Of a stretch of 42,935 nucleotides of DNA, positions 1 through 42,935 are shown in pieces. The position numbers and the translations under genes are program-made. The DNA is from Armatimonadota bacterium. Lineage in GTDB: Bacteria; Armatimonadota; Hebobacteria; CAIYQO01. The stretch's first letter is position 1. Every line of letters begins with the position of its first letter. The stretch is taken from positions 1-42,935 of the forward strand of contig JBBRXO010000010.1 in NCBI GenBank assembly GCA_038248345.1. The letters are read 5' to 3'. The notes under the pieces are model-generated. The model did no database searches and had not been told where the DNA came from. It saw only the letters and a list, made by a program, of their open reading frames with translations.

Positions 1-837
1 ATTGACCCCAGCATCAAACTGGCCAAAGGGCGTTACTTCACTGCTGAAGAAGCCAAAGCCGGTTTGCCGGTCGCGGTGATAAACCCAAGTTCGGTACGCG
101 AGTTGCTCGGGGGGACAAATGACCCGCTAGGCAAAGTGATCCGCATCTACTTCCCCGATGGCTCGCGAAGTGAGATCACAGTCATCGGGGTTATTGAGCC
201 GTTACCCGTCTTATTCGGTGGAGATATGGCGATGGCCTATACCCCTACCCCATTTCTCTGGAGGATGCACCCGGATACGCGCCGCAATGAGTTCGACTAT
301 GTGATCATGCGCGTGCGCGAAGGTTTTGACGAGAAAGAAGTGGAACGGCAAGCCAAGAGTATCATGGTGAATCGCTACGGCACCGGCATCTTCATGGTGC
401 AGTCTATCGCCTCCTTCCAGTCGATCCTCGGCAACATTACCTCCGCCCTGCAGATCGGCCTTGGACTTATCGCCGGACTTTCGCTGCTGGTGGGCGGTAT
501 CGGCATCATGAATATCATGCTGGTATCGGTGACGGAACGCACGCGGGAGATAGGGCTGCGCAAGGCGCTGGGGGCCACCTCCGACCAGATCCGCACCCAG
601 TTCCTCATCGAGTCATCGCTGCTCACTATGATGGGCGGGGCTATCGGCATTGCCCTGAGTGCCATCACGCTGGCGCTCGTCGCCAAATTCGTTTCGTTCC
701 TAAGCGTCTTCATCCTCAGTGGTGGCACCGTCGCCCTCGCCCTCTTCGTCAGCGTCGGCATCGGCCTCATCTTCGGCGTATGGCCCGCGTCGCGCGCCGC
801 CAAACTCGACCCGATAGAGTCGCTGCGGTATGAATAG
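1..837 (+). CDS. ABC transporter permease, MacB/FtsX family (5'-truncated by the window)
   Basis: Frame is open from base 1 (IDPSIKLAKGRYFT...). Contains the signature GGIGIMNIMLVSVTERTREIGLRKALGA and the C-terminal PASRAAKLDPIESLRYE. Confidence 0.93.
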   Translation: MDPSIKLAKGRYFTAEEAKAGLPVAVINPSSVRELLGGTNDPLGKVIRIYFPDGSRSEITVIGVIEPLPVLFGGDMAMAYTPTPFLWRMHPDTRRNEFDYVIMRVREGFDEKEVERQAKSIMVNRYGTGIFMVQSIASFQSILGNITSALQIGLGLIAGLSLLVGGIGIMNIMLVSVTERTREIGLRKALGATSDQIRTQFLIESSLLTMMGGAIGIALSAITLALVAKFVSFLSVFILSGGTVALALFVSVGIGLIFGVWPASRAAKLDPIESLRYE

Positions 838-844
838 CAGGGAT

Positions 845-960
845 CGTGGCATGGGCGTCCCGCCCATGAGAACGGGCAGAATAAGGACGATATTATAGAA
901 CCAAAGGTAGCGCCATTCAGGGTGCTTGATCTTATAGCCATGTGCTTTAGCGCATGGCGC
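845..960 (+). repeat. REPIN/MITE-like repeat, family A copy 1
   Basis: Palindrome CATGGGCGTCCCGCCCATG preceded by GTGG. The following ~90 bp closely match 3463-3557 (e.g. TAGCGCCnTTCAGGGTGCTnGATCTTATAGCC). Confidence 0.8.
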
Positions 961-1047
961 ACTTGCTAAGCATGGAATATATATCCTCAGTGTGTTACAA
1001 TACATACAAATATGTATCGGTAGATGTAATTGCAAAGCCAGATTCGC

Positions 1048-1179
1048 GCTGGGATTATAATCCCGGCTGCAGGGCACTAAAATGCCAGTCGTCCGCCTTC
1101 GCGGACTTTTCTGGCCCAAACAAGTCCGCGAAGGTGGACGACCGGCCGTAGGCCACGCAGCCGGGACTTTAGTCCCAGC
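1048..1179. repeat. Nested inverted repeat (REPIN-like) upstream of the malic enzyme gene
   Basis: Outer arms GCTGGGATTATAATCCCGGCTGC / GCAGCCGGGACTTTAGTCCCAGC. Inner arms GCCAGTCGTCCGCCTTCGCGGACTT / AAGTCCGCGAAGGTGGACGACCGGC. Confidence 0.75.
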
Positions 1180-1223
1180 AGCATAATGGGGTTTTGCAAT
1201 TACCTCGGTGAGGAAGAAACATT

Positions 1224-2669
1224 ATGGCCACAGCACCTAGCGCTAGCTTCAGAGTTACCATTCGGCTACGTTTGCCCAGCGTCCCGGGGATGCTCGCCAA
1301 AGTAACCTGCGCCATTGGTGAGGCCGGGGGTGACATTGGCGCTATTTTGTTGCAAAAAGAGATGCGCGACTTCACCGAACGCCGGATCTCGATTGATACC
1401 ACCAGTCTCGAGCATGAACGTGCTGTGGTGGAGGCCGTACGCGCCGTGCAGGACATTGTGATCCTGGATATCACCGACGATACCTTCTCTATGCATAACG
1501 GAGGCAAGATCCACGTGGCGGGCAAAACCCCGCTGCTAACTAGCGCTGATCTATCCATGGCCTACACCCCCGGCGTGGCACGCGTCTGCATGGCCATCCA
1601 TGATGACCCTTCACGCGCTCATGACCTCACCATTAAACATAATACCGTGGCCGTAGTGAGCGATGGCACCGCCGTACTGGGGCTGGGTGATATCGGCCCG
1701 GAAGCGGCCATGCCGGTGATGGAGGGTAAGGCCATGCTCTTCAAAGAGTTCGGCGGTGTAGATGCCTTCCCCATTTGCCTGGACACTAAGGATACCGAGG
1801 AGATAATCTCCATCGTCACGGCGCTGGCACCCACCTTCGGCGGCATCAACCTGGAAGATATCAGCGCCCCGCGCTGCTTTGAGATCGAAGATCGCTTGAA
1901 GGCGACATTGAAGATCCCCGTCTTTCACGATGACCAGCACGGTACCGCCGTAGTGCTGCTGGCCGCGCTTATCAACGCACTGAAGATAGTGGAGAAAGAT
2001 ATCGCTGACCTGAAGGTAGTGGTCAGCGGCGTAGGGGCCGCCGGGGTGGCTTGCTCGAAGATCCTCATGAACGCTGGCGTGACGAATATCATCGGCTGCG
2101 ACCGCAGTGGCGCTATCTACCTGGGGCGCACCGAAAATATGAACAGCATGAAGCAATGGTACGCCGAGAACACCAATCCGCAAGGGATTCAGGGTTCGAT
2201 GGATGATGTTATCGCCGGGGCTGACCTCTTCGTCGGCGTCAGCGGGCCGGGCACGCTCTCGGTGGAGAACGTTAAACGCATGGCCCCGCGCGCCATCGTC
2301 TTCGCTATGGCTAACCCGGTGCCGGAGATCATGCCCGAGGAAGCGGCACCCTACGTGGCTGTGATGGCCACGGGGCGCAGCGACTACCCCAACCAGATCA
2401 ACAACGTCCTCGCCTTCCCTGGCATCTTCCGCGGTGCCCTCGATTGCCGTGCTACGGCGATCACCGAGACGATGAAGCTGGCCGCCGCCAACGCCATCGC
2501 CGCCGTGGTGAAGCCGTGGGAGCTGAAGCCGGAGTACATCATCCCCAGCCCCTTCAACCCGGAAGTGGCACCTGCCGTAGCGCTGGCCGTGCAGGAAGCC
2601 GCCCGCGAAGCTGGCGTAGCCCACCCCACCGGCGGCGAAATGCCGACATTTGCGGAGTTGGAACGGTAA
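1224..2669 (+). CDS. NAD(P)-dependent malic enzyme with N-terminal ACT-like domain
   Basis: Motifs [75 protein letters not shown] upstream. Confidence 0.95.
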
Positions 2670-2698
2670 ATAGTATCTCCGTTATTTCCGCATAAATA

Positions 2699-2707
2699 TG
2701 GTAAAAT
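2699..2707 (+). promoter_or_regulatory. Extended -10 promoter (TGgTAAAAT), 6 nt before the MNT start codon
   Basis: TG-n-TAAAAT-actggt-ATG, with no SD. Confidence 0.55.
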
Positions 2708-2713
2708 ACTGGT

Positions 2714-3028
2714 ATGAGCAAGGCTGAGATAATCGACATGATGGTGCAGGAGATCGTAACGCGCTTTCACCCGGAGCGGATAATCCTCTTTGGCTCGCAA
2801 GCGCGTGAAGACGCCCGAACTGACAGCGACGTAGATCTGCTGGTTGTAATGCCTGACGATACGAACAGACGGAAGACAGCAATTGATATAATGGTTGCCT
2901 TAGCTAAGATGCCCATGCCACAGGATATTATTGTGACAACACCGCATGAAATTGCCACTCGTGGTCAGCTTATTGCAACTGTCCTTCACACAGCGCTTGA
3001 AGAAGGTAGGGAACTCTATGCAAGATGA
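2714..3028 (+). CDS. Minimal nucleotidyltransferase (MNT antitoxin)
   Basis: FGSQAREDARTDSDVDLLVV is the Pol-beta-like GSX10DXD motif. 104 aa; overlaps the start of the HEPN gene. Confidence 0.92.
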   Translation: MSKAEIIDMMVQEIVTRFHPERIILFGSQAREDARTDSDVDLLVVMPDDTNRRKTAIDIMVALAKMPMPQDIIVTTPHEIATRGQLIATVLHTALEEGRELYAR

Positions 3029-3437
3029 TGCTAAAAGATATGAGACCATGCGATGGATCACATATGCGCTTGATGACAATTAAGCTGCCAAATTGGGAAG
3101 GGAAAGCAATGTTTTGTTGCCACGGCATGTTTGCTCATAAGTTCAACAAGCAGCTGAAAAAGCCCTGAAAAGCGCATTTGTTTGGCTAAGTATGCCATTA
3201 ATAAGAACACGTAATCTTCTATTTCTGATCCGAGAACTTCCAACTGAATGGCGAGTACATCTAAAACCAGAACAATATTTGGCATTATTAACCAGTTGGG
3301 CTGTTGAAGCTCGTTATCCCGGTGAAGAGCAAGAGCCCAGTGATGAAGACGCCAAAGCAGCAGTGTATATTGCGCAGGACGTCTGCACAGCGATGGAAGC
3401 AGATATTGCAACAGCAGGTTTCATTCACCCAAACTAG
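3018..3437 (+). pseudogene. HEPN-domain protein with two in-frame TAA stops
   Basis: One frame reads MQDDAKRYETMRWITYALDDN*AAKLG...RHVCS*VQQAAEKALKS...LTSWAVEARYPG. Stops are at 3081-3083 and 3138-3140. Confidence 0.85.
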
Positions 3438-3462
3438 TCCTTAGGTACGCTTGTGTCTCATT

Positions 3463-3582
3463 CATGAGAACGAGCTGGTACAGTTAGTTATTATCGGATC
3501 AAAGTTTAGCGCCCTTCAGGGTGCTAGATCTTATAGCCTCGTCCTTTAGTGCGTGGCTCATGGGCGTCCCGCCCATGCTACG
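3463..3582 (+). repeat. REPIN/MITE-like repeat, family A copy 2
   Basis: Shares its core with 865-958 in direct orientation and ends in CATGGGCGTCCCGCCCATGCTACG (GTAG foot on the minus strand). Confidence 0.8.
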
Positions 3583-3600
3583 ATACCTATTGGTAGTCGG

Positions 3601-4650
3601 CTACTCCACAATAAACATAGCATCACCAAACGACAAAAACCGGTACTTTAGCTCCACCGCCTCGCGGTAGGCGCGGAAGATCTGCTCGCGACCGGCGAGT
3701 GCCGAGATTAGCAGCAGTAGCGTGCTTTTGGGCATGTGGAAGTTGGTGAGCAGCGCATCCACCAGTTTGAATTTATATCCGGGGGTGATGTACAGTTTGG
3801 TGGGGCCGGCCTTCGCATGCAGGATGCTGTGGACGTCGGCGGCGGACTCCAGCGTGCGGGCGCTGGTGGTGCCCACCGCGATGATTCGCCCGCCGCGCGC
3901 TTTGGTGGCGTTGATTAGCTCCGCTGCTTCCGGCGACACCTGGTAAAACTCCTCGTGAATATCGTGATCCTCCACGTGCTCCGTCTGCACCGGGCGGAAT
4001 GTCCCTAGCCCCACGTGCAGCGTGACGAAGGTGTGCGCCACCCCGCGCGCCGCCAGCGCGGCGAAGATCGCCTCGGTGAAGTGCAGCCCGGCGGTGGGGG
4101 CGGCGCTGCTGCCGTCCCAGCGGGCATATATCGTGTTGTAGACATCACGCTCTGCGGGGGGCGGGCCATCGGTGATGTAGGGCGGCAAGGGCAGCTCGCC
4201 CAGCGTCTCCAGCAGTTGGTGCGCGGTGCGCCCGGCAGCGGCGGGGCCGGGGATAAGCTTCACAATGCGCCCACCCTCATCTGTCAGTTGCAATATCTCC
4301 GCACGCAGCTCATCCGCGCCAAAGCTCACCACCGCCCCCGGCTGCAGCCGCCGCCCCGGGCGCACCAGCGCCTCCCAGATATCATTGCCGGTGGTCTTCA
4401 GCAGCAGCAGCTCCACCCGCCCGCCCGTGCCCACCTTGGCGCCAAAAAGCCGCGCCGGGATCACCCGCGTGTCATTCAACACCAGCAGGTCGCCCGCCCG
4501 CAAATAGCCGGAAAAGTCGCGGAAAGCTCTATGCTCAATGGCCCCATCACCCCGGTGCAACACCAGCAACCGCGAAGCATCCCGCGGCGTCACCGGATGC
4601 TGCGCAATCAGCTCCTCGGGCAAGTGGTAATCAAATTCGGAGATACGCAA
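3601..4650 (-). CDS. queA: S-adenosylmethionine:tRNA ribosyltransferase-isomerase
   Basis: Motifs FDYHLPEELIAQ, NDTRVIPARL, LPLPPYI, SAAPTAGLHF, TNFHMPKSTL, YRFLSFGDAM. Start placed at TTG 4650 with SD GAAGGA. Confidence 0.96.
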   Translation of the reverse strand: MRISEFDYHLPEELIAQHPVTPRDASRLLVLHRGDGAIEHRAFRDFSGYLRAGDLLVLNDTRVIPARLFGAKVGTGGRVELLLLKTTGNDIWEALVRPGRRLQPGAVVSFGADELRAEILQLTDEGGRIVKLIPGPAAAGRTAHQLLETLGELPLPPYITDGPPPAERDVYNTIYARWDGSSAAPTAGLHFTEAIFAALAARGVAHTFVTLHVGLGTFRPVQTEHVEDHDIHEEFYQVSPEAAELINATKARGGRIIAVGTTSARTLESAADVHSILHAKAGPTKLYITPGYKFKLVDALLTNFHMPKSTLLLLISALAGREQIFRAYREAVELKYRFLSFGDAMFIVE

Positions 4651-4671
4651 TGTTTTTCCTTCATCAAAACA

Positions 4672-4772
4672 CTGGGAGCGCACGCATCCTGCGTGCTCCT
4701 TGTGATACGCGCCACGGCGGGCGCGGGCTACAGGGTGACCCCGTTCTAATGGGCGGGGACGCCCATGCTACG
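4672..4772. repeat. Cluster of REP-like palindromes between galK and queA, including a partial family A copy
   Basis: GCACGCATCCTGCGTGC hairpin. On the minus strand, GTAGCCCGCGCCCGCCGTGGCGCG and CGTAGCATGGGCGTCCCCGCCCATTAGAACGGG. Confidence 0.7.
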
Positions 4773-5910
4773 ATTTCACCTCGCCCGCTCCGGCGGAGGC
4801 CTGGCAGATGTAGATGTCGGGCTTGATGTTGGTGGCCTGCTGGTAGGCTGTGGCCAGGGCGGTTACTACCTCGGCGGCGTACTCTGCTGCTACCAGGTTC
4901 ACCGTGCTGCCGCCGAAGCCGCCGCCGGTCATGCGGGCGCCGTAGACGCCGGGGAGGTTGCGGGCGATGTCTACCATGGTGTCCAGCTCGGTGCAGCTGA
5001 CTTCGTAGTCGTCGCGCAGGCTGTCGTGCGACTCATTCAGCAGCGTGCCCAGGCCCTGCAGATCGCCCGCGTCCATCGCTTTGATAGCCGCCAGCACGCG
5101 CTCGTTCTCGCCCACTACGTGTTGGGCGCGCTGGTATTCCAGCGGCGTCAGCAACGCTTTCTTCTCAAGCAACATTGCAGAAGTCACATCACGCAGTGCC
5201 TTCACGCCCAGCTTTTTTGATGCCGTCTCACAGGTTTTGCGGCGTTCGTTATAGGGGCTGCCCACCAGTTCGTGGCGGATGCAGGTGTTGGCGATGACGA
5301 TTTTGGTACCGGCGGGCACCGGGTAGCTCTTATACTCCAGGGTGCGACAGTCGATGAAGAGCGCGGAATCCGGCTCCCCCATGGCGGAGATGAACTGATC
5401 CATGATACCGCATTTGTTGCCGACGAAGTCGTTCTCGGCACGCTGGCAGAGCAGCGCCAGCTCCGGCGAGGCGAGGTCGTACTCGGATAGCTCCAGGAAG
5501 GAAATAGCGGTGGCGACCTCCAGCGCGGCGGAGGAGCTGAGGCCCGCGCCCAGCGGGATATCGCCGGCGAAGACGACCTCGAGGCCGCGCAGGTGGTACC
5601 CGGCATCCTCCAGCACGTAACAGACACCGCGTAGATAGTTGCTCCAGGTGTTCTCGCTATCGATGCCAATCTCGTCCAGCGAGAAGGTGGAGGTGGCATC
5701 ATTGTAATCCAGCGAGTGCAGGATCACCTGCCGACTCCCGGTGGGGCGCACGGCCATCAGTATCTCGCGGTCGATGGCAGCGGGGAGCACGAAACCGTCA
5801 TTGTAGTCAGTGTGCTCGCCAATGATATTCACCCGCCCCGGGGCGCGAAAGACTCTGAACTTTTCGCCTAATATCGGCGTTACGCGTCGGCGGAATTCCG
5901 CAGTGTCCAT
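4768..5910 (-). CDS. galK: Galactokinase
   Basis: Motifs APGRVNIIGEHTDYNDGFVLP, PLGAGLSSSAA, CGIMDQ, GARMTGGGFGG. Confidence 0.95.
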   Translation of the reverse strand: MDTAEFRRRVTPILGEKFRVFRAPGRVNIIGEHTDYNDGFVLPAAIDREILMAVRPTGSRQVILHSLDYNDATSTFSLDEIGIDSENTWSNYLRGVCYVLEDAGYHLRGLEVVFAGDIPLGAGLSSSAALEVATAISFLELSEYDLASPELALLCQRAENDFVGNKCGIMDQFISAMGEPDSALFIDCRTLEYKSYPVPAGTKIVIANTCIRHELVGSPYNERRKTCETASKKLGVKALRDVTSAMLLEKKALLTPLEYQRAQHVVGENERVLAAIKAMDAGDLQGLGTLLNESHDSLRDDYEVSCTELDTMVDIARNLPGVYGARMTGGGFGGSTVNLVAAEYAAEVVTALATAYQQATNIKPDIYICQASAGAGEVKS

Positions 5911-7268
5911 GGATTAAACTCCCATTCAATTTTGATCAGCAGTCCCTTATCGGTTTTCCTGCTGACTTTTACGCGGTCGGCCAGGCGATATCCTGCCAAC
6001 CAGACGATTCCCTCTTCGTCGCATACCACCGGCACGCGCGCCCGCAACCGGCGCGGCACCTGCATATCGACGAATATATCTTGCAACTTGCGCGTGCCCG
6101 GCGCACCCAACGGCTGGTAGCGGTCCCCCGCGCACCAACTGCGCATCGTCAATCCCCCGACAATATTGTCCGCATCCAGCAACACCGCGTCACCTGTAGG
6201 ATAACTTGACCATTGCGCGAGCAGTTCTGTATTCAGTATAACACCAATTGACGGCAATTCTACCACACCTGGCACTGGTAATGCACTGTTATATGCCTCC
6301 ACTACTATCTCTTGCTGCAGAAATACCAGCCGGTCATATTCATAGCGGACAATTGCCCCCGGCAAGTGCGTCTCTTCGCCGGTCTTCAACGCGGCTATGG
6401 CCAGCAGGTGGGCGTAGCCGATATCGCTGGCATCACCGCGCACGGCAGCCAACGCCAGCAACCAGACGCGGCGAATTATCGCCTCCGGTAGCTCCTGCAA
6501 CGGATGCGGCAGGCTGATACCGCCGGGCGTCGGTTGCGCATTTTTCAGATAACTCTTATCTGCCCATTGTTCCAAAGCCACATTATCCCCACGCGCGATC
6601 TCCGCCAGGTGCGCCAGCCGCTCGCGCAGCCGCGGGGCGTATTCTACCTCTAGCAAGGGCAACAGCTGGTGACGCAGGCGGTTGCGCAGGTGCTCGGGGG
6701 AGGCATTGGAGGCGTCGAGGCGGTAGGGCAGCTCATGCTCATGCGCGTAGTCCAATATTTCGGCACGCCACACCTGCAGCAGTGGGCGGATAAATTCCTC
6801 ATTGCACGGTGGGATACCGCCCAGACCGCGCACGCCAGTGCCGCGCAGCAGCCGCATCAGCACCGTCTCCGCCTGGTCATCTGCGTGGTGGCCGGTGGCG
6901 ATATACGTGGCCCCAGCCTCCGCCGCCATCGCGCGCAACGCCTCGCGGCGCAATTCTCGTGCGGCTGTCTCCAGCGATTCGCCCTGTGACTCCATGCGCC
7001 CACGCACATCCACATACCGCTGGGAATAGGATATCCCGTACTCCTGCGCCCGCAGCCGCACAAACTCCGCCTCTAAGTCAGACTCCACGCGCAGCCCGTG
7101 ATGCACATGCCCTACCACGACAGCAATGCCGAGACGATGCAGCACATCCAGCAGCGCCATCGAATCCGGCCCACCAGAGACAGCGACCAGCACATGCTTA
7201 TCAGCTATTTCCAAAGCTGCAAGGAAATACCGCACCCGCGCTAAAATTGGTTCCTCATCGGAAAACAT
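5880..7268 (-). CDS. tilS: tRNA(Ile)-lysidine synthetase
   Basis: PP-loop VAVSGGPDS, ATGHHADDQAET, RNRLRH and a TilS C-terminal domain. Start placed at ATG 7268; the 3' end overlaps galK by 31 nt. Confidence 0.94.
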   Translation of the reverse strand: MFSDEEPILARVRYFLAALEIADKHVLVAVSGGPDSMALLDVLHRLGIAVVVGHVHHGLRVESDLEAEFVRLRAQEYGISYSQRYVDVRGRMESQGESLETAARELRREALRAMAAEAGATYIATGHHADDQAETVLMRLLRGTGVRGLGGIPPCNEEFIRPLLQVWRAEILDYAHEHELPYRLDASNASPEHLRNRLRHQLLPLLEVEYAPRLRERLAHLAEIARGDNVALEQWADKSYLKNAQPTPGGISLPHPLQELPEAIIRRVWLLALAAVRGDASDIGYAHLLAIAALKTGEETHLPGAIVRYEYDRLVFLQQEIVVEAYNSALPVPGVVELPSIGVILNTELLAQWSSYPTGDAVLLDADNIVGGLTMRSWCAGDRYQPLGAPGTRKLQDIFVDMQVPRRLRARVPVVCDEEGIVWLAGYRLADRVKVSRKTDKGLLIKIEWEFNPWTLRNSADA

Positions 7269-7422
7269 GGAGCTATTATATACTGTTTTCATCGTGTGGT
7301 CATGTAGAACCCATGCTAATGAGTATCTTCCTGTGTGTTTCAAAATAAATGAAAAATGGAAGGTGATCATTCTTCGGACAACGAGGAAAGGGGGTGAATG
7401 TTGGACAAAAACAAATTGGCAG

Positions 7423-7451
7423 TTGACAATGTGTGGATATGATGTTAAAAT
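7423..7451 (+). promoter_or_regulatory. sigma70-type promoter of the str operon
   Basis: TTGACA, 17 bp, then TAAAAT with an extended -10 TG; about 100 nt upstream of rpsL. Confidence 0.8.
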
Positions 7452-7555
7452 TCCCCGTTGTGTGGTCAAGGCACCATTTCGGTGTCCGCTGGCCGGTTTT
7501 TTTTGCGCTTGTCGAGAGCGCCGGTAATAATATTCAGTTGGAAGGGGAAGCATAC

Positions 7556-7996
7556 GTGCCCACCATCAGCCAGTTAGTAAGAAAAGGGCGCAGCCGCCGG
7601 CAGGTGAAAATCACTCCTACCGTTCGCTGGGCATTGGGTTGGAACTTCAACTCGAACAAGCGTAAGTTTGTGGCTATCGAGGGTCCGCTGAAACGCGGCG
7701 TCTGCACTCGCGTGTGGACGGTAACTCCAAAAAAGCCGAACTCTGCGTTGCGTAAAGTCGCTCGTGTGCGGTTAACCAACCGCATTGAAGTGACAGCGTA
7801 CATTCCGGGTGAAGGTCATAACTTGCAGGAACACTCCGTGGTGATTATTCGCGGTGGGCGTGTGAAGGATCTTCCGGGTATCCGTTATCACATTGTCCGC
7901 GGCGTCTTGGATACCGCCGGTGTCGCCAATCGCCGCCAGGGACGTTCCAAATATGGAGCCAAGCGTCCGAAAGCAGTTGTTGCGAAGAAGAAATAG
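7556..7996 (+). CDS. rpsL: 30S ribosomal protein uS12
   Basis: [35 protein letters not shown] start at 7556 after a purine-rich SD. Confidence 0.97.
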
Positions 7997-8060
7997 TCCG
8001 GGCATTTCGCCCGTGAGTCTGCCGTCCAGCAGGACGGTAAGAGGATAAGGTAGCTGAACT

Positions 8061-8531
8061 ATGTCGAGAAAAGGACCAGCACCCCGTCGCATCATACAGC
8101 CTGACGCGGTGTATAACAGCGAGCTGATCAGCCGCTTCATAAACAAGTTGATGCTTTGCGGTAAGAAAAGTACTGCCGAGACCATCTTCTACGGTGCATT
8201 GGCGCTGGTGAACAAACGCACCAGCAAAGACCCGTTAGAAGTATTCGAGCAGGCAATGCGCAATGTCATGCCCGTGGTTGAGGTTCGTCCTCGCCGCGTG
8301 GGTGGCGCCACCTATCAGGTACCGACAGATGTGCGTCCGGCCCGTAAGCTGGACTTGGGTATCCGTTGGATGATTACCAATGCACGCAAGCGTGGTGGCA
8401 AGTCCATGGGTGAGAAGCTGGCCGCAGAATTCATGGATGCATCTAATAATACCGGCGCATCGGTGAAGAAGCGCGAAGATACGCACCGTATGGCAGAGGC
8501 GAACAAGGCCTTTGCTCACTATCGCTTCTAG
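8061..8531 (+). CDS. rpsG: 30S ribosomal protein uS7
   Basis: [26 protein letters not shown]. Confidence 0.98.
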
Positions 8532-8556
8532 TTTTGAATAACAAAAGACAAACGGG

Positions 8557-8591
8557 TCCCATCCCGTAATTATTAACGGGATGGGATTTTT
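8557..8591 (+). terminator. Intrinsic-terminator-like hairpin between rpsG and fusA
   Basis: Perfect 11-bp stem TCCCATCCCGT/ACGGGATGGGA followed by TTTTT. Confidence 0.7.
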
Positions 8592-8649
8592 GTGTCACAC
8601 TACCGATACAGCCCCAGTAGACGGCTGAAGGTCTACTCAAGGAAAATAT

Positions 8650-10725
8650 ATGGCACGTGAATTTCCGCTTGAGCGAATGAGAAATATCGGAATTGCCGCG
8701 CACATTGATGCGGGCAAAACCACAATGACTGAGCGAATGTTGTTCTACACCGGTCGGTTGCACCGCATGGGGGAAGTTCATGACGGCGCCGCTACCATGG
8801 ACTGGATGCCGCAGGAGCAGGAGCGTGGTATTACCATCACCTCCGCTGCTACCAGTTGCCAGTGGAATGACCATCTCATTAACATAATCGACACCCCAGG
8901 CCACGTTGACTTCACCATGGAAGTTGAGCGATCAATGCGGGTACTCGATGGCGTCATCGGTCTATTCTGTGCCGTAGGCGGCGTACAGCCGCAGTCCGAA
9001 ACGGTATGGCGTCAGGCTAATCGTTATAAAGTTCCTCGTCTGGCCTTCGTAAATAAAATGGATCGTACCGGCGCCGATTTCTATCGCGTGCTGGAATCCA
9101 TGAAAGAGCGCCTGGGCGTGCGTCCGGTGCCGTTACAGCTCCCCATTGGAGCGGAGACCGAGTTCAAGGGCATCGTTGACCTGGTGAAGATGAACGCCGT
9201 AATATACCCCGATGACCTCGGGCAGTCTGGCGTCGTTACTGATATTCCGGAAGATATGCGCGAATTGGCTGACAAGTACCGCGAAATTCTCATTGAAGCC
9301 GCTGCTGATGGTAACGATGAATTGACCATGAAGTACCTGGAAAATGGCACGCTGAATAATGAGGAGATCGTCCTCGGCATCCGCGCCTGCACCGTCACTT
9401 TCAGTATGGTTCCCGTTCTCTGCGGCTCCGCCTTCAAAAATAAGGGCGTACAGCCATTGATGGATGCCGTTGTAGACTATCTTCCGTCACCGCTGGACAA
9501 AGGTTCAGTTACGGGTATCAACCCGGATACCGAAGAGGAAGAGATTCGTGAGCCATCTGATGACGCGCCTTTCTCCGCCCTCGCTTTCAAAATTATGTCC
9601 GACCCCTATGTGGGGCGTTTGACCTATATTCGCGTTTACTCCGGCACCTGCCCGAAGGGCACGGCGGTGATGAACTCGTCCAAGGACAAACGCGAACGCT
9701 TCGGTCGTATCCTGCGTATGCATGCCAATCATCGTGAAGATATTGACGAGATCCGCACCGGCGACATCGTCGCAGTGGTAGGATTAACCAATACCACCAC
9801 CGGTGACACACTGACGGTGATGAAATCGCCATTATTGCTGGAGTCGATGCACTTCCCTGATCCTGTTATCAGTGTGGCTATCGAACCAAAGACCAAGGCT
9901 GATGAAGAGAAGCTGCAGGAAGGGCTGATCCGCCTGGCAGCGGAAGACCCAACCTTTAAACAGTTCACCGACCCGGAGACCGGCCAGACCATCGTTGCCG
10001 GTATGGGCGAATTGCACTTGGATATTATCGTAGACCGCTTACGTCGTGAGTTCCGTGTGGAGGCCAACACTGGCAAGCCGCAGGTAGCCTATCGTGAAGC
10101 CATCACCATCCCGGCCAAAGCCGAAGGCCGTTATGTACGGCAGACGGGTGGACGTGGTAAATACGGTCACGTCTGGGTCGCGCTGGAACCGCAGGAAGCG
10201 GGCACCGGCTTCACCTTCGTCGATGCGATTGTCGGCGGTGTGGTACCGCGTGAATATATCAGTGCGGTAGAAGCCGGTATTAAGGAAGCGCAAGATAACG
10301 GTATCCTGGGTGGCTATCCGGTGATCGACGTCAAAGCAACCTTGTATGACGGCAGCTACCATGATGTAGACTCCGACGAAATGTCCTTTAAGTTCGCCGG
10401 TTCCATCGCGTTCAAGGAAGCCATGCGCAAAGCCAAGCCGGTACTGATGGAGCCAGTCATGAAGGTCGACGTAGTTACCCCGGATGGTAACCTCGGCGAC
10501 ATCATGGGTGACATCAATTCCCGTCGTGCCCACGTGTTGGGGATGGATCAGATATCTGCCGGATTGCAGGAGATACATGCCAACGTGCCGCTGGCCGAGA
10601 TGTTCGGCTATGCCACCACCATTCGCTCATTAAGCCAGGGACGCGCTACCTACTCAATGGAGCCATCGCATTATGCGCAGGTGCCTAGATCGGTGGCTGA
10701 GGAAGTGCTGGGCGTACGTAAATAG
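8650..10725 (+). CDS. fusA: Elongation factor G (canonical)
   Basis: Motifs [38 protein letters not shown]. 691 aa. Confidence 0.98.
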
Positions 10726-10765
10726 TAACGGATACAGCCCGTCAGGCGATTGAGATTCAGTGGTA

Positions 10766-10794
10766 TTGACGAGCGTTTCCTAAATCTGTATAAT
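10766..10794 (+). promoter_or_regulatory. sigma70-type promoter of the S10 operon
   Basis: TTGACG, 17 bp, TATAAT, located between fusA and rpsJ. Confidence 0.8.
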
Positions 10795-10915
10795 AAACAC
10801 TTGTTGCGCCCCCGGCATATCGGGCGCAGGTACTTTGAAAAACTTGCCGGTCGGTTCAGCGAGGACCGAACTGGTGCTGGAGGCATACCGTCCTATGCGC
10901 AAAGAAACACGCAAG

Positions 10916-11224
10916 GTGCCTGGAGACAAAATTCGTATTCGTTTGAAATCATTCGATCATCGAATTTTAGACCAGTCAGCCCTGAAGATCGTCGATACCG
11001 CCCGGAGTACTGGAGCACGCATTGCAGGCCCAGTGCCCTTACCGACCGAGATCAACAAGTTCTGTGTGAACCGCTCCCCACACGTTGACAAAGAGTCAAT
11101 GGAGCAGTTTGAAATGCGCACGCACAAGCGGCTCATTGATATACTGGAGCCGAACCAACGTACGATTGACGCGCTGATGCGCATTGATCTACCAGGCGGT
11201 GTGCATATTGAAATTAAAATCTAG
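10916..11224 (+). CDS. rpsJ: 30S ribosomal protein uS10
   Basis: [36 protein letters not shown]. Start is GTG 10916 or ATG 10895. Confidence 0.96.
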
Positions 11225-11358
11225 TTTTCGCTAGTTTGATTTCAGAGATTTGATTGCCTGACACACAACCTTATGTGTGTCTCGACAATAACCCCGCTCC
11301 CGGGGTGCCCTATGAGCCAGCTCACGGCTCCGCTGGGGTGAGAAAGGAAGATTGAACC

Positions 11359-12141
11359 ATGGCTATTCGTAAGATGATCATGGGACGGAAAGTGGGCATG
11401 ACCCAACTCTTCGCGGAAGATGGCCGAGCAGTGCCAGTTACCGTGTTAGAAGTTGGCCCCTGCTATGTCGTCCAACGACGTAATAAAGACCGCGACGGCT
11501 ACGAAGCTGTCCAGGTCGGTTATATGGAATTTTCGGCCGGTGACGTGAAGCGCGCTGAGACTATGAAGCGCCTGCACGAGACCCGCCGTACCACAAATGA
11601 CCGCGCTAAAGTCACACAGGAGCCCCGCGGCCCACATCGTTTGACCCTTGCCCAGTTCGGGCACTTCGTCAAGCATAATGTGCCGGCTCTTCGTTTCCTC
11701 AAGGAATTCACCGTTGCCAATATCGACGACTTCCCCGAAGGCAAAGAAATCACCGCTGACCTCTTCAGCGTCGGTGATAAAGTCAACGTCATCGGCACCT
11801 CCAAGGGACGCGGCTTTACGGGCGTCGTTAAGCGGTACGGTTTCAAGGGCGGCAACGCCACCCACGGTTCCATGTTCCACCGTAAACCGGCCTCTGGCGG
11901 TGGTACTGATGCTGCACGAGTCTTCAAAGGCTCACGCCGTCCGGGACATTACGGTAATGAACAGGTAACTGTTAAGGGATTGACAGTAATGCGCGCTGAT
12001 GCGAGCAAAAATCTACTGGTGGTGACGGGCGCTGTGCCCGGTCCTTCAGGCGGAATGGTTGTGGTCACTATGACAGAGCGGGCAACCGCCGAGCATGGCC
12101 GCGGTCGCCTGGTGACCTTCACTGCATTGGAGAAAAACTAA
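11359..12141 (+). CDS. rplC: 50S ribosomal protein uL3 (with insertion and C-terminal extension)
   Basis: GRKVGMTQ, DGYEAVQ, GTSKGRGFTGVVKR, GAVPG. 260 aa. Confidence 0.96.
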   Translation: MAIRKMIMGRKVGMTQLFAEDGRAVPVTVLEVGPCYVVQRRNKDRDGYEAVQVGYMEFSAGDVKRAETMKRLHETRRTTNDRAKVTQEPRGPHRLTLAQFGHFVKHNVPALRFLKEFTVANIDDFPEGKEITADLFSVGDKVNVIGTSKGRGFTGVVKRYGFKGGNATHGSMFHRKPASGGGTDAARVFKGSRRPGHYGNEQVTVKGLTVMRADASKNLLVVTGAVPGPSGGMVVVTMTERATAEHGRGRLVTFTALEKN

Positions 12142-12821
12142 TGGCCACCTTGACAATGTATAACTCCGCTGGCGAAGTGTCCGGCGAAATGGAACTGTTG
12201 GCAGAGATCTTTGAAGTCCCGAGCAATATGTCGCTGATGAAGCAGTCTATTGTAACAACGCTGGCAAACTGGCGTCAGGGTGGGGCAGATACCAAGACTC
12301 GTGCCGAAGTGTCACATACTACCCGCAAGCTATTCCGCCAGAAGGGCACCGGTCGTGCGCGCCAGGGTATGAAGTCTGCTCCCCACTGGAAAGGCGGCGG
12401 CGTCGCTCACGGGCCGCACCCACATGACTTCTCCCTTTCATTGCCGAAGAAAATGCGCCGCAAAGCGCTGCTCTGCACGCTGTCTGCCAAGCTGGCAGCA
12501 GGGGAAGTATTCGGCGTGGAATCATATGGCTTCACTTATTTCCGCACCAGAGAAGCAGCCAACTTACTGAAAAAGCTAAAATTGACCGAGAAGAAAGTGC
12601 TGGTGGTATTCACCTCGCTGGAAGATCATTCAATTCGCGCTTTCCGTAACCTGCCTAAAGTGGTGATGACCACGGTAGACATGGTTGGCACCTATGACCT
12701 GCTCACTGCTGATGTCGTTCTCTTCACTCGTGAAGGGTTACAGACCATTCAGGATAATAAGTTGAAGCCATTAGGTAACGCGAACTGGGTTGCCAGACAA
12801 CAAATGGGAGGTGTTGCGTGA
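12141..12821 (+). CDS. rplD: 50S ribosomal protein uL4
   Basis: [33 protein letters not shown]. Confidence 0.97.
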
Positions 12822-13138
12822 TTAAGCCGCTTCATCATATCATTGTGCGCCCAATGCTCACCGAAAAGAGTGTTCGCAGCAATGAGCTGAAAAAATATAC
12901 CTTTGTAGTCGCATTGAGCGCTACCAAACCGGAGATCGCAACAGCGATTGAAATGATCTATGCCAAAGAGAAGATCAAGGTAGAAGTAGTACATACAATG
13001 CACATGCGTGGCAAAAAGCGCCGCAACCTGGGGAAGAGTGGTCGCCGCGGCGGCACCGGAATGTCCCCGGCTTGGAAGAAAGCTATTGTTACGTTGACGG
13101 CGGATTCGCCGACAATCCCGATGCTCGAAGGTGCCTAA
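12818..13138 (+). CDS. rplW: 50S ribosomal protein uL23
   Basis: RPMLTEKS, ATKPEI, WKKAIVTL; synteny. Confidence 0.95.
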   Translation: MIKPLHHIIVRPMLTEKSVRSNELKKYTFVVALSATKPEIATAIEMIYAKEKIKVEVVHTMHMRGKKRRNLGKSGRRGGTGMSPAWKKAIVTLTADSPTIPMLEGA

Positions 13139-13198
13139 ATCGCACTGCGGGAATAATATGGTCCCCCATGGCCGCTAAGCGTGGGAGTGGAGCAGGAA

Positions 13199-14032
13199 AT
13201 GCCTTTAAAAAAATATAAACCGACATCGCCGGGGCGGCGATTCATGACGACGGCGGACTTCTCGGAGCTCACTAAAAAAGAGCCGGAGAAAGCCCTCGTT
13301 CGTGAACTGAAACGCTCTGGTGGACGTGACACACAAGGTCACATCTCTTCCCGTTATATCGGCGGTGGCGCCAAACGTGCATATCGTATCATAGACTTCA
13401 AACGTCTGAAAGATGATATGCCCGCGACGGTAATTGCCCTCGAATACGACCCGAATCGTTCGGCACGCATCGCCCTGTTGGAATATACCGACGGCGAACG
13501 CCGCTACATCCTGGCTCCGTTAGGCGTCACGGTGGGCTCAGTGCTTGAAAGCGGTCCTAACTCGGACATCAAAGCCGGTAACGCGTTACCGTTGGCGAAT
13601 ATCCCGGTGGGTACTACCATCCATGCGATCGAGTTGAGCCTGGGCAAAGGGGCACAGATGTGCCGCTCTGCCGGTACCAGTGCACAGCTGATGGCAAAAG
13701 AAGGCAAGTACGCGACGGTTAACCTTCCTTCTGGTGAGATGAGATATGTGTTCATCAGTTGCCGGGCCACCATCGGCCAGGTAGGCAACGTCGAGCATGA
13801 GAACATCACCATCGGTAAGGCCGGGCGCACCCGCCATATGGGCAAGCGCGGTAAAGTTCGTGGTTTGACGATGAACCCTTGCGATCACCCGCATGGTGGT
13901 GGTGAAGGTAGCAGTCCGGTCGGACGCAAAAAGGGTCCGAGCACTCCGTGGGGTAAGCCGGCATTGGGTAAGAAGACGCGCGTAAACAAGCGCACCGATC
14001 GCTTCATTGTGAAGAAACGCGGAGCGAAATAA
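13199..14032 (+). CDS. rplB: 50S ribosomal protein uL2
   Basis: [36 protein letters not shown] at 13199. Confidence 0.98.
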
Positions 14033-14071
14033 CGCTGACGAACCACACACAAATGGTGTGGGAGGGTGATA

Positions 14072-14353
14072 ATGGGCAGATCAGTCAAAAAAGGGCCGTT
14101 CGCGGACGAGCACTTGTTGAAAAAAGTTGAAGACTTGAATCGGAAGAGCGAAAAGCGTATCATCAAAACTTGGTCGCGCCGCTCCACGATATTTCCTGAT
14201 TTTATCGGGCATACCATCGCCGTTCACGATGGCCGCAAGCATGTTCCTGTGTTCGTCACGGAGAATATGGTGGGCCATAAGTTGGGCGAGTTCGCACCGA
14301 CCCGGCATTTCCGTGGTCATGCGGGTAGCGATAAGAGTTCTAAACTACGCTAA
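14072..14353 (+). CDS. rpsS: 30S ribosomal protein uS19
   Basis: [30 protein letters not shown]. Confidence 0.98.
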
Positions 14354-14437
14354 ATGCATCGGGCACGGCGCGGTAAATAAAATCGTGCAACGTGCCTGGA
14401 AGGCACCGGCGTTATGCCGGGGGAGATAGGCAAAGCC

Positions 14438-14869
14438 ATGGGCAAGAATTCACAAGAACGAGGATCACGGAAGCGCACACGCATTGAGCAGCACAAGGCC
14501 GAAGGCCTGGCGGTAGCTCATGCGAATGGCATCCGGATGGCACCTCTTAAAGTCCGCCGAGTGATCGACCTGATCCGCGGCAAGGATTATATTGAGGCGA
14601 TTTCAATCCTGAACTTTACACCGAATATCGCCGCGGAGCCGATCCGCAAGGTGGTGCAGTCTGCTGCGGCAAACGCCGAAACAAATTTGCACCTCGATCC
14701 AGAGCGGCTCTATATAAAGACCTGCTTTGTGGATCCCGGTTCCACTACTAAGCGCGTACACCCGACTACGATGGGACGCACACGCCTGGTACTGAAGCGG
14801 TCCAGCCATATTACGGTTCATCTGGCAGAACGAGAACGCGTTCGCACTACCCGCGGAGGGAGCAACTAA
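14438..14869 (+). CDS. rplV: 50S ribosomal protein uL22 (N-terminally extended)
   Basis: KVRRVIDLIRGK, SAAANAE, KRSSHITV. Start at ATG 14438 with SD GGGGAG. Confidence 0.95.
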   Translation: MGKNSQERGSRKRTRIEQHKAEGLAVAHANGIRMAPLKVRRVIDLIRGKDYIEAISILNFTPNIAAEPIRKVVQSAAANAETNLHLDPERLYIKTCFVDPGSTTKRVHPTTMGRTRLVLKRSSHITVHLAERERVRTTRGGSN

Positions 14870-15750
14870 TGGGTCAGAAGGTACATCCATACGGTTTTCG
14901 ACTTGGCATTATTCGTGACTGGCAGAGTCGCTGGTTTGCAGAAAAGGATTATAAGGAATTCGTAATCGAAGACCATAAAATCCGCACTTTCCTGCGCACC
15001 AAACTTGCTGGTATAGTCTCCTCCGGGGCACAGCGCCGTCCTGCACAGGGTGGGCGCAACAGCCGTGGTGGCAACGTCGATGCCGGAGTCTCGAACATCG
15101 AGATCGAACGCATGGCTAACATGATCAAGGTGACGATGCACACCGCACGTCCTGGTTTGATTATCGGCCGTGGCGGACGCGGTATCGACGATCTGCGCGC
15201 CGATCTGGAGAAACTAGTACCGCGCAAAGTGCAGTTGAATGTGCTGGAGATCAAGCAGCCGGAGCTGGATGCTTATCTGGTAGCGGAATCAATCGCCAGT
15301 CAGATCACCCGACGTGTATCGTTCAAGCGAGCCATTCGTATGGCAATCGCCCGAACCATGCAACGCGGCGGCAAAGGGATTAAAGTTATTGTGGGCGGAC
15401 GCCTGGGCGGCGCGGAAATTGCGCGCTCCTATGGTGACAAAGACGGGAAGATCCCACTTCATACCATTCGTGCCGACATCGACTACGGTAACACACACGC
15501 CGCAACTACCTATGGTAACATCGGGGTTAAGGTGTGGATATATCGTGGCGAGATTCTGCCGAAGGCTTCAATTGCCCCACGTCCGGCGGCACATCCAGCG
15601 GTAGCGGCAGTTGTTGCAGTGGATGAGAAGAAATCCAAGGGCTGGCGTCGCGTAACTCGCGATACGGCTGAAGAGCCGGTAGCCGAGCCGATTGTTGAAG
15701 TTATTGATGTAGTTTCGGCGGTCGAGGAAACACAACCCGAGCAGCTCTAA
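14869..15750 (+). CDS. rpsC: 30S ribosomal protein uS3 (with insertion and C-terminal tail)
   Basis: MGQKVHPYGFRLG, ARPGLIIG, GRLGGAEIAR, PLHTIRADIDYG. Confidence 0.97.
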   Translation: MGQKVHPYGFRLGIIRDWQSRWFAEKDYKEFVIEDHKIRTFLRTKLAGIVSSGAQRRPAQGGRNSRGGNVDAGVSNIEIERMANMIKVTMHTARPGLIIGRGGRGIDDLRADLEKLVPRKVQLNVLEIKQPELDAYLVAESIASQITRRVSFKRAIRMAIARTMQRGGKGIKVIVGGRLGGAEIARSYGDKDGKIPLHTIRADIDYGNTHAATTYGNIGVKVWIYRGEILPKASIAPRPAAHPAVAAVVAVDEKKSKGWRRVTRDTAEEPVAEPIVEVIDVVSAVEETQPEQL

Positions 15751-15780
15751 GAGCGGCACGGAGTTGAGGAGGAACGTAAG

Positions 15781-16212
15781 ATGTTAATGCCTGCGAAAGT
15801 AAAATTCAGGAAGCTGCATCGTGGAAATAAAAACGGTAAGGCTACCCGTGGTAATACCGTAGCGATGGGCGATTTTGGATTGATGGCTATAGAAAATTGC
15901 TGGATGACCAACCGCCAGATAGAAGCAGCTCGTATCGCGATGACACGCTATATTAAACGCCAGGGTAAAGTTTGGATCCGAATTTTCCCGGACAAGAGTG
16001 TAACGGCGAAGCCCGCCGAAACCCGTATGGGTTCCGGTAAAGGCGCTCCCGAGCATTGGGTATCGGTTATCAAGCCAGGTCGCGTACTGTTTGAGATGGC
16101 GGGAGTCACCGAAGAGCAGGCCCGCGAAGCCATGCGGCTGGCCGCGCACAAATTACCCATTAAGACAAAATTCGTCACTCGTGAGCAGACGAATGGGGAG
16201 GAAAACCAGTGA
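15781..16212 (+). CDS. rplP: 50S ribosomal protein uL16
   Basis: [33 protein letters not shown]. Confidence 0.98.
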
Positions 16213-16490
16213 AACTGGATGAACGACAACGGTTACATGCACTAAGCATCGCTGAATTGACTAAGGAGTTAGTGGACGCGGAAGCGCAACTGCTGACCTA
16301 CCGCTTTGATGCTGGGCTAAATCGCCTTTCCAATCCGGCGGGGATGCACAACACCCGCAAACTCATCGCGGTGCTGAAGACTATCATACGGGAGAAGGAA
16401 CTGCTGGCAGACAGCGGCTTCACCACGATGACCGAGTATAAGACTTATAAGATGGCCGAACGAGCCTCCTATAAGGCATCGAAGAGCTAA
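16209..16490 (+). CDS. rpmC: 50S ribosomal protein uL29 (C-terminally extended)
   Basis: Lies between rplP and rpsQ; pattern L..YRF...L..P......RK.IA.LKTIIRE. Confidence 0.9.
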
Positions 16491-16520
16491 ATGCCAACTG
16501 CGAGAGCAGGGAGATTGACC

Positions 16521-16790
16521 ATGGTAGAGATTGAAGAAGCCCGTAATCGTCGCAAAGTGCGCGAAGGGGTTGTTACTAGCGATAAAATGAATAAGACCGT
16601 GGTAGTGAAGGTTTCTGACCTGGTGCAGCATCCGCTGTACAAGCGTGTCATGAAGCGCTCGACTACCTTTAAAGCTCATGATGAGGAAAATCAATGCGGC
16701 ATTGGGGATAAGGTACAGATAATGGAGACCCGTCCCCTGAGTAAAGACAAATGCTGGCGCGTGACGACTATCATTGAAAAAGCTAAATAA
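16521..16790 (+). CDS. rpsQ: 30S ribosomal protein uS17
   Basis: [29 protein letters not shown]. Confidence 0.97.
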
Positions 16791-16857
16791 CACTCGGGAA
16801 AATTGAATACGCAAAGTCGTCGTCGGTATTGTTGGTAATTCATTAATGGAGTGATCT

Positions 16858-18942
16858 ATGAAAAATTATCCGACCGGACAGATCCGTAACATCGTCATCC
16901 TTGGGCATGGCAGTGCGGGGAAAACTTCTCTCGCCGAAGCCATGATGTTTCAGACAGGTGCTATCCAGAAGATGGGTAACATTGACCAGGGAACAACTGT
17001 GGCTGACGTCGATATCGACGAAATTCAGCGGAAGCATACTATATCAACCGCATTGTTGCCGATACAGTATGAAGACGTGAAGATAAACGTTCTCGACGCA
17101 CCAGGATATGCTGACTTTATCGGAGAAGTGACCAGTGCAATCTACGTGGCCGATGCCGCCGTAATGGTGGTTGACGGCACCGCCGGCGTGCAAGTGCAGA
17201 CGGATCGTTACTGGCGGATGGCGCGTGAGCAGCAGATGCCCGGTCTATTCTTTGTAACGAAGATGGACAAAGAAGGGGCGGACTTTGACAAAGTGCTGGT
17301 AGCACTGAAGAAGCGATTTGGCTCCGGAGTGGTGCCGATTCAATACCCTATTGGGAAGGAATCGGGTTTCCATGGAGTTATCGACTTAGTGCATATGAAA
17401 GCGCTGGTCGGAGATGAATCAACGGCGCGTCCGAAGATATCCGAGATACCGGCCGAGTATGCTGAAGTCGCAGAACGCATGCGGGAGCAAGTGATCGAAG
17501 CAGCGGCGGAGGCCAGTGATGACCTGACGCTCAAGTTCCTTGAAGAGGGAACACTGAGCGACGAGGAGATCATCAACGGTCTTCAGATAGTCATCCGTGA
17601 AGGAAAAACCTTCCCGGTGCTGATGGGTACAGGTACGAAAAATCTGGGCACCATACCGCTGTTGAAGACGATAATTGAATGTCTGCCATCGCCCAATGAG
17701 CGGCCCGCCGTTATAGCCCGGCAGAATGATGACGAGATTGAGCTGACGGCGCAAGATAATGGACCACTGGCGGCCTATGTCTTTAAGACTTCAATCGACC
17801 AGTTCGCTGGTAAAGTGAATTTTTTACGAATATTCTCCGGTTCGCTACACGGTGGCATGGAGTTATTTAATACGACGAAGGAATGCAAAGAGCGCATCGG
17901 TAACCTGTTCGAGCTGGTGAATAAACAGCAGGATGTGGTGGAGCGAGCGAGTGCTGGCGATATCGTCGAAGTAGCCAAGTTGCATGATACGGGAACTACG
18001 CATACGCTGTCGACAAACGGCGCGCGAATTCTCATTACTCCGGTGAAATATCCGGAACCGATGTTGAATTTCTCGTTATCGCCCGTCACCAAGGGTGATG
18101 AAGATAAAATGGCGCAGGGATTGCACCGCTTTATGGAAGAAGATTTGACGTTGCGCTTTGAGCAGGATGCCGAAACGCACCAGTCGATCATCGCTGGCAT
18201 GGGCGAATTGCAGATTGAGGTAACACGCGAGCGCTTGAAACGGAAGTTTAATGTCGCCACCGTGTTGCATAATCCGCAAGTAGCGTACCGTGAGACTATC
18301 CGCGTAAAGGCGGAGGGACATGGGCGGCACAAGAAACAGTCCGGCGGAGCTGGACAGTTCGGCGAAGTAATGATTCGCCTAGAGCCGATGCCACGGGGTA
18401 CCGGGTATGTTTTCGAGGATGCAGTGGTAGGCGCTTCGGTGCCGAATAACTTTATCCCGAAAGTGGACATGGGTGTGCGGGAAGCGATGAAGCACGGCCC
18501 CATCGCCGGTTTTCCGGTGATTGATTTTAAGTGTGTCCTATATGATGGGAAGAGCCATCCGGTGGACTCGAAGGAAATCGCCTTCATCACCGCTGGCAGG
18601 CTCGGTTTCCACGATGCCATGGAAAAGGCGCAGCCGGTGCTGTTGGAGCCGTATGTGAATGCGGAGATCACCATACCGGATGAGTTAATTGGAGACGTAT
18701 TCTCCGGCGTAAGCGGCAAACGGGGCCGCGTACAGGGAAGTGATTCGCTGGGGAGCGGGATGGCCGTTGTGCGGGTACAAGTGCCGCAGGCGGAGATGTT
18801 CCAGTATAGTAATGAATTACGGGCGCTATCCCAGGGGCGTGGGAGCTTCACCATGAGCTTCTCGCATTACGAAGATGCCCCGATGCAGATCACCGAAAAG
18901 GTGAAGGCTGAAGCGGTAAAGAGACATAGCGAAGAGCATTGA
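16858..18942 (+). CDS. Elongation factor G paralogue (EF-G2-like)
   Basis: 694 aa with all five EF-G domains. Divergent G motifs GHGSAGKT, RKHTI, DAPGY, TKMD; domain IV KKQSGGAGQFG and SHPVDS. Confidence 0.93.
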   Translation: MKNYPTGQIRNIVILGHGSAGKTSLAEAMMFQTGAIQKMGNIDQGTTVADVDIDEIQRKHTISTALLPIQYEDVKINVLDAPGYADFIGEVTSAIYVADAAVMVVDGTAGVQVQTDRYWRMAREQQMPGLFFVTKMDKEGADFDKVLVALKKRFGSGVVPIQYPIGKESGFHGVIDLVHMKALVGDESTARPKISEIPAEYAEVAERMREQVIEAAAEASDDLTLKFLEEGTLSDEEIINGLQIVIREGKTFPVLMGTGTKNLGTIPLLKTIIECLPSPNERPAVIARQNDDEIELTAQDNGPLAAYVFKTSIDQFAGKVNFLRIFSGSLHGGMELFNTTKECKERIGNLFELVNKQQDVVERASAGDIVEVAKLHDTGTTHTLSTNGARILITPVKYPEPMLNFSLSPVTKGDEDKMAQGLHRFMEEDLTLRFEQDAETHQSIIAGMGELQIEVTRERLKRKFNVATVLHNPQVAYRETIRVKAEGHGRHKKQSGGAGQFGEVMIRLEPMPRGTGYVFEDAVVGASVPNNFIPKVDMGVREAMKHGPIAGFPVIDFKCVLYDGKSHPVDSKEIAFITAGRLGFHDAMEKAQPVLLEPYVNAEITIPDELIGDVFSGVSGKRGRVQGSDSLGSGMAVVRVQVPQAEMFQYSNELRALSQGRGSFTMSFSHYEDAPMQITEKVKAEAVKRHSEEH

Positions 18943-18967
18943 ACCGCAAGCCGAGAGGTTTAGCTAA

Positions 18968-19336
18968 ATGATCCAGTTAAGATCGAGACTAAAAGTGGCG
19001 GATAACTCGGGCGCACGAGTCGTAGAGTGTATTCGTGTACTGAAGGGTTCTACCGGCAGCAGCGCTAATATCGGTGACACCATCGTGGTAGCGGTGAAGC
19101 AGGTGACCCCAGGCTCAGCAGTGAAGAAAGGTGACGTCGCCAAAGCGGTGATTGTTCGCACCAAAAAAGCATTGCGTCGTCCCGACGGTTCCTATATCCG
19201 TTTCGATGAAAACGCCGCTGTACTCATTAATGATCAGAAGAATCCGCGTGGAACACGTATCTTCGGGCCAGTTGCACGCGAACTGCGTGACCGTGATTAT
19301 ATGAAAATTGTTAGCCTGGCTCCAGAGGTACTCTGA
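18968..19336 (+). CDS. rplN: 50S ribosomal protein uL14
   Basis: [35 protein letters not shown]. Confidence 0.98.
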
Positions 19337-19452
19337 AGCTGGTTAGCCTTCTAGCAAGTCAATACTTGACAGAAGGAAGTGGAATAACGTATTATTACCG
19401 CTTGTGTGGCCCTGGTAAAAATGCGTGGGTTCCCGTGTGTTGGTAGGTGATT

Positions 19453-19872
19453 ATGAAAATTGTCAAGGGTGATATAGTTCTGTTACGCTCCGGTAAGGAT
19501 GTCGCTGCTTTGGATTCGTCCAAAAAGGCGCAGGGCGTGCGCGGTAAAGTGATCCGCGTGCTGACCAAAGCCGATAAAGTAGTCCTCGAAGGCGTCAATA
19601 TGGTCACCAAGCATCAGCGAGCCGGGCAGACCTCCGGGTCAGCGGCGATTCAGCAAGGTGGGCGCATCCAGATGGAAGCCCCTGTGCCGGTATCCCGCAT
19701 CATGCTTGTGTGCTCGAATTGCGATAAGCCCACGCGAATTGGAACACAGCTCCGCCAGGATACTCGTCAGACATTGACGGGTGACAAGACGGTTGTTGTT
19801 CGAGATCGCGTCTGCAAAAAGTGTGGCCAGGTTATCCGACGCCCCACCGAAGATCGCTTACGCTTAGGCTAG
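19453..19872 (+). CDS. rplX: 50S ribosomal protein uL24
   Basis: KOW-like KGDIV...GKD, VVLEGVN, EAPV, CSNC...CKKC. Start is ATG 19453 or GTG 19447. Confidence 0.94.
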   Translation: MKIVKGDIVLLRSGKDVAALDSSKKAQGVRGKVIRVLTKADKVVLEGVNMVTKHQRAGQTSGSAAIQQGGRIQMEAPVPVSRIMLVCSNCDKPTRIGTQLRQDTRQTLTGDKTVVVRDRVCKKCGQVIRRPTEDRLRLG

Positions 19873-19948
19873 TAGTCTAGGTATTACCGCCGAACGGTCC
19901 ATCATGGATGCGAACGGGATGGTGATGCCCGAATAGAAGGAGAATCCT

Positions 19949-20629
19949 GTGGCAAAGCAAGTGAGCAAGAAAGCTGCTCCGCCGGCCAAAAAAGGTGGGA
20001 AACCACCCATTATCCCGGCAAAGGGAAAAGAGAAGAAAGTTTCGGCGTTAGCCGGCCTGGTGGGCGGACCTGAAGAAAAAGGGCCAGCACCTCGTTTACA
20101 TGAATTCTACAAGGTTGATGTAGTACCGGCGTTGCAGGAGCAATTCGCCTATGAAAACGTGATGCAGATCCCGCGTGTGCTTAAAGTTGTCATCAATATG
20201 GGTGTCGGCGAAGCACTGCAGGATTCCAAAACACTGGACAATGCGGTACGCGAAATGACTCTCATCAGTGGACAGAAGCCGCTGGTGACTAAAGCAAAGA
20301 TGTCCGTTGCGGCTTTCAAACTCCGCCTCGGTAACCCCATCGGCTGCAAAGTTACCATGCGCGGTGTGCGCATGTGGGAATTTCTGGATCGTCTCTTCAC
20401 GGCGTCATTGCCGCGTATTCGTGACTTCCAGGGTCTCCCCAGTAAGAGCTTCGATGGACGTGGCAATTATACTTTCGGGTTACGCGATCAGACGATCTTC
20501 CCGGAAATTGCAATTGACTCGATCGACCGGGTGCGCGGGATGGATATCACCATCGTCACCACGGCGAGTACAGATGAAGAAGCACGAACGTTGTTGACGC
20601 GGTTGGGCTTGCCCCTGCGTAAGAAATAG
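19949..20629 (+). CDS. rplE: 50S ribosomal protein uL5 (N-terminally extended)
   Basis: [45 protein letters not shown] start with SD AAGGAG. Confidence 0.97.
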
Positions 20630-20648
20630 CCGGCGAGGAGATTGAATC

Positions 20649-20834
20649 GTGGCGAAGAAGTCAAAAATCGAAAGCTGGAAACGGACTCCGAAGTTCGCAG
20701 TACGTGCGTACAACCGCTGCAATATTTGCGGTCGTCCGCGCGGATATTTCCGCAAATTCGGCATGTGTCGTATTTGCCTGCGCAGTTTTGCGCATCGTGG
20801 TTTATTGCCAGGCGTAACCAAGTCGAGCTGGTAG
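20649..20834 (+). CDS. rpsZ: 30S ribosomal protein uS14, zinc-binding type Z
   Basis: 61 aa with CNICGRPR...CRIC and PGVTKSSW. Confidence 0.96.
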
Positions 20835-20843
20835 GAGCAAAAG

Positions 20844-21245
20844 ATGCCGGTAACCGATTCCATAGCTGATATGTTAACTCGCGTGCGCAACGGGCAGAAG
20901 GCCGGTCTGGAGACCGTAGCAATGCCCACGTCACGCATGAAAGTAGAGCTGGCCCGCCTCATGATTGAGGAAGGCTATGTCCTGAAATACGAGATCACCG
21001 ATACCGAGAAGCCGTCGCCCACGCTGACGCTTTCGCTGAAGTACAATACTCGCCGCGAACCGGCGATTCGTGGACTGAAGCGCGTAAGCAAGCCCGGACG
21101 CCGTGTGTATGTTGGCAGTGGTGAGATCCCCCGCGTACAAGGTGGATTGGGCGTAGCCCTGTTGACCACGTCCCATGGGGTGATAACCGATCGTCAGGCA
21201 CGTCGCGAGAAAGTTGGCGGCGAGTTGCTCTGCTATATCTGGTAG
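20844..21245 (+). CDS. rpsH: 30S ribosomal protein uS8
   Basis: DSIADMLTRVRN, RVSKPGRRVY, GGELLCYIW. Confidence 0.98.
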   Translation: MPVTDSIADMLTRVRNGQKAGLETVAMPTSRMKVELARLMIEEGYVLKYEITDTEKPSPTLTLSLKYNTRREPAIRGLKRVSKPGRRVYVGSGEIPRVQGGLGVALLTTSHGVITDRQARREKVGGELLCYIW

Positions 21246-21292
21246 ATCTGATGTCATATGCGGCGCTAGAGCCGCTTAAAGGGGATTGTCCA

Positions 21293-21883
21293 ATGTCGCG
21301 GATAGGGCGAATGCCAATAACCCTGCCTAGTGGGGTAACTGCCACGCAAGTCGATGGCAATATAAAAATTGAAGGTCCGAACGGCGTATTAGAACGTCCA
21401 GTTGTTTCGCCCATCACGGTGCGCGAAGAGGCTGGTATGCTGTACGTGGAAAGACCTGATGATATCAAAATGAACAAGGCGCTGCACGGCCTGACGCGTA
21501 CCCTTATCAGTAACATGGTAGTGGGCGTAACAGACGGTTATAAGATTGTTTTGTCATTACATGGTATTGGCTACCGCGCCACCATGCAGCCGGAGAAAGG
21601 TAGCGTTCTGCTGAACTTAGGTTTATCGCATGACGTCACCGTTATCCCGCCCACAGGTGTGGCGCTGGGAGTAGAGGTTTCTCCGCCGAACGTTGACAAC
21701 CAGTACATGACGGCACGCGTTATCATTTCGGGCATCAACAAAGAGATGGTAGGCCAGGTTGCCGCGAAGATTCGCGCACTGAAGAAACCCGAACCTTATA
21801 AAGGTAAAGGCTTCCGCTATCTGGGTGAAACGATCCTCCGCAAGGCTGGTAAAGCTGGCAAAGCGGGCAAGGGTAAGAAATAA
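21293..21883 (+). CDS. rplF: 50S ribosomal protein uL6
   Basis: MSRIGRMPI, HGLTRTLISNMVVGV, PEPYKGKG. ATG at 21293. Confidence 0.97.
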   Translation: MSRIGRMPITLPSGVTATQVDGNIKIEGPNGVLERPVVSPITVREEAGMLYVERPDDIKMNKALHGLTRTLISNMVVGVTDGYKIVLSLHGIGYRATMQPEKGSVLLNLGLSHDVTVIPPTGVALGVEVSPPNVDNQYMTARVIISGINKEMVGQVAAKIRALKKPEPYKGKGFRYLGETILRKAGKAGKAGKGKK

Positions 21884-21949
21884 TATTATTCGTGGGTAAC
21901 CCCCGTGGAAATCCGACCCGGCAAACACCGGGGCAGAGGTAAACATCAC

Positions 21950-22321
21950 ATGAAGCTGGTGAGAGAAGCAGCGCTAGCACGACGTCACAAACGCGTGCGC
22001 GCCAAAGTATCGGGAACGCCGGGAAGGCCGCGTCTAGCTGTACATCGCAGTGGACTGCACATTTATGTGCAGGTCATCGATGATCTAGCAGGCACGACAC
22101 TGGCGGCGGCATCGAGTAATGAGCCCGCTTTCCGTGAACAGAAGAGCGACACTGTAAAAGGGTCAAATGTTCAAGGTGCACAGTTCGTCGGCAAGTTAGT
22201 CGCCGAGCGCGCACTGGAAAAAGGTTTTTCCCTGGTGGTATTCGATCGAGGCGGTTACCCGTATCATGGTCGAGTGAAAGCGTTGGCGGAAGCCGCGCGT
22301 GAAGGCGGATTGAAGTTCTAA
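21950..22321 (+). CDS. rplR: 50S ribosomal protein uL18
   Basis: [38 protein letters not shown] 21950 with SD AGAGGT. Confidence 0.96.
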
Positions 22322-22354
22322 TCGCGTAGGCGATAAAGAATCGGAGAAAACGGC

Positions 22355-22882
22355 ATGGCGAAACTTGATGTTTCAGCGCTGTCACTCGAAGAGAAGGTTA
22401 TTAACCTCAACCGAGTGCAGAAAGTACATAAGGGTGGTCGCACACTACGGTGGAGCGCACTGGTGGTGGTCGGAGATAATAACGGCCACGTGGGCGTAGG
22501 CCTGGGTAAGGCTTCGGAAGTTCCCGATGCAATCCGCAAGGGTGCAGAGGCAGCCAAGAAAGCTCTCATGTCTATCCCGCTCAAAAACGGCACCATCCCC
22601 CACAGTGTGATGGAAAGCGCCGGCGCGGCGAATGTAATGCTGAAACCGGCTTCGTCCGGTACCGGCGTTATCGCTGGCGGTGCTGTCCGGGCAATCATGG
22701 AAGCGGGCGGAGTGCATAACATTCTGACCAAAAGCCTTGGTTCCGCGAACCCCATCAATATCGCCTGGGCGACAATTAATTGTCTGAAGGCGCTGCGAAC
22801 AGCGGAAGAAGTAGCTGCGACACGTGGTAAATCGGTCGAGGAGATCCTCGGCTATAAGACGCAGCAAGGAGAAGTGGCGTGA
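22355..22882 (+). CDS. rpsE: 30S ribosomal protein uS5
   Basis: [30 protein letters not shown]. Confidence 0.97.
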
Positions 22883-23073
22883 GCGGTAAGCTATCCATTA
22901 AATTGAAGAAGAGTGTCATCGGTTGCCCGAAGAGCCAGCGTGAGATCGTCCGCGCTCTCGGACTGCGCAAAACCCAGCAGACCGTGGTACTCCCAGATAA
23001 TCCCTGTACCAGAGGAGCGGCTTTCAAAGTCCGCCACCTGCTGGAAGTGAAAGAGTTTATTGAAACTGAATAG
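22879..23073 (+). CDS. rpmD: 50S ribosomal protein uL30
   Basis: KSVIG, ALGLRK, KVRHLL; synteny. Confidence 0.95.
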
Positions 23074-23146
23074 TGTCACCAGTTGCACATATATAGTGCT
23101 GTGACGAGTGATCGGCTCCCCGCCGATTGCGTAGAGGAACAGAAAC

Positions 23147-23605
23147 ATGAGATTAGAAGATGTAAAAGTGCCTGCGGGCGCTAAAACAAAGAAGGCTAAA
23201 CGCGTCGGACGTGGCATTGGATCAGGGCATGGTAAAACCAGTTGTCGTGGTCACAAAGGCCAGAAAGCGCGTGGTTCGGTTCGCCCTGGATTTGAGGGCG
23301 GCCAGACCCCACTTAATCGACGTCTACGTAAGCTGAAAGGCGAAAGCCAGAGCGCACGTAACATCGGCATATTCCACAAAGAGTACGCTATCGTCAACGT
23401 TGGTCAGTTGGATATCTTTGAAGCCAACACCGTCGTTACTGCGGAATTACTTATCGCCACCCGTATCATCAACGAAGTCCAACTGGGACTGCGTGTGCTG
23501 GGTAACGGCGAACTCACAAAACCACTCACAATCAAGGCCCTGCATTTTAGCGCATCTGCCCTGGCAAAGATCGAAGCCGTCGGCGGGAGCACGGAGGTAG
23601 CCTAA
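23147..23605 (+). CDS. rplO: 50S ribosomal protein uL15
   Basis: [33 protein letters not shown]. Confidence 0.97.
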
Positions 23606-23606
23606 C

Positions 23607-24959
23607 GTGGCATCAAACGAAACGAGTTGGAGAGAATCACTAATTCGCATGAGCCGGGCCTTTGAGGTACCGGATCTACGCGCGCGGATACTATTCGTGA
23701 TGTCTATGTTCGCTATCTACGTAGCGGGCTTGCACATCCCGGCTCCGCTCGTCAATCCAGATCGGCTCCCCGACCTGGGCGCCATCAGCGGTCTAATTGA
23801 TATAATGTCCGGTGGTGGTTTTAAGCGGCTATCTATTCTCGCCCTCGGTATCATACCGTATATTAACGCCTCTATCATCATGCAGTTGCTGGGTATCGCC
23901 GTACCGGCCATTCAGCGGATGCAGAAAGAAGGAGACACCGGGCGCAAAGTCTTATCGTCCTATACCCGTTGGGGCACCGTATTCCTCGCCTTCCTGCAGG
24001 CTGTAGGTTTATTTGTATTCCTGAAGAATGCGGGCGCAGTTGACCCATTATTCGGCTGGTATGCTGGGCTTCCCGTGGTAATCTGCATGGTGGCGGGCAC
24101 CTCGTTCCTGATGTGGATCGGCGAGCAACTTACCGACAAGGGCATCGGCAACGGCGTCTCCCTGATCATATTTGCGGGCATCATGATTCGTCTGCCGGAC
24201 ACCTTCTGGCAAATATTCAAGTTGGCCAGTGTGAATGCCGGTGAGAACCTGCCGCAGCTAGTATTTAGCGTGGGGTTAATCATCGCAATTTTTGTCGCAA
24301 TCGTCTTCTTTATCACTTATGTGCATCAGGCGATTCGCAAGATCCCTATTCAGCATGCAAAACGTGTAGTAGGCTCGCGCGTCTTCAGCTCGAACAACAC
24401 CTATCTACCGTTGAAGGTAGTGACCGCGGGCGTAATCCCGATCATCTTCGCTATCTCGGTGGTGATGTTGCCGGGTACAATAGGCCAGTTCCTCGACAAG
24501 CATTATACTGAAATCGGTCAGGCTATCCCGGTATGGGTCGGCTGGATGAAGATGCTCTCTCCCGGGCAACACTGGGTGGGCGGTGTAATATACTTCTTGT
24601 TAGTTGTATTCTTCACCTACTTCTATACAGCTGTTGTTTACAACGTACAGGATATTGCGGATAACCTGAAGAAACACGGTAGTTTCATCCCTGGAATTCG
24701 CCCGGGTAAAAACACCGAGACCTATGTTGATAAAGTGCTAACTCGAATCACCTTTGCTGGTGCGTTGTTCCTGGGTTTAGTGGCCTTGTTGCCATACATT
24801 ATCCCGGTACTATTGCGAAGCACTGGTACAGAAGCTTCTTTCTTCCCCCTCTGGGGCGGTACCTCACTACTCATCGTAGTAGGCGTGGCGCTGGAGACGA
24901 TGAAACAGATCGAAGCGAACCTGGTGATGCACCATTACGATGGCTTTATTAAAAATTAG
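23607..24959 (+). CDS. secY: Preprotein translocase subunit SecY
   Basis: LGIIPYINASIIMQLL, GIGNGVSLIIFAGI, FIPGIRPG, GGTSLLIVVGVA. Confidence 0.98.
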   Translation: MASNETSWRESLIRMSRAFEVPDLRARILFVMSMFAIYVAGLHIPAPLVNPDRLPDLGAISGLIDIMSGGGFKRLSILALGIIPYINASIIMQLLGIAVPAIQRMQKEGDTGRKVLSSYTRWGTVFLAFLQAVGLFVFLKNAGAVDPLFGWYAGLPVVICMVAGTSFLMWIGEQLTDKGIGNGVSLIIFAGIMIRLPDTFWQIFKLASVNAGENLPQLVFSVGLIIAIFVAIVFFITYVHQAIRKIPIQHAKRVVGSRVFSSNNTYLPLKVVTAGVIPIIFAISVVMLPGTIGQFLDKHYTEIGQAIPVWVGWMKMLSPGQHWVGGVIYFLLVVFFTYFYTAVVYNVQDIADNLKKHGSFIPGIRPGKNTETYVDKVLTRITFAGALFLGLVALLPYIIPVLLRSTGTEASFFPLWGGTSLLIVVGVALETMKQIEANLVMHHYDGFIKN

Positions 24960-24967
24960 GCTAAAGG

Positions 24968-25633
24968 ATGAACATGGAAAACGGCAAGCATTTGATATTA
25001 TTAGGCGCACCCGGAGCGGGCAAAGGTACTCAGGCTTCTTACCTGAAAGATAGCTGGAATTTGATGCATATCTCCACGGGTGATATCCTCAGAGGCCAGG
25101 TTCGAGCGGGCAGCGAGCTGGGTGTAGAAGCCCAGGGCTATATGGAACGCGGTGAACTGGTGCCGGATGACCTGATTATTCGCATGATGGAAGTGAAGCT
25201 GGCTGAGCTGGGCGCACAGGGATATATCCTAGATGGTTTCCCGCGCACCGTGGCACAGGCCGAAGCGCTTGATGCCACCATGGCGAAGATTGGCCATCAG
25301 ATCGATGCTGTGGTAAACTTAGAAGTTGAGGACACTGAACTCATCCGTCGCCTCACCGGACGCCGCGTCTGCACTAATTGCAATGCGGTCTTCCATGTGG
25401 ATACGATGAAGCCGGTGGTTGAAGGAATATGTGACAAATGCGGTACGGCATTGATTCAACGTAAAGATGACCAGATTGATGCTATCACTAACCGCCTTGG
25501 AGTTTATAAAGAGCAGACGAAGCCGCTGATTGAATATTACAGTGTACGTGGCAAATTGCTCACGGTGGATGGAACCATAGGGGTGACACAGGTTGGCGAA
25601 GCGATAGCCACTGGATTGAATAAGAAGGGCTAA
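24968..25633 (+). CDS. adk: Adenylate kinase (zinc lid)
   Basis: GAPGAGKGTQA, HISTGD, GYILDGFPRT, CTNC/CDKC. Confidence 0.97.
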   Translation: MNMENGKHLILLGAPGAGKGTQASYLKDSWNLMHISTGDILRGQVRAGSELGVEAQGYMERGELVPDDLIIRMMEVKLAELGAQGYILDGFPRTVAQAEALDATMAKIGHQIDAVVNLEVEDTELIRRLTGRRVCTNCNAVFHVDTMKPVVEGICDKCGTALIQRKDDQIDAITNRLGVYKEQTKPLIEYYSVRGKLLTVDGTIGVTQVGEAIATGLNKKG

Positions 25634-26413
25634 ATGCGCAAACGCCGACAGGCCGGCCCCGAAATCAGGCTGAAAACAGAAGCAGAAATTGATATCATGC
25701 GCCGTTCCGGGAAGATTACGGCGTTGGCGCTGGATAAAATTGGCAAGGCGATTCGTCCTGGAATTACGACCGCCGAACTGAATATAATAGCGGAAAACGT
25801 GATACGCGGCCTGGGGGCGTTGCCCGCGTTTCTGGGATATCATCAATATCCGGCGACGACGTGCATTTCGATAAACGACGAAGTAGTACACGGAATACCG
25901 GGTGGGCGAATCGTTCGCGAAGGTGATCTGGTTAGCGTTGATATGGGGGCTATCCTGGAAGGATGGTATTCCGACTCCGCGTGGACTTTTCCGGTGGGGC
26001 CGGCGACGGCAGCACAGCAGCGGCTCATGGAGGCCGGGATTGATGGTTTAGCTGCCGGAATAGCCGCGGCAATACCGGGAAACCGGTTGCGTGACATAGC
26101 AAACGCCGTGCAGAAGGTGGCTGAGAGCCGAGGTTACTCGGTGGTACGCGATCTTTGCGGACATGGAATCGGGCGCAGGATGCACGAAGACCCGCAAGTG
26201 CCGAATTATATCGGCGCGGTGGGCGAGAATTTGATATTACGAGCTGGCATGACACTGGCGATTGAGCCGATGATCAATGCCGGACGAGCGGAAGTAACGA
26301 ATCAGCCGGATGGCTGGTTGTTTACCACGGATGATGGTTCGCTCTCGGTACATTTTGAGCATACTGTCGTAATACGGGCCGAGGGCGCGGAAATTCTCAC
26401 TAAATTACGGTGA
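25634..26413 (+). CDS. map: Methionine aminopeptidase type I
   Basis: NDEVVHGIP, GHGIG..MHEDP, AIEPM, HFEHT. Confidence 0.97.
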   Translation: MRKRRQAGPEIRLKTEAEIDIMRRSGKITALALDKIGKAIRPGITTAELNIIAENVIRGLGALPAFLGYHQYPATTCISINDEVVHGIPGGRIVREGDLVSVDMGAILEGWYSDSAWTFPVGPATAAQQRLMEAGIDGLAAGIAAAIPGNRLRDIANAVQKVAESRGYSVVRDLCGHGIGRRMHEDPQVPNYIGAVGENLILRAGMTLAIEPMINAGRAEVTNQPDGWLFTTDDGSLSVHFEHTVVIRAEGAEILTKLR

Positions 26414-26437
26414 GATGCAATTAAGTTGGGGTAAAAA

Positions 26438-26677
26438 GTGGCCAAAGAATCGGCAATTGAAGTCGAAGGCGTAGTGGCAGAAGCGCTGCCAAATGCGGCT
26501 TTTCGAGTGAAGATCGACGCGATGACCAGACCGGATGGTACCGAGCACATTGTGCTGGCCTCCGTGTCGGGAAAAATTCGTTTACACTTCATTCGTATCC
26601 TACCCGGCGACCGGGTAAAACTGGAATTGTCGCCGTACGATCTAACCCGCGGGCGGATCGTTTACCGATATAAATAA
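26438..26677 (+). CDS. infA: Translation initiation factor IF-1
   Basis: EALPNA.F, SGKIR...[19 protein letters not shown]. Confidence 0.97.
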
Positions 26678-26710
26678 TGATAGGCCGGAAGCGACCGGCG
26701 GGAGAAAACC

Positions 26711-26824
26711 ATGAAAGTGCGAGCATCTGTGAAAGCAATATGCGATAAATGCAAAATAATTCGGCGCGAGGGCAAAGTCCGCGTCATCTGTGTAACCCCA
26801 AAACACAAACAGGTGCAGGGGTAA
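26711..26824 (+). CDS. rpmJ: 50S ribosomal protein bL36 (zinc-binding form; absent from the ORF track)
   Basis: Manual translation [44 protein letters not shown]. Confidence 0.96.
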
Positions 26825-26839
26825 AAGAGGAGTACACGC

Positions 26840-27220
26840 ATGGCTAGAATTGCGGGCGTTGATTTGCCCCGAGAAAAACGCGTAGAGATAGCTCTCACCT
26901 ATATATATGGGATCGGGCTTGAGACGAGTAAAAAAGTATTAGAGCAAAGCGGGGTCTCCCCGGCTACACGAGTGCGCGACCTCACCGAGGATGAAGTGAG
27001 CCGCATGCGTGAAGTGATTGATCGTGAGTTCACTGTCGAAGGCGATCTGCGCCGCGAAATAACTGCGAACATCAAACGGCTCATGGAAATCGGCTGCTAC
27101 CGTGGAATTCGCCATCGTCGCGGATTACCGGTGCGCGGACAGCGCTCCAAAACCAATGCCCGAACTCGCAAGGGTCCGAAGCGTGCGGTAACTGGAAAGA
27201 AGAAAACGCCGAAGAAATAA
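26840..27220 (+). CDS. rpsM: 30S ribosomal protein uS13
   Basis: [34 protein letters not shown]. Confidence 0.98.
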
Positions 27221-27284
27221 TTGACGGTTTTTCCGTCGGACAGGTGAGCTGGGGAGAAACTTCAGTAATCACCGGGAGGGTGCA

Positions 27285-27674
27285 ATGGCACGTAAAGTCA
27301 CTAAGACTAAAAAGCGTGAGCGTCGCGCAGTGGTGGAAGGCAATGCCTACATCCAGTCTACGTTTAACAACACTATCGTCACCGTTACGGATTTAACCGG
27401 CAACGTGGTCGGTTGGGCCAGTGCAGGCTCGGTCGGTTTTAAAGGCACCAAGAAGGGCACGCCGTTCGCCGCACAGTTGGCGGCCGAGACGGTCGCCCGC
27501 CGTGCTGCTGACCAGGGCATGAAACGCATCAACGTGTTTGTGAAAGGTCCAGGATCCGGTCGTGAGACGGCCATGCGTGCCATCGGCACCGCTGGGATCA
27601 TGGTTTCCTCCATCCGCGACATTACAGCGGTACCGCATAATGGTTGCCGTCCGCCGAAACGCCGCCGCGTCTAA
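27285..27674 (+). CDS. rpsK: 30S ribosomal protein uS11
   Basis: [36 protein letters not shown]. Confidence 0.98.
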
Positions 27675-27704
27675 GTTTTTTAGCGATTACAAGGGAGATA
27701 GTCA

Positions 27705-28325
27705 ATGGGACGATATACCGGTCCAGTTTGCAAATTATGCCGTCGGGAAGGTCTGAAGCTTTTCTTGAAAGGCGCACGATGCCTGAGCCCCAAATGTGGC
27801 TTGGAAGCACACGCCTACCCGCCGGGTCAGCACGGACAAGGTCGCAAAAAGGTTTCAGACTACGGTCTGCAGCTACGGGAAAAACAGAAATGTCGACGAT
27901 TCTACAGCGTCTATGAGAAACAGTTCAGCAGCTACTTCAAAACAGCAGCACATCTGCGCGGTATCACCGGCGAAGGTATGTTGCAGTTGCTGGAAATGCG
28001 CCTGGACAACGTTGTATTCCGTTCTGGCCTCGTCAGCAGCCGCGCAGAAGCGCGCCAGCTGATCACCCATCGCCACTTCACCATTGACGGGCAAGTTGTT
28101 AACGTGCCGTCATTCCAGGTGAAGCCAGGCATGGCGATTTCAGTTCGAGAAAAATCGGCAAAGTGCGATGTCTTCCAGTCAGGTGGCTCTATGCGCCGCG
28201 TGCCAGGTTGGATGACGGTTGACGTTGAAGGCAAGCGCATTCAGGTACTATCAGTACCAGCGCGTGCCGAGATGGACCTGCCTGAATTGCAGGAACAGCT
28301 CATTGTGGAATACTATTCACGCTAA
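27705..28325 (+). CDS. rpsD: 30S ribosomal protein uS4 (zinc-binding form)
   Basis: CKLCRREG, PPGQHG, YGLQLREKQK, LEMRLDN, IVEYYSR. Confidence 0.98.
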   Translation: MGRYTGPVCKLCRREGLKLFLKGARCLSPKCGLEAHAYPPGQHGQGRKKVSDYGLQLREKQKCRRFYSVYEKQFSSYFKTAAHLRGITGEGMLQLLEMRLDNVVFRSGLVSSRAEARQLITHRHFTIDGQVVNVPSFQVKPGMAISVREKSAKCDVFQSGGSMRRVPGWMTVDVEGKRIQVLSVPARAEMDLPELQEQLIVEYYSR

Positions 28326-28379
28326 ACGTCACGCCATTGCGCCGCCGATATTTCGGTGTGGTCGCAGGAGCAAATTAAC

Positions 28380-29396
28380 ATGTCAATAACCAATATACAG
28401 ACACCCAATATTGAGCGTATCGATGATCGGAATGACCCCTCTTACGGGAAGTTCGTTATCGAACCGCTGGAGCGAGGCTATGGTACAACATTAGGAAGCG
28501 GCTTACGCCGTGTGTTGCTTTCGTCAATCCCCGGTACTGCACTTCGAAACGTGCGTATCGAGGGTGTAATGCACGAATTCAGCACCATTCCGGGAGTCGT
28601 GGAAGACACTACCGACTTGCTGTTGAACCTGAAAGAGATTGCCTTCCGCGTTAAATCAATTTCAGAAGACCATCCCAGTGAGGCAGCGCGCGAGATCACA
28701 CTATACCGTGTGGGCCCGGGCGAGATCACCGCGGCTGACATTGAATTACCTTCGGATATCGAGATCGCGAATCCCGGGCATCACATTGTCACCGTCACTG
28801 GCAAGGATACCGTGCTGGATATCAAGATGGAAGTGCAGTTAGGCATTGGATTCCTGCCCGCCGAGCGACAGGATCGATCCAATCTGCCCATCGGTACCAT
28901 TCCTACGGATAGTATCTTCACCCCGGTACGCCAGGTGGCCTACCGTGTTGATCCCACTCGTGTGGGTTCCGCGACTGACCTTGACCGGCTGACGTTGGAA
29001 GTACGAACCAACGGTACCATCAGCCCGCACGAAGCTATCTCCGATGCTGCGAAGATTCTGGATCGCTATCTGATCCTCTTCTTTGACTTCGGGGATTCTG
29101 ATGATAATAGTATTTTCGGCGATCATACGGCGATGTCAGTGCCGGGTTCCGAGAAAAAGGTGAAAGACCTGAATTTCAGCGTCCGCACCTATAACTGCCT
29201 GCGGAAAGTGAATATCATCACCCTGGGTGAATTGATCTCTCATTCTGATGCAGAATTAATGGCCATCAAGAACTTTGGCCGTAAGTCACTGGTAGAAGTT
29301 CGCGAAAAGATGAGCGAAATGGGCTTGCTCTTGCGCGACTCCACGGACTTCGTTCCGGGTGAAGGTGATGACGTAGAAGAAGGCGACGAAGAGTAA
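28380..29396 (+). CDS. rpoA: RNA polymerase subunit alpha
   Basis: EPLERGYGTTLG, HEFSTIPGVVED, and the CTD SVRTYNCL...NFGRKS. ATG 28380 with SD AGGAG. Confidence 0.98.
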   Translation: MSITNIQTPNIERIDDRNDPSYGKFVIEPLERGYGTTLGSGLRRVLLSSIPGTALRNVRIEGVMHEFSTIPGVVEDTTDLLLNLKEIAFRVKSISEDHPSEAAREITLYRVGPGEITAADIELPSDIEIANPGHHIVTVTGKDTVLDIKMEVQLGIGFLPAERQDRSNLPIGTIPTDSIFTPVRQVAYRVDPTRVGSATDLDRLTLEVRTNGTISPHEAISDAAKILDRYLILFFDFGDSDDNSIFGDHTAMSVPGSEKKVKDLNFSVRTYNCLRKVNIITLGELISHSDAELMAIKNFGRKSLVEVREKMSEMGLLLRDSTDFVPGEGDDVEEGDEE

Positions 29397-29456
29397 TCCG
29401 TTGCCACTTGGTTAAGTGTTAGCTTGCGAACCTGTTAGCAAGAAAAGGATAAATAG

Positions 29457-29954
29457 ATGAGACATCGTATCGCCATGAAAAAGATGGGGCGACCTGCCGA
29501 TCAGCGTTTGGCAGTATTGAAGAGCCTGGTGGCTGCAATACTGGAACATGGATACGCCACTACCACCGAAGTGAAAGCGAAGGAAGCTCGTCGCGTCATC
29601 GAGAAGGTTATTACCTTCAGTCGCGTCGACACCATTGCTAATCGTCGTCTGGCACGCCGCTGGATCCCGATGGGCCCCGTAATCAGCACCCGTGAGAAAT
29701 TTGAGAATGTCACTGGTGCGGCACCTGATTATAAAGGGCACCTGAAAGGCGCAGACCGCCGCCCAAGTGGTGAGCGGCTGCTGAAGAAGTTATTCGATGA
29801 AATCGGCCCACGCTTCAAGGATCGTCCAGGTGGCTACCTCCGTCTTATTCATATTGGCGGCGAGTCCCACGTGAACAAAAAGGGCATCCTGACTGTACGT
29901 CCAGGGCGTCGCGGCGATGGCGCTATCCTTGTTAAGATGGAGCTGGTAGATTAG
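29457..29954 (+). CDS. rplQ: 50S ribosomal protein bL17 (with insertions)
   Basis: MRHR, TT..KAKE, KLFDEI.PRF.DRPGGY, RRGDGA. Confidence 0.95.
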   Translation: MRHRIAMKKMGRPADQRLAVLKSLVAAILEHGYATTTEVKAKEARRVIEKVITFSRVDTIANRRLARRWIPMGPVISTREKFENVTGAAPDYKGHLKGADRRPSGERLLKKLFDEIGPRFKDRPGGYLRLIHIGGESHVNKKGILTVRPGRRGDGAILVKMELVD

Positions 29955-29962
29955 GGTTCATT

Positions 29963-30712
29963 ATGCGCACCCTTGCTCTCAAGGTAGCCTATGACGGCAC
30001 CGACTGGTCAGGATTTCAGCGGCAAAGCAGATTTCCTACTATTCAGGATGAATTGGAGAAGGCGCTGAGTAAGACGCTCCGGGAAAAGGTGAGAATATCC
30101 GCCGCCGGGAGAACTGATGCCGGGGTACATGCACTGGGCCAGATGATCAGCCTGAGTACAAATAACCCGATGCCGATTGAACGTATTGAGTGGGTGACCA
30201 ACCGCTTATTACCGGCAACTATCCGGGTCAGACGCGCCCGTGATGTAGCGGATGATTTCAGTGCGCGCTGGTCAGCTTATCATCGACGATATTGGTATGT
30301 AGTGTCACCGGGTATTGCTACCCCCGATCCGATACGCGGACGGTTTAGCTGGCAGGTGCCATCATTATTAGATATCGGGGTTATGTACGAGGCGAGCAGG
30401 CCGCTTATCGGTTTGCACGATTTTTCGGCCTTTGCCCAAAAAGGGTCACCTTCGGTGACTAATTTTCGGACAATACAACGAATTGAGTTCCGGGCGCGTG
30501 GCAATAATGTTATAATAGACATGCAAGCGGATGGATTTCTTTACCGAATGGTACGCATAATGGTGGCCAATCTGGTGGAGATAGGTAGCGGACAAAAACC
30601 GGTGAGCTGGATGGAAGAGCTTCTCCACTCACTGGACCGTCATAAAGCGGGCAGGTGGGCTCCGGCTTGCGGCCTGTATCTAATGAGAATCGGATACCCC
30701 ACGGTGGGGTAG
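29963..30712 (+). CDS. truA: tRNA pseudouridine(38-40) synthase
   Basis: AYDGT..SGFQ, AGRTDAGVHA.GQ, HDFSAF, FLYRMVR, APACGLYL. Confidence 0.96.
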   Translation: MRTLALKVAYDGTDWSGFQRQSRFPTIQDELEKALSKTLREKVRISAAGRTDAGVHALGQMISLSTNNPMPIERIEWVTNRLLPATIRVRRARDVADDFSARWSAYHRRYWYVVSPGIATPDPIRGRFSWQVPSLLDIGVMYEASRPLIGLHDFSAFAQKGSPSVTNFRTIQRIEFRARGNNVIIDMQADGFLYRMVRIMVANLVEIGSGQKPVSWMEELLHSLDRHKAGRWAPACGLYLMRIGYPTVG

Positions 30713-30729
30713 CGATGGAGAAATGAGCA

Positions 30730-31182
30730 ATGAACAGTTTTTTGGCAAAGCCGAATGAGGTAGAGCGGAAGTGGCTAGTAATAGACGCTACTGACCTGGT
30801 GCTCGGACGCATGTCGGCATATGTTGCTGCCATTCTACGCGGCAAGCACAAACCGATCTTTACCCCGAATGTAGATACGGGGGATCATGTGATCATCATC
30901 AATGCGGAAAAGGTGCGCGTCACCTCTAACAAATTGCAGACAAAGATCAAATATCGCTACAGTGGATACCCGGGTGGGCAGACTGCCACGCCACTGGGTA
31001 AGCTGATGGAAAAGAACCCTGCCGAAACCGTCCGCCAGGTAATCAAGGGTATGTTACCGCATACCGCCCTGGGACGTAAAATGGCATTAAAGTTACAGGT
31101 ATACGCTGGTGGTGAGCATCCTCACGAAGCGCAAATGCCCGTCAATCATACCGAAGAGATTCGGCAACACCTGAGCCGGTAA
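30730..31182 (+). CDS. rplM: 50S ribosomal protein uL13
   Basis: LRGKHKP.FTP.VDTGD, SGYPGG, KGMLP, HPHEAQ. Confidence 0.97.
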   Translation: MNSFLAKPNEVERKWLVIDATDLVLGRMSAYVAAILRGKHKPIFTPNVDTGDHVIIINAEKVRVTSNKLQTKIKYRYSGYPGGQTATPLGKLMEKNPAETVRQVIKGMLPHTALGRKMALKLQVYAGGEHPHEAQMPVNHTEEIRQHLSR

Positions 31183-31193
31183 GGAGGCATATC

Positions 31194-31583
31194 TTGGCTG
31201 AGTTTTATTACGGAACTGGACATCGAAAGAATGCCACCGCTAAAGTGTGGCTGCGCGAAGGTAGCGGGAAGATCACCGTCAATGGTGTTTCCCTGCATCA
31301 GTACTTCTGTCGTATGACACTGGAAGAGCAGGCAGTTTCACCGCTGACCGTCTCATCCCTGGGCCCACAGTTTGATGTAACGGTTAAGTGTCTGGGCGGC
31401 GGCAACAGCGGCCAGTCCGGGGCCATGCGCCACGGCATTGCCCGTGCGCTGGTGCAGTATGATGAAGCATTACGCAAATTGATGCGCACCTACGGCATGA
31501 TGACCCGCGATGCCCGCGTCAAAGAGCGTAAGAAAATTGGTAAGAAGCGCGCACGTCGCGGTTTCCAGTTCTCCAAGCGCTAA
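31194..31583 (+). CDS. rpsI: 30S ribosomal protein uS9
   Basis: GGG.SGQ.GA.RHGIARAL, TRDAR.KERKK, QFSKR. TTG start with SD AGGAGG. Confidence 0.97.
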   Translation: MAEFYYGTGHRKNATAKVWLREGSGKITVNGVSLHQYFCRMTLEEQAVSPLTVSSLGPQFDVTVKCLGGGNSGQSGAMRHGIARALVQYDEALRKLMRTYGMMTRDARVKERKKIGKKRARRGFQFSKR

Positions 31584-31604
31584 TCGAGCGCATACTGGTA
31601 ATAC

Positions 31605-31650
31605 ATACAGAAACACCGCCCAGAGTTATCCGGGCGGTGTTTCTGTGTAT
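31605..31650. terminator. Strong hairpin, probably a bidirectional terminator after rpsI
   Basis: 14-bp perfect stem CAGAAACACCGCCC/GGGCGGTGTTTCTG between convergent genes; a second hairpin follows at about 31660-31692. Confidence 0.75.
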
Positions 31651-31710
31651 ATTATTCTGCTCCCCGGCCCTTTTCTGGAAAGGCCGGAGAGAAGGCAATC
31701 CCGAGACTGT

Positions 31711-32058
31711 CTAATCGTCGCCACCGCCGATACCGCCGAGGATATCACCGAGCCAGCTTCCTTTACGTTTCTGTTGGCTCCCCGAGCCGGAGCGTGAGTC
31801 GTAGCGGGTGTCATGGCTTTCGTGACTATCGCGCTTATCGCGGCGGTCATGGTCGTCGTGGTCATCATGGTCGCGCCGCGGAGCGGCGTTGTTGTATTCT
31901 GACGGGCGCTGATCGTAATTACCGCTGTTTTCCATCGCGATGAGTTTATCCAGCTCACCACGATCAAGCCAGACTCCTTTGCAACCAGGGCAAATATCGA
32001 TTTCTACGCCATTGCGCATAACTGGGCGCATACGGTCGTCACATACTGGGCAATTCAT
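31711..32058 (-). CDS. zf-TFIIB zinc-ribbon domain protein
   Basis: MNCPVC...GVEIDICPGCKGVWLDRGELDKLI, a D/H/R-rich tail and KRKGSWLGDI. SD AAGGAG. Confidence 0.9.
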   Translation of the reverse strand: MNCPVCDDRMRPVMRNGVEIDICPGCKGVWLDRGELDKLIAMENSGNYDQRPSEYNNAAPRRDHDDHDDHDRRDKRDSHESHDTRYDSRSGSGSQQKRKGSWLGDILGGIGGGDD

Positions 32059-32151
32059 AGTGTACTCCTTTTATTTTTGAGATGGCGCGGCATTACCGCG
32101 ACCGGGATAGAAGACGAAGCAAGGGCGTGATATGCCATACGGAAGGGAAGT

Positions 32152-32442
32152 TTAGGCAGTTTTCGGTGGTTGGAAGACCGAGAAACGAATTGTACGGGAA
32201 GATGCGACAGGCACATCCGATATTACTACTGATGGGGCGGCAGGTATCAATTGAGGAAGTGATACCGGAATGACGACCAATATATCCATATCGTCAAGGT
32301 CAGCTATTTCGTATGTAGTTGCAGGTGTCGCTGTGTGAGCGCTAATCGCAACACATTCCATATGCGCAACAAATAACCCGACCACTAGCAATAGCAACGT
32401 TAAAATTCCCAGTAACCGACGATATTGCCGTACGGAATGCAT
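32152..32442 (-). CDS. Small membrane/secreted protein; candidate arrest-peptide uORF
   Basis: Basic N-terminus, hydrophobic segment, H-M-E-C...H, Pro-rich linker, C-terminal VFQPPKTA. Confidence 0.6.
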   Translation of the reverse strand: MHSVRQYRRLLGILTLLLLVVGLFVAHMECVAISAHTATPATTYEIADLDDMDILVVIPVSLPQLIPAAPSVVISDVPVASSRTIRFSVFQPPKTA

Positions 32443-32449
32443 ACTAGAG

Positions 32450-32479
32450 ATTATCTCTTATTGGGTATCTGGATGTCAA
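32450..32479 (-). promoter_or_regulatory. sigma70-like promoter for the 96-aa ORF (leaderless)
   Basis: On the minus strand TTGACA, 18 bp, GATAAT, 7 nt, ATG. Confidence 0.5.
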
Positions 32480-32541
32480 ATACGACGTATATTATTGTAT
32501 TTATAATGGTTTAGGCATAAAATACCTACATAGGGAATTAC

Positions 32542-33129
32542 ATGAGTATGGCGATGCGCAAAGAAGATATTAGCTACACTTACAGCGATTATCTCACCTG
32601 GGATGACGGTAAGCGCCGGGAGATTATTGACGGTGTTGTGTATGATATGTCACCTGCGCCAACGGTGGATCACCAGGGAATATCTGGATATCTGTTCAAT
32701 CAGATTTATAACTTCACTATCTAAAAGCCGTGCAACGTATAAAGCGCCCCCTTCGATGTTGTCTTGCCGAAAGCAAACGAGAGTGAGGACGAGGCAGTGA
32801 CGGTAGTGCAACCGGACATCGTAGTTATTTGTGATAAGAACAAATTGACTAAGCTTGGTTGTACCGGTGCGCCAGATATGATAATAGAGATCCTCTCACC
32901 CAGCACAGCGAAAAAAGATATGACCGTTAAGATGAAGCTCTATCAACGAGCAGGTGTACGCGAACTGTGGGTAGTGCATCCCGAAGAGAAATGGGTACAA
33001 ATATTTATTTTTAGCGAGGGCAATTTAGCCAGTATGCAATCATTCGATGACTCAGGTCATCCCGATGTGAGCGTGCTGCCCGGATTGACGATTGAATTGC
33101 CGCGGGTGTTCGCTGCGGCAGAATTTTAG
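32542..33129 (+). pseudogene. Uma2-family (PD-(D/E)xK) endonuclease with two in-frame TAA stops
   Basis: One frame reads YTYSDYLTW...REIIDG..YDMSPAP...H...QIYNFTI*KPCNV*SAPFDV...VVQPD...GAPD.IIEILSPST...K..LYQRAGVRE. Stops are at 32722-32724 and 32740-32742. Confidence 0.88.
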
Positions 33130-33138
33130 CAACTATCC

Positions 33139-33456
33139 CGTAACTGTTCAGAGTCTAAGGTCTCTGATCGACCTAATCATTGGATATTCATACAAACAAG
33201 TTGTAGGTATTTCCGAAGAACGTGGTACTAATGGCAATAACCAAATAGTGAGATACTAACATAGCCCCAGGCGCAACCCGGGGAAGGGGTTAAAACACTA
33301 CTGTGAAATGTTCATAAAACCTACCCCGGGCTTCATCCAAGGCTACGTTAGTATCCGTTTGAAAGCTATTGTACCCTAGTAGCCTATGTATTGAATCGGG
33401 TCGTGGGCGAAGCCCACGTTAGGTTGATCTGAGACTTCCAACTCTGGACAGTTACG
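33139..33456. mobile_element. Non-autonomous MITE-like foldback element, 318 bp
   Basis: 38-bp imperfect terminal inverted repeats (31/38) starting CGTAACTG. Flanks CTATCC / ATATCC resemble a target-site duplication. Internal nested inverted repeats; no ORF. Confidence 0.65.
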
Positions 33457-33539
33457 ATATCCCCGCATGCTAGCGTATTATGCGCCTCGGGTGTATAATA
33501 TTCATTGTCTTTGATCCTTTAGAAGTTGGGGTAGAATTC

Positions 33540-34613
33540 ATGCGCTTGAACTGGACAATAACATTAGTGGGAATTCTTTGCGTCTTTGCATTGCTTGGGC
33601 AAGTGGCATATGCGCAGGAGCCGACAAATTATCAGGTATATTCGGTTGTCGCTGGAGATACGATAACCTCTGTTGCCGACACGATGAAGGTTACCGAGAG
33701 TGCAATTCTATCTTTCAATGATCTAACCGCCGGAGCAGTGCTGAAATCTGGCGATATCCTCATAATTCCTACCGCTCTTGAGTATGCGGCCAAGCCGAAG
33801 GCACCGGTACAAAGCGCAGGCACGCAACCTGCCACCATTACCTACCAGACCGGCACAGCAACCGCAACAGCAGCAGGCGGAATGAACCGCTATGGACAGG
33901 TGACTCCTGCACCAGTTAATGTGCCAGCAATGTCACCAAAATCACTCGATGAGTTAGTTCTCGATATTGAAAAAGTCCCGACAGCCGGAAATGTAACCTG
34001 CAAGGTTGCGCTCTGTACTAACGAAAAACCATTAATGTATGCTGATCCAGAGTGCTCCACTGTCATTTGGGATAAAAATACACGCGGCCAGAAGGTGCAG
34101 GTGAGTGGTAAAAAAGGGACGGCATACGCGGTGATGATGGCCGACGGCTCCACCGCCTGGATGCGCAAATCTGATATCCGCGTTACGAAAGAGCAGATTA
34201 CCGCAATTCGAGTTGCCCCCGTCGCTCCGGTTAAAATAGAAGTGGCAGGACGCGGAGATTTAATTGCGACGGCGAAGACCTATCTGGGGATGCCCTACAA
34301 ATATGGCGGCAATGGCAAAACAAATATCGATTGTAGTCTTTTCGTGAAGCAGGTATTTGCGGAGCACGGAATTACACTCCCCCGTACCGCCCATGAACAG
34401 GCGGAGATTGGCAACTATATAGAAAAGGAAGACCTGATCGCCGGTGACCGTCTATATTTTTACGAACGGAACAATCGTGGTCATATCGGTCACACCGGTC
34501 TCTATATCGGTGATGGTCAGTTTATTCACGCATCGAGTAATCAAGGCGAAGTGGCGATATCTAATCTGTTTGATAGAGCTTACACTTCCATTTACGCCTG
34601 GGCCAAGCGCTAA
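33540..34613 (+). CDS. Secreted LysM + NlpC/P60 cell-wall peptidase
   Basis: Signal peptide (AYA-Q), LysM (YSVVAGDTITSVA...FNDL...LIIP), NlpC/P60 (YLGMPYKYGG, DCS, LPRTA..Q, GHTGLY, FIHASS). Confidence 0.92.
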   Translation: MRLNWTITLVGILCVFALLGQVAYAQEPTNYQVYSVVAGDTITSVADTMKVTESAILSFNDLTAGAVLKSGDILIIPTALEYAAKPKAPVQSAGTQPATITYQTGTATATAAGGMNRYGQVTPAPVNVPAMSPKSLDELVLDIEKVPTAGNVTCKVALCTNEKPLMYADPECSTVIWDKNTRGQKVQVSGKKGTAYAVMMADGSTAWMRKSDIRVTKEQITAIRVAPVAPVKIEVAGRGDLIATAKTYLGMPYKYGGNGKTNIDCSLFVKQVFAEHGITLPRTAHEQAEIGNYIEKEDLIAGDRLYFYERNNRGHIGHTGLYIGDGQFIHASSNQGEVAISNLFDRAYTSIYAWAKR

Positions 34614-34638
34614 CGCGCTGATATAGAAAGTAGCAGTC

Positions 34639-35688
34639 ATGATCTCTACACCAATTCGCGTCGCCATCCTGGGGGCGACCGGCTACGGCGGTGTTGAACT
34701 CCTCCGCTGGCTGGGGGGCCACCCCGCCGCGCAGGTAGTCGCCGCCTCTTCTGAAACATCCGCCGGTAAACCGCTTTCCGCTGTTTATCCGCACCTCACC
34801 GGGCTAGATTTAACCCTGCTCCCGGCGGCGGAGGCACGCTTCGCCGGCGACCCGCAGGTGGTATTCTGCGCACTGCCCAACGGGCAGGCGATGCACCTGG
34901 CGCCCGAGCTGCTGGCGCGAGGGGTGAAGGTCATCGACCTCTCCGCCGACTTCCGCCTGCGCGACGCTACCGTGTATGAGCAGTTTTATCTGAAACACAG
35001 CTCACCGGAGTTACTCGCCAGAGCCGCCTACGGCCTGCCAGAGTTATTCCGCGCTGAGATCGAGGGTAGTAGCCTAGTGGCCAACCCCGGCTGTTTCCCC
35101 ACCACGGCGTTGCTGGCACTGCTACCGCTGTTGCGCGCGGGGGTAATCTCGCCGTGCAATATCATCGTGGACAGCAAGTCCGGCATCAGCGGGGCGGGGC
35201 GCACTGCGTTGAAGACGCCGTACCTGTACGCCGAGGCGAATGAGGATGTGATGGCCTATAATATCGGCACGCATCGCCACACGCCGGAGATCGAGCAGCA
35301 GCTGACCACTGCAGGCGTCGGAGACGGTCTGATCACCTTCACGCCACATCTGATACCGATGACACGCGGCATCTTCACCACGGCATATGCCACACTGGAA
35401 AATGATGTCTGCACGGCAGACCTGCTGGAGATATATCAGCAGATATATGAAGGTTCGGCCTTCGTAAAAGTGCTGGATGCACAGACGTTGCCGCACACTA
35501 AATGGTGTACCGGTAGCAACCGTGCCTTCGTAACCGCACGCGTGGATGCGCGCACCGGGCGGGTTAGCGCCTTCAGCGCCATCGACAACCTGGGCAAGGG
35601 GATGGCCGGACAAGCGGTGCAGAATATGAATATCCTCTTCGGGTTGCCAGAGGACACCGGGCTGCAGGCGCCGGCGCTGTACCCGTAA
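34639..35688 (+). CDS. argC: N-acetyl-gamma-glutamyl-phosphate reductase
   Basis: GATGYGG, IDLSADFRL, VANPGCFPT, SGISGAGR, HRHTPEI, DNLGKG.AGQAVQN. Confidence 0.96.
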   Translation: MISTPIRVAILGATGYGGVELLRWLGGHPAAQVVAASSETSAGKPLSAVYPHLTGLDLTLLPAAEARFAGDPQVVFCALPNGQAMHLAPELLARGVKVIDLSADFRLRDATVYEQFYLKHSSPELLARAAYGLPELFRAEIEGSSLVANPGCFPTTALLALLPLLRAGVISPCNIIVDSKSGISGAGRTALKTPYLYAEANEDVMAYNIGTHRHTPEIEQQLTTAGVGDGLITFTPHLIPMTRGIFTTAYATLENDVCTADLLEIYQQIYEGSAFVKVLDAQTLPHTKWCTGSNRAFVTARVDARTGRVSAFSAIDNLGKGMAGQAVQNMNILFGLPEDTGLQAPALYP

Positions 35689-35699
35689 GGAGGCCTGAA

Positions 35700-36911
35700 T
35701 TGAATTCAAAATGTACGATAATTCCTGCCGGGGGCATCACTTCGCCACGCGGTTTCCGTGCGGCGGGAATTGCCTGCGGGCTAAAAAAAACCGGGCTTGA
35801 TCTGATGTTGCTGGTCGCGGAGCGGGAATGTTCGGTGGCAGGCGTCTTCACAAAGAGCGTCTTCAAGGCCGCGCCAGTTGTGTTCTCCCATCGTAGAGTG
35901 AAGGCCGGGCGTGCGCAGGCAGTGGTGATCAACAGCGGCGTCGCCAACGCCGTCACCGGGATGGAGGGGATGGCGCGATGCGAGCAGATGGCCGCCAATG
36001 TCGCCGCCGCCGCCAGCGTGGAGGAAGAGCTGGTTCTCGTTTGCTCTACTGGCGTGATCGGGCGGCAACTGCCGATGGACAACATTAACTATGGCATCGT
36101 CGCGGCGGCAGGGCAGCTCACCCACGAGGGTGGTGCGGACGCAGCACTGGCGATAATGACCACCGACACCCACCCGAAAGAGATCGCCATTGAGGTGCAG
36201 ACCAGCGTCGGTATCATCCGCGTGGGCGGCATGGCCAAAGGCTCCGGGATGATCGCCCCCAACATGGCCACCATGCTCTCGGTGCTCACCACCGATGCGC
36301 AGATCAACCCGCAGACGCTGCAGTCGGCGCTGACTAACGCCGTCAACCGCTCCTTTAACCGCGTCACCGTGGATGGCGACACCAGCACCAACGACACCGT
36401 GCTGCTCCTCGCCAGCGGAGTGACGGGCATCCGGCTGGAGCAGGGAACAGAGGACTTCGCCGCCTTCGAGTGCGCGCTGCGCCAGGTGACCAAGACGCTG
36501 GCCAAAGAGATTGCCCGCGACGGCGAAGGCGCAACCAAGCTGGTGGAGGTGCGCGTGAACGGCGCGGCGGATGAGGCGACGGCGGCAGTAATTGCCAAGA
36601 CCATCGCCAACAGCCCGCTGGTGAAGACGGCGCTCTTCGGTAATGACCCCAACTGGGGCCGCATCCTCGCTGCCGCCGGCAGAGCCGGGGTATGCTTCTG
36701 TGCCGAGAAAATCGACCTTGACCTGGCCGGAGTACCGGTTGTCCGCGCCGGGGAGCCAGTGCCCTTCGACAAAGACACCACCTCTGACGCCATGAAGGTG
36801 AAGGAGCTGACCATCGAGCTGACGCTGGGCGAAGGAGAAGCCCGTGCCATCGTCTGGACGTGCGACTTTAGCTATGAATACGTTAAGATTAACGCGGATT
36901 ATACTACATGA
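35700..36911 (+). CDS. argJ: Ornithine acetyltransferase / amino-acid acetyltransferase
   Basis: STGVIG, IMTTDT, KGSGMIAPNMATML, DGDTSTND, RDGEGATK, DPNWGR. TTG start with SD AGGAGG. Confidence 0.96.
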   Translation: MNSKCTIIPAGGITSPRGFRAAGIACGLKKTGLDLMLLVAERECSVAGVFTKSVFKAAPVVFSHRRVKAGRAQAVVINSGVANAVTGMEGMARCEQMAANVAAAASVEEELVLVCSTGVIGRQLPMDNINYGIVAAAGQLTHEGGADAALAIMTTDTHPKEIAIEVQTSVGIIRVGGMAKGSGMIAPNMATMLSVLTTDAQINPQTLQSALTNAVNRSFNRVTVDGDTSTNDTVLLLASGVTGIRLEQGTEDFAAFECALRQVTKTLAKEIARDGEGATKLVEVRVNGAADEATAAVIAKTIANSPLVKTALFGNDPNWGRILAAAGRAGVCFCAEKIDLDLAGVPVVRAGEPVPFDKDTTSDAMKVKELTIELTLGEGEARAIVWTCDFSYEYVKINADYTT

Positions 36912-36980
36912 GTCACTAGTCGCTAGTCACGAGTCATTTCAATCAGGACTAGAGGCTAGCGACTAGTGACTAAAAGGACT
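36911..36980. repeat. Inverted array of heptamer repeats (AGTCACT-like) between argJ and argB
   Basis: AGTCACT AGTCGCT AGTCACG AGTCATT ... AGCGACT AGTGACT; perfect 16-bp stem 36911-36926 / 36956-36971. Confidence 0.8.
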
Positions 36981-36984
36981 AACG

Positions 36985-37890
36985 ATGCAAACCTTCTTTG
37001 AACATGCGCAGACTATTGCGGAGACGTTGCCTTATCTGCAGCGGCACCTGGGCACCACGGTATTGATCAAATACGGCGGGGCGGCGATGACCGACCCGAA
37101 AGTGCGCATGAAGGTGCTGAAGGATGTGGTACTGCTGCGCCTGGTGGGGATGAACCCCATCATTGTGCATGGCGGTGGGCCGGAGATTAACTGCATGATC
37201 GACCGCCTGGGCATGGAGACGGAGAAGGTGTGCGGCTACCGCGTTACCGACGCCGCTACCATGGAGGTGGTGGAGAACGTGCTCGCGGGCGGCACCAACA
37301 AGAGCATCGTGCGCGATATCAACCAGGTGGGCGGCAACGCGGTGGGCATCTGCGGCAAAGACGGCCACCTGCTGCGCGTGACTAAGTTCATGCCCGAGGG
37401 CGAGGACATCGGCTTTGTGGGCGAGGTGGCCGAGGTACGCCCGCAGCTCATTCGCGACCTGGTGGCCGCTGGCTACTTGCCGGTCATCGCTCCCATCGGC
37501 TATGATGAGAATGGCCAGAGCTACAACATCAACGCCGACACCGCCGCCGCCGCCATCGCCGGTGCGCTGGGCGCGGATAAGTTTATCATGCTCACCGACG
37601 TGCCCGGCGTGCTGCTCGATATCAACGACCCCAATTCGCTCATCACCTCGCTCACGCAGACAGACGCCGACGCGCTCATCGACAGCAAGCAGATATCCGG
37701 CGGGATGATCCCCAAAATCACCGCCTGCCTTGACGCACTGCAGCGCGGCGTCGCCCGCTGCCACATCATCGACGGCCGCCAGCCCCACGCCCTGCTGGTA
37801 GAGCTTTTCACCGACGGCGGCATCGGCACCATGGTGGTGCCAGATGCGGTAGACACCTGCCCGTCGGTGAAGATGCCGGCAGGGCGGTAG
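36985..37890 (+). CDS. argB: Acetylglutamate kinase
   Basis: IKYGGAAM, VHGGGPEI, GYRVTD, YNINAD, GGMIPK, ELFTDGGIGT. Confidence 0.96.
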   Translation: MQTFFEHAQTIAETLPYLQRHLGTTVLIKYGGAAMTDPKVRMKVLKDVVLLRLVGMNPIIVHGGGPEINCMIDRLGMETEKVCGYRVTDAATMEVVENVLAGGTNKSIVRDINQVGGNAVGICGKDGHLLRVTKFMPEGEDIGFVGEVAEVRPQLIRDLVAAGYLPVIAPIGYDENGQSYNINADTAAAAIAGALGADKFIMLTDVPGVLLDINDPNSLITSLTQTDADALIDSKQISGGMIPKITACLDALQRGVARCHIIDGRQPHALLVELFTDGGIGTMVVPDAVDTCPSVKMPAGR

Positions 37891-37902
37891 TAGGAGTATA
37901 AA

Positions 37903-38349
37903 ATGGCAAAAAAAGTGCAGGAGTTATTCGCAAATACTACTAATGCGTCAGATGAAAAGATGGCAAAGCTCATCAATTCACTCGATACCGCGCCAAGGAA
38001 AGATGGTGAAGAGAAGACATCAGCAGTTCTCTGCAGGTTTGTGGAGCCGATGAGAGAAAAATTATTCTGCACTGATGACTTTGACGATATAATATTTATT
38101 TATGACATCGCAGTTACGGCGTGGAATCTAGCTATATTATCACCTCATAAACGCCCCCAACGGCTGGCAGAAATATTGCATGCGGTGCCGGTAAAATTTA
38201 AGCTTGTATTCAGAAGTCTTTTTGAGTTATGGGTTAATCGCAAGGATGAAGAATTTGCAGAATACAAATGGATGATTACTGACTATTCTGTCAAACCCAA
38301 GGTAAACGGCATAATTGTTACGGTAAGTGCAAAATATATTACCCACTAA
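37903..38349 (+). CDS. Hypothetical protein (AT-rich)
   Basis: 148-aa ORF with SD AGGAG that fills the argB-folC gap; no function recognised. Confidence 0.7.
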   Translation: MAKKVQELFANTTNASDEKMAKLINSLDTAPRKDGEEKTSAVLCRFVEPMREKLFCTDDFDDIIFIYDIAVTAWNLAILSPHKRPQRLAEILHAVPVKFKLVFRSLFELWVNRKDEEFAEYKWMITDYSVKPKVNGIIVTVSAKYITH

Positions 38350-38396
38350 TTGAAAGTTGGTAATCCTGTTGCCGTATGAAGGCGTATAATGTTTTT

Positions 38397-39719
38397 ATGA
38401 ATTTCACCGACGCCACTGATTATCTATACGGACTGATCAACTACGAGCGCACCCCGGCGCAGGCGGCGATGTCGCGCTATCTTAACCTGGAGCGCATGGT
38501 GGCAGGGCTGGTGCGGCTGGGGGATCCACACCTTAAAACCAGCTTTGTGCATATCGCCGGGACAAAGGGCAAGGGGTCTACCGCCGCCATGACGGCCAGC
38601 GTGCTGGGGACAGCGGGGTTGCGGTGTGGGTTGTACACATCACCGCACCTGGTCACCTTCCGCGAGCGTATGCAGATCAACGGTACCATGATCAGCGAGG
38701 ACGAATTCGCTGCATTGCTGAGCGAAGTGCGTGCGTTGGCAGCAGATATGGCCGAGGGGCCGCACGGCTTGCCCACTTTTTTCGAGACGCTGACACTCAT
38801 AGCCTTTTGTTGGTTCGCGCAACAGCAGGTGGATATCGCCGTGCTGGAGACCGGCATGGGCGGGCGGCTGGATGCCACCAACGTCGTCACCCCGCTGGCC
38901 ACCGCCATCACCACCATCGCGCTCGACCACACCACTGAGTTAGGCGACACGCTGGCGCTCATCGCGGGTGAAAAGACGGGGATTATCAAGCCGGGCGTGC
39001 CGGTGGTCAGCGCCGTGCAACAGCCAGGGGCGGCGCAGGTGATACGTACGCGGGCAGTGGAACTGAACAGCCCGCTGGTGCGGGTAGGGGAGGAGATAAT
39101 CTTTACCCCCGGTTGCTTCCACGGAAACAGGCAACAGTTCAACGTCACCGGGAGATTGCGCGAATATAATGATCTACAAATCCCGCTACTGGGCGAACAT
39201 CAAATATTGAATGCCACGGTTGCCGTGGCACTTCTGGAGTGTGTGGCGGAGGCGTGGCCCGAGCAGAGCACGGCGATCCTTAATACAATTCCCGCTGGAC
39301 TAGCACAGGTGAAGTGGCCGGGGCGGATGCAGGTGATAGCGGAAGAACCCCTCACGCTCATTGATGGTGCACATGACCCCGCCGCCATTGAGGCGCTACT
39401 TGCCGGGCTAAAGCGGCATTTCCCACGTTACAAACGGCGCTATGTGCTGGGCTTCATGGCGGACAAAGACTGGCCGCAGATGCTGGCGTTGCTGGCCCCC
39501 ACAGCGGTGGAGTTCATCGTCGCCGCCATCGACAACCCGCGCACCGCCACCCCCGCTGAAATTGCGAAGGTGGCAGGCGGGCTGGGCGTGCCTATCATTA
39601 TTGCCGCCAGCATCTCCGCGGCGCTAAAGCTGGCGGAGATGCGCGCAAAAGAGGGCGAGCTGATATGCCTCACCGGGTCATTGTATGCAGTGGGGCAGGT
39701 AGTAGCTCACCGTCAATAG
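38397..39719 (+). CDS. folC: Folylpolyglutamate synthase / dihydrofolate synthase
   Basis: HIAGTKGKGST, YTSPHL..FRER, ETGMGGRLDATN, WPGRMQ, DGAH, TGSLY. Start placed at ATG 38397. Confidence 0.95.
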   Translation: MNFTDATDYLYGLINYERTPAQAAMSRYLNLERMVAGLVRLGDPHLKTSFVHIAGTKGKGSTAAMTASVLGTAGLRCGLYTSPHLVTFRERMQINGTMISEDEFAALLSEVRALAADMAEGPHGLPTFFETLTLIAFCWFAQQQVDIAVLETGMGGRLDATNVVTPLATAITTIALDHTTELGDTLALIAGEKTGIIKPGVPVVSAVQQPGAAQVIRTRAVELNSPLVRVGEEIIFTPGCFHGNRQQFNVTGRLREYNDLQIPLLGEHQILNATVAVALLECVAEAWPEQSTAILNTIPAGLAQVKWPGRMQVIAEEPLTLIDGAHDPAAIEALLAGLKRHFPRYKRRYVLGFMADKDWPQMLALLAPTAVEFIVAAIDNPRTATPAEIAKVAGGLGVPIIIAASISAALKLAEMRAKEGELICLTGSLYAVGQVVAHRQ

Positions 39720-40788
39720 ATTTAACCCCATCGCTACTGATGATCGCGAACTCATAGCGAAAACCGGGGACAGCGACGAAGTCATTATGTTCCACTTTAC
39801 GGAATTCGACATTGCCCGCGGCATTCAGGTTATAGCTAATGTCCATGCCGCTGGTGTGGGTGGTGGATACTATCACTAGCTCTTTGCTGAAGTCTACGGC
39901 GGGCATTACTTCCTTGATTATCCATTTTTGCCAGAGTTTTCTCAGCACTTCCTCGGAAGTGATATATTTCGGCGTTTTTTGCAGCAGTGTTTCATCCGCA
40001 ATGGAACCGGTGCGGACGGCAATGATAGTAAGCACGTTCGGCAATGACTTGCCATTGATAGTCTTTGCCCCTTCACGGCTGAGGACAGCAATCGTGTAAC
40101 GGAAACCGGGTTGGATATCTTTTGACATCATTACCACCACGTTAATGTTACCATTGATGTCGAGGGTGAAAGATGGATTTAGTATACTCCCTACGGTGGT
40201 AGAAATAGCCACAATTTGTTTGCTGAAGTCTACTTCGGGAATTTTATCAGCGATCTTCCAGTTGGCCCATAACTCCTGCAGCGGTTTCATCTCGGTGATA
40301 TATGCTGGCGCTGCACTAGAGATATTTTCATCATCGATTGAGCCTTTGAATCCCGCAATCGGGGTGATCTCCCATTGTGTCGGTACGGCTTTGCCATTGA
40401 CGGTCTTTACGCCCGTACGGCTTACCACCAGCATCACATAGCGAACACCGGGCAGGAAATCCATTGTCCCCATACTGGTTACTTTCAGATCGCCGAAATC
40501 ATCCAGGATTACACTTAAATTCAGGATGCTGCCCCTCGTTGTTCCCACTAGCGCGATTGATTTCATGAAATCAATCTCCGGTACCTCCTCCGCTAGCCCC
40601 CACTTGTTCCAGAAACCCAACAGGCTGTCCGGGCTGGCGATGAACTCCGGTGCCCCGCCTTGCATGGCATCATCCAACGATGACCCCTTGATAATTGAGC
40701 TAGGCACCACTGTTACCGGCTGTGCCCAGGTCAGCTGGCCGAGAGCGAGCAAGGCCAGTAGCATAACGATAGCGTGAAATGTTTTCAT
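39670..40788 (-). CDS. Secreted protein with three tandem ~115-aa repeats
   Basis: Signal peptide (TWA-Q) and three copies of GS..D....P..I......L...W..W......P.VDF.K......TT....PG.RY....S..G.K...G. SD AAGGAG. Confidence 0.8.
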   Translation of the reverse strand: MKTFHAIVMLLALLALGQLTWAQPVTVVPSSIIKGSSLDDAMQGGAPEFIASPDSLLGFWNKWGLAEEVPEIDFMKSIALVGTTRGSILNLSVILDDFGDLKVTSMGTMDFLPGVRYVMLVVSRTGVKTVNGKAVPTQWEITPIAGFKGSIDDENISSAAPAYITEMKPLQELWANWKIADKIPEVDFSKQIVAISTTVGSILNPSFTLDINGNINVVVMMSKDIQPGFRYTIAVLSREGAKTINGKSLPNVLTIIAVRTGSIADETLLQKTPKYITSEEVLRKLWQKWIIKEVMPAVDFSKELVIVSTTHTSGMDISYNLNAAGNVEFRKVEHNDFVAVPGFRYEFAIISSDGVKSIDGELLPAPLHTMTR

Positions 40789-41044
40789 GTTATTCTCCTT
40801 CTGTTGTATTAGACGTAAGAGAGGTGGGGAATGTTCCCTGCTGGATGTGTTTTTTATTTTTTCGCCTCCATCCTACGCCTGCAATTCAGAATTCGCGGGA
40901 TAGCGGTGAAAAATAATAAAAAAAGTGGCTCTTAATCTGAAATTAATCAAAAAACATGGTAATAAACACGGAAGATACGGTATAATGAATATAGGACACT
41001 TCCGGGAATAGTCCCGGAGAAAATTTTTTTTTGGAGGTATCTGA

Positions 41045-41521
41045 ATGTCCAAGTCCATGCGTCGTAGAGGGTTTACCCTCATCGAACTCTTGATCGTGAT
41101 CGTAGTTATCGCGATCCTAGCTTTGATCGTGATCCCAAAATTGATGGGCGCGAGCCGAAAGGCAAAAGACAGTACCCTGAAGGGCAACTTGGTTACCCTG
41201 CGTCATGCCATCGAAATGTTCCAGGCTGACTGCGGTGGTTACCCATCTGGGACTGACTTGGCTGGCCTGTCCGCACAGCCGGCACAATACATCCCATATG
41301 GCACCACGACAGCAGCTAACCTTCCTGCTAACGTCTGGAAAGGCCCATACCTTAGCTCCCAAGGCGGCATCGGTGGTGGTGCAATTCCCCGTAACCCGTA
41401 CATAGTATCCACGGATGTTGCAGTAGCTAATCACTGGTCTTACACAGCTGCAAGTGGAACTATAACCTTCCCAACTCCGACTGGTAGCGACGCCAACAAC
41501 GAACTGTACACCACCTATTAA
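41045..41521 (+). CDS. Type IV pilin / GspG-like pseudopilin
   Basis: Prepilin cleavage motif RRRG|FTLIELLIVIVVIAILA; AIEMF..D.G.YP and WKGPYL as in GspG-like proteins. Confidence 0.88.
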   Translation: MSKSMRRRGFTLIELLIVIVVIAILALIVIPKLMGASRKAKDSTLKGNLVTLRHAIEMFQADCGGYPSGTDLAGLSAQPAQYIPYGTTTAANLPANVWKGPYLSSQGGIGGGAIPRNPYIVSTDVAVANHWSYTAASGTITFPTPTGSDANNELYTTY

Positions 41522-41554
41522 ACCATCCTTGTTTGACGGTTTAGTGTAAAGTGT

Positions 41555-41600
41555 AAAAGCCTCCTTGCCCGTGAGTGATTGCGGATGGGGAGGCTTTTTT
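41555..41600 (+). terminator. Intrinsic terminator after the pilin gene
   Basis: AAAAGCCTCCT...GGGAGGCTTTTTT; A-run and T-run flanks allow bidirectional use. Confidence 0.75.
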
Positions 41601-41757
41601 AGGTCTGTAGGTCTTTAGGTCTGTAGGTCTTTCTCGCCCATGAGAATGGGCAATTAAACCACGAAGGCACAAAGGGCACAAAGAGAAAATACCTTCTCCG
41701 TGCTCTCTGTGCCCTCTGTGTTTAAATTATTCTTTTCTCTTCGTGCCTTCGTAGGTT
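41600..41757. repeat. Composite repeat patch: 4x TAGGTCT(G/T), a truncated family A REP, and a GGCACAAAG-type inverted repeat
   Basis: TAGGTCTG TAGGTCTT twice (41600-41631); CGCCCATGAGAATGGGCA (41635-41652); AACCACGAAGGCAC ... GTGCCTTCGTAGGTT. Confidence 0.7.
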
Positions 41758-41764
41758 CTGGCGT

Positions 41765-42811
41765 TCAGATCAACCCCGCTACCAGGTCGCCGCAGGCATC
41801 GGTGGCGATGGCGCCGGCTCCCAGGTGGGGGATTTTGCCGGTTTCCAGCGCTTTGATGATGGCGTTCTCGATATCTTTGGCGGCGGCTTCCTCACCCAGT
41901 ACGCTCATCATCATGCCGGCGGCGTTGATGGTGGCCAGTGGGTTGATGACGTTTTGGCCGGTGTATTTCGGCGCGCTGCCGTGGATCGGCTCGAACATGC
42001 TCACGCCGTTCGGGTTGATGTTGCCGCTGGCGGCGATGCCCATACCACCCTGCGTCATTGCGCCCAGGTCGGTGATGATATCGCCGAACATGTTGGTGGT
42101 GACGATGACATCAAACCATTCCGGGTTCTTCACCATCCACATGCAGCAGGCGTCCACATAGGCGTGTGCCTGGGTTATTTCGGGGTATTCCGCCCCCACT
42201 TCCTTGAAGACGCGCTGCCACAGGTCGTGCCCGTAGGTGAGCACGTTGGATTTATCCACCAGTGTCAGGTGCTTGCGGGGCCGCGTCATCGCCAGCTCGT
42301 AGGCGTAGCGCACCGCACGCTCGACGCCGACGCGGGTGTAGATGGCCACCTGGGTGGCGACTTCATTCGCCTGGCCCTTATGGGTGAAGCCGCCGGTGCC
42401 CACGTACATATCTTCAGTGTTCTCGCGCACCACGATGTAGTCGATATCTTTCGGCCCCTTGTCCTTCAGCGGGCAGTCGACATTAGGGTAGAGCTTCACC
42501 GGGCGCAGGTTGATATACTGATCCAGCCCGAAGCGTAGCCCGAGGAGCAACTGGTGCTCGATGATGCCGGCCTTTACATCGGGGTGCCCGACGGCGCCGA
42601 GATAAATGGCATCGAACCCGCGCATGATATCAAGAGCGTCGGCGGGCATAACCTCACCGGTAGCCAGATAGCGCTCACCGCCCCAATCGAAGTAGGTGTA
42701 ATCAATGGTGATGCCGTGCTTCTTCGCCGTGACGTTGAGCACCTTGATGCCTTCGCGAATTACTTCCGGTCCAATCCCGTCGCCCGGGATAACCGCGATC
42801 TTATAAGCCAT
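41765..42811 (-). CDS. leuB: 3-isopropylmalate dehydrogenase (isocitrate/isopropylmalate dehydrogenase family)
   Basis: PGDGIGPEV, NLRP, VVRENTE, NMFGDIITDL, FEPIHGSAP. ATG 42811 with SD GGGAGG. Exact substrate specificity is not proven. Confidence 0.82.
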   Translation of the reverse strand: MAYKIAVIPGDGIGPEVIREGIKVLNVTAKKHGITIDYTYFDWGGERYLATGEVMPADALDIMRGFDAIYLGAVGHPDVKAGIIEHQLLLGLRFGLDQYINLRPVKLYPNVDCPLKDKGPKDIDYIVVRENTEDMYVGTGGFTHKGQANEVATQVAIYTRVGVERAVRYAYELAMTRPRKHLTLVDKSNVLTYGHDLWQRVFKEVGAEYPEITQAHAYVDACCMWMVKNPEWFDVIVTTNMFGDIITDLGAMTQGGMGIAASGNINPNGVSMFEPIHGSAPKYTGQNVINPLATINAAGMMMSVLGEEAAAKDIENAIIKALETGKIPHLGAGAIATDACGDLVAGLI

Positions 42812-42935
42812 GATAAACCTCCCAAGGTAGAATGTGAAAAGTGTAACAATTGTTGCCGATATTGGCAAATGGGGAGGCGGATTTTGCAGGCATCTTCTAT
42901 ACGGTGTAGAATAATATGCTATTGAATCAGTTCTA

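What the first reader, a model, noticed from the sequence alone, without database searches (positions are those of the whole stretch)
16791..18967. Divergent second EF-G embedded in the ribosomal superoperon at the S10/spc junction
Seen: a full-length EF-G paralogue lies between rpsQ and rplN, genes that are normally adjacent. The spacers are only 67 and 25 nt, it has its own SD, and no terminator is evident, while a canonical fusA sits 6 kb upstream. Its GTPase motifs are altered: AHIDAGKT>GHGSAGKT, RGITI>RKHTI, catalytic-His motif DTPGH>DAPGY, NKMD>TKMD. Known: EF-G2 paralogues occur in Thermus, Mycobacterium and Bacteroides, vary in ribosome-dependent GTPase activity, and are usually encoded away from r-protein operons. 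Inference: here it is co-transcribed with ribosomal proteins, so it may be a constitutive specialised factor (recycling, splitting, assembly or low-GTP translocation) working with this lineage's modified ribosome.
Basis: partly seen in the sequence, partly recalled or inferred. Interest (0 to 1): 0.75.

Follow-up and report, generated by a model that had tools for sequence, protein, structure and literature searches.

The report
Second EF-G built into ribosome operon
A second copy of the ribosome's translocation factor EF-G, of a known type that lacks the usual catalytic histidine, sits among the ribosomal-protein genes in most Armatimonadota genomes examined, at one of two fixed places, so it is likely made together with ribosomes rather than only under stress.

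Summary
A 694-aa EF-G paralogue (16858-18942) lies between rpsQ and rplN with 67/25-nt spacers, and a contig from another study spans it. The altered motifs are ordinary: they mark the known EFG II (EF-G2) subfamily, and Thermus EF-G2 also has DAPGY and TKxD.

The position is what stands out. Of 128 Armatimonadota genomes classified, 97 (31 of 36 families) carry the gene inside the S10-spc cluster, 46 at rpsQ-rplN and 51 at rplE-rpsN. None of 101 EF-G II loci from other lineages does. Short spacers, stop/start overlaps and few terminators point to co-transcription. In this family conserved promoters lie before rpsJ and after rplN, not at the gene.

Domain IV is as conserved as in FusA, while the G domain is relaxed. 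Several lineages lost or moved the gene, so it is dispensable. Best reading: an accessory, GTPase-poor translocase made with ribosomes. No RNA or biochemical data exist here.

I found no paper on the arrangement. This scan noted it three times before on other genomes. New variant of a known kind; interest 0.5.

The parts
16858..18942 (+). EF-G II (EF-G2) gene, 694 aa, five-domain EF-G; G1 GHGSAGKT, G2 RKHTI, G3 DAPGY (Tyr84 in place of the catalytic His), G4 TKMD; domain IV KKQSGGAGQFG and HPVDS
16848..16854 (+). Shine-Dalgarno-like GGAGTGA before the EF-G II start
   Evidence: read
16791..16857 (+). 67-nt rpsQ/EF-G II spacer; no terminator; only a 9/12 promoter-like match (16774-16803) at chance level
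16491..16790 (+). rpsQ (uS17), upstream neighbour
18943..18967 (+). 25-nt EF-G II/rplN spacer, no terminator
18968..19336 (+). rplN (uL14), downstream neighbour
19366..19395 (+). sigma70-like promoter TTGACA-18-TATTAT between rplN and rplX, conserved in 8 of 8 family members; predicted internal promoter for the remaining spc genes
10766..10794 (+). sigma70-like promoter TTGACG-17-TATAAT before rpsJ, present in 4 of 4 family members whose locus reached rpsJ; predicted promoter of the rpsJ...rpsQ-EF-G II-rplN transcript
8650..10725 (+). canonical fusA (EFG I) in the str operon, with [13 protein letters not shown] and DTPGH

Best explanation
The gene encodes an EFG II-subfamily paralogue of EF-G that sits inside the S10-spc ribosomal-protein cluster across most Armatimonadota families examined; it is likely co-transcribed from the S10 promoter, so likely made together with ribosomes, and is predicted to act as an accessory, GTP-hydrolysis-poor translocase beside canonical FusA. 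Shown: identity, position, phylum-wide conservation at two sites, purifying selection, domain IV conserved as well as in FusA, and loss of the catalytic His. Inferred: one transcript; growth-coupled synthesis; ribosome binding through domain IV loops that drives slow translocation, or rescues slow translocation, with little GTP turnover; an early capture followed by local moves past the rplN-rplX-rplE block (site A rpsQ/rplN versus site B rplE/rpsN).
For: (1) 97 of 128 classified genomes of the phylum, in 31 of 36 families, have it in the cluster: 46 site A, 51 site B. Controls: 0 of 77 EF-G II loci from other phyla and 0 of 24 from the phylum of G168. (2) Median spacers are 36.5/29 nt at site A and 52/52 nt at site B. 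The stop abuts or overlaps the next start in 2 of 44 site-A and 12 of 46 site-B loci. Terminator-like sites downstream: 0 of 44 (A) and 3 of 45 scanned (B). No promoter-like site was found upstream in either set. Positive controls: the same scans found a promoter after rplN in 8 of 8 family members and a terminator after rplE in 12 of 14 genomes whose cluster is broken there. (3) Across 20 genomes, mean pairwise identity FusA versus EF-G II is 62.6 versus 61.5% in domain IV but 81.3 versus 50.1% in the G domain core. The loop II His is invariant in 90 of 90 in-cluster copies. (4) His84 is replaced in 90 of 90 (Tyr 78, Phe 8, Gly 3, Leu 1). H88Y nearly abolishes GTPase activity of mycobacterial EF-G1 (bioRxiv 10.64898/2026.05.25.727771, passages). 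EFGII can translocate slowly (PMC4342817, passage). (5) pN/pS is about 0.07 on the 48 listed differences to the X3 strain.
Against: No transcript or protein data were available. Codon usage resembles ribosomal-protein genes less than fusA does (60th versus 97th percentile, in a genome with weak bias). The gene is outside the cluster in f6, f7, f13 and f28. It was not found in 5 of 5 genomes of f16, f29 and f10 searched with the family model, so neither the gene nor the position is required. Thermus EF-G2 has the same Tyr yet is reported to have ribosome-dependent GTPase activity, and mycobacterial EF-G2 is reported as a stress factor that binds non-ratcheted ribosomes, so the motif does not fix the activity. 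The window's copy departs from phylum consensus at 21 of 158 conserved columns (median 7), including loop I Arg to Ala. The promoter scan found nothing in GC-rich families outside f1, so its negative result there is weak.
Confidence: 0.5

Rival explanations
1. Frozen accident. The gene landed in the cluster once and is kept for an ordinary EF-G2 role (stress or stationary-phase ribosome binding, slow translation). The position adds nothing, and output is tuned after transcription or by a weak internal promoter.
For: Intact copies exist outside the cluster in f6, f7, f13 and f28, and those of f13, f7 and f28 nest among site-B copies, so they moved out. Codon score is unremarkable. A weak promoter-like stretch in the spacer is shared with the congener G001. 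Characterised EF-G2s are stress-induced (PMC6989115 passages).
Against: The gene occupies two different in-cluster sites, and site B appears in two separate branches of the ribosomal-protein tree (f20 and the large clade), so moves tended to end inside the cluster. Clean removal is possible (normal rplE-rpsN spacing in f6, f7, f29), yet 31 of 36 families retain the in-cluster copy. Spacers under 20 nt leave no room for a dedicated promoter in 8 of 40 (A) and 14 of 45 (B) loci.
Confidence: 0.3
2. Ribosome-assembly or quality-control factor. Co-expression supplies it in step with new subunits, where it test-binds the factor-binding centre of nascent 50S or 70S particles, by analogy with eukaryotic EFL1 (analogy recalled, not from a call).
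For: Operon membership with ribosomal proteins; the relaxed G domain; mycobacterial EF-G2 has a solved 50S complex (9K10).
Against: The best-conserved part is domain IV with its tRNA/decoding-site loops, which fits translocation. The gene has been lost repeatedly. No direct evidence.
Confidence: 0.1
3. Dedicated recycling or splitting factor working with RRF, as in Borrelia or mitochondria.
For: Division of labour between two EF-Gs is known (passages).
Against: Mitochondrial EF-G2 keeps the G motifs and the catalytic His; the EFG II-type protein of mycobacteria cannot recycle. FusA here is canonical, and genomes without EF-G II exist.
Confidence: 0.06
4. Assembly artefact, pseudogene or recent insertion.
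For: The window's copy has a long terminal branch (0.38).
Against: An independent contig spans the locus; same order in 46 genomes; pN/pS about 0.07; GC and GC3 match neighbouring genes.
Confidence: 0.01

Closest known systems
EFG II subfamily of EF-G (Margus, Remm and Tenson 2011, PMC3150367; EFGII in PMC4342817); NCBIfam NF009381 PRK12740
   Same: G1 GhxxxGKT, loss of RGITI, relaxed domains I-III, conserved domain IV with KK in loop I, and coexistence with a str-operon EFG I.
   Different: In the passages read, a conserved gene context is described only for EFG I (str operon). Here EFG II has a phylum-conserved place inside the S10-spc cluster. The window's copy matches 9 of the 13 tabulated diagnostic positions; the family majority matches 12 of 13.
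Thermus thermophilus EF-G-2 (PDB 1WDT/2DY1)
   Same: DAPGY and TKLDK motifs aligned residue for residue; reported to translocate.
   Different: 665 versus 694 aa. Its gene context was not checked here.
Bacteroides thetaiotaomicron EF-G2 (fusA2; NF058620; PDB 7UVP/8DMF)
   Same: EF-G paralogue with altered G motifs and a reported role in slow translocation.
   Different: Score 578 against a cut-off of 1000. It has its own promoter, is induced over 200-fold by carbon limitation while fusA falls, which is the opposite of the regulation predicted here.
Mycobacterium smegmatis EF-G2 (PDB 9K0Z/9K10; NF009377 is the NCBIfam EF-G2 model)
   Same: Catalytic His replaced by Tyr; dispensable.
   Different: NF009377 score 604 against a cut-off of 890. 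Reported as stress-specific, unable to recycle, with minimal ribosome-dependent GTPase.

Membership tests
EFG II subfamily | G1 consensus GhxxxGKT (Gly16, Leu25) | tested here: met
   GHGSAGKTSL
EFG II subfamily | Loss of the trGTPase G2 consensus RGITI | tested here: met
   RKHTI
EFG II subfamily | Ser at the fourth G2 position (76% of members) | tested here: not met
   Thr61 in the window; Ser in 7 of 8 family members and 83 of 90 in-cluster copies. Not an invariant feature of the subfamily.
EFG II subfamily | Type I and II conserved positions (13 rows in Tables 1-2 of PMC3150367) | tested here: met
   9 of 13 in the window (misses T61, S220, N355, D537); family majority 12 of 13
EFG II subfamily | Domains I-III relaxed, domain IV as conserved as in EFG I | tested here: met
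   G core 50 vs 81%, II 47 vs 64%, III 50 vs 74%, IV 61.5 vs 62.6% over 20 genomes
EFG II subfamily | Tree placement apart from EFG I, with EF-G II of other phyla | tested here: met
   Split from FusA at support 100; no spdEFG or Tet sequences were in these trees
EFG II subfamily | Occurs beside an EFG I in the str operon | tested here: met
   fusA 8650-10725 after rpsL-rpsG
EFG I (canonical FusA) | [22 protein letters not shown]00484 above cut-off | tested here: not met
   649.4 against 659.4 bits; all three motifs changed
Recycling-type EF-G2 (mitochondrial, Borrelia) | Conserved G1-G5 with catalytic His | tested here: not met
   Tyr84; mitochondrial EF-G2 keeps His145. Borrelia motifs were not checked.
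Tetracycline ribosomal protection proteins | NF012153 above cut-off | tested here: not met
   324 against 775 bits
Bacteroides EF-G2 / NCBIfam EF-G2 models | NF058620 or NF009377 above cut-off | tested here: not met
   578 against 1000; 604 against 890
GTPase-poor slow translocase (functional class) | Low ribosome-dependent GTPase with retained translocation | not testable with these tools
   Only sequence correlates
S10-spc transcription unit | One transcript across rpsQ-EF-G II-rplN | tested here: inconclusive
   Indirect support from spacers, overlaps and promoter/terminator scans; no RNA data

The most novel reading that the evidence does not exclude
In Armatimonadota, EF-G II is a core, growth-coupled component of the translation machinery, made in step with ribosomal proteins. 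It was kept inside the ribosomal operon through more than one rearrangement because its dose must track ribosome synthesis, either as a GTP-sparing second translocase in routine use or as a maturation and proofreading factor for new ribosomes. That would overturn the view of EF-G2 as a stress-only backup.
Probability: 0.25. Interest if true: 0.75.

Novelty: new variant of a known kind. Interest (0 to 1): 0.5.

Why it matters
EFG II is widespread and described as having an unknown role (PMC4342817). The few studied members are stress-induced and separately regulated. A phylum that wires the gene into its ribosomal-protein cluster, with natural in-cluster, moved-out and lost states in related families, gives a direct comparative test of what EF-G II does and whether it works during growth. 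The two alternative sites, and the operon break at the vacated site, are also rare genomic markers for the deep branching of Armatimonadota and for how the conserved S10-spc cluster is remodelled.

Tried and rejected
Expression: no RNA holder was listed for the stretch, which is no evidence either way. Runs X2 and X4 covered the stretch only in pieces, and X1 may be the source of the window.

Rfam: no family at gathering score in the window, so no known ribosomal-protein leader. Spacer folds were not better than shuffles.

The first wide alignment (A1) was too variable for a collection scan; a 10-sequence alignment was used instead. That scan covered about 6 of 64 parts of the collection and kept the best 80, so the control is a sample selected by two motifs. 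About 14 of the 77 control loci have one flank under 500 nt or cut; one (L168) has rplQ/rpoA on the opposite strand.

One versus two captures is unresolved. Free trees separate site-A and site-B copies, but the AU test does not reject one clade (p 0.246; site A alone p 0.382). The site-B test did not finish.

Four site-A upstream spacers were dropped from the medians because stop-codon mapping failed, and two of them were not scanned for terminators. L083 (internal stop) was left out of alignments and trees.

NF009381 is not diagnostic, since FusA also passes it. Codon analysis was weak.

No structure prediction or complex job was run, because the fold is not in doubt. Correlation with ribosomal-protein extensions ('modified ribosome') was not tested.

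The EMBO J 2023 Bacteroides EF-G2 paper is not held. No supplements were read; supplementary gene tables of Armatimonadota genome papers could show the arrangement without comment.

Full report
Observation. The window holds a 694-aa ORF at 16858-18942 (+) between rpsQ (16491-16790) and rplN (18968-19336), with spacers of 67 and 25 nt and an SD-like GGAGTGA. It aligns over its whole length with the window's FusA (8650-10725) at 39% identity. These are the only two full-length EF-G genes in the 2.98-Mb genome. GC (0.53) and GC3 (0.61) match the neighbours. In run X3, from a different study than the possible source run, a single 17.5-kb contig spans 15802-20200 with 188 differing letters and no joint, so the arrangement is not an assembly artefact.

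What the protein is. It scores 857 bits on NF009381 and falls just under the TIGR00484 cut-off (649 versus 659); it is far under the Tet, Bacteroides EF-G2 and NF009377 cut-offs. Margus et al. 2011 (PMC3150367; passages and sections 15 and 18 read) define EFG II by G1 GhxxxGKT, loss of RGITI, relaxed domains I-III, an equally conserved domain IV, and a table of diagnostic positions. Mapped through the Thermus EF-G1 alignment, the window's protein matches 9 of 13 tabulated positions and its family's majority matches 12 of 13. Thermus EF-G-2 (1WDT) has DAPGY and TKLDK at the same places, and GHxxxGKT-type P-loops with DxPGY/F dominate the loci from other phyla. The motif changes are therefore subfamily traits and not new. 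TKMD and Thr61 are local: 7 of 8 family members have Asn and Ser.

Lineage. A locus titled Armatimonadota bacterium (L122) shows rpsQ-EF-G II-rplN and falls inside a family of the window's own class in the protein tree with support 100. I take the window's phylum to be Armatimonadota on that basis. Two other loci with that NCBI title (L148, L162) lack the arrangement; the 25 genomes drawn from the phylum of L148's genome all received new handles, so I infer that they belong to a different GTDB phylum.

Synteny. Two searches covered 167 genomes of the phylum; I classified 128 and did not examine 39. The choice favoured high-scoring hits and then targeted apparent exceptions, so the fractions are not unbiased. 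Site A (rpsQ-EF-G II-rplN): 46 genomes in 14 families. Site B (rplE-EF-G II-rpsN): 51 genomes in 17 families. Not in the cluster: 31 genomes, one of them on a contig too short to tell. No family had both sites; 31 of 36 families have at least one in-cluster copy. Site B counts include one copy with an internal stop (G129), one cut upstream (G085) and one with two extra ORFs before rpsN (G105). Controls: 0 of 77 EF-G II loci from other phyla (28 Actinomycetota, 22 Chloroflexota, 15 Bacillota, 12 others) had co-oriented ribosomal-protein neighbours, nor did 24 of 24 examined from the phylum of G168. In 10 of 10 outgroup genomes rpsQ-rplN-rplX-rplE-rpsN was contiguous.

Transcription, indirect. 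Median spacers are 36.5 nt upstream and 29 nt downstream at site A (n 40 and 44) and 52 and 52 nt at site B (n 45 and 46). The EF-G II stop abuts or overlaps the next start in 2 of 44 and 12 of 46 loci. Terminator-like hairpins were seen upstream in 1 of 42 scanned and downstream in 0 of 44 site-A loci, and in 5 of 45 and 3 of 45 site-B loci; no promoter-like site lay upstream of the gene in either set. The scans had working controls: a near-consensus promoter lies between rplN and rplX in 8 of 8 members of the window's family (window 19366-19395; absent in 4 of 4 other-family loci checked), another before rpsJ in 4 of 4 family members whose locus reached rpsJ (window 10766-10794), and terminators follow rplE in 12 of 14 genomes whose cluster is broken there. 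The simplest reading for this family is a transcript from the rpsJ promoter through rpsQ, EF-G II and rplN, with a second promoter for rplX onward. A 9/12 promoter-like match at 16774-16803 is within the chance range (21 sites found, 11.6 expected), but a similar spacer in the congener G001 leaves a weak internal promoter possible. No RNA data were available.

Selection and function. Among the 48 listed differences from the X3 strain in the first 800 nt of the gene (the tool showed only part of all differences; one site beside a compensated indel was dropped), 39 are synonymous and 9 change a residue, pN/pS about 0.07. In 20 genomes with both genes, domain IV is as conserved in EF-G II as in FusA (61.5 versus 62.6% mean pairwise identity), whereas the G core is 50 versus 81%. 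The catalytic His is replaced in 90 of 90 in-cluster copies, while the domain IV loop II His is kept in 90 of 90. In mycobacterial EF-G1 the H88Y change nearly abolishes GTPase activity, and mycobacterial EF-G2 has that Tyr, does not recycle and is stress-associated; Thermus EF-G2 is reported to have GTPase and translocation activity; Bacteroides EF-G2 is linked to slow translocation (bioRxiv 10.64898/2026.05.25.727771, passages). EFGII is described as of unknown role but able to translocate slowly (PMC4342817, passages). Bacteroides fusA2 is induced 238-fold by carbon limitation from its own promoter while fusA falls (PMC6989115, passages). I therefore favour an accessory, GTPase-poor translocase whose synthesis is tied to ribosome production (0.5).

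Results against this reading. The gene lies outside the cluster in f6, f7, f13 and f28 and was not found in 5 of 5 genomes of f16, f29 and f10 searched with the family model, so it is dispensable in parts of the phylum. Its codon usage ranks at the 60th percentile for likeness to ribosomal-protein genes against the 97th for fusA, in a genome with weak bias. The window's copy is among the most divergent, differing at 21 of 158 conserved columns against a median of 7. A frozen accident with an ordinary backup role remains a serious rival (0.3).

History. In the ribosomal-protein tree, site A occurs in four deep lineages and site B in one large clade plus family f20. The two orders differ only by swapping the gene with the rplN-rplX-rplE block, which a local duplication and loss could produce (inference). 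EF-G II trees separate most A from most B copies, with other phyla between them at modest support, but one clade is not rejected (AU p 0.246). Out-of-cluster copies of f13, f7 and f28 nest among site-B copies, which indicates secondary exit. In f13, f16, f28 and one f10 genome the cluster is broken right after rplE. One capture versus several is unresolved.

Prior knowledge. A full-text search for EF-G2 with rpsQ and rplN gave 0 papers. Searches pairing Armatimonad- with elongation factor G, spc operon, S10-spc-alpha, fusA2 or EF-G paralog and general EF-G2 searches listed nothing on this arrangement; for most hits I saw only the listing and abstract start. Passages of the Fimbriimonas genome paper (PMC4072686), of the operon-cluster study in Gammaproteobacteria and Bacilli (PMC8046335) and of PMC12172202 do not mention it. 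The library lacks most subscription journals and no supplements were read. This scan recorded the same arrangement three times on other genomes (e1-955820, e1-2970898, e1-9836770). I saw those notes only after my own synteny, control and tree analyses; they agree and are not independent support.

Verdict. The feature is real. The protein is an ordinary EFG II. The conserved, apparently phylum-specific place inside the ribosomal-protein cluster is a new variant of a known kind and gives a handle on an open question, but co-expression and activity are inferred. Interest 0.5.

Noticed in passing
window 10725-10835; genome contig C25:25297-26514: tuf is missing from the str operon: fusA is followed directly by a promoter and rpsJ, and the EF-Tu gene lies on another contig. 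The congener G001 has about 1 kb between fusA and rpsJ.
   Followed up: partly
window 19366-19395: Near-consensus sigma70 promoter between rplN and rplX, conserved in 8 of 8 family members; the internal promoter of the spc genes lies one gene later than in E. coli (E. coli position recalled).
   Followed up: yes
L197, L200, L202, L203, L205, L206, L209, L210, L212, L213, L215, L216, L218, L219: In families f13, f16, f28 and one f10 genome the spc run is broken right after rplE, the site vacated by EF-G II; a terminator-like hairpin follows in 12 of 14, then unrelated genes.
   Followed up: partly
L039 153-2033 and L205: In G075, umuC- and umuD-like ORFs (named by eye from the translation) lie on the opposite strand between rplE and EF-G II, and rpsN no longer follows.
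   Followed up: no
L050: In G123 (f13) EF-G II lies head to head with the S10 genes, about 1 kb from rplC.
   Followed up: no
L071 1116-2465: In G105 two ORFs (290 and 157 aa; the first looks like a metallopeptidase by eye) sit between EF-G II and rpsN.
   Followed up: no
L083: The EF-G II of G129 at site B has one internal TAA stop: a possible pseudogene or sequencing error.
   Followed up: no
window 11359-12141, 14869-15750, 16209-16490, 19447-20629: Several ribosomal proteins look longer than usual: L3 260 aa, S3 293 aa, L29 93 aa with a C-terminal tail beyond the Pfam domain, L24 141 aa, L5 ORF 226 aa. No link to EF-G II was tested.
   Followed up: no
window 32542-33129: A Uma2-family gene appears split into two consecutive ORFs covering profile positions 2-45 and 70-170, a probable frameshift.
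   Followed up: no
window 16858-18942: This copy departs from the phylum consensus at 21 of 158 conserved columns, the joint highest of 90, yet is under purifying selection.
   Followed up: partly
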